IMG/VR virus record: IMGVR_UViG_3300045988_138743
Length of the DNA stretch: 35,847 nucleotides
Reading direction: 5' to 3' (one strand)
Source of the DNA: a virus
A model generated the notes under the pieces. It did not search any database, was not told where the DNA came from, and saw nothing but the letters and a program-made list of their open reading frames with translations. The position numbers and the translations under genes are program-made. Positions within the stretch are counted from its first letter, which is position 1. Each line of letters starts with the position of its first letter. Positions 1 through 35,847 of this stretch are shown here, piece by piece.

Positions 1-55
1 TTCGATTTCTTCTTTTTCCTCTTCCTGGTCTGTGGCTGATTCTTTTTTGTGGCTT
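1..55. repeat. Terminal overlap, identical to 35793..35847 (circular closure)
   Basis: ttcgatttcttctttttcctcttcctggtctgtggctgattcttttttgtggctt occurs at both window ends. Confidence 0.9.
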
Positions 56-347
56 CTTTTTTTTTATATTTATCAACCTTTTTGCCGAATTCGTCAAACA
101 GCTCTCTTATGGCCTCTGGATCCATCGGTGTCAAAATGAGTGCTTCGTCTTCATCTACCTTTAGACCGTTAGACCGAAGAATAATATAAATCAGCTTTGC
201 GGCCGCTTCCATGTTCTCATCTTCTGATAGTGCCTCTTTATTGATTACTTTGTCTAATCCATGTTTCTGGATTAGATATAATGTCATAAAATTAACCTTA
301 ACCTCCAGCTTTGTGCCATCGGTTAAGGTTATGATTTTCTCGTCCAT
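1..347 (-). CDS. Tail assembly chaperone (gpG-like); 3' end wraps through the circular junction, with stop TAA at about 35789..35791
   Basis: ATG at 347, hand-translated MDEKIITLTDGTKLEVKVNFMTLYLIQKHGLDKV...KVDKYKKKEATKK. Sits between the major tail and tape measure genes. Not in the ORF track because it crosses the window edge. Confidence 0.75.
   Translation of the reverse strand, partial: MDEKIITLTDGTKLEVKVNFMTLYLIQKHGLDKVINKEALSEDENMEAAAKLIYIILRSNGLKVDEDEALILTPMDPEAIRELFDEFGKKVDKYKKKEATKKNQPQTRKRKKKKS
57..65 (-). promoter_or_regulatory. Slippery A9 run (T9 on plus strand) for -1 programmed ribosomal frameshift
   Basis: Frame 0 reads TAT AAA AAA AAA GAA. Slipping back 1 nt opens the long T-frame ORF. 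The 0 frame stops 23 codons later. Confidence 0.65.
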
Positions 348-350
348 AGG

Positions 351-983
351 TTAATTTTCCTTTGCTGTTGCTGTCAATACTGCTGCAAGATCTGCTTTGG
401 TCAGGATAGGCTTGCTGAAGAATTTATCCTCTGTAAGTCCTTCCGGTGCAGATGCATTCTCTACCCTTGCAACAATGTCTCCATCCTCATTGAATGGATA
501 TGCTTTGATTTTGATTGTATCTGTCTGCTCTTTTGCCTTCTCCTCAGCTGTTGATATATCATCAGAGTTTTCACTTAGCTTGCACTTTGGATACCAGTCG
601 TATCTATATCCGCCTTTTCTTAATTTGACCACCTTACCATAAGCAAAATATGGTCGTGGTCTGTTTCCACCTGAAAGAATAAGACCATCAGTATCAACAT
701 TGTCACCACGTAATTTTGCAAGTGTATCAGCCGGAAATGCAACAATTTCCACCTCGATATCTGTTGAAGTTGTTGTAATATCACTGTCATACACTGCTCC
801 TGACGCGTATGTATCAGTTGGTTCTCCATTTTCCGTGACTTTTACGCTTTTAACTACTTCTGTCTTCTCCACCTCTTCCGCAAATGTGGATGTCCACCTG
901 CCATCTGTATCCATTGTATTGAAGCACAGATACTGAGCTCCTACAGTCTCCTTCATTGGTGGTCTTTTAGTTTTAATTGCCAT
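351..983 (-). CDS. Major tail protein (phi13-like family)
   Basis: 210 aa, RBS aggagg upstream. Lies just upstream of the chaperone and tape measure genes. Sequence style matches Firmicutes siphovirus major tail proteins. Confidence 0.8.
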   Translation of the reverse strand: MAIKTKRPPMKETVGAQYLCFNTMDTDGRWTSTFAEEVEKTEVVKSVKVTENGEPTDTYASGAVYDSDITTTSTDIEVEIVAFPADTLAKLRGDNVDTDGLILSGGNRPRPYFAYGKVVKLRKGGYRYDWYPKCKLSENSDDISTAEEKAKEQTDTIKIKAYPFNEDGDIVARVENASAPEGLTEDKFFSKPILTKADLAAVLTATAKEN

Positions 984-997
984 AATTGCCTCCTGTT

Positions 998-1366
998 CTA
1001 TAAATCCAATGCTGCTATCATCTTTTTATAGTATCTTTCTTTGTTCTGTTCAAATAATGGTTTCAAGTGAGCTTTTGCGCTCATTTTTTTCGTGCCGTGC
1101 TCAAGCATCGGTCCGTAATACTTGCCCCATCCCACATCTATTCCTGTCTTATCACGCTTATAGCTAAATGAGTCAACCAGATGTGTATATCCCGGAGCTG
1201 TGACCTTTCTTCTTGGCTTCGGCAAGCGCAGCAGGTCGTTAACAAACTCCTTTGCTCCCTCCTCTATTGCATCCAGAGCGCTTTTTTCGTCCACTTTTGA
1301 AAGATAGCTTCCAAGCATATCCTGAAATTCTTCCATTCCGGAATCTTCAAATGTAATATCATTCAT
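998..1366 (-). CDS. HK97 gp10-family tail/neck component
   Basis: 122 aa with ...VDSFSYKRDKTGIDVGWGKYYGPMLEHGT..., typical of the gp10 family. Lies just upstream of the major tail gene. Confidence 0.7.
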   Translation of the reverse strand: MNDITFEDSGMEEFQDMLGSYLSKVDEKSALDAIEEGAKEFVNDLLRLPKPRRKVTAPGYTHLVDSFSYKRDKTGIDVGWGKYYGPMLEHGTKKMSAKAHLKPLFEQNKERYYKKMIAALDL

Positions 1367-1688
1367 TCATTGTCTCCAGCGAGAAATACGAATGCCAAAT
1401 TTTATCGTCTGTAATAAATTCATGCAGGATAGTTGGGTGTAGTCCCTTTTTGCGCATCATATCTCTCAGCATTATCAGCTTTTCATTTCTTGGTGTGCGA
1501 GAATAAAAGCTCACCTGCCATGTGATTTTATCTTCATAGTTGTCACCTGATGCCATCACATCATCCCATGCTATTTCCCAATAATCAATTCTCGGAAACT
1601 TCTTTCCATTATCAAGATCAGATATTCCTTCATTGACCGGACAGCCAGTGGCATGTAACATCTCACTGAGTTCCTGTTTCGTCATCAT
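1359..1688 (-). CDS. Neck / head-tail joining protein (hypothetical)
   Basis: ORF 1359..1703. The RBS gggagg favours the ATG at 1688 (MMTKQELSE). Assigned by synteny only. Confidence 0.5.
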   Translation of the reverse strand: MMTKQELSEMLHATGCPVNEGISDLDNGKKFPRIDYWEIAWDDVMASGDNYEDKITWQVSFYSRTPRNEKLIMLRDMMRKKGLHPTILHEFITDDKIWHSYFSLETMNE

Positions 1689-2028
1689 ATACCTCCCTGT
1701 CATATGCCGGAGTCTTAAGTGTCAGTTCTGTTTCTTTGAAACCGTCTTTAGTGGTCACGTGAGCCACATTGTATATCTCATGCTGTGCGCCATCTATTAC
1801 ACAGATACACTTGCTGTTGACCTGCTTATACTGTGGAATACTGATTTTCATTGTAACCTCTATTCCATCTGCCGACAGCTTAGCTCGTGTTGTATCAAAT
1901 ACAGAAAGCTCCCTGTACCAGATATGCATCCCGGTAGATCTTACTTTTTCCACCGGAAAGTCTTGTGAACAATCCTCCTCTATCCTGAGAAGTTCCAGCA
2001 CACCATCTGTATATTCAGGCATTGCCAT
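1663..2028 (-). CDS. Head closure / head-tail adaptor protein
   Basis: 121 aa. Lies between the gp6-like connector and the neck genes, with overlapping stop/start coupling. Confidence 0.65.
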   Translation of the reverse strand: MAMPEYTDGVLELLRIEEDCSQDFPVEKVRSTGMHIWYRELSVFDTTRAKLSADGIEVTMKISIPQYKQVNSKCICVIDGAQHEIYNVAHVTTKDGFKETELTLKTPAYDREVYDDETGTQ

Positions 2029-2305
2029 CCGCTTCCACCTCCGTTTCCATCTGCCACGTTAAAATCATACTTGAATAATTATCCATAAACTCACTGACTC
2101 TATGATGATATGCATAATACATGTAATTTTTAAGCAGCATCCTGTATGTCAGATCTGTTGTGATATTGCAGCCGGGATTTAAGCTCCCGACTGTACATTC
2201 ACCCTCTCTTGCAAGATTTGCAAGCTGACTGTCTTCGTAATATGGCGGAATCTGGAATTCTGCCCTCATCTCTGATACCAGTGCTGTCAGTTCTGTGTTC
2301 TCCAT
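2015..2305 (-). CDS. gp6-like head-tail connector (DNA packaging) protein
   Basis: 96 aa. First gene after the major capsid gene, a typical size and position. Confidence 0.65.
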   Translation of the reverse strand: MENTELTALVSEMRAEFQIPPYYEDSQLANLAREGECTVGSLNPGCNITTDLTYRMLLKNYMYYAYHHRVSEFMDNYSSMILTWQMETEVEADGNA

Positions 2306-2323
2306 ATTACTGCCTCTCTTTTA

Positions 2324-3478
2324 TTATTCCTGTCCAGCCTGAACGATTGTAGCCTGTGTTACAGGGAGCACATACTCCTCCAGCTTAGTTACATCAAAGA
2401 TAACTGCAACATTGTCATCTACGGCACGGCCGTTTGCATAACATGATGCGATAATGAGATCTGCATTTTCCATAGCCTTTGTCTGGTCATACTCATTGAC
2501 TCTCACACCTGTTGTTCCCATAGTGTAGTATCCTGCAATTGTAAATGCAGCCTTACCCTTCGGACAATTTGCATCTACGATTTTCTCGATGTCAATGAAT
2601 GACTTGTTGACATAGCCGCCTGTCAGAGCCTCTCCATACATGCATGGATCCACATATTCTGCCTCGTCTGACGGATTACAGATAAGATACAGCTTGTCTA
2701 CAACACGCTTACCATTATTGGTAAGAGTCTTTCTCACATCTGAAAGTCCTTTAGGGCTGAATTTTGTGATGTTTGTCACAACCGTCTTAGCCTTGTTGGT
2801 ACCATCGCTGTTGGATGTTCCAATCTGGCGGAAAATACCAATCGGTCCTGTCTTTCCATCTCCATCAAGATATCCCTTTACAAGACCATCCTGCATAGCT
2901 TCAGACAGAATTGCCATAAAATAACGGTCAACAAACTCAAGCGAAAGCTCTCTGATTGCCTTTGGAATAACTAAGTAAGCGGTGAGCATGTGAAGGTCAA
3001 TGTTAAGTGCTGAAATCTCTGTGCTCAGCTCACCCTTAACTGAGTCTGTTAGAGCTCCCCATACTGCTGCACCTGTATGTGATGCAACGATCCACTTCTT
3101 GACATTGGCAGGTGCCATGTTGACAAGATTAAGGATTGGTGATGCTTTCTTGACATCATCAAGTGTTCTGTCAATGATTTCAGTCGGAATGATATCAATC
3201 TGATTGGCCGTGATTGACTGCTTGATATCCTTGAAGCCTTCATAGAATTTCTTTTCTTCCTGTGAAAGATTCCTGAGTCCAAGCTGCTTCTTGAAGTCGG
3301 CATCATGGCTGGCTCTTTCTGCCTCAGCAACAACCTGATTTACTAAGTCCTCATGCGCTGCCTCCTGGATCATCTCAATAGACTGCATGATAGCTTCAGC
3401 TTTCTTCTCTGCCGGAGCATCATTGAGTAACTGCATTACTTTTTCCTGAACTTCTTTGTTGATAGATTCAATCTTCAT
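2324..3478 (-). CDS. Major capsid protein, HK97 family
   Basis: ORF 2324..3511. The RBS aaggagg favours the ATG at 3478 (MKIESINKEV). A coiled N-terminal delta-like region is followed by the capsid fold region. Lies after the ClpP-like protease. Confidence 0.9.
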   Translation of the reverse strand: MKIESINKEVQEKVMQLLNDAPAEKKAEAIMQSIEMIQEAAHEDLVNQVVAEAERASHDADFKKQLGLRNLSQEEKKFYEGFKDIKQSITANQIDIIPTEIIDRTLDDVKKASPILNLVNMAPANVKKWIVASHTGAAVWGALTDSVKGELSTEISALNIDLHMLTAYLVIPKAIRELSLEFVDRYFMAILSEAMQDGLVKGYLDGDGKTGPIGIFRQIGTSNSDGTNKAKTVVTNITKFSPKGLSDVRKTLTNNGKRVVDKLYLICNPSDEAEYVDPCMYGEALTGGYVNKSFIDIEKIVDANCPKGKAAFTIAGYYTMGTTGVRVNEYDQTKAMENADLIIASCYANGRAVDDNVAVIFDVTKLEEYVLPVTQATIVQAGQE

Positions 3479-3489
3479 TGTTTTCCTCC

Positions 3490-4248
3490 TTAATTGAAAA
3501 ATGAGCCCCAATCGTTGCTCTTAGGTTTATCTGCTTCTTTATGTGTCAACTGATAAAATTCAGCTAACTGCCTCTCATGTTCGCTCTTGTTACAGAGCTG
3601 TTTCTTCAGCGCCTCATTCTCTTTAAGCACCTGCTGCAAAGTGGAATTATCCGGATTTTCCGGTTTATCAAGATTTTCCAGTCCAATTTCATCGATGAAA
3701 CCATACTCTAATGCCTTCTGTGGTGACAATGTGGTCTCCTTGTGCATCATTTCACGGACTTCATCCTCTGAAATCTTTGCACGCTGCATAAATAAAGCTA
3801 TGCAGCTCTCCATTGCAACATCCAGATTATCTGCCTCTGCCCTTAAATCTGCTGCATTTCCTGTTACTGTTTCCCACATATCATGAATAATGGCCGTGGT
3901 GCCCTGTCCCATTATTCGTTTGTCACACGCCTGTAAAATTGTGAATGCAATAGAATGACACACTCCCATTACTATTCCGGTCTTGTATGAACCATGCTGC
4001 TTGAGCATATTATAAATCGCAGTGCCCTGATCAACGCTTCCGCCGTTCGAATTAAAGTAAATCTTAATCTCATCTGTCTCCGGAATGGCGTCCAAAAGTT
4101 CTTTAAAATGCTTTGCAGATGTTTCAGAATCTTCATACTGCCATGTTTCCCAGTTAAAAGGACCTGTCTTTTTGATTTCGTCATATATGTAAATTTCATG
4201 AACATTGTCCTGCTGCTGGAATCTGTAAATTACATTTTCGTTCTTCAT
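3490..4248 (-). CDS. Prohead maturation protease, ClpP (S14) family
   Basis: Motif YFNSNGGSVDQGTAIYNMLK plus Ser/His context GVCHSIAF ... IIHDMW. Lies between portal and capsid genes. Confidence 0.88.
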   Translation of the reverse strand: MKNENVIYRFQQQDNVHEIYIYDEIKKTGPFNWETWQYEDSETSAKHFKELLDAIPETDEIKIYFNSNGGSVDQGTAIYNMLKQHGSYKTGIVMGVCHSIAFTILQACDKRIMGQGTTAIIHDMWETVTGNAADLRAEADNLDVAMESCIALFMQRAKISEDEVREMMHKETTLSPQKALEYGFIDEIGLENLDKPENPDNSTLQQVLKENEALKKQLCNKSEHERQLAEFYQLTHKEADKPKSNDWGSFFN

Positions 4249-4313
4249 AATTCTGTTCCTTTCTCTTGATTACTGTTTAACGGACAGCTCCGAGATATCC
4301 GGATCACCTCCAT

Positions 4314-5471
4314 CTAATCACTTTTAATTGATGTGCCATTGTCACCCTCCTCTCCATAATTTTTAGTCAATGCTCTTGCATTAGAGAACTCAGTGTTAAG
4401 CAAAGGATATCCCACCATTGCTCTGATTTCGTCATACGAGAAGCCAATTCCACGAAGCTTATCAAGATTAACTGCACTATCCACCACATCAACATGTTTA
4501 AAACGTGCCAGCCATACCATTACCTTTTCATTTTTCCTGCTGTAATCATCTTCACCGACTATGTAGGCAGTCAGCGTATCGTTTATAACTTCCGCAACCG
4601 GGCCGACAGCATAGGTGATAAATTCATTGGTGGCATCTGACTGCTCTGTGATATTGCCATTAAATACTGCTTCCGGAATGTCAAAGGCATTGGCTGCTTC
4701 GTTGTTTATGGCCAAGGCAACCTTGGCAAGCTCCTCCGCTTTTGCGCTCGCATTTATCTGTATATTTTCAAGTGAGACACCTTCCGACTCTGTCATTACC
4801 GTCAGATCTTCGCTCTCAAGCAGTCTCTTGATTTTCTCCGCATACATGTCCTTGGTGACTATCTTGTCAGTTCCATCAGCCTGCTTTTCCCTGAAGGACT
4901 GTGCTGTACCCAGCTTCAGTTTAAATTTTGGCTGATTGGATAGACGAATCATGTAATTGATTGCATTGAGCGTATTGTTGTATTGATTCACAACGGACTC
5001 CAGGTACACTCTTATCTTTGCATTGTCGTACCGTAAGTGGATCACCTCTGATGACATAAATTTTTTGTATAAACCATACTGTTCCCCTGCACATTCAAGC
5101 GTTATGTTGCTGTATATGCGCTCTGACAGCACACTGTTTGACACCTGCCATGCAGACGCTTTGTAATATTTGCCGTTCATTGGGATGATAAGTGCTTCCT
5201 GTGTCCATAACAGTTCTCTTATAATCCTTGTCCAGAAATAAGTTCCACACTCATGGTCATTTGGCATTACATTGAGTCTGTACTCTATACTGCTTTTCTG
5301 TTTGCTGTCTGTCTGGACTATTATGTCAGACTTTGCAATTGCCCTTGCAATCATCATCACAGCTTTTTCAATTGCCAGCTTTGACAGATTAAGCTTTTCC
5401 AAGTCAAGCGTAATAATCTCTGCCATAGACTGCATCTCTTTATTCTTTTTTTGAAACAGGAAATCAAACAT
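4314..5471 (-). CDS. Portal protein, HK97 family
   Basis: 385 aa, RBS aggagg, immediately downstream of the large terminase gene. Confidence 0.88.
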   Translation of the reverse strand: MFDFLFQKKNKEMQSMAEIITLDLEKLNLSKLAIEKAVMMIARAIAKSDIIVQTDSKQKSSIEYRLNVMPNDHECGTYFWTRIIRELLWTQEALIIPMNGKYYKASAWQVSNSVLSERIYSNITLECAGEQYGLYKKFMSSEVIHLRYDNAKIRVYLESVVNQYNNTLNAINYMIRLSNQPKFKLKLGTAQSFREKQADGTDKIVTKDMYAEKIKRLLESEDLTVMTESEGVSLENIQINASAKAEELAKVALAINNEAANAFDIPEAVFNGNITEQSDATNEFITYAVGPVAEVINDTLTAYIVGEDDYSRKNEKVMVWLARFKHVDVVDSAVNLDKLRGIGFSYDEIRAMVGYPLLNTEFSNARALTKNYGEEGDNGTSIKSD

Positions 5472-5480
5472 TGCTGCCTC

Positions 5481-7154
5481 CTAAATGTATATTATTTGAA
5501 CCTCCAGCTCATCCTTGCAGAACATTGCTACATCGAAAGCCATGAACCCATCATTTTTTCTAAGCTTCGGTTCTACCTTTCCAAACATCTTATTGCCATA
5601 TTTATCTTCGGTAACACTTGTGTTGTTGGTGTACCAACGCATTATTGCTGATGCTCCAAAATTAATCATGCCCTGACTGAACATGGATTGGATAAATGGT
5701 GCAATTATTCCGGTTGCGGATGTAATCTTCCGGATCAGCCGGACTACACCGTTCGGATTCTTACGATCCTCAATTGTAAGGCCCCGTTCCTCGAATGCCA
5801 TCTTAAACAGAGTGTAACGGTATGTATCCATTGCTATCTTCTTGACATCATATTCGGCACATCTTTCCATGCACCAATCAACTATGCTATTAACATCGAT
5901 TACAGGTCCCGGTACCACCTCGAAATCATTAAATTCGGTCTGTCCTATGTTCTTAAGCGGGAACTTGATGGAGTCTAAAAAAGGCGATTCCGCACAAATC
6001 CATGTGTGCTGTCGCCATATATATTCTCCTGATTCAGTTTTTGTCAAAACTCCCGCCGATGCAAAGTCCCTTATGTCAGCATAATCGATTCCAATTATAG
6101 CCGGCTGCCCTTTTGTATCGATTGTCATTCTTGGCTTTTTCAGTTCTAATTCCTCTGTCGTGTTGCCCTCATAACATGCACGCAGTACATTCAGCCATGT
6201 TGTGACCGTTTCCTCTTCTCTTCTGGCAGCCTTGTCCATACGCTTAGTGATAAATTCCGGTCTCTTTGACGGTATCTTTTTCATTTCAAGATAATCGTGC
6301 ATTATCTGATTGGCCAGAATCGGCATATACTCCATTGATGGATTGGCTTTGTGCCATGCATCAGGAATATCAACTTCTTTCATGCTGTCAATTTCGCAGA
6401 TGAATGGATAATATCCCAGTGGATTTTCACCGGTCTCAAGGATTTCAGCGCACATTGATGAAATCTCATCCAACGGACCGTCTCTGACGTAGCCGTCTGT
6501 GGTAATAATAAACTCTCTGGAATGTTTAACTTTTCCGAATGAAGACTCAAACACATTTATCTGATCATAATTCTCGTAAGCATGAATCTCATTGAGCACC
6601 AGGCATCCGGTTCGCTTGCCGTCTTTGGTTTTGGCATTTGAAGTGTTATATTTCATTTCAGAGCCTGTTGCAAGGTTCGTAATCAGCTCCTTTGTTACTG
6701 AAAATTTTCCTTTGAACTTTGCATTTTCGTGGAGCATGTCATAGGCAACCTTGAAAGTGTCCTTGACCTGGTCTTCTGAATTGGCCACAATCTCAACATG
6801 ATAATTTTTGACACCATACAGAGGTGTCTGCATAAAATTTGCCAAGGGAACAATGAAGCCGTCCTTTCCGTTTCCACGTCCTTCTTTGATGAAAAACTTT
6901 GGGAATACCGGAATATCGTCTTTGTACATGAATACAAACGCGTATATGAACTTCTGGTATGGAAAAAGCTCATAATAATTTACTTTGCAGTATTCGAGAC
7001 AATTCTCATAGGTCTCTTTATCGAAAAAAATATCATTTCGCTTAAGTAATGGCTTTACAATGTTCTTGATAAGCTGTTTTCGCTTTTTGTTTATCCACTT
7101 CGGATGTTCTTTGACATATTTGAGATAATCATCAATTTCCTTACAGATAACCAT
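5481..7154 (-). CDS. terL: Terminase large subunit
   Basis: 557 aa. Walker A-like KEGRGNGKDGF and a C-terminal nuclease-like region. Overlaps the terS stop. Confidence 0.92.
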   Translation of the reverse strand: MVICKEIDDYLKYVKEHPKWINKKRKQLIKNIVKPLLKRNDIFFDKETYENCLEYCKVNYYELFPYQKFIYAFVFMYKDDIPVFPKFFIKEGRGNGKDGFIVPLANFMQTPLYGVKNYHVEIVANSEDQVKDTFKVAYDMLHENAKFKGKFSVTKELITNLATGSEMKYNTSNAKTKDGKRTGCLVLNEIHAYENYDQINVFESSFGKVKHSREFIITTDGYVRDGPLDEISSMCAEILETGENPLGYYPFICEIDSMKEVDIPDAWHKANPSMEYMPILANQIMHDYLEMKKIPSKRPEFITKRMDKAARREEETVTTWLNVLRACYEGNTTEELELKKPRMTIDTKGQPAIIGIDYADIRDFASAGVLTKTESGEYIWRQHTWICAESPFLDSIKFPLKNIGQTEFNDFEVVPGPVIDVNSIVDWCMERCAEYDVKKIAMDTYRYTLFKMAFEERGLTIEDRKNPNGVVRLIRKITSATGIIAPFIQSMFSQGMINFGASAIMRWYTNNTSVTEDKYGNKMFGKVEPKLRKNDGFMAFDVAMFCKDELEVQIIYI

Positions 7155-7476
7155 CTGTTGCTTTTTCCGGTTCAGGTACCGGATCCTTGAGTCTCAGATC
7201 AGCTAAAATCTTGAGCATAGTTGCTGTGGTTTTTTGCAGATTGACAACAGAATCATTTGCTTTCTCGACTTCAACTCCGTTTCCGTTAATAGTCTTGTAT
7301 CTGAGCCCTTTGGACTTGATGTCACTAATCAGCTTCTTTTTCAGTGACCAATAATATACATAATCGTCAATCATATCTTTGTAAAACTCTGCATTCATTC
7401 CCCGAAGCTCCAACTGCTTGACCAGAGAATCTCTTATTTCCGTTTTTGTCAATCCGCTCACCTCCCTTTTTCTCAA
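7141..7476 (-). CDS. terS: Terminase small subunit, P27 family
   Basis: Sequence ...YVYYWSLKKKLISDIKSKGLRYKTINGNGVEVEKANDSVVNLQKTTATMLKIL... The RBS gggagg favours the TTG start at 7452 rather than 7476. Confidence 0.8.
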   Translation of the reverse strand: MRKREVSGLTKTEIRDSLVKQLELRGMNAEFYKDMIDDYVYYWSLKKKLISDIKSKGLRYKTINGNGVEVEKANDSVVNLQKTTATMLKILADLRLKDPVPEPEKATDGYL

Positions 7477-7694
7477 AATATGTCTGTTTTTTGTGTATAA
7501 TTTGCATATTTTTTAACGGTTTTCATTAAAAAAATAACTGTATTTTTGTGTTCTTCAAAAAAATTCTTCTTAAAGTAATTTTTGAAATTGGTACCCCTTG
7601 CCCTTTTCACGCGAGATTTCAAAATTTTTCCGGAGTCATGCCCACATGCCCGTTCGCCATTCGCGAAAATTTCACAAAAATTGACCGGGGGGTA
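7477..7694. other. Putative cos / packaging initiation region
   Basis: Non-coding gap between the HNH and terS genes. A GC-rich island (ggtaccccttgccc, ccggagtcatgcccacatgcccgttcgcc, gaccggggggt) sits in an AT-rich background. It has two imperfect direct repeats: cgcgagatttcaaaattttt (about 7610) and cgcgaaaatttcacaaaaatt (about 7662). Confidence 0.45.
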
Positions 7695-8027
7695 TTACCA
7701 ACGCTCCCGGCTCACAAGTTTCTTTTTTCTTTTAAACTTGTGAGGCACTCTGCCATGTCTGATGTTGTGACAACGAACGCACAGACTAATAAGATTATCA
7801 TTATCCAGTGCAAGCTCCGGATGCTCCTTCAGTTCCTGTATGTGATGTACCTGCTCCGCCCTTGCTATCTTCTTTTCTTTCTCCGGCAGCCATTTTCCTT
7901 CTGCCACAGCCTTTTGGATTCTTGCCCTGCAGTCCTGACACTCAAAGCGATCCCGCTTTAATATCTCTATTCTTTTAGTTTGCCATGCCTTACTGTCATA
8001 AAACTTCTTTGCTTCTGTATCTGTCAT
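7695..8027 (-). CDS. HNH endonuclease (terminase-associated)
   Basis: Motifs CQDC ... VHHIQELKEHPELALDNDNLISLCVRCHNIRHG. Position upstream of terS is typical of HNH-dependent cos phages. Confidence 0.88.
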   Translation of the reverse strand: MTDTEAKKFYDSKAWQTKRIEILKRDRFECQDCRARIQKAVAEGKWLPEKEKKIARAEQVHHIQELKEHPELALDNDNLISLCVRCHNIRHGRVPHKFKRKKKLVSRERW

Positions 8028-8091
8028 TATTCCAAAATAAAAAGGACCAGCCCTTTTGCCAATCCTTTATGCTTACACTATATCACACCTT

Positions 8092-8109
8092 AAACGGACA
8101 AAACGGACA
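8092..8109. repeat. Perfect tandem 9-mer AAACGGACA x2
   Basis: 8092..8100 and 8101..8109. Lies between the late-activator gene stop and the HNH gene. Confidence 0.8.
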
Positions 8110-8112
8110 ACT

Positions 8113-8523
8113 TTATTTATTTTCTTTCTGAGACTGCTGCAGATATCTGTCATGTTGCTTTCGCGCGCTCTCGGCTGTAATACCTATCTTCTGTGCCACT
8201 GTGTTCCAAGAATAGCACCTGACATGACGATACAGCATAATCTGTCGAATGACTGTGTCATCTATTGATATAATCCATGAGATAATTCTGTCCTGCTGCT
8301 GATTGAGCTGTCTCTTCTTGACTTCAATCAGCTCTCTTACACTCACAGCCTCAATTGCCAAGTCTGCCATCCGGTCACTGCTTCCAGTGCCCGGAGTGAA
8401 TGGCAAGCCTGTAATCTGCATCGCTTTTCCTTCTGCTTTGCTTTCAATCAGCTCCAGTTCTTCTTTCCACATCTTGATTTCTTTTTTGATGTAATATACG
8501 CTTGTTAATTCTTCCTTCGTCAT
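8113..8523 (-). CDS. Putative late-gene transcriptional activator (sigma-70 region-4-like HTH; DUF1492/ArpU-like)
   Basis: 136 aa with ...GLPFTPGTGSSDRMADLAIE... and a C-terminal HTH-like WNTVAQKIGITAESARKQHDRYL. Lies directly upstream of the packaging module. Confidence 0.5.
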   Translation of the reverse strand: MTKEELTSVYYIKKEIKMWKEELELIESKAEGKAMQITGLPFTPGTGSSDRMADLAIEAVSVRELIEVKKRQLNQQQDRIISWIISIDDTVIRQIMLYRHVRCYSWNTVAQKIGITAESARKQHDRYLQQSQKENK

Positions 8524-8533
8524 TTGTCACTCC

Positions 8534-9397
8534 TCAATTTCGAACCATACGAGCATAGATATAAAATGCTGCATTGATACCGTTGTACCTAACCTCCGCA
8601 TCCAGGAACTTGTAGCCCGGATATGCTTTGGTGAGCTCCGCCTCTAATACTGTGTGGTCTTTGGCCATCCTCTCAACACGGCGCTTCTTGAACTTGCTGT
8701 AGCTCTTTGTCGGCTCCGGTGGCTTCTTTAAGTTCCTTGAGCTCACCCACCGCTTAGTACCGTGTGGATTTCTTGATATATATTCTCCTAAACCTGTGAT
8801 GAGGAAATCATCATCAGGTGATATTCTTCGTGTGTTTGGTCTGTCGCATTTCTTCCAGAGAGATTCCAGCTCGTCTCTGTCCATGCCGTCTCCGGTCATG
8901 AGAATGTGAAAGTGTGGTCTCACATACCCATCAAATGCGAGCACATATATGTACTTGATATTTTCCAGTCCTTTTCTTTTTCTCCGGTAATTTATCTTTG
9001 CTATAAAATTCTTGATATCTTTTCTTGCTCTCTCTTCGTCTGCCGGGAGCTTGTCATCATTCCACCCGAACGTGCACCATAGGTCACCTTTTCCAAAGTT
9101 GATATTCGCAAGCCTTATCAGATACCGCCTTGCATTTTTATCATTCAGGTTCCTTTGAGCTTTGCTTGATGGTCTCTTCTTGGTCTTCGGCATGTCACTG
9201 AGCCTTGGGTAGCTTGGGTATATCTGGGCTTCAAGGAGAGTGGTCTGTGACTTTATGTTGGTGCACTTCGTGGTGGCTGTTCTGTACAGGCAGTTTACCT
9301 TGCCCTCTTTGAGAAGCTTCTCAAGCCTCTCCTCCTCGGTGTCATCTATGTATTTTTTGAAAGCCTCTTCGTAGTCGTAGTTGTCGTATCTTCTCAT
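8534..9397 (-). CDS. HUH-motif rolling-circle Rep-like protein
   Basis: Sequence ...YIYVLAFDGYVRPHFHILMTG..., where HFH followed by hydrophobic residues is a HUH motif. Later GLGEYISRN gives a Tyr candidate. Basic N-terminal half. Confidence 0.45.
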   Translation of the reverse strand: MRRYDNYDYEEAFKKYIDDTEEERLEKLLKEGKVNCLYRTATTKCTNIKSQTTLLEAQIYPSYPRLSDMPKTKKRPSSKAQRNLNDKNARRYLIRLANINFGKGDLWCTFGWNDDKLPADEERARKDIKNFIAKINYRRKRKGLENIKYIYVLAFDGYVRPHFHILMTGDGMDRDELESLWKKCDRPNTRRISPDDDFLITGLGEYISRNPHGTKRWVSSRNLKKPPEPTKSYSKFKKRRVERMAKDHTVLEAELTKAYPGYKFLDAEVRYNGINAAFYIYARMVRN

Positions 9398-9483
9398 ACT
9401 GTGTACTCTTAAATATAAAAATCCCTCATTTGTTAATACCCATTACGAGGACGGTAAAGAATTTTTACCTATATATTATAGGT

Positions 9484-9651
9484 TTACTGCTGCCTCTGTG
9501 CCGCTCTTATCTTTCTGTTGTATTCAGCCTGATACAGCAGCTTTTTGTCCGTTGTTAGAACGACTCGTTTAAGAGTTGTCTCATACTTTTTCAATTTCTC
9601 GCACGTTTGTTCCCAATCTTTCCATATTGTATCGGTCATGTTTCTTTTCAT
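9484..9651 (-). CDS. Small hypothetical protein (55 aa)
   Basis: Hand-called: RBS agaggaaagg, ATG at 9651, MKRNMTDTIWKDWEQTCEKLKKYETTLKRV... Confidence 0.45.
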   Translation of the reverse strand: MKRNMTDTIWKDWEQTCEKLKKYETTLKRVVLTTDKKLLYQAEYNRKIRAAQRQQ

Positions 9652-9757
9652 GGTTTTTCCTTTCCTCTATATATGTAGAGACACAGCCTGCTTGTGCAAG
9701 CTGTGTACACATGTCTTGTAATATTTGCAGGTCGGTGTGCAGTCGATAGAATCAAAT

Positions 9758-9910
9758 TTACATTTTTGGGGTTTTATCGGTTTCATACCACTCAGTGTTC
9801 TGCTCTTCAACTGCTGCCTCCTTTAGTTCATATCCCATGCACTTTACCGGTCTGCTTGGTTTACCGCATTTTTCGTAGTACTTACAGTTTATGCATTCAT
9901 TTCTGTTCAT
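9758..9910 (-). CDS. Small Cys-rich protein (50 aa)
   Basis: Hand-called: MNRNECINCKYYEKCGKPSRPVKCMGYELKE... ATGA overlap with the upstream small ORF. Confidence 0.4.
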   Translation of the reverse strand: MNRNECINCKYYEKCGKPSRPVKCMGYELKEAAVEEQNTEWYETDKTPKM

Positions 9911-10040
9911 TTTGTTGTTCCTTTTCTTCCTGAATCTTATCGTATTCTCTAATCAATAGCAGTCCTATCACAAACTCTGTTGTTCCGATCAGGACAATCG
10001 TTGAGAGAATTCCATATACTATAAAATCTATTCCTGACAT
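9897..10040 (-). CDS. Small membrane protein (47 aa)
   Basis: Hand-called: MSGIDFIVYGILSTIVLIGTTEFVIGLLLIREYDKIQEEKEQQNEQK. Starts 2 nt after the YopX stop. Confidence 0.4.
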   Translation of the reverse strand: MSGIDFIVYGILSTIVLIGTTEFVIGLLLIREYDKIQEEKEQQNEQK

Positions 10041-10041
10041 A

Positions 10042-10443
10042 TTATTTCTCACTTTCTAATAACTCTGGATTGTCAAATATATTGCCGATAACTTCTACAC
10101 ATTTTCTTTCTTCCGTATAAAATCCTAAGTTACAGTAATTAGCCCCACTTTTCTTATTGCTTACATAACTGTAATCCAATGTCCAGTCCCCATTGCAATA
10201 TTTTACAATCTCTGGATATTGTTCTTTTCTATCGCAAATATCATTCTCCCAAATCATATTACCGTTTTTATCTTTTAAGCCAGTACATTGGCAGAGGGTA
10301 GATACATCTACCTCAATCATATTAGGTACATCATTAGTCATGCCCCAAAGAATATAACCATTTTCCCATATCTGATAGTAATAGCCCTGCACCCATTTTC
10401 CATTGTCAACTCTCTTCGCTTTGAATAAATATCTATCGTTCAT
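10042..10443 (-). CDS. YopX family protein
   Basis: YLFKAKRVDNGKWVQGYYY ... GNIFDNPELLE is the characteristic YopX N- and C-terminal signature. Confidence 0.8.
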   Translation of the reverse strand: MNDRYLFKAKRVDNGKWVQGYYYQIWENGYILWGMTNDVPNMIEVDVSTLCQCTGLKDKNGNMIWENDICDRKEQYPEIVKYCNGDWTLDYSYVSNKKSGANYCNLGFYTEERKCVEVIGNIFDNPELLESEK

Positions 10444-11184
10444 CTAATTTTCTCCTTTCGGTTTTTCACACAGCTCAAACTCGATAACCCACACCCACGG
10501 ATTCGCATTCCATCCATAGCGGTCAAGGTCGGATTTCTTGATGGTGCTGTTCCATAATTCCCTGCCAAACAGCTCTCCCATAGTCATATCACAATATTTA
10601 ATGGGGCTCGTACACGGACCATCTAAATCACAAGTATGTCCATCTGCTGATATTCTGGTTAAGCATGGTATTGTAAATCTAAAACCTTCATTCCACGCTC
10701 CATCTTCGTCAATCTCCTGTAACCGCTCCACTCTCACATCCGTAACCTTTAACCAGATGCGTGCAGCTTCTTTCGGCATGTGGATGGATGGGTGCCAGGT
10801 GTCGGCTGATGGATATTCATTATCCTCACATGAAGCACGGTACATGTAACATCCATATTCTTTTTTCTCACTATGATATATATGGTCGGTGCATGCTCCC
10901 TGTTCAGTATCCATTCCACAATCCCAACAAGGACACCATGCAAATGTCTCTCTGACATACAGGATATCGCCCGGCTGATATGGCGGTTCCAATGGGTTAT
11001 CAAACATACTTTCGTTTTCATCGTATTCGTAGATTCCTGCGAATGAGCCATCTATTCTTCTTGTTACATAAAAACCACAAGCATCCTTTCGTCTTGTTTT
11101 TATCAAGCGTCTCGTACAACTCTTTCTTCCATCTAAAATTGCCCGGGCCATTTCCGTATTGAATAAAATCGGTTTAATTGCCAT
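10444..11184 (-). CDS. ASCH-like domain protein
   Basis: N-terminus KPILFNTEMARAILDGRKSCTRRLIK matches the usual ASCH-type phage proteins. Confidence 0.6.
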   Translation of the reverse strand: MAIKPILFNTEMARAILDGRKSCTRRLIKTRRKDACGFYVTRRIDGSFAGIYEYDENESMFDNPLEPPYQPGDILYVRETFAWCPCWDCGMDTEQGACTDHIYHSEKKEYGCYMYRASCEDNEYPSADTWHPSIHMPKEAARIWLKVTDVRVERLQEIDEDGAWNEGFRFTIPCLTRISADGHTCDLDGPCTSPIKYCDMTMGELFGRELWNSTIKKSDLDRYGWNANPWVWVIEFELCEKPKGEN

Positions 11185-11395
11185 CTACCCCACCGCCTTT
11201 CACGATACGCATAACCGTCTGATATAGCGCAGCATTTCTTCCAACCAGCTTTGTTATGTATGTATCCAACTGCTCAACAACTGCATCCACATCATAGGCG
11301 GTCGGTTGTTCATCAATAACATTCATGATTTCCATCGAATCAATACAGTCAGAAAAATCTACATTTTCGAGTTTATCTGCATTAATCAGTCTCAT
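11174..11395 (-). CDS. Hypothetical early protein
   Basis: 73 aa, translationally coupled to its neighbours. Confidence 0.5.
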   Translation of the reverse strand: MRLINADKLENVDFSDCIDSMEIMNVIDEQPTAYDVDAVVEQLDTYITKLVGRNAALYQTVMRIVKGGGVDGN

Positions 11396-11594
11396 CGTTC
11401 ACCCTCCTGTTCCATGCTTTTATTTCTGCTCTCTCTGCGTCATTATAAGAACCCGCCCATGTTCCCCCGCTTCTTCCGTGACAATTGTTGCAGATAATCT
11501 GCGCCCAAAATCCTTTATCTTCTCCCGGAATCCGTTCATAATTTATTTCAGCTTTTCCACCACAAAACGGGCATGGCTTTAATTCTTCATTCAT
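11382..11594 (-). CDS. Lar-family restriction alleviation protein
   Basis: LKPCPFCGGKAE ... CNNCH ... AEIKAWNRRV is the Lar family pattern. The RBS agagga favours the ATG at 11594 (ORF track gives 11612). Confidence 0.7.
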   Translation of the reverse strand: MNEELKPCPFCGGKAEINYERIPGEDKGFWAQIICNNCHGRSGGTWAGSYNDAERAEIKAWNRRVNDETD

Positions 11595-11618
11595 CGTCTT
11601 TCCTCTTAACATTAGGTA

Positions 11619-11645
11619 AAGGGAGCTGGGGGTAAGGGCTCCCTT
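11619..11645 (-). terminator. GC-rich hairpin between early genes (weak terminator or processing site)
   Basis: AAGGGAGC - 11 nt - GCTCCCTT, an 8-bp stem with a poor U tract. Confidence 0.3.
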
Positions 11646-11729
11646 GTGTATAAATGGCTTACAAATCAGTTTTTCGTGATATAAATAATTCGCATGCCAG
11701 GTTTCTTTCGCTTTCGCAGGTGTTTCAAC

Positions 11730-12320
11730 CTATAGCTCATAGTGTGGTGTCTCTATCCAGTAGAAATCCACTCCTGAGAGGAGTCTTAAGACCTCAAGCT
11801 CCGGCTTGTAGACAGGACTCGTGAAGCATATTCCGACTGCCATCTCGTCATTGCATGACACGAGCCAGTCTCCGTGCACTGCAAAGGTGCTTGGTGGATT
11901 TTCGTCATCGCGGCACTTATCTGGGTTGACCATTGCTAAGCGCGCATCGTTGATGAGGCGTGCTCCGCCCGGTGTCTTTACTACTGTCATCATATTGTCG
12001 TTCTGCATGATCTTAATCGGTGAGATTAGTGCTTCCTTTGTATCCTCCGCCATGTCCCACAGGAGTGGTTTTCTTTCCGTTTCAAACTGTGGGTCGTGTC
12101 CTTTCTGGTATGTCATGAACTCGCCCTTTTCCGGTGCAAGACCGCATGTCTTGATTACGGTACCTAAAAATTCCTTTGTGATTCTTGTGTTGTCGGCTTC
12201 TATTATCCAGCCGGTACCGTTTAGGATGTACATGCCTTTCTTTGTGAGACCGAACTTGACACCCCACGTTTTGTAATCAGTTTTTAAAATTTTTTCTAGT
12301 TTTGCGCAATCTATAAACAT
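11730..12320 (-). CDS. Hypothetical early protein
   Basis: ORF 11730..12359. The RBS aggagg favours the ATG at 12320 (MFIDCAKLEK). Confidence 0.6.
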   Translation of the reverse strand: MFIDCAKLEKILKTDYKTWGVKFGLTKKGMYILNGTGWIIEADNTRITKEFLGTVIKTCGLAPEKGEFMTYQKGHDPQFETERKPLLWDMAEDTKEALISPIKIMQNDNMMTVVKTPGGARLINDARLAMVNPDKCRDDENPPSTFAVHGDWLVSCNDEMAVGICFTSPVYKPELEVLRLLSGVDFYWIETPHYEL

Positions 12321-12330
12321 TTTCTGCCTC

Positions 12331-13635
12331 CTAACTTTGTGCTTCTCCATATCTGTCAACCTTGTCGCGGAGCCATTGTCTGATTTTCTCCGGAAAAATT
12401 AAATCTGATGCCAATAAGTGGCCACTGTGATGCTCCTCTGCTATGTAATCAGCCAATTTTGCCACCGTAAGAGTGTTCATATATTCTCTTCTTGTCATGC
12501 ATGCTTCTATGACTTCTGTCTCTGGCTTTTCGTCCTCTGTCTCTGGCTCATTTTCCTCTATGCTTTGGGCTTCATTTTCTTCCTTTTCAATGCTCTCAGG
12601 CTCTGATTTTTCAAGGATTTGTGGGGATTTTTGCGCCGGCGCAATTTGCTCTCCAAGGCTCTTTTCTCCTGTCTGTTCCTCGGGCCTGTCTGCAGGCTCT
12701 CTATTATCCTCTCTGCAGTCTGTATCTCCGTCGGTGGAATCATCCTTTTGCTCTTCTCCTGCTCCAGGAGCCGGCTCATTATCTGCCACGCTTCCCGATT
12801 CAGTCTCTTCGACCTCATCAGTGCCAGCTTCTCCAACTGCTGCATTGTCATCCTCTGACTCAGGAGTTTCTGCTGTAGTATGCTCTCCTGTTGGCTCATT
12901 TTCCTGTACTTCATTATCTCCTCCAAAATGGTTCTGCCATGTCCGGGTGCCTGCTGCATCCTCATCAAAGATAGAGCGCATAACCTGGTAGAATTCCCAC
13001 CATGACATATTTTTTGGTGTATCTCCGAACTTTTTAATTGTGACGCGGTTCTCATACATCATCATGAAATAGAGACCTTTTTTGAATGAACGGTTTCCGG
13101 CCGGATTTACGATTTCCGCAAAGCGGTTCATTGATTCCTCGTCAAACTCGTTTGAGTACACCTCATTGAGGATATCCTTGTTGTCCTCAAAAAATTTCTC
13201 TATCAGCTGACTTATGTCATCTGCCACACCTGCTGCAGGCTCGGTCTTATTGAATCTCTTTAGCTCTCTTATGTCCTCTCTTGATGCCTCAGGCTGTATC
13301 ATCTGCCTGTCAGAGTCGGGGAGCTTGAGCATTTCCTCAAGCTGGCTTCTTCCAAGGTCCGTATACTCCGGTCTCAAGTGTTCTGAATATCCGTCAATGG
13401 AGTATTCGCGGTTGATGCTCATAAATCGGCTTGTGGTGGATGCCTCAAGTCCGTACTCAGCCTTAGCAAATTCTGCTATGCTCTTGTAGCCGTCATTCTC
13501 ATAAAGCCTTTGGTCGTCAATCTGTCTGAGTGCATAGCCTATTCTCACGAAGCTCTGCTTCACTCCTATAAGTTCCTGCCTCAGTTTCTGTTTCATCTGT
13601 GCCCAGTCATCTAGTGTCATCTGCACGTATTCCAT
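12331..13635 (-). CDS. DNA-binding-like early protein (DUF3102-like N-terminus) with a long acidic low-complexity tail
   Basis: The RBS aggagg favours the ATG at 13635 (MEYVQMTLDDW). The N-terminal part reads IGYALRQIDDQRLYENDGYKSIAEFAKAEYGLEASTTSRFMSINREY. The central and C-terminal part is an E/D-rich tract. Confidence 0.55.
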   Translation of the reverse strand: MEYVQMTLDDWAQMKQKLRQELIGVKQSFVRIGYALRQIDDQRLYENDGYKSIAEFAKAEYGLEASTTSRFMSINREYSIDGYSEHLRPEYTDLGRSQLEEMLKLPDSDRQMIQPEASREDIRELKRFNKTEPAAGVADDISQLIEKFFEDNKDILNEVYSNEFDEESMNRFAEIVNPAGNRSFKKGLYFMMMYENRVTIKKFGDTPKNMSWWEFYQVMRSIFDEDAAGTRTWQNHFGGDNEVQENEPTGEHTTAETPESEDDNAAVGEAGTDEVEETESGSVADNEPAPGAGEEQKDDSTDGDTDCREDNREPADRPEEQTGEKSLGEQIAPAQKSPQILEKSEPESIEKEENEAQSIEENEPETEDEKPETEVIEACMTRREYMNTLTVAKLADYIAEEHHSGHLLASDLIFPEKIRQWLRDKVDRYGEAQS

Positions 13636-13643
13636 ATATCCTC

Positions 13644-15782
13644 CTATGCTGTATATGCTATAGCCATTACCGGCATATCTGCTGTAGTCGCTGCTGTCCT
13701 CAGTGTTCCTGTCACAAGCATTCGTATGTAAGCGTTGAGCCACTTCTGTATGTTCTCCTGGTCAGGCTTCTTATCATGAGCTCCATACCATTGCAGTATG
13801 TTCGGTACCTCGGAATCAATCTCGACAGTGACATATTGCATATTTGGTGTATCCTTGAACCTCAGAAAAAGTATGTACGTCTCTCCCCGATTGTGTTTTC
13901 CTAAGTAGTTATCTCCGCCAACGCAATGATGAAGTACTCGTCCCTCTGTTACTATTTTCTCTGCTGACTTTGCCGGTCTGATGATGTATGTCTCATCCTC
14001 GTAGTAATATTTATTTCTCAGTTTCCTATAGTTGTGTCGAATGTTCGGGAATCGCACCGCAACATCCTTCAGATGCTTGTCCAGTTTTTCTTTGTTGACC
14101 TCTTCCACCATCTTTTCGTGGGCTTCATCCAGGTCGTGTGGGAACTGATATACCGTGTTTGTCAGATCGTAACCCCTGTCTTCTCTCATGCTCAGGTAAT
14201 CAGCGTATGTAGAGGCCATGTGTCTGATTCTGTATACCGACTGACTGCAGCCTCCGTAATCACAGCATGCATATTTCTTTATGCGGTTTAAAAATTTCTG
14301 CAATGTCATGTATTTCTTTGCAAGCGCGACCTGTGTGTATGTGAGTCCGGTCTCTGCCAGCTGCTGTACCTGTTCATCTGTCCAGTTCTCCATGAATCTC
14401 TTTTCCATCTGCAGAACCCTCAGCAAACCTATGTCTCCCTTTTCCTTAATGAGCAGCTTGAGCTTTTCCTTTCTGATGCCGAGAAACTCATCCGGTCTCG
14501 TTGCTGTTTCATCTTCGATGATTCCATACTCGCATTTGATAAGCTTCTCGGCCACTCCTATCAGGTGCATCTTCACAAGCATCTCAAGCTGAGGTGTACG
14601 CATGTAGCACTCAAGGTACTCAACCGGATTACATACGCTCATGAGGCTGTCTGTGTATTCCTTCATGGCGCTGTATTTGAACATGGTTCCTGCCATCTCA
14701 CCGTATGTCTCCGGAAGTATTGGTCCGGAATTGATTCTGATGCTTGATAAGCCATACAGATTGCAGTCATCCCAGAAGTCTCTCCCTACATACGGATCAT
14801 GCTTGTTATAGTCAACCTGTACCTTTTTGCCAGGTTCGAAATATGCCCTTGCCAGCTCAACCCCCGACAGTTTTTCGTAGGCATTGTACATTTCATCGCC
14901 TTTCTCGCCGGCAATGAAGCCGAGTGTCCACTCTTTCTCTACTTGTATGTACCTCATGACAAAGCCATTATCTTTGTATTTCTGGCCAAGAAACAGATAC
15001 CGGGTTTTTCTGATGCTGCCTTTTGCTTTTCCTTTGCACTTGTACTGCCCGCGTGCGCCACACATAGGACATGTGCCGAAGCTGTTCTCTCGCGGCTCTT
15101 CTATGTTTCTCTCAAACTGGTCCTCGTATGCTCCACTGCTTTTCCATCTTGCAGTAGTCACACCGCCGCACTTACTGCAGGCTATGTCAGCCCAGCTTCC
15201 ATGCTTCTTGTAGTACAAAAAGTGTTCATCACGGAAATATACGTGATCAGCTCTGTACAGTATTGCTTTTTCGGGGAGCTCTTTGGTGTTTGTCTGTCTG
15301 TCCTTCAGCGCTTCCTGGCGTCTCTTGTACTTGCGCTCTACTCTTTTTGTTCTTTCTTTTGATGTGATGTCGCCCTCATATTCAGCTATGTGCCCCCACC
15401 AACGAGTATCGTTGTATATCTCTGTGCCGCAAAAGCTCTTTATTCTTGCAAGGTCTTCCGGGCTCTGCAGGATATTCTCGTCTGCCAGGCTTTTCGCGGT
15501 ATATGTGTGTGTTTCTGTCCATATAGGGCTGTAAGCTGAAAGCTGCTGGCGCGTCCATATCTGTTTGTCCGGCCAGTATGTACCGAAGTCCTTCTTGGTG
15601 AGTGTGATTCTCACCACAGGAATCTTTTTTGACTCCTTTTTATTTTCGTACACCTCAAGGAGCAGGTGCCTTTGATGTCCTATGTTCTTGATTGCGGTAA
15701 CACCAATGTACTTCACGGATTTTATTCTGCTTATTTTTTTGAGTCCTAGGTATGGTATTTTTTCTATCGTCTTCTCTTTCAT
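13644..15782 (-). CDS. PcfJ-like protein
   Basis: 712 aa. The C-terminal EGRVLHHCVGGDNYLGKHNRGETYILFLR resembles the conserved PcfJ core. Internal Cys clusters are CSKCGG and CPMCG. Confidence 0.6.
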   Translation of the reverse strand: MKEKTIEKIPYLGLKKISRIKSVKYIGVTAIKNIGHQRHLLLEVYENKKESKKIPVVRITLTKKDFGTYWPDKQIWTRQQLSAYSPIWTETHTYTAKSLADENILQSPEDLARIKSFCGTEIYNDTRWWGHIAEYEGDITSKERTKRVERKYKRRQEALKDRQTNTKELPEKAILYRADHVYFRDEHFLYYKKHGSWADIACSKCGGVTTARWKSSGAYEDQFERNIEEPRENSFGTCPMCGARGQYKCKGKAKGSIRKTRYLFLGQKYKDNGFVMRYIQVEKEWTLGFIAGEKGDEMYNAYEKLSGVELARAYFEPGKKVQVDYNKHDPYVGRDFWDDCNLYGLSSIRINSGPILPETYGEMAGTMFKYSAMKEYTDSLMSVCNPVEYLECYMRTPQLEMLVKMHLIGVAEKLIKCEYGIIEDETATRPDEFLGIRKEKLKLLIKEKGDIGLLRVLQMEKRFMENWTDEQVQQLAETGLTYTQVALAKKYMTLQKFLNRIKKYACCDYGGCSQSVYRIRHMASTYADYLSMREDRGYDLTNTVYQFPHDLDEAHEKMVEEVNKEKLDKHLKDVAVRFPNIRHNYRKLRNKYYYEDETYIIRPAKSAEKIVTEGRVLHHCVGGDNYLGKHNRGETYILFLRFKDTPNMQYVTVEIDSEVPNILQWYGAHDKKPDQENIQKWLNAYIRMLVTGTLRTAATTADMPVMAIAYTA

Positions 15783-15791
15783 CTGCAGCGC

Positions 15792-16277
15792 CTACCTTCC
15801 CATGTAGTAGTCAGTAATTATCTTCTTGGCTCTTGCCATGCCCGGGATGCCGAGCGTGACTCTGCTCGCTGATACACCTGCTGCCTTGATGATATCCTTG
15901 TCCACTGCCTGCTGATTCTTGAAGGACCACATCAGGATAGCGGCTATACAGCCCTTCAATGTCTTGCCTTTCTTTCTGACATTGTGAGCTAAGAGCTCAT
16001 TCTCCATGCACTGGCCTCTTAGGTATTCCACCCAGTCCTCCATGATTTCCTTTGGCTTAAGCTCTGCTGCCTCGACATCAATCTTGCCGAGTGCCGCCGT
16101 GAGCTTATCGCACAGCTCCGGGATTTCTCCGTTGGTGTACAGGTCCACGAAATCAGCCTGTATTCCATTTTCTTTCGCCACTACCTTGAGGGATTCTATG
16201 TCACCCTCGTTAAGCAGGTTTTCTGCAAGCTCATTTATCTCACTAAACGAATCAAATTCTCCAAACTTATCAAACAT
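15792..16277 (-). CDS. PcfK-like protein (tentative)
   Basis: 161 aa, acidic N-terminus. KGKTLKGCIAAILMWSFKN ... ARAKKIITDYY resembles the PcfK pattern. Adjacent to the pcfJ-like gene. Confidence 0.4.
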   Translation of the reverse strand: MFDKFGEFDSFSEINELAENLLNEGDIESLKVVAKENGIQADFVDLYTNGEIPELCDKLTAALGKIDVEAAELKPKEIMEDWVEYLRGQCMENELLAHNVRKKGKTLKGCIAAILMWSFKNQQAVDKDIIKAAGVSASRVTLGIPGMARAKKIITDYYMGR

Positions 16278-16635
16278 ATGGTTTCTCCTTTAAAAAACTC
16301 CATTTATCGTATTTTCGCTCTGTATCTGTAAAATCCGGATAAAACTCATCCAAATATGCTCTGAACATGCCGAGCATCTCTTTTCTATTTCCACCGTTGC
16401 CATTGTCCAGCATGTGATGGTGGTAGCGGCATCCGACTGCTCCGTTCTGTCGGATACCAAGTCCCATGGATGAGCGTGGTATGTAGTGCATGATGTCTGT
16501 TATATCCATCTCAGGGACTGCTGCTGATGGCATCTTATAGCCTGCCCGGCAGAATATGCACCGATAATTGTCACGCTCTCTTATGGCAGTACGCTCTTTT
16601 TGTGAAAATTCAAGATATTTTGTATATTTGGGCAT
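16270..16635 (-). CDS. HNH-type nuclease
   Basis: RERDNYRCIFCRAG ... MHYIPRS ... NGAVGCRYHHHMLDNG. Confidence 0.6.
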   Translation of the reverse strand: MPKYTKYLEFSQKERTAIRERDNYRCIFCRAGYKMPSAAVPEMDITDIMHYIPRSSMGLGIRQNGAVGCRYHHHMLDNGNGGNRKEMLGMFRAYLDEFYPDFTDTERKYDKWSFLKEKPYV

Positions 16636-16707
16636 ATTGATTTTTCCTCTTAATGTGTTATAATATTTTTATGGTTTTTCTTTTATTGTTGTTTTTTCAC
16701 GCAGAGT

Positions 16708-16746
16708 CCGGTCAGGAAATCAGATTTTCCCGACCGGTCTTTTTTA
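16708..16746. terminator. Strong hairpin directly after the stop of gene 16744..17019; the T-run is on the plus strand
   Basis: CCGGTCaGGAAA - loop - TTTCCcGACCGG followed by tctttttt on the plus strand. May block antisense transcription or act bidirectionally. Confidence 0.4.
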
Positions 16747-17019
16747 TGCCTCAATCTGCATAACATATGGTGTGTCGCTCTCCATACGCTCATCCACATC
16801 CTGAAGCATAATATCTGTCAGCTCCTTCAATGCCTCAAACATGCTGTCGGTGATGAGTCTCTTATCGTGGCTCTGCTTCACTACTCCGATTATGTAGCCA
16901 GCTGTAAGTGCAGCTTCCTTTACATCTGCGCTCTCCTCAATCTTTCCGATCATGCCGATGCACTTCTTAAATTCCTTGTACTGTTTCATTCCTGCTGTGT
17001 GCTTCTTAAATAATTTCAT
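16744..17019 (-). CDS. Hypothetical early protein
   Basis: 91-aa ORF in an operon context. Confidence 0.5.
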   Translation of the reverse strand: MKLFKKHTAGMKQYKEFKKCIGMIGKIEESADVKEAALTAGYIIGVVKQSHDKRLITDSMFEALKELTDIMLQDVDERMESDTPYVMQIEA

Positions 17020-17032
17020 GGTTTTTCTCTCC

Positions 17033-17176
17033 TTATGATGCTGCTTTCTGTTCTTTTGCCACCTCTGATGTCATGATTCCGATATCAAGTGGCTTCTCTG
17101 CCTTGATGGCAGCGTTTAACTGTTCTGCTGTTTCAATTCCAAGTTTTTTGAGTGCCTCTTTAAGTTTGTTCTCCAT
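17033..17176 (-). CDS. Small hypothetical protein (47 aa)
   Basis: Hand-called: RBS aggagg, MENKLKEALKKLGIETAEQLNAAIKAEKPLDIGIMTSEVAKEQKAAS. Confidence 0.5.
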   Translation of the reverse strand: MENKLKEALKKLGIETAEQLNAAIKAEKPLDIGIMTSEVAKEQKAAS

Positions 17177-17260
17177 AAGTGACCTCCTAATATACCCAAA
17201 TCCTCATTCCGATTCTGCTTATTACTTCTTTGAGCTTGAAATCTGCTTTCTCCGTCTTTA

Positions 17261-17476
17261 TCACCTTCCTTTAGCCGGAAATCTTCTTACTAAGTCTCTT
17301 GTTGCCATCTGAAATGCCTGCTCTCTCTCGTCTCCTGTGGCTCTGATTATTTCCCGGCCATTCTGCAAAATCCTGATTGTGTGCTCACCGGGTTTTTCTT
17401 TCAGTGTCATTGAGAGATGGTGCCGCTTTTGACGAGGCGAATACGCACTATAAAATAGGTCTGTCAGTGTTTTCAA
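17261..17476 (-). CDS. Hypothetical early protein
   Basis: 71 aa, TTG start preceded by aagga. Confidence 0.45.
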   Translation of the reverse strand: MKTLTDLFYSAYSPRQKRHHLSMTLKEKPGEHTIRILQNGREIIRATGDEREQAFQMATRDLVRRFPAKGR

Positions 17477-17520
17477 TCCTTTTCAATCCTTTCTCTCTTA
17501 AATGCTGCGCTATCATAAAA

Positions 17521-17712
17521 TCACAGTTTGGGCTTACATAAATCCTTTATCACATGCTCTATCACGAATTTCTTGCACTCAACCATCTCCTCTTTTGATG
17601 GCTGAGTGTTTGTCTTTTGTATGATCCATACAATCAACGCATATTTTGTCCACTTATTTTCAAGCCACCCTATCAAGCAAGTTATCAATGCTATGATGAA
17701 TATTAGTTTCAA
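17521..17712 (-). CDS. Small membrane protein
   Basis: 63 aa, TTG start with RBS aggaaggag, N-terminal TM segment LIFIIALITCLIGWL. Confidence 0.5.
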   Translation of the reverse strand: MKLIFIIALITCLIGWLENKWTKYALIVWIIQKTNTQPSKEEMVECKKFVIEHVIKDLCKPKL

Positions 17713-17747
17713 TTTTTCTCACGCTCCTTCCTAAATCAGATTTCTCC

Positions 17748-17843
17748 CCGGGCTTACCGGAGCACCACACGAAATGGATTTATTATGGTTCACAAGAGGA
17801 TTTGTTGTATATGGGTAGTTTTGCGGTGCTCCGGCAAGCCCGG
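17748..17843. repeat. Long GC-rich inverted repeat (19-bp arms, 1 mismatch, 58-nt spacer)
   Basis: CCGGGCTTACCGGAGCACC (17748..17766) pairs with GGTGCTCCGGCAAGCCCGG (17825..17843). Followed by atatattttttt on the plus strand. Confidence 0.85.
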
Positions 17844-17853
17844 ATATATTTTT

Positions 17854-18087
17854 TTATTGATTCAGCATGCACTTCACTTCTGCCTTGAGTTCAATGAGGC
17901 TTGCAAAGTATGCTGCCTCTGTGAGGGCTTTTTCTCTCTTGAGTTTCTGATACTGTTCCTCATTCCAGTCCTCTCTCGTGTTAGTACAGAAGCTATTGTA
18001 TTCTTCCTCTTTCTTGCAGTTTGTCTCATCTGCTTTATCTATCTTGGTGATGATTTTCTCAAGGCTGAGTGCTTCTTCCTTTGTCAA
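17854..18087 (-). CDS. Hypothetical early protein
   Basis: 77 aa, TTG start with RBS gagggagg. Confidence 0.5.
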   Translation of the reverse strand: MTKEEALSLEKIITKIDKADETNCKKEEEYNSFCTNTREDWNEEQYQKLKREKALTEAAYFASLIELKAEVKCMLNQ

Positions 18088-18122
18088 ATTCTTTCCTCCC
18101 TCTGTATTCTGTGTATTAAATC

Positions 18123-18181
18123 TTGCCTTTTTCTGCTTTTCAGTCGTATACTCTTCTTACAGGACGTTGCAGCGTCCGAGT
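18123..18181 (+). promoter_or_regulatory. Promoter plus conserved leader, copy 1 (drives moron 18205..18747)
   Basis: TTGCCT, 18 nt, TATACT, 3 nt, then CTTACAGGACGTTGCAGCGTCCGAGT. 36 of 40 nt (18142..18181) match 19313..19352. Confidence 0.6.
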
Positions 18182-18204
18182 AAATATATAAGTGAGGTAT
18201 TTTT

Positions 18205-18747
18205 ATGTCTTTAACACCTTCTGATGTCATTCAATTAATTGGTATACTAGCATCTCTCATTACAAGCGTTATTGCTATAATTATTTCTGTATTAACACTC
18301 AAACAAAACTCTAAAATGATTGATGAAACATCACGTCCTTATGTAGCCATATACGCTAAAACCACAAATTTCCAATCGCCGCAATATTACTTAGTCATAA
18401 AGAATTTTGGACAAACTGGAGCAACTATATCTTCAATAAAATGTTCTCCTGATATCACTCCATTCTCTATTCGAAGTGATCACATTCCATTTTCCAATTT
18501 TGCAGAAACATATATTGCTCCCGGCCAATCATTTATATGCAATGTTAAGGCAAGGGAATTCTGTTCACAGAAAGAAATATTTTATTTCGATATAACTTAT
18601 ATTGGAAATGGAAAGGAATACCATGATACATATCCTATAAATCCAAAAGCAGATGCTGATTTAATACATGTAAGGGCAGCTACTGTTGGTGATGAACTTC
18701 GCAGTATCTCATACTCTCTACAGGATTTAATTGAAAAGCAGTTATAA
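18205..18747 (+). CDS. Membrane-anchored moron protein (N-terminal TM plus about 140-aa soluble domain), function unknown
   Basis: 180 aa, RBS gtgagg, TM segment VIQLIGILASLITSVIAIIISVL. AT-rich and opposite in orientation to the surrounding early operon. Confidence 0.65.
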   Translation: MSLTPSDVIQLIGILASLITSVIAIIISVLTLKQNSKMIDETSRPYVAIYAKTTNFQSPQYYLVIKNFGQTGATISSIKCSPDITPFSIRSDHIPFSNFAETYIAPGQSFICNVKAREFCSQKEIFYFDITYIGNGKEYHDTYPINPKADADLIHVRAATVGDELRSISYSLQDLIEKQL

Positions 18748-18963
18748 CTCGACTCGTTTTTCTTTTACTCTCTCTTTGATCCGATCTGTTATAAACTCAA
18801 GTGCTTCTACTGTTTGGGCTTCCTCTGGGAGTCCTTTTTTTATGGTTTCAATTACACTTTCTACAATCAGATTGACTTTATCCTCATCCAAATATGTTGT
18901 GTTTGCAGTTTCAAAATCATTTTGAATTATGTTTAGCATTTCTCTCTCTTCTTTCCTATGCAT
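18742..18963 (-). CDS. Hypothetical early protein
   Basis: 73 aa, convergent with and overlapping the last 6 nt of the moron. Confidence 0.5.
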   Translation of the reverse strand: MHRKEEREMLNIIQNDFETANTTYLDEDKVNLIVESVIETIKKGLPEEAQTVEALEFITDRIKERVKEKRVEL

Positions 18964-18998
18964 TCTGTGTATTAATTGTCTTTAATTTCTTCACAGTC

Positions 18999-19268
18999 TC
19001 ACTCCCCTTCCCCCTGCATCCTGTCCGACAGCGCTTTTGCATGCAGTACTACAGTCTTCATTTCTGTTGCATCTACACCAAACTCTCGCATCTTCTCTTC
19101 CAAGGGTACCGGCTCATGGTCTTTCTTGGGGTACTGCTGATATATGCTCTCTGCAGCATGGAGTCCATACCGGTAAAAGGATTTCACCGCCAACTCCGGT
19201 GTGATAGTTCCTTTTCCCTGTACAGTGCACCTGCTCCTGTCCTTGTAGGTGAAAAATATTTTCCACAT
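18999..19268 (-). CDS. Hypothetical early protein (full-length paralog of 19979..20161)
   Basis: 89 aa, starting MWKIFFTYKDRSRCTVQGKGTITPELAVK... Confidence 0.55.
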   Translation of the reverse strand: MWKIFFTYKDRSRCTVQGKGTITPELAVKSFYRYGLHAAESIYQQYPKKDHEPVPLEEKMREFGVDATEMKTVVLHAKALSDRMQGEGE

Positions 19269-19293
19269 GGTCTTTTCCTTTCTTAAATACTAC

Positions 19294-19352
19294 TTGAATA
19301 TTTACTCTCCCAAGTCATATAATCTCCTTACAGGACGTTGCAGCGCCCGAGT
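19294..19352 (+). promoter_or_regulatory. Promoter plus conserved leader, copy 2 (drives moron 19374..19721)
   Basis: TTGAAT, 18 nt, TATAAT, 3 nt, then CTTACAGGACGTTGCAGCGCCCGAGT. Same architecture as copy 1. Confidence 0.6.
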
Positions 19353-19373
19353 TTATGAAAGGAGGACTTTATA

Positions 19374-19721
19374 ATGAGTAATAATGATTTATCATTAATA
19401 GAAAAATTTAAGTCTTTAATGCAACAAGCTATGTTATATGCTCAATACTCTCACGATTATATTTTTGATGATTCTGTTGATGATTCTGTTGCTATTGCAT
19501 ATCTGAATATTGCGGCTTCAAAATTCGCTGCTGCAGAATCTCTTTACTATTCATGCTTTAACATTTTGGAACGTGATGAAGCTGAAAGTATTTTTCACAT
19601 TTTTGACGTATATATGGTTGAAATGTTGACCAATCATAAGACTGAGCACTCTCATCAATGGACAGATATCGAGTACAATCGTTTAAAGGATGCTTTCGAT
19701 TCTTCAGCGTTTGCATTTTAA
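19374..19721 (+). CDS. Moron protein, cytoplasmic, function unknown
   Basis: 115 aa, RBS aaaggagga, AT-rich, opposite strand to the early operon. Confidence 0.6.
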   Translation: MSNNDLSLIEKFKSLMQQAMLYAQYSHDYIFDDSVDDSVAIAYLNIAASKFAAAESLYYSCFNILERDEAESIFHIFDVYMVEMLTNHKTEHSHQWTDIEYNRLKDAFDSSAFAF

Positions 19722-19735
19722 GATATCTAACTTTT

Positions 19736-19933
19736 CTAAGGGGAGGTTTTTCCTCCTCTTATCTCGTCTAATATTTCATGCAGTAATGCGGTCTGGTACA
19801 TTATTTCCTTTCCTATAACAGAGTCCGGATCTATACATACCGACTTTCTTTTCTTTTTTGCTTTTTCTCTCTTGATTTCATCTCTTTGCATTTCTGCAAA
19901 CTTCGAAATTTCTTTATAAATTTGATTTCCCAT
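19736..19933 (-). CDS. Hypothetical protein
   Basis: 65 aa with a basic centre, KREKAKKKRK. Confidence 0.45.
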   Translation of the reverse strand: MGNQIYKEISKFAEMQRDEIKREKAKKKRKSVCIDPDSVIGKEIMYQTALLHEILDEIRGGKTSP

Positions 19934-19978
19934 ATGGTTTTGTCCTTTCCGTGCTATTCTCTCCTTGTGATTATTCCT

Positions 19979-20161
19979 TTAATCGCTTAATAAAATCATT
20001 ATTGCAATTATTAAAAACGGGAGAAAAAGTATTACTTCTGTCATGGTTTTGTCCTTTCTCGTATTGAATCTAACTTTCACCGCCAACTCCGGTGTGATGA
20101 TTCCTTTTCCTTTTACAGTGCATTTACTCTTGTCTCTGTAAGTAAAAAATATTTTCCACAT
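19979..20161 (-). pseudogene. Truncated 5' paralog of gene 18999..19268, read through into a short hydrophobic peptide
   Basis: MWKIFFTYRDKSKCTVKGKGIITPELAVK then diverges. Contains an internal ATG at 20043 (MTEVILFLPFLIIAIMILLSD). Confidence 0.5.
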
Positions 20162-20186
20162 GATCTTTTCCTTTTTATTTCGCTAT

Positions 20187-20203
20187 ATCAAATTTAATTT
20201 GAT
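20187..20203. promoter_or_regulatory. Operator-like 17-bp palindrome O1 (ATCAAATTTAATTTGAT)
   Basis: Perfect palindrome immediately 3' of the cro-like stop codon. Confidence 0.6.
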
Positions 20204-20404
20204 TTAATCAGCAAAAAAAATATAATCTAATGGTATTTTATATATCACCGCCAATTCTTTCGCTTGTGTAATAGAGGGTTGTGATGTTCCCTTTTCCCAA
20301 TTAACCAAAGTATTTTTTGATACACTCATTGCCTTTGCTGCCTCTGTTTGCGTCATTTCAGCATTTACTCTAGCGGCGGCTAAACTTATCTGTAACTTAC
20401 TCAC
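20204..20404 (-). CDS. Cro-like XRE-family HTH regulator
   Basis: 66 aa, GTG start. MTQTEAAKAMSVSKNTLVNWEKG is the HTH. Divergent from the CI-like repressor gene. Confidence 0.8.
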   Translation of the reverse strand: MSKLQISLAAARVNAEMTQTEAAKAMSVSKNTLVNWEKGTSQPSITQAKELAVIYKIPLDYIFFAD

Positions 20405-20436
20405 TTACTTATTGCTCCTTTCCTTTTGTTGTCCTT

Positions 20437-20465
20437 ATAGTATATCAAATTAAATTTGATGTCAA
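20437..20465 (-). promoter_or_regulatory. Early (cro-side) promoter
   Basis: On the minus strand: TTGACA, 17 nt, TACTAT. The spacer is filled by operator O2. Confidence 0.6.
20444..20460. promoter_or_regulatory. Operator-like palindrome O2 (ATCAAATTAAATTTGAT)
   Basis: 16 of 17 positions identical to O1, with the same TATATCAAATT flank. Confidence 0.6.
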
Positions 20466-20495
20466 TACTAAAATCCAATTTATTTTGTTTTTTTG

Positions 20496-20524
20496 TTGAC
20501 TGTGATAAAATTTAATTGTATTAT
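20496..20524 (+). promoter_or_regulatory. Repressor (cI-side) promoter
   Basis: TTGACT, 17 nt, TATTAT. The spacer contains the degenerate operator O3. Confidence 0.55.
20505..20521. promoter_or_regulatory. Degenerate operator O3 (ATAAAATTTAATTGTAT)
   Basis: 14 of 17 positions match O1. Confidence 0.4.
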
Positions 20525-20547
20525 CAGTATATAAGGAGGAAATAAAG

Positions 20548-21189
20548 ATGGTTAAAGATAAGCAAAAAGCTATTTTTTCAAAAAACCTTAATTCTTATAT
20601 CGCAAAAAGTGAAAAGACACAGCTTGAAATTGCCAAATCAATTGGCGTATCTCCTCAAACCTTTAATACATGGTGCAAAGGAATAGCCATTCCTCGAATG
20701 GGAAAAGTACAAGCTTTGGCTGATTACTTTAATATAAATAAGTCTGATTTAATAGAAGATAAGAAATTAAATATAGATACTGTGCCAATAGAATCCGGCT
20801 ACACTATCCCAGTACTCGGTCGTGTTGCTGCTGGATATGGGAAAGAAGCTGTTGAGGAAGTAATCGGTCAAATAGAGATTTCTCCCGCTTTAGCTGCAAA
20901 GGGTGATTACTTCGGTCTGCTGATTAAGGGTGACAGCATGATACCTACTCTGTATGATGGTGATACCGTTATCGTACAACGTGTCGATGATGCCGAATCA
21001 GGTGATCTTGTGATTGCTCTCGTCAATGGACATGATGCAACTTGCAAACGATTGCAGAAATATGCAGAAGGGATTGCTCTCATACCACAGAATCCTGTAT
21101 ATGAGCCTATGCGTTTTACTGAATCAGAAATAGATACTACCCCGGTTAAGATACTTGGTAAAGTCATTGAAATGAGAAGAAAATTTTAA
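20548..21189 (+). CDS. CI-like repressor (XRE HTH plus S24 LexA-type autopeptidase)
   Basis: HTH is TQLEIAKSIGVSPQTFNTWCKG. Ala-Gly cleavage site in RVAAGYG. GDSM catalytic Ser and a downstream Lys in ATCKRL. Confidence 0.9.
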   Translation: MVKDKQKAIFSKNLNSYIAKSEKTQLEIAKSIGVSPQTFNTWCKGIAIPRMGKVQALADYFNINKSDLIEDKKLNIDTVPIESGYTIPVLGRVAAGYGKEAVEEVIGQIEISPALAAKGDYFGLLIKGDSMIPTLYDGDTVIVQRVDDAESGDLVIALVNGHDATCKRLQKYAEGIALIPQNPVYEPMRFTESEIDTTPVKILGKVIEMRRKF

Positions 21190-21259
21190 TGAGGTTTTAT
21201 CCCATGCATCCTGCCCTTATATATGTTAAGTCTATGAAATTAAGTAGAAGGGAGTTCCA

Positions 21260-21952
21260 ATGCGAAAGAAAATATATAATATTCTTAACCAAAATGCCAT
21301 TTATGATACATTTATGTTTACAGTCATAATTATGAGCATTGTTCCATTGGCTTTTGTTAAACAACAATCCTGGATGACATTAATTGATAGGATAACTGTT
21401 ATCATTTTTATTGTTGATTATATTTTACGGTGGTTCGTAGCTGATAAGCTTAGTAATAAGCTTAATAAATTTATACTATATCCACTAACTCCAATGGCGA
21501 TAATTGATTTATTGTCCATTCTTCCATCAATAACATTATTGAATAGCAGCTTTAAGTTACTAAAAATTTTTAGATTATTTAGATCTCTGCGATTACTTAA
21601 GATTTTAAAGTTAGTTAGATATTCTAAAAGCATTACTATGATTTGTAATGTTTTCAAAAAGCAAAAAGAGACATTTATTACCATATTGGTCATGGCTATT
21701 ACATATATTCTGGTTTCAGCTCTGGTAATCATTAATGTTGAGCCAGAAACGTTCCCAACATATTTTGATGCCCTATATTGGGCTACGATATCATTAACCA
21801 CTGTTGGTTATGGTGATGTGTATGCAGTAACTACAATCGGAAAAATTATTACTATGATTTCATCTTTCCTAGGAATTGCTGTTGTCGCCTTACCGGCTGG
21901 TATAATAACGTCAGGTTTAATGGATGAATTAAGCAAATCACATGATGAATAG
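21260..21952 (+). CDS. 6-TM voltage-gated-type potassium channel
   Basis: Selectivity filter TTVGYGD. S4-like helix with a basic residue every third position (LLKIFRLFRSLRLLKILKLVRY). Six hydrophobic segments. RBS aagggag. Confidence 0.85.
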   Translation: MRKKIYNILNQNAIYDTFMFTVIIMSIVPLAFVKQQSWMTLIDRITVIIFIVDYILRWFVADKLSNKLNKFILYPLTPMAIIDLLSILPSITLLNSSFKLLKIFRLFRSLRLLKILKLVRYSKSITMICNVFKKQKETFITILVMAITYILVSALVIINVEPETFPTYFDALYWATISLTTVGYGDVYAVTTIGKIITMISSFLGIAVVALPAGIITSGLMDELSKSHDE

Positions 21953-21975
21953 CATAAGTTTAAGGAGGAATTTAT

Positions 21976-22824
21976 ATGGCAATGATTAAATGCCCTGAAT
22001 GTGGAAAAGATATTTCTAATCAGTCAGACAAATGTATATACTGTGGTTTTCCTATAAGAAATGAAGATATGATAGTCTGTAGCAACTGCGGAGTTCTTAA
22101 CCAGGCAGGAAGTACATTCTGCTCTTCCTGTGGTAATCCTCTGGTTAAAGGTATTACTGCTCCGTCAACGGCAAAGGCACATAAATCTGCTAATAAGAAA
22201 AAACACTCAAAGAAACGACATAGTAAAGCACCTCTTTTTATGTCCATATTCTTCTTATTACTAATTTTAATAGCAGTCATTGTTTTCAGATGGGCTATTC
22301 AATCAGGCAGACTTGAAGTTGTAATAAAGGATCCTGATACAAATGAAAGCTATCAGCTCATATCAAGTAGCGGTTTGTTCAATGTTGCATTAACAATTCC
22401 TGCAGAATATGTTGAAGGCACAACTCAAAAGGAGCTCAATAAACAAGCCAAGGAAGGAACTTTTAAATCTGCCACACTGAACAAAGATGGAAGTGTTACA
22501 TATGTCATGAGTAAATCTCAACACAAGGAAATGTTGAACACGCTTAAGGATTCTATCGCAGATGAACTTAATAAAATTCCTAACTCTACCGACTATCCAA
22601 ATGTAACTAAAGTCGAAGCCAATGACGATTATACCAAATTTACTGTTACCACAGCCAGTACAGAGCTTTCGTTTGAGGAGCAATTTCTTAGTGTCCAGCT
22701 TTACATATATGGAGGAATGTATAATGCATTTAATAATTTATCCCCTGTTATATCTGTTGATTATGTAAATGCAGACTCCGGAGCTACAATTTACTCTGGA
22801 AAATCCTCTGATATAACTAATTAA
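21976..22824 (+). CDS. Double zinc-ribbon membrane protein with an extracytoplasmic C-terminal domain
   Basis: CPECG..CIYCG and CSNCG..CSSCG motifs, a K-rich linker, TM segment LFMSIFFLLLILIAVIVF, then about 170 aa of soluble domain. RBS aaggagg, 23 nt after the channel gene. Confidence 0.75.
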   Translation: MAMIKCPECGKDISNQSDKCIYCGFPIRNEDMIVCSNCGVLNQAGSTFCSSCGNPLVKGITAPSTAKAHKSANKKKHSKKRHSKAPLFMSIFFLLLILIAVIVFRWAIQSGRLEVVIKDPDTNESYQLISSSGLFNVALTIPAEYVEGTTQKELNKQAKEGTFKSATLNKDGSVTYVMSKSQHKEMLNTLKDSIADELNKIPNSTDYPNVTKVEANDDYTKFTVTTASTELSFEEQFLSVQLYIYGGMYNAFNNLSPVISVDYVNADSGATIYSGKSSDITN

Positions 22825-22843
22825 ACTGTTTTAAATTCATAGT

Positions 22844-22866
22844 TTTGCGCCGGCGCAAATTTTAAT
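22844..22866 (+). terminator. Rho-independent terminator of the cI / channel / zinc-ribbon operon
   Basis: TTTGCGCCGGCGCAAA palindrome followed by ttttaat. Confidence 0.7.
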
Positions 22867-22886
22867 CTTATTTTTAATATGAATAC

Positions 22887-22914
22887 TTGACAAGACTAAT
22901 TCATATGCTAAAAT
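22887..22914 (+). promoter_or_regulatory. Strong sigma-70-type promoter with extended -10
   Basis: TTGACA, 16 nt, (TGc)TAAAAT. Confidence 0.6.
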
Positions 22915-22920
22915 ATAGCT

Positions 22921-22982
22921 AATTAGCGAATGACTGCTGTGCGGTCGCAAAATTAGTCTTGGTTTATTCCAAGGCTTTTTTT
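22921..22982 (+). ncRNA. Candidate about 60-nt sRNA / attenuating leader
   Basis: The promoter is followed by hairpin CTAATTAGCGA..TCGCAAAATTAG. Then comes terminator CTTGG-tttatt-CCAAG plus a T7 run. The tract aattagtcttg is complementary to caagactaatt in the promoter spacer. Confidence 0.3.
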
Positions 22983-23002
22983 GCGTTTATGAGGATTTTA
23001 CA

Positions 23003-23158
23003 ATGAATAAACAAATAACTTATACTGACGTATATAGTCAGCTAGAAAAATTAAAATCTCAAAATCTTATAATATCAGATGAGGCTTTTGCTATTAGTGC
23101 TCTTTCGAGATATGGTTATTCAACCCTAATCAAAGTCTCTTGGTTTAGCACCGTGTAA
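23003..23158 (+). pseudogene. Truncated Abi_2 (AbiD/AbiF-like) abortive-infection gene, N-terminal 51 codons only
   Basis: MNKQITYTDVYSQLEKLKSQNLIISDEAFAISALSRYGYSTLIK matches the usual Abi_2 N-terminus (QI..L..RGL.I.D...A...L....YY.L.GY), then stops. Confidence 0.5.
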
Positions 23159-23307
23159 AAGGTGCTGTAACTAAACAACCGCCCTGCAGCTACCAACTGC
23201 AGAGCGATTATATAGATGTTACCTATCAACCCGAGGGCCAATATAATAACTCCCTAAGCAAGTCTTATTATATCACATGCCCTCTTTTTTAGAAAGGGGC
23301 TTTTTAT

Positions 23308-24987
23308 ATGTCTAAAACTGTCGCTATCTATGTCAGGGTTTCCACAGGGAAACAGGCTGACAGAGACTCTATCCCTTTTCAGATTCAGGAATGCTCCAAC
23401 TATGTGAAGCATTTTCTTAAAACTGAAAATTTTGAAGTATTCAAGGATGCTGGGCGCTCCGGCAAGAACACTCACCGTCCGGAGTATCAGAGAATGATTG
23501 AAAAGGTCAAAGCCGGCATGATTTCTCATGTCGTGGTGTACAAGATCGACCGTATTTCACGTAATCTCGTGGACTTCTCTATCATGTACAATGATTTCAA
23601 AGAGCACAAGGTTGCATTCATCTCTTTAAATGAGCAGTTCGACACCTCTAGTGCCATCGGTGAAGCCGTGCTCAAGATTATCCTCGTGTTTGCTGAGCTT
23701 GAGCGTAAGCTCACAGGTGAGCGTGTGCGTGACATCATGATGAACCGCGCGCTCGATGGCAAGTGGAACGGTGCCAGGGTGCCGTATGGCTGGGACTGGG
23801 ATACAAAGAAGCAATGCCCGGTGCATTCTGATACTGAGGCAGAATATGCCCGGATGATGTACAGGCTCTATGATGAGTGCCACTCTACCTGTGTGGTGCG
23901 TGATTACTGTAATGCTCACGACATCCCGACCAAGCGTGGCGGTGAGTGGACCAGCAAGACCGTTGCTGATTTTCTGAGGAATCCTATGAATGTCGGTGAT
24001 TATCGCTACAATTATAGGAAATCTGCCAGAGGTAAGAGGAATGATCCGTCTGAGGTTATCTATGTGAAGGATGTATTTCCACCTCTTATTGACAGAGAGC
24101 TCTATGAGAGGGTGACTCATCAGATGGACCTGAACACCTTCGGACTCGGCAAGGATGGGCGCAAGGTGGTCAGCAAGAAGACTCATGTGTTCGGCGGTCT
24201 TGTCGTGTGTGGTCTGTGCGGGGCTTTCTATCACTCCGATGCCGATGTGGTCAGAGCCGATGGTTTCAGGCCATCGAATTATCGATGCGGTGCTCACAAC
24301 AAAAAAATTCACTGCAAGGCAAAGGGCACCTCTGATGTGAAGCTCGGACCGTTTATCTTCAACTATATCTCAAATCTGGTCAAGGCTTCCAAGTCAAAGA
24401 AACTGCTGCACTCTGTCTCTGATCTGGAGCAGATACTCCTCACCGGCCCGGAGTTTGAGCAGGTGGCAGGCATCGCTGACATTGGACTGGATGTCACCTT
24501 TGACACTATCATGCATGGTTTCAAACCGAAGCGGTACACTGCTGCACCTTATACCGTCATCCGCTCCGGTGATTCTGATGCACTCACAGCAAAAAGAGAT
24601 AAGACCATCCGAGCGCTTGAGAGGCTCAAGAAGCTGTTTTTATTTGAAGATGATGCAATGAGTGAAAAAGAATATCTGATGTCTAAGAGGGAGCTTGAGG
24701 GCACGCTCAGCGATATAGAAAATGAGCTGTCAGCTCTTGAAGCCGACACTGCAGATACAAAATACGATGATATGTCTTTCATCTCCACTGCATCCGGATT
24801 TTTAATTGCTCATCAGATTGCATCAGGTGAGCACATCAACTACAGGGAGCTCTCCTGTGCCGTAGATGCAAAGGTGCTTAAGGATTTTGTGAACAGTGTG
24901 ATTGAGAGGATTGTTCTGCTGGACGGACGCGTGGCTTCGATAGAGTTTAAGAACGGACTCGTTCACGAGTTCCTTTACAGAGAATAA
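23308..24987 (+). CDS. int: Large serine recombinase (phage integrase)
   Basis: N-terminal resolvase motif VAIYVRVSTGKQ. Recombinase domain and Cys cluster CGLCG...YRCGAH. C-terminal coiled coil. 559 aa. Confidence 0.9.
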   Translation: MSKTVAIYVRVSTGKQADRDSIPFQIQECSNYVKHFLKTENFEVFKDAGRSGKNTHRPEYQRMIEKVKAGMISHVVVYKIDRISRNLVDFSIMYNDFKEHKVAFISLNEQFDTSSAIGEAVLKIILVFAELERKLTGERVRDIMMNRALDGKWNGARVPYGWDWDTKKQCPVHSDTEAEYARMMYRLYDECHSTCVVRDYCNAHDIPTKRGGEWTSKTVADFLRNPMNVGDYRYNYRKSARGKRNDPSEVIYVKDVFPPLIDRELYERVTHQMDLNTFGLGKDGRKVVSKKTHVFGGLVVCGLCGAFYHSDADVVRADGFRPSNYRCGAHNKKIHCKAKGTSDVKLGPFIFNYISNLVKASKSKKLLHSVSDLEQILLTGPEFEQVAGIADIGLDVTFDTIMHGFKPKRYTAAPYTVIRSGDSDALTAKRDKTIRALERLKKLFLFEDDAMSEKEYLMSKRELEGTLSDIENELSALEADTADTKYDDMSFISTASGFLIAHQIASGEHINYRELSCAVDAKVLKDFVNSVIERIVLLDGRVASIEFKNGLVHEFLYRE

Positions 24988-25017
24988 GAGCAGGCTTAGG
25001 CAGCCTGCTCTCTTTAT
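24988..25017 (+). terminator. Integrase terminator
   Basis: GAGCAGGCT-taggc-AGCCTGCTC followed by tctttat. Confidence 0.7.
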
Positions 25018-25057
25018 GTGTGTATGAGTAAGATTAGATTAACAAGAAAGGTTGATT

Positions 25058-25252
25058 TTACAAGGTTTTAGGCATCTTGTTTTTAGAGTTCATCTGACAC
25101 CCGAAGGTCTTTAAAAACAAGGTTAGTGGTCTTCCCAGTTCTTCGGACTTTTTCTTGACATACTGCCTAGCCTTTGCCATGTAGTAGTACTGTCTCTCAG
25201 GCTCGTGGGTTGGCGGTGTCTGGGTGATATCTATGTCATCTAAGTTAATCAT
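25058..25252 (-). pseudogene. miaB: miaB 5' fragment (N-terminal about 54 codons of tRNA methylthiotransferase MiaB), phage-borne
   Basis: ...ELGRPLTLFLKTFGCQMN matches the MiaB UPF0004 N-terminal signature (T[YF]GCQMN). It then diverges to SKNKMPKTL-stop. Has its own RBS agaggaaa. Confidence 0.6.
25076..25121. other. Candidate attP: 46-bp imperfect palindrome centred in the GCQMN codons
   Basis: CTTGTTTTTAgAG (25076..25088) pairs with CTtTAAAAACAAG (25109..25121), with 20-nt spacing. About 90 nt downstream of int. Confidence 0.4.
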
Positions 25253-25295
25253 GTGTTTTTCCTCTCTTAATTAATCTCATGTGAGTATAGCACAT

Positions 25296-25481
25296 TCATT
25301 CGATGTTTTGCAACAAATCATTGTCAATCAGACAATTAATGTATTCATTCACGCTCATGCCTCTCTTGGAGGCAGCGCTTTTGATTTTTTCTTTTTTTCC
25401 CGCTTTCATTGTCAGGTTGATTCTATCATATTTTTCTTTGATATATTTATTAATGTACTGGTTTTGATTAAACTCACTCAT
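25296..25481 (-). CDS. Ribbon-helix-helix (Arc/CopG-like) DNA-binding protein
   Basis: 61 aa. ...DRINLTMKAGKKEKIKSAASKRGMSVNEYINCLIDNDL is the typical RHH pattern. Confidence 0.65.
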   Translation of the reverse strand: MSEFNQNQYINKYIKEKYDRINLTMKAGKKEKIKSAASKRGMSVNEYINCLIDNDLLQNIE

Positions 25482-25656
25482 ATTATTTGTTCCTCTTTTC
25501 GTTTACGATGTATATTATAACTAAGATGTCGAATATTATCTGACTAACTAAAAATAATGTTTCCATTTTACTACCTCCATTGACTTTTTCGTATTTTCGT
25601 AGTAAGTTGAGAGTGTGGGGAGCTTTCCGCTCCCCTTTTACTCAACTGTTTGTTGG

Positions 25657-25788
25657 TTACTTGTTGAGTATTAAGTTTAGCAATTGTAAAACGCTTATTA
25701 TCAGATTTATAATTGCTGTGGCAAGAATGATGTTTTGAAGGGCTTCATTCTTGCCTTTTTTCTTTTGTCGTTTCTTTTTCTTACTCAC
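25657..25788 (-). CDS. Small Lys-rich membrane peptide (43 aa)
   Basis: Hand-called: RBS ggagg 8 nt before the GTG. (M)SKKKKRQKKKGKNEALQNIILATAIINLIISVLQLLKLILNK. Confidence 0.5.
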   Translation of the reverse strand: MSKKKKRQKKKGKNEALQNIILATAIINLIISVLQLLNLILNK

Positions 25789-25811
25789 TTGTCTTACCTC
25801 CTTACATGATT

Positions 25812-25840
25812 ATAATATCACATTATGCGCATAATGTCAA
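25812..25840 (-). promoter_or_regulatory. Consensus promoter for the small-peptide / RHH unit
   Basis: On the minus strand: TTGACA, 17 nt, TATTAT. Confidence 0.6.
25820..25837. promoter_or_regulatory. 18-bp perfect palindromic operator ACATTATGCGCATAATGT inside the promoter spacer
   Basis: Perfect palindrome. A second partial copy TGCGCATAATGT lies at 25849..25860. Confidence 0.65.
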
Positions 25841-25865
25841 TAGTATTTTGCGCATAATGTTATTT

Positions 25866-25908
25866 TAAAATAAAAAAATAGGACATCCATCAATCTGACA
25901 GATGCCCT
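25866..25908 (-). terminator. Lysis cassette terminator
   Basis: On the minus strand: AGGGCATC - loop - GATGTCCT followed by ATTTTTTTATTTT. Confidence 0.7.
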
Positions 25909-25924
25909 ATGTTATAATAATTAT

Positions 25925-26362
25925 TTAATTTGTTGAGCCGGTCGGCAGCTCATTGGTATACTTTGATAGTGCCTTTTTAACTGTGCGCCACACCTTTTTG
26001 ACTGGTAAACCGCACAATGACATATTCTTCAATATGCTTACAATCTCATACGCTATATATAGTAATGCGAAAAACTCCATCGTTCCGACTGTCTGTCCCG
26101 GAAGATATGTTCTTGCACCGGCCGGGATGAATCCGATGAGGTTCAATCTTATGATTGAGTCGACCAGAGCCAGGAGCACAAGAGAAATCAACATACCGAC
26201 CTTTCTGATTGCTCCATTGATTCCAAAGTTTGAATTGAACTTTTTTTCCTTGATTGCTCGTAATACTCCGAAGATAGTGTCCATCACTATGCATATTACT
26301 ACTATCTCCATAATTTTGTTGCTTGCTGTTGCCGTAAAAAATCTTATAATATCATTCATCAT
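25925..26362 (-). CDS. Holin (phage_holin_4-like)
   Basis: 145 aa with three or four TM segments and a charged C-terminus. Immediately downstream of the endolysin gene. Confidence 0.8.
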   Translation of the reverse strand: MMNDIIRFFTATASNKIMEIVVICIVMDTIFGVLRAIKEKKFNSNFGINGAIRKVGMLISLVLLALVDSIIRLNLIGFIPAGARTYLPGQTVGTMEFFALLYIAYEIVSILKNMSLCGLPVKKVWRTVKKALSKYTNELPTGSTN

Positions 26363-26369
26363 TTTTTTC

Positions 26370-27407
26370 TTATCCTTTCAAGAGTCTGTATGTTGTGAGT
26401 AATCCGACATATGCATCCTGTGTCAGTCCTCTGTTCTTTTGGAATACCTTCACGCATTTAGAGAGATAGCTCGTCCACTTGCCGTAATCCGTGTCTAACT
26501 TTGTGAAGCTGTATACATCGTGCAGCGTTCTTCTTAACCACTTGATTGCAGTCGGGCAATGGTGTTTCTGTCCACTCCACAGATTGTGGTTTTTTGCGAA
26601 TGCCTGTGAGTCAGCTCCGAATTTGCCGTCCTCTTTCAGTGCATCATCTCCTTTAAGGTCAAAGCCTACGTTCATGGCGTGCTGCCATTTTCTGACTTCT
26701 TCACTTTCCAAGTAATAGTCAACATTACCCTTCCAGCTCTCATCGCTCGGCTTGGCCGGTGCGGGTGCAGGCTGGCTTGTTGCTGTTGTATCTTTTGCTC
26801 CAAGCTCCACATATAAGAGGTTGGCATCTGTGCTGTTATTGAGTCCGGAGCAAGTGAATGCACTGGTGTACTGCCATCCATACAGGCTGTGTACAATGGC
26901 AGGCTTCTTGGCATCGTTCGGATCGTCCCCGATTGTCATTCCCTTAGTTGATGGATAACGCGCGATCCAGAATGGACAGTTAATCTGATTAGCATATGGC
27001 AGAATATAGGTATTGTAGAAGCTTAGCCCGGTGTACACTCCAAAATCAAGCCCTGCCGCCTTGATTTCTGACTGATATGTGTTGATGATGTCGATTAAGG
27101 TCTGTCCAAGTCCCTGCTGGCATCTGTCCTCTACATCAAGCCATACGAATGTCTTTCTTCCGGCAAGTACCTCAATCACTCTCTGTGCATCCGTCTTTGC
27201 CTTTCCTAATGTAGTTGCGTACGAATAATTATATACACCCTGAATCGGCATTCCGGCTTCTGTGCAGCCCTTCCAGTTCTGCTCGAAGGTCTTGTCTGGG
27301 TTTAGATCCTTTCTGATGATTTTTATAATGGCATACTGTACACCAGCCCATTTTACTTTGTTCCAGTCTATTGTTCCCTGGTATGATGATACGTCAATTC
27401 CTTTCAT
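26370..27407 (-). CDS. Endolysin: GH25 muramidase plus C-terminal peptidoglycan-binding repeats
   Basis: MKGIDVSSYQGTIDWNKVKWAGVQYAIIKI is the GH25 signature. C-terminal motifs are KEDGKFGADSQAFA and VFQKNRGLTQDAYVG. The RBS aaggagag favours the ATG at 27407 (ORF track gives 27452). Confidence 0.88.
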   Translation of the reverse strand: MKGIDVSSYQGTIDWNKVKWAGVQYAIIKIIRKDLNPDKTFEQNWKGCTEAGMPIQGVYNYSYATTLGKAKTDAQRVIEVLAGRKTFVWLDVEDRCQQGLGQTLIDIINTYQSEIKAAGLDFGVYTGLSFYNTYILPYANQINCPFWIARYPSTKGMTIGDDPNDAKKPAIVHSLYGWQYTSAFTCSGLNNSTDANLLYVELGAKDTTATSQPAPAPAKPSDESWKGNVDYYLESEEVRKWQHAMNVGFDLKGDDALKEDGKFGADSQAFAKNHNLWSGQKHHCPTAIKWLRRTLHDVYSFTKLDTDYGKWTSYLSKCVKVFQKNRGLTQDAYVGLLTTYRLLKG

Positions 27408-27564
27408 GATGTCTCTCCTTTCGTTCTGTGCATTTGTATTAATGTTGTTCATAAGCTTGCGCCCCTTTCTTTATATTATAAGAGCCGGCACCTCATTTGG
27501 TGTCGGCTCCTAGGCTCTATTTGTTAGTTACATATTAAATTTTATATTTTCTATCTCGCTCCCT

Positions 27565-27580
27565 AACCAGAGTTTAAGTA
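27565..27580. repeat. Inverted repeat IR-L of the putative invertible segment
   Basis: aaccagagtttaagta. Its reverse-complement partner at 28251..28266 matches 15 of 16 positions, including a 12-bp perfect core. Confidence 0.85.
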
Positions 27581-27921
27581 GCTTAACAAATGGCAAAATA
27601 ACTATTAAAAATGATATTATGGGAACAATGATTGGTAAGATATGTTTTATATATTACAAACATATTATCAGTGGTGTTGTAAAAAATAAGGAATATTTCC
27701 TAGAAAATGTAACTAATCTCGGATTACCATTGCCATTAATGAAGCCTGATTTCCCGACTTTAACATCTCCAATGTTTATGGTGGCTGGTGATTGGAGTAC
27801 CCCTACTGCCGCAATAGCCGCATTACAATTAAAAGCTGATGGTACATTATCATGGGTATCATCACATGGACATACAGAACCTCTTACTTACATGGGATTC
27901 ATTGCATATATTGCAAAATAA
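27577..27921 (+). CDS. Silent alternative C-terminal exon (V2) of the small tail-fibre protein
   Basis: The open frame runs from 27514 with no ATG or RBS until 27619. It is in frame with IR-L (NQSL-SSLTNGKITIK...). Distantly resembles V1 (LGL and GD motifs, similar length). Confidence 0.5.
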   Translation, partial: SSLTNGKITIKNDIMGTMIGKICFIYYKHIISGVVKNKEYFLENVTNLGLPLPLMKPDFPTLTSPMFMVAGDWSTPTAAIAALQLKADGTLSWVSSHGHTEPLTYMGFIAYIAK

Positions 27922-27924
27922 TTA

Positions 27925-28380
27925 TTAGTCATGATAAAATAGTATATAATTTACTCTAATATTACAACTAGCGGTTACTTTATCTTTCCATACGACATAG
28001 ATACCAGTTGTTGTGATTGTTGGCGATTCAAGATGCCCTGAAAATGCTGCACCATCACCGTTTGTAATTGATACACAAAGATTATTGAAATTGAATGTTG
28101 ATGAAGATAATCCTAGTTCAGAAATAACATCATTTTTTGACAATAGTAAACATGAGTTATTTCCCGGTAAAATTTCAAGTATTTTGGTACTCATCTTCAT
28201 GATGGAAATATTCCCTAAACTATTTAATTTATTAAGATCTGTCTTTAGATTACCTAAACTCTGGTTTAATGCACTTATAGCTCCAGTACACGTTCCATCC
28301 CCTATCTTGGATATGTCCTTTTTTCCTATCCGCTTTGTGATAAAATACTTTAATCCTGTAAGATCCAAATATTTTGCCAT
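27925..28380 (-). CDS. Small tail-fibre / receptor-binding protein (38-aa constant N-terminus plus variable part V1 in the expressed orientation)
   Basis: N-terminus MAKYLDLTGLKYFITK parallels the upstream fibre N-terminus MENKYLNLTGAVYIISK. AT-rich. IR-R lies at codons 39..44. Confidence 0.7.
   Translation of the reverse strand: MAKYLDLTGLKYFITKRIGKKDISKIGDGTCTGAISALNQSLGNLKTDLNKLNSLGNISIMKMSTKILEILPGNNSCLLLSKNDVISELGLSSSTFNFNNLCVSITNGDGAAFSGHLESPTITTTGIYVVWKDKVTASCNIRVNYILFYHD
28251..28266. repeat. Inverted repeat IR-R of the putative invertible segment
   Basis: tacctaaactctggtt is the reverse complement of aaccagagtttaggta. Confidence 0.85.
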
Positions 28381-28395
28381 TTTTTCTCCTTCTTT

Positions 28396-29268
28396 CTATG
28401 CAAATGCCGCATCTATTTCACTATTGGTTATTGCAACCATATCCGACTGCTTTATATAGCTGCTTAGGTCAATTTCTCTTGTACCTAATTTTTCATACTT
28501 ATTGTTAATCCATAAATATTCATCATACACATTCTGTCCTCTTCCAGAATTGGCAATTAAATAAAACGTTCCCTTAACGCCTGTTGATGGCAATGTCTGC
28601 ACTACTTGAAAATCCAATTTAGTAATACCGGCCATCGCTGTTGAAATGGCCGATGTTACAAATGCTGTTGATGCGGCCTGAGTATTATTTGTACCAGCTG
28701 ATGCTGTTGGCACTTTAGGTGTACCAGTAAAAGACGGACTCGCTATAGGTGCTTTCTTAGTTAGCTCAGCCTGTACTGCCTTGTTTTGTACCGGGTTTGT
28801 TGAAGTGCTACTCAGTTCACTATCTACTGTTGTCTTATTTGCACCTTCCGCTATTCCATCAAGCTTTTTCTTATCACTTACTGACATAAGACCATGTGCA
28901 GTCTGTGTTGCATCAGAATAAGTTGTATTTGTCGGTGCTCCATATGTACCATCCCCTCGTAAATACTTTCCATAATCGCCAGCTGCCGGTGCAGGTACCA
29001 ATCCTGACGTTCCAGCTGCTGAAGCTGTTGCACCTTTCATAACAGCATACGTTGTATTTTCTTTCGGTGGTGTATATCCAAGTGCTTTTATTACATTATC
29101 ACTTGTAAGCTCTCCTCTGATAGTTTGTGATGATTTGTTTTCAACATTGCCTAATCCGATTTCTTCCTTTGAATGTGTGTGTCCTTTATCACTTTTATCT
29201 TCCAATAGAGTTTTAATTTTACTAATGATGTATACCGCACCTGTAAGATTTAAATATTTATTTTCCAT
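28396..29268 (-). CDS. Tail fibre protein
   Basis: Motifs GHTHSKEEIGLGNVENK, GLVPAPAAGD, HGLMSVSDKKKLDGIAEGAN and ASPSFTGTPKVPTA are recurrent tail-fibre motifs. Confidence 0.8.
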   Translation of the reverse strand: MENKYLNLTGAVYIISKIKTLLEDKSDKGHTHSKEEIGLGNVENKSSQTIRGELTSDNVIKALGYTPPKENTTYAVMKGATASAAGTSGLVPAPAAGDYGKYLRGDGTYGAPTNTTYSDATQTAHGLMSVSDKKKLDGIAEGANKTTVDSELSSTSTNPVQNKAVQAELTKKAPIASPSFTGTPKVPTASAGTNNTQAASTAFVTSAISTAMAGITKLDFQVVQTLPSTGVKGTFYLIANSGRGQNVYDEYLWINNKYEKLGTREIDLSSYIKQSDMVAITNSEIDAAFA

Positions 29269-29286
29269 AGTTCTCCTTTCTGTTAT

Positions 29287-29559
29287 CTAAAGTCCATTAA
29301 ATATAGCCTCTATTTCTTCAATGGTAATAGCATTATCATTATTAACTGCATTCACCTCCTCCGGGGTGTATGATGGTTTGTTTTGTGCTTTAGCCCATTC
29401 TGGTATGGTTGGATCTGTCTCATACATATCTCCTGATATTTCTTTTCCATTCAAGCGGGGTTTGTTTTTTAGCTGTTCATAATCATCCATTATGTATATT
29501 TGCTCACATTCAATTCTTAATTCAGTATCATTTTCCATTTCAAGTTCAATTTCTGTCAT
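29287..29559 (-). CDS. Tail-fibre-associated small protein
   Basis: YEQLKNKPRLNGKEISGD and PEWAKAQNKPSYTPEEV are motifs common in Firmicutes fibre modules. Confidence 0.5.
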   Translation of the reverse strand: MTEIELEMENDTELRIECEQIYIMDDYEQLKNKPRLNGKEISGDMYETDPTIPEWAKAQNKPSYTPEEVNAVNNDNAITIEEIEAIFNGL

Positions 29560-29855
29560 ATCATCCCCTCTTTCAATATATCTTCAACTGGTACTGACTT
29601 GATATTGCTTGCAATTACATTTTCATCTTTTGTCTTTGCCCTGACCTGTATCAATACATTCTTCATAGCATCAAGCTGCAGTGTTTCATCTTGAGATAAT
29701 TTAATAAATAATGTTTCATCCGAAGTATTCAATTGATCCATGGACTTCTCAAACTCATATTTTCCCTGTTTAAAGGTTACATATATTTTTTCCAAATTAT
29801 TTATATCACAACCTTTTAATTTTATTTTGATTGTTGGAGTTGTTCCTCTTCTCAT
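29556..29855 (-). CDS. Baseplate/fibre-module hypothetical protein
   Basis: 99 aa, translationally coupled within the fibre module. Confidence 0.45.
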   Translation of the reverse strand: MRRGTTPTIKIKLKGCDINNLEKIYVTFKQGKYEFEKSMDQLNTSDETLFIKLSQDETLQLDAMKNVLIQVRAKTKDENVIASNIKSVPVEDILKEGMI

Positions 29856-29877
29856 ACTTCACCTCTTGTCTCAAAAC

Positions 29878-30426
29878 TTATATTGCATCAATTTCCTTGG
29901 TACTTATAGTTTCTATTTTATCTACTTTTTGATTGACACTTTCAATTTGTTTTCTAACAGCCTCCCCCGCTGTATCGTATGACTCTCCTGCAAATCCTTT
30001 TCTCACATCCTTAAGCTCTGCTTCGTAGTTGCCAAATCTTTTTAACAATTGTTCCACAAGTGTAGTCTGCTTTTCCTCTTCCTCATCACCAAATCTCATT
30101 TTTCCAGTACATTTAACAATTATGTTGAACGATATCAGCTTACTGTCACCATCTATCACTCTGATCTGCATAACATTCTGCCCTGCATGAAAAAATGACT
30201 CAGAAGGAATAATCGTAATCGTATTTCCATCCACTTCTGCCAAGGCTTTATTAGGCTCAGCCATAGTTCTTGTACACATACTGTACACAACTGCTGCCGC
30301 TGTACCCGGAATAGTGTAATCCTTTATATCAAACTCTAATGCGATTGAATTTGTGCCCTCAGTTACCTCTATTGGAGCCTGAAGCACATTCTTTGTAACA
30401 TATATGTCTCTTTTGATAGTCTGCAT
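29878..30426 (-). CDS. BppU-N-like baseplate/fibre protein (tentative)
   Basis: 182 aa: a beta-rich N-terminal domain followed by a coiled coil. Lies downstream of the Tal and lysozyme genes. Confidence 0.45.
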   Translation of the reverse strand: MQTIKRDIYVTKNVLQAPIEVTEGTNSIALEFDIKDYTIPGTAAAVVYSMCTRTMAEPNKALAEVDGNTITIIPSESFFHAGQNVMQIRVIDGDSKLISFNIIVKCTGKMRFGDEEEEKQTTLVEQLLKRFGNYEAELKDVRKGFAGESYDTAGEAVRKQIESVNQKVDKIETISTKEIDAI

Positions 30427-30442
30427 TCAAATATCTCCTTTC

Positions 30443-30973
30443 CTATGCAGGAATAAATCTAACTATATATCTTCCAGCCGGTTCTACACCTGACTCAAGG
30501 AAATCATACCAGGATCTCGCATATTGTCTTCGTGCTTCTTCCTCTTCCACACCGGCTCTCTCAAAGTTCTTGAGGTAAGCTGAAGCAAGATACTCCGGTG
30601 TCTCTGTACTTGTTTTAAATTGAGACCATGTCAGATTATACGCAGATGTTTTAATCCATTCACCTGTAGATTCTGATAACTGATCAATCCAATATAACTG
30701 TACTGTTCCATCTCCTATATCGTATCCGTTAGCCTTTGCCCAATTTGTATATTTGGTTGCCGGAGTCCACTGCACCAGTCCATAGCCACCGGAATAGTTG
30801 CCCTCTTTAAGGCTTTGCCACAATCCAGGATTAATGGTTGATTCTCTCTGCATATTTCCAAGCAGGCCTGAGATTGCATTGATTGTCCAGCCTTTATCAC
30901 TTAGATATGTATAAATTTCTTTGGCATTGCTCTCCATCTCTCCCTGCGTCAAATATTTATTATTACTAATCAT
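30443..30973 (-). CDS. Tail-tip lysozyme-like protein
   Basis: ISGLLGNMQRESTINPGLWQ ... GGYGLVQWT matches the phage tail lysozyme family pattern. Confidence 0.65.
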   Translation of the reverse strand: MISNNKYLTQGEMESNAKEIYTYLSDKGWTINAISGLLGNMQRESTINPGLWQSLKEGNYSGGYGLVQWTPATKYTNWAKANGYDIGDGTVQLYWIDQLSESTGEWIKTSAYNLTWSQFKTSTETPEYLASAYLKNFERAGVEEEEARRQYARSWYDFLESGVEPAGRYIVRFIPA

Positions 30974-32823
30974 GGATAAGCACCCTCTTTCGATTTTCCT
31001 CCTATAAGCAGGCCTCCAACATAATTCTCATAAGTTCCATCCGAATACTCTACTGTTCCGGTAAATCCGTTATATCCGTTTACACCGAATGACTGGCAAT
31101 CAACATATACCTCGCCAGTCTTAAACATTCTAAATAATGCATTTTCAGTACCGATTTTAAAAATTTCATTACTTACTGCAAAAATTCTCCCGACAGTATT
31201 ACCACTTTTGTCCATGATCTTCATCTCCCCCTCTGAGATCTCTACTCTTCGGCCAAATTCATCACTTCCACAAGTGTATTTACCATTTGTCAGTATTCCA
31301 TTTTTATCCATGATAGTTAGGATAGCTCCATTACCATCTAATACTTTTATAATGCCTGCTATGTTGTCTATTCCGCCAATGGTCAATGTTCCTCCATATA
31401 TCCTGTCTGCCAGCATGGTTCCGGCTATAATATAGTCGGCAAAAAAGCCTTTCCCGGTTCCGAATGTACTCCATATCCAGTCTTTTCCATCAGCGGTCCT
31501 TTTGGATGCAATCTCAAATCCCATTGATCCAAGGCACATAGCTCCGAACGTAGGTGAATCAGGGTTTAAATCCTCAAAAAGCATGGCTCGTACATCCTGC
31601 TTTTGAGCTACATCACGTAGTGCATGAAACTGTGTTTTCACTGCATCCAGTATTCCCTGCACCTGAGAGCCGATCACAGATCCATCTTCTCTGATTGCGC
31701 TCTCAATTCGGTTATTAATACTGACCTGATTTGATATGTAATCAAATTGATAATCGCCCAGCGATACAGATAATATGCGGTCATTCACACAATCCCACTC
31801 TAATTCCGTAACTCTTGCATCTGTAACTATATCAAGATTATTGTTTCTACAATGTACGGTATCACCAAGAGACACTTCTACAAGCCCCTTGACATCGGCA
31901 TACAGCTCTGTATCCTCAATCATTACCATATCCACAGATATAGTTACTTGAGGCTTGTCTGCCCCCGCTTCCCACTGTTCCTGACAGCGTTTTCTAAGTG
32001 CAGCCTCCAGTTGTGCCGGTGTATCGCATATGATCACACCTTTCGATTCATCATCTTCCTGTGCATCAGCTCTCATTTTTACATCTTCAAATTTCATTGT
32101 TGAATATTTGACTGTTGGATATTTGTCTATAAGAGGGGAATCAACCCAAGGAGCATCCCCATCTATCTGATATCCGTTATATGCCTGTGGAATGATCCGG
32201 GTAACCACATTTCTTAGGTCAACCTCCTCTTTCATTCCGTTCTCAGCAATGTTTTTTCCGTAAAGGATCTCAACACCTCTGTCGCTGCCAGCATGACGAT
32301 TTATTATCGCTTTGTAATTATCATATACGATTTCACCGCCCCATCTCTTAACAAAAGAATTCTCATCGTCACCATTGATGGCTTCGATGAGATTTTTATT
32401 TTGGTAATATGCAGTTCCAGTCGATGTAATATCTGTTTCGGCTGTATACTTTTTATTCGGTGCAGTCATGATATCAAGAGCCTGCTGCCCTGTTTTGTCA
32501 GTTGGACGGACATCCAAAAGGAAACAATCATCTGCCGCATCCATAAATATAGGCTGCAGATCAGCAGATATTCCGGAATCACTTTTTTCCTTATGAGTTA
32601 TTCTGAAAAGCTGCTCTCCATTAAAGGAAGGCATCTTAACAACTGCTCCCTCTTTAATATACTTCCAGCGGTCTTCTGAATCCTTTGGATGTTCAAGCGT
32701 TACCTCCCATGTTCCATTCAATACGGCATGAACGGATGCACTTGAAGGAAATAATGACATATCTCCGTTCTGATCAAAGTTTGTATTTTCAATGTTATAT
32801 ATCTGGATCATAAGCACCTCCAA
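30970..32823 (-). CDS. Tail-associated lysin / minor structural protein (Tal)
   Basis: 617 aa, follows Dit. The N-terminal region is typical of siphovirus Tal / prophage tail endopeptidase proteins. Confidence 0.75.
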   Translation of the reverse strand: MEVLMIQIYNIENTNFDQNGDMSLFPSSASVHAVLNGTWEVTLEHPKDSEDRWKYIKEGAVVKMPSFNGEQLFRITHKEKSDSGISADLQPIFMDAADDCFLLDVRPTDKTGQQALDIMTAPNKKYTAETDITSTGTAYYQNKNLIEAINGDDENSFVKRWGGEIVYDNYKAIINRHAGSDRGVEILYGKNIAENGMKEEVDLRNVVTRIIPQAYNGYQIDGDAPWVDSPLIDKYPTVKYSTMKFEDVKMRADAQEDDESKGVIICDTPAQLEAALRKRCQEQWEAGADKPQVTISVDMVMIEDTELYADVKGLVEVSLGDTVHCRNNNLDIVTDARVTELEWDCVNDRILSVSLGDYQFDYISNQVSINNRIESAIREDGSVIGSQVQGILDAVKTQFHALRDVAQKQDVRAMLFEDLNPDSPTFGAMCLGSMGFEIASKRTADGKDWIWSTFGTGKGFFADYIIAGTMLADRIYGGTLTIGGIDNIAGIIKVLDGNGAILTIMDKNGILTNGKYTCGSDEFGRRVEISEGEMKIMDKSGNTVGRIFAVSNEIFKIGTENALFRMFKTGEVYVDCQSFGVNGYNGFTGTVEYSDGTYENYVGGLLIGGKSKEGAYP

Positions 32824-33503
32824 TTAGGTATCACTTTCAGATTTCCTCCGTAAAATTCAATCTTGTTGTTTCCTGGCTGTAAATACATATCTTCATAATT
32901 TCCTGACACTTTGGTATTATTCAAAGTACCATCCTCGCGATACGCGATCATCCGATCTGTATCTATGGTCAGATTTTGACCAACATTAGCAGTCATCGTT
33001 TTTCCATTGATCTTAAGCGTACACATACCTTCTGCTGCGATCTTATATGTCGGATGACACTCTATATAAGGATTCCAGCAAACATCTTCTATGTCATATT
33101 CCATTGCACCACCTACGGAATATTGGAGCCCATCCAGTGTGTGAAATATCGCTGTAAAATTGCCTATCCGCTCAGATGTCCTCTCATTATCATCTAATTC
33201 AACATAGGTTATTTTATAAAAAAAGCCTGCATCATCAGATATAATAAGTTTTGCATTTCTTTCTGACAGCCACTGTTTTGCCATTCTCCAGCGATCATTC
33301 CACCTGTCTACTGCTCCGATATAATTAAATGGTATCTTTATTGGTGTTGCTGCATATGTACCATTAAACTTGTATATGGTTCCATCCCGCCCTGATAGTT
33401 TTACCTCTTCCATATTCGGCTGAGCGGCAGGAATAGATATCAACTCCCGGGCAAAAATCTGAAGCGAAGAGCCTCTTATGTCATTGTATTGTATGTCATG
33501 CAT
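32808..33503 (-). CDS. Distal tail protein (Dit)
   Basis: 231 aa, immediately after the tape measure gene (ATGA-type coupling). Confidence 0.75.
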   Translation of the reverse strand: MHDIQYNDIRGSSLQIFARELISIPAAQPNMEEVKLSGRDGTIYKFNGTYAATPIKIPFNYIGAVDRWNDRWRMAKQWLSERNAKLIISDDAGFFYKITYVELDDNERTSERIGNFTAIFHTLDGLQYSVGGAMEYDIEDVCWNPYIECHPTYKIAAEGMCTLKINGKTMTANVGQNLTIDTDRMIAYREDGTLNNTKVSGNYEDMYLQPGNNKIEFYGGNLKVIPNWRCL

Positions 33504-35653
33504 TATTTTCCTTTCGCCCCCTGTGTTGCTAATGTCTTATTTGCCATCTGCTTAAGAACGAGATTTGTAAGTAATGTGATCGACTTCTTATCTCCAATAT
33601 AAATGTTATTCTCCGCAGTCATTGATATTGATTTGAATGCTTCAACGATCATTGCGGCCAATGTTGCATTATTTGCATCATTTTCTTCTCTGATGTAGTC
33701 CTTTAACAGTTTAATTGGAAGTACCGCCTCTTTTCCAGCCTCTCCCCCTCCCATCAGGGAATCTCCATTTGCACCAAATATGGTCGGACTATTCAGGATT
33801 CCTCCATTTGCATACCAATCTACAGAAATTTTAGGTACCTTAAGTGGGGAAAGTGACCACTCTCCACTCGCTTTAAAATGAGGCAACTTTATTTTTGGTA
33901 ATTTCCAATCAAAATCGAAGAATCCTTTAATCTTATCAATAGCTCCCTTGATAAAATCGGCTACAGCTCCGAATATGGCATTTACACCATCTCTGAACCA
34001 TTCACACTTATTATAAAGCGTTACAAAAATGGCTATAAGTGCCGCAACTGCCGCAATAATTATAAGTATTGGATTAGCGGCCATGACTGCATTTACTGCT
34101 GCAAAACCAGTTTTTATAGGCCCCAATACAGGTGCAATTTTAGATATAATACCAATTAGTGACGAAACCCCTCCTGATACCTTGCTTATGATAGAAATCA
34201 CAGGGCCAACTGCTGCTGCAAGAAGAGCACATTTGATGATCATATTCTGTGTTTCTGGTGACAATGAATTCCATGAATTGATAATGTCCTTAAGAATCGG
34301 TGTTACTGTCTGAAGACATTGTGCTAGTATTGGTCCTAATGCATTGCCAAGTTCAAACCCTTCATCCTTTAACTGATTTAATGTGAGTTTGAACTGATCT
34401 GCCGGGTCCAACGTTGCATTAAATGTATCACTGACACTTCCAACATTGTCATTCAATGATTTGCCTAGCTCTTCAAAATTCAGTTTTCCATCCTGGCAGA
34501 ATTGCGCCAGTGCCGGTCCTGCTTTTGCCCCAAACAAATCAATGGCAGCATTGTATGCTTCTGTTGAATTATTTGCGCCTGACATTGTGCTTTGCAAATC
34601 TGACAAAGCCTGTTTCATAGATTTGCCTTCTCCAGATGCATTAACAAGAGCTTTTTTTAGGCCAGCCATCACCGTACTTGTATCAACACCTGACGTCTCA
34701 CACTGTCCCAGGAAGGTTGCGGCATCTGCAGCTGACATACCAAGTTCCTTTAGTGATGCTGCATTAGATACCATTGAGGATGCAAGTGTGTCCATTGATA
34801 TACCTGTATCCTGTCCTACTTTATTCATGGTATCAAGAAGTGCCCCTGCATCCTTGGATTTGAGGTTGAATGCCTCCATAACCTTCTGGGTGTTATCAAT
34901 CGAAGATGATACGTCAGTATCATTAAGCGAAGCGAACTCAACAAACTGTTGTGATAAATCCTCCAGTTCCTGTCCTGTCAGATGAAACCTTGTATTGACT
35001 TCTCCAACCGCACTTCCTGCCGTTGCAAAATCTGTCGGAATACTCTTTGCTATGTTTCTTGCAGAAGTCTGCATTTCCTCAAGAGCATCTCCTGACGCAC
35101 CGGTTTTTTCGACAATAATATCCATGCCTTCATCAACCTGTTCCCAGGCTGCCATTATTCCGGCACCTGCCGCTGCAATCGGTGCAGTAACATTTTTGTT
35201 TAATGAACTGCCGACGTTTCCGGTCGCATCACTAAAATTTTGTACCTTTTGGGAGTAATCCTCTAATGTTGCAGCACCACTTTCAAGCTTTTTGTTTACA
35301 TCCTCTAGACCACTTTTGTAGTGATTTAGGGCAGCCTGTGCATTATCCAACTGCTGCCTTGTCTTTGATATTGCCTCTTCGTCTCTCTTTTCAGCATTCT
35401 CCTGTGCTTTAAGTATTTCGTTGAGCCTGTCAACCTTAGCTGTATAGGCTTCTGTCTGATTTTGTAAATACTCCTGAGTTGCCCTGAGTTTCTCCGCTGA
35501 TGACGTGCTCTTGTCCCATTCCGACTTGGCAAGCTTGAAGGCAGATCTGTTTTCATTTACAGCATTATTTACTTCTGTCAGTGATTTCTTAAAGTCTACG
35601 GTACCGTCTACCTTTAATTTAAGCCCTACAGCTTTCATTTCACTGTCTGCCAT
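33503..35653 (-). CDS. Tape measure protein
   Basis: 716 aa: N-terminal coiled coil, Ala/Gly-rich core, and hydrophobic segments (IIKCALLAAAVGPVISII, ILIIIAAVAALIAIFV). Confidence 0.9.
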   Translation of the reverse strand: MADSEMKAVGLKLKVDGTVDFKKSLTEVNNAVNENRSAFKLAKSEWDKSTSSAEKLRATQEYLQNQTEAYTAKVDRLNEILKAQENAEKRDEEAISKTRQQLDNAQAALNHYKSGLEDVNKKLESGAATLEDYSQKVQNFSDATGNVGSSLNKNVTAPIAAAGAGIMAAWEQVDEGMDIIVEKTGASGDALEEMQTSARNIAKSIPTDFATAGSAVGEVNTRFHLTGQELEDLSQQFVEFASLNDTDVSSSIDNTQKVMEAFNLKSKDAGALLDTMNKVGQDTGISMDTLASSMVSNAASLKELGMSAADAATFLGQCETSGVDTSTVMAGLKKALVNASGEGKSMKQALSDLQSTMSGANNSTEAYNAAIDLFGAKAGPALAQFCQDGKLNFEELGKSLNDNVGSVSDTFNATLDPADQFKLTLNQLKDEGFELGNALGPILAQCLQTVTPILKDIINSWNSLSPETQNMIIKCALLAAAVGPVISIISKVSGGVSSLIGIISKIAPVLGPIKTGFAAVNAVMAANPILIIIAAVAALIAIFVTLYNKCEWFRDGVNAIFGAVADFIKGAIDKIKGFFDFDWKLPKIKLPHFKASGEWSLSPLKVPKISVDWYANGGILNSPTIFGANGDSLMGGGEAGKEAVLPIKLLKDYIREENDANNATLAAMIVEAFKSISMTAENNIYIGDKKSITLLTNLVLKQMANKTLATQGAKGK

Positions 35654-35847
35654 ATATCACACCCACTTTCTTTTTCTCGACCTCCTGCCACACTTCAAGG
35701 CACTCATTAAAAAAAATGGGATCCGAGTTAAAAAATTCATTTTCGCTCATACCCATCATTCTTGCAGCTACCATGTATTCAGCCCAGTTTATTTCGATTT
35801 CTTCTTTTTCCTCTTCCTGGTCTGTGGCTGATTCTTTTTTGTGGCTT
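35640..35847 (-). CDS. gpT-like -1 frame extension of the tail assembly chaperone (G-T fusion product)
   Basis: The -1 frame from the A9 run reads RSHKKESATDQEEEKEEIEINWAEYMVAARMMGMSENEFFNSDPIFFNECLEVWQEVEKKKVGVIYGRQ. Its TGA (35640..35642) overlaps the tape measure start codon region. Confidence 0.7.
   Translation of the reverse strand, partial: SHKKESATDQEEEKEEIEINWAEYMVAARMMGMSENEFFNSDPIFFNECLEVWQEVEKKKVGVIYGRQ
35793..35847. repeat. Terminal overlap, identical to 1..55
   Basis: Same 55-mer as the window start. Position fixed from the plus-strand ORF ending at 35831. Confidence 0.9.

Follow-up and report, generated by a model that had tools for sequence, protein, structure and literature searches.

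A voltage-gated-type K+ channel gene in the repressor operon of a human-gut prophage and its swappable neighbours

The repressor operon and the slot behind it

The window, i.e. the whole stretch of 35,847 nucleotides analysed here, is a temperate siphovirus of Agathobacter rectalis of about 36 kb that occurs on thousands of gut metagenome contigs and is an extremely prevalent prophage of human gut samples. On its plus strand one promoter is followed by the genes for a CI/LexA-type repressor, a K+ channel and a zinc-ribbon membrane protein, here called ZnR, in this order (Table 1). An earlier annotation, referred to below as the sequence-only reading, had already described these three genes behind one promoter, and we could confirm them together with the gaps of 70 nt between repressor and channel and of exactly 23 nt between channel and ZnR. 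Its statement that no hairpin lies between the genes also holds, as both gaps fold no better than shuffled sequence (−11.9 kcal/mol and z +0.31 for the 70-nt gap, −3.9 kcal/mol and z −1.1 for the 23-nt gap). Neither of them contains a terminator-like site on the plus strand, and channel and ZnR are indeed placed for read-through from the repressor promoter; consensus promoter sites on this strand are likewise absent from both gaps. We consider it probable that the two genes are cotranscribed with cI, and they would then be made in the lysogen as two independent genes. A promoter belonging to the channel alone was also considered: the 70-nt gap has no consensus site, and a weak internal promoter could still lie within the 64-nt leader. 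An Rfam search of positions 20000–23400 matched no family, the structured abi leader included, and a blastn search of the region against phages matched only short pieces of the repressor and the channel.

Table 1. Features of the repressor operon and its flanks (positions in the window; E-values from profile searches).
Feature	Position	Strand	Evidence or remark
17-bp perfect palindrome ATCAAATTTAATTTGAT, candidate operator	20187..20203		directly beyond cro-like gene
cro-like HTH_3 gene, 66 aa	20204..20404	−	HTH_3 2.7e-13; divergent from repressor
Switch region	20437..20524		two promoter-like sites and second operator palindrome
Promoter-like site, cro side	20465-20437	−
Second perfect 17-bp palindrome, candidate operator	20444-20460
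Promoter-like site, repressor operon	20496-20524	+	back-to-back with cro-side site
CI/LexA-type autocleavable repressor, 213 aa	20548..21189	+	HTH_3 7.2e-07; Peptidase_S24 2.9e-29; phrog_4 6.9e-42
64-nt leader of channel cassette	21196..21259	+	RBS GGGAG; no hairpin, no consensus promoter
Minimal 6-TM voltage-gated-type K+ channel, 230 aa	21260..21952	+	Ion_trans 1.6e-24; Ion_trans_2 1.2e-14
23-nt cassette joint CATAAGTTTAAGGAGGAATTTAT	21953..21975	+	strong RBS
ZnR, bitopic membrane protein, 282 aa	21976..22824	+	DZR / Zn_Ribbon, 4 CxxC motifs
Repressor-operon terminator, short GC hairpin plus T-run	22844..22866	+	hairpin 22844-22859: 6-bp stem, 4-nt loop, then T-run
Separate cassette, promoter and 85-nt leader	22887..22999	+	TTGACA-16-TAAAAT with TG
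Abi_2/AbiF stub, 51 codons	23003..23158	+
Large serine recombinase (integrase)	23308..24987	+	end of lysogeny module

The repressor combines an N-terminal HTH with a C-terminal Peptidase_S24 domain, an Ala-Gly cleavage site (VAAGYG) and a Ser/Lys dyad (serine in GDSM, lysine in CKRL), as expected for the CI/LexA type. The back-to-back promoter-like sites, the divergent cro-like gene and the two palindromes point to a standard genetic switch in front of it, and the 17-bp palindrome has two matches in the window where 0.08 would be expected by chance. At the other end the sequence-only reading had placed a strong terminator that closes the unit. The hairpin is identical in all siblings read and follows the channel stop codon after 4 nt where ZnR is absent, so it behaves as the operon terminator; strong it is not, with a folding energy of −6.3 kcal/mol for the region (z −0.2). 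Taken together, the locus from 20548 to 22866 is best read as the lysogeny (immunity) operon, in which two independent accessory genes (‘morons’) come after the repressor and no terminator intervenes.

The interval between repressor and integrase is a classic site of prophage exclusion and abortive-infection genes. The next slot of the locus alternates among the siblings between AbiF/Abi_2, a PemK-like gene (2.4e-10) and DUF8426, and it is a swappable toxin/Abi position to which AbiF brings its own promoter and leader RNA. This 85-nt leader is strongly structured (z −4.5) and stands before the Abi_2 gene in the siblings, which keep the full gene of 352 aa matching Abi_2 at 1e-28. A CAAAG microhomology near 23131-23135 is the site at which the window has lost about 900 nt from inside this gene; the remaining 51-aa stub matches nothing and lacks an intact Abi_2 domain.

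The channel and its relatives in phages and cells

The channel gene has a GC content of 30% compared with 41% for the window, and its 64-nt leader, which is identical among the siblings, begins directly behind the repressor stop codon with both types of repressor. The protein belongs to Ion_trans (PF00520; 86.9 bits against a curated cut-off of 25, residues 13-220), and its hydrophobic segments match six TM helices. S4 carries a ladder with lysine or arginine at every third residue (K99, K102, R105, R108, R111, K114, K117, R120 and K123), the filter TTVGYGD agrees with the K+ selectivity pattern T-[VM]-G-Y-G-D, a PAG hinge is present, and the C-terminus ends about 12 residues past S6 with no cytoplasmic ligand-binding domain. 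Judged from these features it is a textbook, complete voltage-gated K+ channel with a voltage-sensor domain and a pore but no ligand-binding tail. Sequence matches in the PDB were KCNQ2 (2e-22) and KvAP (3e-15). With the prokaryotic voltage-gated K+ channels KvAP, KvLm and MVP and with eukaryotic Kv/KCNQ channels it shares the fold, the S4 ladder, the acidic countercharges of S2 and S3, the TTVGYGD filter and the PAG hinge; it differs from all of them in being phage-borne and wired to a repressor promoter. In the NCBIfam search only an archaeal hyperpolarisation-activated channel was hit, far below the cut-off, which is not evidence of membership. Activation by hyperpolarisation is known in some prokaryotic relatives, and the gating polarity could go either way.

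An alignment of 13 phage channels sharing 30–64% identity with that of the window showed that D53, Y54 and R57 in S2, D83 in S3, R105, R108 and R120 in S4 and the motif T-T-x-G-Y-G-D are invariant, the only substitution in the filter being V/M. At such identities this invariance points to purifying selection on both sensor and filter, and for this reason we rejected the idea that the channel is a non-functional hitchhiker. One decayed, frameshifted copy exists (locus L026).

Most homologues with at least 40% identity are chromosomal genes of gut Clostridia, Bacteroidales, Akkermansia, spirochaetes and actinomycetes, and cellular and phage copies interleave in a neighbour-joining tree. The channel is best read as host-derived, from a family that is mostly chromosomal in gut anaerobes. 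In 11 of the 13 diverged phage loci an XRE/CI repressor module lies immediately upstream and co-oriented with the channel, while an HTH protein is the immediate upstream neighbour of only one of 30 cellular homologues, whose remaining neighbours are housekeeping genes (Fisher p = 1.5e-7; the cellular neighbours were classed by Pfam scans, which replaced cruder custom HMMs for HTH and integrase). Downstream of the channel the diverged phage loci have an integrase or an IS element, or the module ends there, and as the integrase follows directly in five of them, no partner gene is present in these five. The position directly behind the repressor is found in unrelated temperate phages, namely Dulem virus 33, Lactobacillus PLE2 and JNU_P5 and about ten IMG/VR lineages, and the Lactobacillus phage channels keep it at only 30% identity to the window channel. 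In two lineages (L018 and L025) the channel adjoins the lysis module and not the repressor, and Ion_trans genes are also present in lytic and jumbo phages (Acinetobacter MD-2021a and a Vibrio phage) and in the archaeal virus Halorubrum Humcor1. In the part of the literature that we covered, no paper described a voltage-gated K+ channel of a phage or prophage beside a repressor.

ZnR and its separation from the channel

ZnR consists of a double zinc ribbon, a K/R-rich juxtamembrane stretch, a TM helix (residues 86-104) and a C-terminal domain of about 175 aa. As the K/R-rich stretch flanks the helix on its N-terminal side, the N-terminus is placed inside, and the predicted topology has cytoplasmic zinc ribbons, a single TM helix and an external C-terminal domain. 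The latter is built of beta-beta-alpha repeats, belongs to a large, uncharacterised (lipo)protein family of Firmicutes and occurs in 1249 representative clusters, mostly of lipoproteins or TM-anchored proteins. Its model is confident (pLDDT 90.9) and its structural matches in the BFVD are other gut siphovirus proteins, one of them annotated as ‘host cell surface-exposed lipoprotein’. Foldseek gave no significant match in the PDB (best E 0.05, TM ≤0.33), so no function can be transferred from the fold. A PDB sequence search returned trivial zinc-finger matches only, tblastn against 50,697 phage records gave no match, and profile searches led to zinc-ribbon families and PHROGs of unknown function but to no Ltp or Sie family. 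In NCBIfam, TcaA, which has a zinc-ribbon plus TM architecture, scored far below its cut-off and does not indicate membership. The HMM and structure searches thus bear out the sequence-only reading for the Ion_trans channel and for the zinc ribbons, while the fold of ZnR found no PDB counterpart and neither RexA/RexB nor any PADLOC model was matched. The sequence-only reading did not recognise the gene pair as a named defence system, and PADLOC recognises neither protein.

Among the siblings the two genes come apart. Some siblings whose channel is 98–100% identical lack ZnR (L005, L007, L008, L009, L010, L011, L013 and L137), and L004 has a ZnR deletion scar beside an intact channel. Conversely, ZnR stands without the channel, and with Bro-N in the channel slot, in L028, L030, L143 (and nine similar places) and L150 (and two more). 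The arrangements include channel–Abi_2, channel–PemK, channel–ZnR–PemK, channel–ZnR–Abi_2 and Bro-N–ZnR. In a sample based on ZnR the channel was absent from 13 of 24 long contigs, and at the diverged phage channel loci (30–62% identity) a ZnR homologue was found in none of 13. One of these 13 loci, L016, has a DZR protein that is unrelated to ZnR. The first 17 nt of the joint between channel and ZnR (through AAGGAGG) also precede the PemK-like gene that directly follows the channel in L011. By its distribution ZnR is a separate, swappable passenger, a cassette inserted behind the stop codon of the channel and ahead of the operon terminator, and not the partner of the channel. For one common channel allele ZnR adjoins the channel in 22 of 24 long A. 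rectalis contigs, so functional cooperation in that lineage is conceivable.

Sie2009 and Ltp genes lie between repressor and integrase in temperate phages of lactic acid bacteria (lactococcal and S. thermophilus phages). ZnR resembles them in this position, in its predicted expression with the repressor and in being a predicted membrane-anchored protein with an external domain, and zinc-ribbon plus TM genes also recur behind repressors in other gut phages. By sequence it belongs neither to the Ltp Pfam family nor to any other named family, its fold has no PDB match, and its anchor is a TM helix behind cytoplasmic zinc ribbons and not a lipid anchor. Most likely, ZnR is a candidate Sie/Ltp-like surface protein that would hinder adsorption or DNA entry of other phages.

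Comparison with known systems and possible role of the channel

The sequence-only reading had compared the locus to lambda rexA-rexB, and the position is indeed rexAB-like, downstream of and co-oriented with the repressor and, in the siblings, next to a slot with Abi_2 and PemK-like genes. Lambda rexA-rexB and the RexAB-like pair gp30/gp31 of Sbash (PMC6426596) are accessory genes that share the transcript of the prophage repressor or stand beside it and are expressed in the lysogen, as would be the case here, and an ion-conducting membrane protein has been proposed as the effector on superinfection. The operon has no DUF4747 sensor, no 4-TM RexB and no obligate pair. Both RexB and gp31 have four TM segments and no relation to Ion_trans, whereas the window channel has six TM helices, a built-in voltage sensor and no need of a partner to occur; DUF4747, carried by RexA and gp30, is absent from all three operon proteins, and the PADLOC RexAB models gave no match. 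Furthermore, K+-selective efflux would repolarise the cell and not simply collapse the potential, so the Rex picture of a collapse cannot be transferred directly. In the Hailong system the ion channel effector HalA acts with the nucleotidyltransferase HalB, which it needs, and is gated by oligo-dA via a cytoplasmic, DNA-binding crown (Tan et al. 2025, summarised in PMC13434031), and a Hailong homologue at a P4-hotspot carries an IRK K+-channel domain (PMC13586616). HalA, too, is a channel-type membrane protein on mobile elements, a tetrameric anti-phage effector that depolarises the cell; in contrast, the window operon encodes no nucleotidyltransferase domain, and its channel has a canonical S1-S4 voltage sensor but no cytoplasmic domain.

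A virus-encoded K+ channel is also known from chloroviruses. Their Kcv changes the host membrane potential and is linked to mutual exclusion of co-infecting viruses. Unlike the prophage-borne window channel, it is a 2-TM pore without voltage sensor; it is located in the membrane of the virions of a eukaryotic virus and exerts its effect at the entry step.

The gene content, the modularity and the recurrent repressor-adjacent position are, with high confidence, as described above. We favour, with a probability of about one half, the overall explanation that channel and ZnR are two independent genes of the lysogen, and for the channel we prefer a role in membrane-level protection against superinfection. 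A channel family of gut anaerobes has been captured by temperate phages and repeatedly placed behind the repressor, so that it is presumably made in the lysogen. At resting potential the channel would be closed; a depolarisation, e.g. by DNA entry or membrane lesions caused by a superinfecting phage, would open it, and K+ leaving the cell would reset the membrane potential and starve the invader of K+-dependent synthesis. As a net result the lysogen would be protected, or the invader excluded, at the membrane. A defence or exclusion role of the channel, taken for itself, we propose only tentatively, at somewhat less than even odds. As the channel stands alone in many phages it should work alone, with the voltage sensor as sensor and the pore as effector. 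That it is such a one-protein sensor-effector of infection-induced depolarisation, an exclusion or abortive-infection device that temperate phages infecting gut Firmicutes and lactobacilli took from their hosts time and again and put under the repressor promoter, is a more daring idea and rather unlikely in this specific form.

Other roles have to be weighed against protection. The channel might be a gene of host-fitness lysogenic conversion, an auxiliary K+ homeostasis gene whose benefit is independent of other phages, be it that it takes up or releases K+, helps the cell adapt to osmotic or pH conditions, or buffers the membrane potential in the K+-rich gut. For a mainly chromosomal family with housekeeping neighbours such a role fits equally well, and it is also in line with the mixing of phage and cellular copies in the tree, with a complete and canonical channel in which domain searches found no defence-specific domain, and with the extreme prevalence of the prophage in human gut samples. 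The strong enrichment of phage copies directly behind the repressor, the Abi and toxin genes in the surrounding slots and the absence of metabolic or transport partner genes near the channel speak against it, and we regard it as possible, though doubtful. The place of the channel beside the lysis module in L018 and L025, as well as the Ion_trans genes of lytic and jumbo phages and of Halorubrum Humcor1, would suit a channel that serves the phage's own cycle and not the lysogen, by setting membrane potential or K+ while lysogeny is being established or the prophage induced, by tuning holin timing, or, like Kcv, by blocking secondary infection in lytic growth. However, both its orientation and its place within the repressor operon suggest that it is expressed while the lytic genes are silent, and it points away from the early lytic transcription unit and lies outside of it, which makes a role in the phage's own cycle improbable.

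Even less probable is the proposal of the sequence-only reading that channel and ZnR form a dedicated two-component RexAB-like module, either sensor plus effector or receptor masking plus effector. It is true that both products are membrane proteins, that their genes are adjacent in one operon and that they co-occur in many A. rectalis prophages, as seen for the allele mentioned above. Their co-occurrence beside repressors is not obligate, though: each gene is found without the other within the same phage lineage, as in the ZnR-based sample and at the deletion scar of L004, and neither the diverged channel loci nor the tblastn search yielded a ZnR homologue. Matches to RexA/RexB and other PADLOC models are missing, and the gene distribution largely refutes the pair.

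Bacterial voltage-gated K+ channels are famous as structural models, while their physiology is a long-standing question. That such a channel lies in the repressor operon of a highly abundant prophage of the human gut, and is placed likewise in unrelated temperate phages, points to a role in the lysogen that can be selected for. Lysogens with and without this one gene offer a simple experimental handle on bacterial Kv function. The order of repressor, channel or Bro-N, ZnR where present, AbiF, PemK-like gene or DUF8426, and integrase represents a natural cassette system that is well suited to study the shuffling of accessory and defence genes in gut phages. If the anti-phage role of the channel is true, it would follow a new logic, electrical sensing by a classical ion channel, that is distinct from RexAB and Hailong. 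And if the channel indeed acts as sensor and effector in one protein, this would be the first clear physiological role for prokaryotic Kv channels.

Architecture of the repressor operon

The repressor, the channel and the double-zinc-ribbon membrane protein (ZnR) are encoded on the plus strand with gaps of 70 and 23 nt between them (Table), and this three-gene unit from the sequence-only reading was borne out, as were its hairpin-free gaps: both fold no better than shuffled sequence, and neither a terminator nor a consensus promoter was found in either. With this operon-like layout and no internal terminators, we infer that in the lysogen the repressor promoter also drives channel and ZnR. The closing hairpin with its T-run, formerly called strong, is real, short and conserved but modest (6-bp stem; region −6.3 kcal/mol, z −0.2). 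In the repressor the Ala-Gly site, the serine of GDSM and the lysine of CKRL are all recognisable, and upstream lies a switch with back-to-back promoter-like sites beside the cro-like gene. Two perfect 17-bp palindromes, ATCAAATT(N)AATTTGAT (chance expectation 0.08), one in the cro-side promoter, where it separates −35 from −10, and one just beyond the cro-like gene, are probably the repressor/Cro operators.

As the GC content differs from gene to gene (channel 30.2%, ZnR 35.8%, repressor 38%, integrase 47.8%, window overall 40.7%), the lysogeny module is a compositional mosaic. The opposite strand carries terminase, tape measure, endolysin and holin genes, so the window represents a complete temperate siphovirus-type genome, and the source names of identical proteins identify Agathobacter rectalis as its host. 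A single channel allele and a single ZnR allele each occur on about 1000 or more human gut assembly contigs. In long A. rectalis contigs an aldehyde dehydrogenase gene adjoins the integrase end of the prophage (L137 8035-8693; L144 7993-8849), which is likely the integration site. Two small minus-strand ORFs share a near-identical N-terminus of about 30 residues (MWKIFFTY.D.S.CTV.GKG.ITPELAVK), diverge afterwards and reflect a partial, local duplication within the early region. Three plus-strand ORFs within this minus-strand region look like further accessory cassettes; in related phages a DUF2513 gene replaces some of them.

Features of the lysogeny module and neighbouring early region
Feature	Coordinates	Strand	Remarks
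132-aa ORF	17785-18183	+	no match
180-aa protein	18205-18747	+	N-terminal TM helix; phrog_9607
Small ORF	18999-19268	-	partial duplicate
115-aa protein	19374-19721	+	phrog_20330
Small ORF	19979-20161	-	partial duplicate
Palindrome	20187-20203		17 bp
cro-like HTH gene	20204-20404		divergent from repressor
Palindrome	20444-20460		17 bp
CI/LexA-type repressor	20548-21189	+	HTH_3 + Peptidase_S24 (E 2.9e-29); phrog_4 'transcriptional repressor' 6.9e-42
Voltage-gated-type K+ channel	21260-21952	+	230 aa; Ion_trans 1.6e-24
ZnR	21976-22824	+	four CxxC motifs (DZR, Zn_Ribbon_1/3)
Closing hairpin	22844-22859		followed by T-run
Separate cassette	22887-23158		promoter, leader, Abi_2/AbiF stub
Abi_2/AbiF stub	23003-23158		51 codons; full gene 352 aa in siblings
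Large serine recombinase	23308-24987		profile match

The channel and its place beside the repressor

The channel shows K/R at each third position of residues 99-123 and the selectivity filter TTVGYGD. Its closest solved structures by sequence are KCNQ2 (2e-22), Kv2.1, Kv1.2 and KvAP (3e-15), with S1-S6 aligned, and as it ends about 12 residues past S6 it consists of a bare voltage sensor and pore. The matching PHROG (phrog_7872, 5.9e-38) has no assigned function, and phage records label such genes just 'ion transporter'. Alignment of the channels from 13 phage loci reveals invariant acidic residues in S2/S3, three invariant arginines in S4 and an invariant filter, which shows purifying selection on sensor and filter. 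One copy (L026, 4480-5210) is broken into two overlapping ORFs of 88 and 158 aa, which points to frameshifting and decay; an IS30-type transposase lies 3' of the channel in both L026 and L019.

A tblastn search of 50,697 phage records revealed an Ion_trans gene in 18, three of which carry it between the repressor module and the integrase, with the module directly upstream, namely Dulem virus 33 (56% identity) and the Lactobacillus phages PLE2 and JNU_P5 (30% each), the latter with an Abi_2 gene further along the module. Among diverged IMG/VR loci (47-62% identity) co-oriented HTH_3/CI-type proteins (Pfam) are encoded directly upstream in L014, L015, L016, L017, L019, L020 and L027, and the 3' side is occupied by an integrase of tyrosine or serine type or by an IS30-type transposase. 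In L015, L017 and L020/L022 the integrase follows directly, leaving no partner gene, and none of the diverged channel loci has a ZnR homologue, the 388-aa DZR protein of L016 being unrelated. In L018 and L025 the channel adjoins lysis genes, not a repressor.

Scanning one genome per species for cellular homologues of at least 40% identity, we found them in gut Clostridia, Bacteroidales, Akkermansia, a spirochaete and actinomycetes, next to housekeeping genes (UvrD, carboxylases, transporters, HSP20, SpoVAD). An HTH protein is the immediate upstream neighbour in 1 of 30 cellular cases versus 11 of 13 phage loci (Fisher p = 1.5e-7; 6e-4 in a deliberately conservative recount). Phage and cellular channels are intermixed in a neighbour-joining tree, in which the Lactobacillus phage channels form their own deep branch. 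The repressor-adjacent position is shown to recur in unrelated temperate phages. Phages have acquired an ordinary Kv channel of their hosts, probably on more than one occasion, and both the function of the phage channel and its place beside the repressor are maintained by selection.

Exchangeable cassettes around the channel

Siblings with a channel 98-100% identical to that of the window were collected from IMG/VR and ENA/Logan contigs and compared by protein mapping and DNA alignment. They show an arrangement in slots: a repressor of at least four types, then either the channel or a Bro-N protein of 300 aa, ZnR or no ZnR, a third-slot cargo (Abi_2, 352 aa; PemK-like, 270 aa; DUF8426, 343 aa; or deleted) and variants of the serine integrase. 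The channel is followed by Abi_2 alone (L005, L007, L008, L009, L010, L013, L137), PemK alone (L011), ZnR and PemK (L006/L031, L133, L134, L139-L142, L144-L149) or ZnR and Abi_2 (L135, L136, L138), and Bro-N precedes ZnR where the channel is absent (L028, L030, L143 and 9 similar places, L150 and 2 more). In ZnR-less phages the hairpin TTTGCGCCGGCGCAAATTTT, common with the window, lies 4 nt after the channel stop codon, so ZnR is an insertion between channel and operon terminator; L004 retains a ZnR scar (first 35 nt fused to the ZnR 3' flank) beside an intact channel. Conserved DNA begins 64 nt 5' of the channel ATG, directly behind the stop codon of whichever repressor type precedes it, and hence the channel cassette has been joined to various repressors at one joint. 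How often both genes co-occur depends on sampling: one channel allele has ZnR on 22 of 24 long contigs, ZnR is absent from 8 of the 11 distinct IMG/VR sibling contigs showing DNA 3' of the channel, and 13 of 24 long contigs with one ZnR allele have no channel. The cassettes are thus shown to be inherited as modules, and judged by gene content channel and ZnR are no fixed pair; the proposed two-gene module fails on this distribution, each gene being found without the other among siblings. They may cooperate in this lineage, but nothing requires it.

After its ribbons ZnR has a K/R-rich stretch, a single TM helix (86-104) and a C-terminal domain of about 175 aa; as the basic stretch precedes the helix, the positive-inside rule would place the ribbons in the cytoplasm and the domain outside. 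Full-length ZnR is confined to A. rectalis phages, the best 120 of 380 matches all being at least 98% identical, and the external domain alone belongs to a family with strongly conserved motifs and 1249 representative clusters at E ≤ 1e-3 (598 at ≤ 1e-10). About half of its best 150 matches carry a lipoprotein signal, many are TM-anchored and about one tenth have N-terminal zinc ribbons. Profile searches upheld the Ion_trans and zinc-ribbon assignments, and no Pfam or NCBIfam model matches the external domain. Its AlphaFold2 model, a confident one (40-sequence alignment; pLDDT 90.9, pTM 0.79), consists of three beta-beta-alpha units and gave no significant match in the PDB; in BFVD it matched two 'double zinc ribbon' proteins of other gut siphoviruses (TM 0.83) and, more weakly, one whose annotation reads 'host cell surface-exposed lipoprotein'. 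ZnR resembles Sie/Ltp-type exclusion proteins in architecture and position, but neither sequence nor fold comparisons tie it to them; most likely it acts on its own at the cell surface, possibly blocking adsorption or DNA entry. Up to three tandem genes, and at least one, for zinc-ribbon proteins with a TM helix that start MAMIKCPECG are present in further gut phages (IMG/VR contigs L033, L034, L038, L046), in L038 and L046 just 3' of the repressor gene and in loci with an integrase. Their C-terminal domains vary. As a class, phage membrane proteins of this kind recur and have no assigned function.

The window descends from the form with channel, ZnR and Abi_2: abi retains its promoter, its leader and its initial ~130 nt intact, and ~900 nt are gone from the middle at a CAAAG microhomology near 23131-23135. 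The promoter is near consensus (TTGACA-16-TAAAAT with TG). The leader, 85 nt long and strongly folded (−28.8 kcal/mol, z −4.5), has a terminator-like hairpin at its end and matched no Rfam family. Since AbiF systems of C. difficile prophages have an antitoxin ncRNA upstream (PMC12373285), the leader may be an antitoxin-type RNA surviving its toxin. The PemK-like cargo (L011 5715-6527; L006 6586-7431; L133 5619-6431) has its PemK/MazF-like toxin domain (2.4e-10) at residues 70-137 of a far longer protein, with no obvious antitoxin beside it at these loci.

A possible role in the lysogen

We infer that the channel is a homotetramer, shut at resting potential and opened by a voltage change. The reading we prefer, with a probability of about 0.35-0.4, is that the channel protects the lysogen as a one-protein sensor-effector: a superinfecting phage would depolarise the membrane and open the channel, and K+ efflux would reset the potential and deplete K+ at a cost to the invader. 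Because a K+-selective pore pulls the potential towards E_K and does not collapse it, this would be no copy of the Rex model. The main rival, a host-fitness gene acting in K+ homeostasis, agrees with the chromosomal, housekeeping-type distribution of the channel family, and we consider it only slightly less likely.

For exclusion by the channel, known systems offer partial parallels. RexAB and Sbash gp30/31 (PMC6426596) share their location with this operon, as well as the concept of a membrane effector, but it encodes neither DUF4747 nor a 4-TM RexB-like protein. Hailong (PMC13434031; PMC13586616) demonstrates that channel-type proteins can serve as anti-phage effectors; it is gated by oligo-dA and requires a nucleotidyltransferase, both missing here. 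PADLOC gave no match for the operon proteins, and a full-text literature search of incomplete coverage found no description of repressor-linked phage Kv channels. That the lysogen expresses a membrane function from the place of rexAB, as formerly suggested, stays plausible, though not for a pair, and in the case of the channel its recurrent, statistically enriched placement backs this. What matters is the repressor-wired Kv channel alone.

Follow-up and report, generated by a model that had tools for sequence, protein, structure and literature searches.

How can a temperate phage exchange the tip of a receptor-binding-type protein by DNA inversion when no invertase is encoded next to the invertible segment? 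This question is raised by positions 27565-28266 of the IMG/VR virus record IMGVR_UViG_3300045988_138743, a stretch of 35,847 nucleotides that was analyzed as a whole (hereafter the window) and that represents a complete, circularly permuted genome. Based on the sequences compared here, this locus is a two-cassette invertible module within a short gene for a tail-fibre or receptor-binding-type protein, carried by a temperate siphophage of Agathobacter rectalis. The features of the window that are relevant to the question are the following:

28396..29268, minus strand: upstream gene for the 290-aa tail fibre, which served as the anchor for collecting relatives; it belongs to PHROG tail-fibre families and appears in one source under the name 'Tail fiber protein, Agathobacter rectalis'
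27925..28380, minus strand: expressed gene of 151 aa (by translation), consisting of the constant N-terminus and tip A
28267..28380, minus strand: constant segment, codons 1-38 (MAKYLDLTGLKYFITKRIGKKDISKIGDGTCTGAISAL), from comparison with window-type relatives
28251..28266, minus strand: IR-R, the proximal recombination site, with its core AACCAGAGTTTA at 28255-28266 coding for N-Q-S-L
27928..28250, minus strand: cassette A, the tip now expressed, 109 aa after NQSL
27581..27921, plus strand: cassette B, the alternative tip that is now silent, 114 aa after NQSL, without a start of its own upstream of 27619
27565..27580, plus strand: IR-L, the distal recombination site, with its core AACCAGAGTTTA at 27565-27576
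23308..24987, plus strand: large serine integrase of 559 aa (Pfam Resolvase, Recombinase and Zn_ribbon_recom), given for context only

The initial annotation had described this layout accurately. IR-L reads AACCAGAGTTTAAGTA on the plus strand and the reverse complement of IR-R reads AACCAGAGTTTAGGTA; as claimed, the two match at 15 of 16 positions and share a perfect 12-bp core. IR-R indeed falls on N39-Q-S-L-G-N44 of the 151-aa minus-strand protein, whereas IR-L encodes N-Q-S-L-S-S, in the same codon phase, within a plus-strand frame that is open from 27514 and has its first in-frame ATG at 27619. The stop codons of the two convergent frames (27919-27921 on the plus strand, 27925-27927 on the minus strand) leave a gap of 3 nt, and the two tip lengths listed above also agree with those given originally. 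The genes for the 290-aa tail fibre and the endolysin lie on either side of the 151-aa gene, and a 20-nt direct repeat is common to the 5' ends of the 151-aa gene and the fibre gene. This position, together with an N-terminal motif common to the upstream fibre, suggests that the 151-aa product is a tail-fibre or receptor-binding-type protein. Tips A and B have no detectable similarity to each other. The PHROGs gave no match for the expressed 151-aa protein (tip A) or for the silent tip B, and no Pfam family was found for the 151-aa protein. A GC-rich hairpin at 27483-27511 was not called in the terminator scan.

The 12-bp inverted repeat alone is statistically ordinary. In first-order Markov sequences simulated with the base-transition frequencies of the window, about four overlapping 12-mer pairs are expected to form perfect 12-bp inverted repeats with arms 100-1500 nt apart, and at least one such pair is present in 93% of the simulated sequences. 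The window itself contains 12 such pairs, corresponding to about six independent repeats. Since the repeat is not rare by chance, its significance comes from the codon phase and from the comparative data.

These comparative data include the flipped state. In several relatives from A. rectalis phages (L012, L038-L045, L069 and L095), the 702-bp segment is inverted with breakpoints inside the repeats. Positions 3917-4618 of L012 align in reverse to 7704-7003 of L002, L003, L005, L009 and L016 with an identity of 96-98%, without gaps and with collinear flanks. The prophages L038-L045, as well as L069 and L095, have tip B switched on and retain tip A as the silent partner. The proposal that inversion would swap the tips in frame is thereby borne out, as B is fused in frame to the constant N-terminus in these relatives. 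Full-length matches to the predicted 156-aa fusion of the N-terminus with B are found in public assemblies at 93-97% identity; variant P0008 occurs in 345 collection blocks and the remaining fusion variants within P0001-P0016 on 1-36 contigs apiece. Among 40 complete modules, 28 are in the A-on and 12 in the B-on orientation. The constant segment is 97-99% identical across window-type relatives, irrespective of the tip behind it. Contigs of 777 bp, cut at the repeats, were considered as a sign of mixed orientations and proved to be low-coverage fragments.

The same sites also accommodate other tips. Relatives with flanks 98-99% identical to the window hold D/E, C/G or H/I tip pairs. Homology with such relatives ends at IR-R on one side, and the left break is located at IR-L, as seen against other cassette types and MT837651, the sole window-type record among GenBank phages, which is unannotated. 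Each silent cassette reads NQSL... and is open for 97-128 aa, and at least 10 tip types, all beginning with (N)QSL, are in frame with the site. Tip B is in addition fused to unrelated N-termini of other phages at the same ALNQSL junction, and four kinds of constant region are seen in total at an ALNQSL or DELNQSL junction. Candidate client families of 30-61 kb have the constant ends ...KYDEL|NQSL and ...GLDEV|NQSL. The core, CCAGAGTTTA(G), is invariant over 43 distinct site contexts, with conservation on the inner side of the site and variation on its outer side. About 13-16 bp of the site are conserved in this one-sided manner (inner arm), and a weak TAAAC...GTTTA dyad is present. As far as genome comparison can tell, the module has the anatomy given above, and both inversion and cassette replacement have evidently taken place exactly at its sites. 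Pfam searches with ten tips gave sub-threshold matches only, to Gp53-like_C (tip E) and GDSL (tip J). Structure prediction of both fusion proteins, proposed in the initial annotation, did yield AlphaFold models, at a low confidence (mean pLDDT of 52.6 for the N-terminus with tip A and 41.4 for the N-terminus with tip B); both models place N-terminal helices around the NQSL junction ahead of a beta-rich domain, an arrangement that is no more than suggestive.

Which enzyme could act on these sites? Pfam and PHROG searches of all sizeable ORFs identified the 559-aa large serine recombinase as the sole recombinase of the window, in agreement with the earlier remark that an invertase is not linked to the segment. 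A small serine invertase (a Resolvase domain with a C-terminal HTH, ~190 aa) was found in the window neither by Pfam nor by PHROGs or tblastn. A tblastn search of the window with a Hin sequence gave a match only in the 559-aa integrase gene, and one with a 348-aa tyrosine recombinase, the source of which is described below, gave no match. The initial annotation had proposed a search of related phages for the same repeat and for a linked invertase. The same sites were found in them. A linked small invertase was encountered in 0 of 166 related loci; in a second phage family, a tyrosine recombinase adjoins the sites.

This second family comprises A. rectalis prophages that are unrelated to the window phage. 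Here, the core CCAGAGTTTA occurs three to eight times in alternating orientation around the gene for the 348-aa tyrosine recombinase and the same tip cassettes. The recombinase (WP_306785012.1) is XerA/XerC/XerD-like and, aligned to XerD (1a0p), retains the residues R-K-H-R-H-Y; its nearest GenBank phage relative is less than 37% identical. The recombinase-bearing phages have a separate integrase, a tyrosine enzyme of 436 aa. The 16 loci with a full-length recombinase contain 3-8 core sites each, compared to 0.01-0.03 expected per locus. In L050 the recombinase match spans residues 14-348 and five core sites are present. In the 25 loci that match a shortened recombinase (all or part of residues 113-348), there is a single core site. 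In L046 and L047, tip B is located on unrelated N-termini at the ALNQSL junction, with the 348-aa recombinase gene beyond the distal site. The outer flanks are position-specific and the cassettes change position between genomes; cassette order varies even among genomes whose recombinase genes are 0-1 nt apart. Judged by these rearrangements, the shufflon is evidently active in the recombinase-bearing phages.

The DNA common to both phage families is limited to the cassette pair, from site to site. Such matches were found between L038 and L047 (709 bp, 98.6%), L023 and L048 (670 bp, 97.3%), L017 and L049 (605 bp, 90.4%, inverted) and L025 and L049 (693 bp, 90.5%); by this comparison, sites and cassettes are evidently held in common with the recombinase phages. 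Proteins of both phages are named Agathobacter rectalis by their sources, and a search of genome contigs with the 290-aa fibre gave one distant match, in Thomasclavelia; the host was assigned by the source names and the sequences flanking the prophages. Recombinase-bearing and window-type contigs had no shared sample in the few places listed, which is uninformative. A description of this A. rectalis system was not found in literature searches.

Because the recombinase is absent from the complete window genome and present in the second family, the module of the window would be an orphan part instead of a complete shufflon. Likewise, since the same sites and tips surround an XerD-like tyrosine recombinase, the system would be shufflon-like (Rci/Rin type) and not Gin-like. 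We consider it probable that the locus is an orphan shufflon module of the tyrosine-recombinase type, comparable to Rin or R64, which is inverted or exchanged in trans, and only rarely. In the mechanism that we propose, recombination between the inverted sites (core CCAGAGTTTA, N-Q-S-L) would exchange the tip on the 38-aa N-terminus, with the 114 aa of the unrelated tip B taking the place of the 109 aa of tip A. The tips presumably bind receptors, and the swap would then alter receptor specificity. Sites and cassettes would belong to a shufflon family run by the armless XerD-like 348-aa tyrosine recombinase, whose gene resides in the second, unrelated prophage family, beside or within a shufflon of 4-8 sites. 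Adjacency, the multiplicity of the sites and the joint loss of sites and enzyme all suggest that this recombinase acts on these sites. On the window phage it would presumably act in trans: the module would be an orphan client whose inversion requires the presence of that recombinase, or of a close paralogue, in the same cell, and whole cassette pairs would be swapped with other phages under the same condition of co-presence. With the recombinase supplied only by another prophage, the orientation in the window phage would consequently be stable over short timescales. The initial annotation had suggested a host invertase acting in trans. We retain the action in trans and recast the enzyme as the tyrosine recombinase of a co-resident prophage, given that the sites and tips surround this gene elsewhere. 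A wider model is possible, but we put it forward as tentative: phages of one gut bacterium that belong to several unrelated families may draw on a common pool of receptor-binding tips, each cassette pair being bounded by the same recombination sites, with the only large prophage family that encodes the tyrosine recombinase as the 'server' that flips 'client' orphan modules in trans and exchanges cassettes between phage genomes.

Alternatively, the cassette pair may have reached the window phage from a shufflon phage, through site-specific or short-homology recombination, and may have ceased to flip there, the A-on and B-on states being independent imports or ancient events. We regard this as rather unlikely, although orientation does track allele lineage. 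An allele in both orientations was not found among the 40 complete modules, the allele group of the window is always A-on, and B-on alleles are at least 15/702 nt away from the nearest A-on allele. As no allele is seen in both orientations, in situ flipping in the window phage is rare at best, and on the basis of these alleles the cassette pair could have been imported separately in its two orientations. Compared with the allele of L047, a recombinase phage, the common B-on allele has 10 mismatches; compared with the main A-on alleles, it has 23-28. The 25 identical bases that are common to the window type and a shufflon phage at the proximal junction could permit a short-homology exchange. 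Decayed versions occur as well: in single-tip relatives the distal site is degenerate (AACCAGAGTTAA, read as N-Q-S-stop) or absent. On the other hand, among the 37 window-type loci with two cassettes, 36 have both core copies perfect (the exception, L012, has a single C-to-T in the outer half of the distal core), the silent tips remain open and in phase, and there are several distinct B-on alleles (P0001, P0008, P0016 and the L069 type). In addition, import too requires breakage at both 13-bp sites, for which the simplest agent would be the same recombinase working on the sites of the window phage. Estimates of dN/dS for silent versus expressed alleles tend, for tip B, to values of at least 1, but come from too few counts for interpretation.

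The initial annotation compared the locus with the G segment of phage Mu and considered the site as hix/gix-like. In the Mu G/Gin, P1 C/Cin, e14 P/Pin and p15B Min systems, inversion swaps the C-terminus of a tail fibre in frame and alters the host range. These systems feature a small serine invertase encoded beside the segment, 26-bp two-armed sites (12-bp half-sites and a 2-bp core) and a Fis-dependent enhancer. The A. rectalis module resembles them in having a segment bounded by inverted repeats inside a fibre gene, with C-termini that are swapped in frame. It differs from them in that a small serine invertase gene was not found in the window or in the 166 related loci. It seems very unlikely to us that AAACC-AG-AGTTT serves as a hix/gix-like site for a small serine invertase of the Hin/Gin type that the host or another element supplies in trans. 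The proximal site, TAAACC-AG-AGTTTA, has a weak dyad symmetry and some likeness to TAAACC-GA-GGTTTT, which we take to be the gix sequence. Serine invertases that act in trans are also known: as cited in PMC6109161, Gin, Cin and Pin complement one another in trans (Pin serving for Gin), and Mpi acts globally in Bacteroides. Nevertheless, the site is conserved one-sidedly, on the inner arm, similar to the Rci sfx sites and seemingly unlike the two-armed 26-bp hix/gix sites, and the sites cluster at a tyrosine recombinase instead. Hin-like matches near the 166 related loci (1.45 Mb) are found only in large serine integrase genes. Neither the enzyme analogy nor the hix/gix-like reading of the site finds support in this analysis.

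Inversion as a second activity of the phage's own large serine integrase, also suggested initially, is still less probable. This enzyme is the sole recombinase of the genome, and the matches of its N-terminal domain include the PHROG family 'DNA invertase'. However, large serine recombinases normally need attP and attB and do not join two like sites. An attP/attL/attR comparison gave TGTCAGATGAA as the attP/attB core of the integrase (attP at ~25089) and placed this core in a MiaB-like gene; it has no likeness to the inverted repeat, and further copies of it with at most one mismatch were not found in the window. Moreover, these sites and cassettes also function in phages that have the 436-aa tyrosine integrase. 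Finally, the possibility of a chance repeat next to an ordinary independent gene (plus-strand ORF 27619..27921) can be practically dismissed: a 12-bp inverted repeat at such spacing is expected by chance in the window and gene callers do report a 100-aa ORF at the plus-strand segment (P0024, P0026), but the flipped state with exact breakpoints in relatives, the full-length fusion proteins in public assemblies, the replacement of this tip pair by others at the two sites and the conservation of the core in 43 distinct contexts all contradict it.

An orphan module served by a tyrosine recombinase, our preferred explanation, can be compared with several described systems. In the R64/IncI shufflon, the tyrosine recombinase Rci acts on sfx sites and multiple inversions swap the C-terminus of the PilV adhesin. 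The sfx sites are asymmetric, with a conserved arm and spacer and a variable other arm, and Rci gives only inversions and no deletions. The A. rectalis system shares the one-armed site conservation and the swap of a C-terminus, yet it concerns a phage fibre instead of a plasmid pilus adhesin, and in R64 the rci gene adjoins the array. We know of no description of R64-type orphan modules on other replicons.

In Bifidobacterium breve/longum prophages, the Rin shufflon concerns a receptor-binding-protein gene that combines a constant N-terminal portion with several C-terminal cassettes dissimilar to one another (Mavrich et al., 2018; PMC6109161). Inversions map to its asymmetric 11-bp rix sites, and an armless XerD-like tyrosine recombinase, which is not the phage integrase, is located at the edge of the array (PMC6109161). 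A constant N-terminus, dissimilar in-frame cassettes and short asymmetric sites are likewise present in the A. rectalis phages, with the 348-aa XerD-like enzyme in the second family. Host phylum, proteins and site (CCAGAGTTTA versus TTCCCTAACCC of Rin) are different, the recombinases being set side by side by description. Unlike in Rin, the window phage is devoid of the recombinase, and phages of several unrelated families share the cassette pool. A second inversion locus is known from the tRNA-Met-integrated bifidoprophages 689b-1 and Bb423phi2: between these two related prophages, a segment of ~500 bp comprising the 3' end of a structural gene and a small gene is inverted at an 8-bp repeat; there is no flanking recombinase, and the authors proposed an invertase in trans (PMC6109161). 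The window module is similar in its short inverted segment without adjoining recombinase. Whereas no candidate enzyme or donor system was identified for 689b-1 and Bb423phi2, the sites and cassettes of the window phage were traced to a recombinase-bearing shufflon in another phage of the same host species. A BV01-like temperate gut phage of Phocaeicola vulgatus has a 1.7-kb multi-cassette shufflon over the distal end of its tail-fibre gene, with a flanking recombinase, 10-bp directional motifs and all configurations present in reads (preprint PMC13596623). It differs from the present system in host and sequences and in that its recombinase is linked to the array, with no orphan copies reported (PMC13596623).

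A tip-swapping module implies that the host range is not fixed by the consensus genome, and virome surveys that label the silent cassette as a separate 'hypothetical gene' misread it. If the switch indeed needs the recombinase of another prophage, host-range variation would depend on co-resident prophages, a phage-phage dependence that was only hinted at previously (PMC6109161). The presence of site-bounded pairs in unrelated phages provides a concrete, testable route for the modular exchange of receptor-binding domains. Should the 'server' model be true, it would amount to a communal host-range toolkit in which the receptor-binding proteins of phages are supplied with cassettes somewhat as in integrons. 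The combination of a short site and one recombinase could also serve tail-fibre tip engineering. A. rectalis is among the most abundant Firmicutes of the human gut. The 151-aa protein has 470 members in its 90% cluster, and the tail-fibre protein of this prophage is present on more than 1000 contigs of the public collection searched.

Inversion at the two sites of the tail-fibre module (27565-28266) has very probably occurred in the phage lineage to which the window belongs.

Features of the module and its surroundings
27565-27580, IR-L, the distal site, AACCAGAGTTTAAGTA; the plus-strand frame reads N-Q-S-L-S-S here
28251-28266, IR-R, the proximal site, reverse complement AACCAGAGTTTAGGTA; the minus-strand gene reads N39-Q-S-L-G-N here
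27925..28380, minus strand, expressed gene of 151 aa (constant N-terminus of 38 aa, then tip A)
27581..27921, plus strand, cassette B with the silent tip B of 114 aa
28396..29268, minus strand, 290-aa tail fibre (PHROG tail-fibre families)
20548..21189, plus strand, S24-peptidase/HTH repressor gene

The anatomy agrees with the initial annotation: IR-L differs from the reverse complement of IR-R at one of 16 positions and shares a perfect 12-bp core with it, translation yields N-Q-S-L in one codon phase at both repeats, the plus-strand reading frame opens at 27514 and has its first in-frame ATG at 27619, and the convergent stop codons of the two frames lie 3 nt apart. The repeat by itself is unremarkable. 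The window contains 12 overlapping pairs of perfect 12-mer inverted repeats separated by 100-1500 nt (~six independent repeats), whereas sequences simulated by a first-order Markov model from its base-transition frequencies are expected to have ~4. It is therefore the codon phase and the comparative data that carry the case.

For this comparison, 35 relatives were fetched from IMG/VR, together with 8 ENA prophages and 33 metagenome contigs. In L012, one of these loci, the 702-bp segment is inverted relative to the window: positions 3917-4618 align to 7704-7003 of L002, L003, L005, L009 and L016 (the five compared directly) with 96-98% identity, no gaps and collinear flanks, and the junctions of L002 and L012 locate the crossover within ACCAGAGTTTAG. 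Tip B is likewise switched on in L038-L045, L069 and L095. A full-length counterpart of the predicted 156-aa protein, tip B on the constant N-terminus, exists with 93-97% identity, one variant (P0008) being listed in 345 collection blocks. The inverted segment and the full-length fusion thus bear out the proposal of an invertible cassette that swaps the tip in frame.

Besides being inverted, tips are replaced at the same sites. Close relatives with 98-99% identical flanks carry different tip pairs (D/E, 606 bp; C/G, 659-692 bp; H/I, 671 bp), and each silent cassette in the relatives starts with NQSL in phase and is open for 97-128 aa. In some relatives a single tip is accompanied by a degenerate distal site, AACCAGAGTTAA, which reads N-Q-S-stop; the distal site is missing from others, among them loci (L024, L032, L071, L113, L117) with a single 338-aa tip at the place of the two-cassette module. 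The weak GDSL/SGNH-esterase match of this tip suggests that it may be enzymatic and receptor-modifying.

With regard to the enzyme, Pfam and PHROGs searches of all sizeable ORFs revealed no recombinase in the window besides the 559-aa integrase (23308..24987), whose catalytic domain is also the sole tblastn match to a Hin query; the initial annotation had similarly named a large serine integrase as the only recombinase, with no Hin/Gin-type invertase. That the integrase itself inverts the segment by an additional activity is unlikely, its core TGTCAGATGAA, placed at ~25089 by comparison of attL, attR and attP, being unlike the repeat. The attP core falls in a MiaB-like radical-SAM methylthiotransferase gene, the 5' end of which the phage carries as a copy (~25089-25275), and integration therefore replaces this end of the host gene. 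The module resembles the Mu G and P1 C switches in its in-frame tip swap by inversion, but does not qualify for that class because no small serine invertase is encoded with it; its sites, too, seem not to be of the two-armed 26-bp kind.

A tyrosine recombinase is found in a second phage family. The protein search also revealed tip B behind unrelated N-termini (P0019, P0020, P0022, P0027), joined to them at the same A-L-N-Q-S-L junction. On L046 and L047, contigs of such fusions, the same proximal and distal sites surround the cassette pair, directly followed by a 348-aa tyrosine recombinase gene and more sites beyond. The earlier observation is confirmed and its interpretation partly supported: the switch is real, yet the proposed enzyme class is probably wrong, as sites and tips elsewhere surround a tyrosine recombinase. 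The 348-aa protein resembles XerA/XerC/XerD but lacks an arm-binding domain; aligned with XerD (1a0p), it retains the residues R, K, H, R, H and Y, and it is distinct from the 436-aa tyrosine integrase of its own prophage. Its source names are Agathobacter rectalis, as are those of the fibre and related proteins of the window's phage, of which prophage copies lie on contigs of ~50-400 kb adjoining host genes.

Where the recombinase is full-length (16 loci), CCAGAGTTTA recurs 3-8 times over a few kb with alternating orientation (0.01-0.03 expected per locus), and L050, with a recombinase match over residues 14-348, has five copies. On their outer side the sites have flanks specific to the position, and the inner sequences are cassettes found at differing positions between genomes. 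Shuffling beside the recombinase is active: cassette pairs are flipped or swapped between genomes with recombinase genes 0-1 nt apart (e.g., L157/L160, L159/L165, L162/L159), the picture expected of an active shufflon. One site and one tip occur in each of the 25 loci whose match is to a truncated recombinase (residues 113-348 or part of them). In such a 'frozen' variant of the shufflon phage (L051-L063, L099-L155, subset), the site is preceded by two or three tandem copies of the 7-aa repeat TLNQSVT, near-copies of the site itself.

Tips A, B, C, D, E, G and I of window-type phages are the same tips as held in the recombinase-bearing shufflon. Over the 8-10 kb of flanking sequence compared, the DNA common to both families is the cassette pair only, from site to site.

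Cassette pairs shared between window-type and recombinase-bearing phages (length, identity)
L038 / L047, 709 bp, 98.6%
L023 / L048, 670 bp, 97.3%
L017 / L049, 605 bp, inverted, 90.4%
L025 / L049, 693 bp, 90.5%

Neither the window nor any window-type locus encodes a homologue of the 348-aa recombinase. A site scan revealed two more kinds of constant region, ...ASQGKILNDKYDEL|NQSL and ...ANQGRILKNGLDEV|NQSL, with two-site modules that draw on the same pool of tips (L101, L105-L153, subset) on IMG/VR contigs of 30-61 kb, the fetched stretches of which contain no recombinase homologue.

The responsible enzyme is, more likely than not, the XerD-like tyrosine recombinase encoded by the other prophage, acting in trans. 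It would recognize the conserved inner arm and core (CCAGAGTTTAG-TA), with strand exchange within the core, and in polylysogens could either invert the segment of the window's phage or exchange whole pairs between phage genomes; the tips presumably determine receptor binding. The sites are asymmetric, one side being conserved and the other variable, as are the sfx sites of the R64 shufflon. This asymmetry possibly explains why the larger arrays, although they contain directly repeated sites, show inversions only.

The orphan module itself appears in 40 complete 702-bp copies comprising 18 alleles, with tip A on in 28 loci and tip B in 12, and no allele among them occurs in both orientations. 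Tip A is always on in the window's allele group (internal differences 0-7 nt), from which the B-on alleles are 15-28 nt apart; the commonest B-on allele is nearest to that of recombinase phage L047 (10 nt). In the recombinase-bearing phage, in contrast, arrangements differ between near-identical genomes. We read these counts as rare inversion or import in the orphan module, as would be expected if the enzyme had to come from another prophage. Orientations counted from assemblies reflect only the majority state, beneath which low-level switching is possible.

The searchable literature yielded no account of this A. rectalis system. Its closest known counterpart is the Rin shufflon of Bifidobacterium prophages, in which RBP cassettes are likewise separated by short asymmetric sites and accompanied by a tyrosine invertase; the same study described another inverted locus, one lacking a recombinase, and proposed an invertase in trans for it (PMC6109161). 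A tail-fibre shufflon has also been reported in a preprint for BV01-like phages (PMC13596623). New here are the host and site family, an orphan module that can be linked back to one particular recombinase-bearing donor system of the same host species, and evidence of site-bounded cassette pairs moving among unrelated phages.

As its end (35847) joins its start (1) in related prophages, the window represents a complete and circularly permuted genome (~35.8 kb) of a temperate siphophage. Replication, packaging, head and tail genes occupy the minus strand, followed by the tape measure, tail proteins, 290-aa tail fibre, 151-aa gene, GH25 endolysin and holin; the plus strand carries the S24/HTH repressor, ion-channel, zinc-ribbon and 559-aa large serine recombinase genes. 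Just upstream of the repressor gene, a 17-bp inverted repeat, ATCAAATTTAATTTGAT (20187-20203 and 20444-20460), looks like a putative operator pair, and the lysogeny-side cargo (21260-22824) includes an ion-channel protein of 230 aa (Ion_trans / Ion_trans_2) and a protein of 282 aa with a double zinc ribbon. A GC-rich hairpin, GAGCCGGCACC...GGTGTCGGCTC (27483-27511), is located between the start of the endolysin gene and the distal site; it is conserved in relatives and was not called by the terminator scan. A 13-bp perfect inverted match, AAATGGCAAAATA, links 27588-27600 in the silent cassette B (codons T-N-G-K-I) to 28370-28382 at the RBS-spacer and start codon of the expressed gene (M-A-K-Y); it is probably due to chance, because cassette B is common to phages with a different gene start. 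Direct repeats at 28355-28374 and 29240-29259 reflect an N-terminal motif, KYLxLTG, of the 151-aa protein and 290-aa fibre, and those at 28402-28435 and 29299-29332 a C-terminal motif common to this fibre and the 90-aa protein upstream, suggesting common docking modules.
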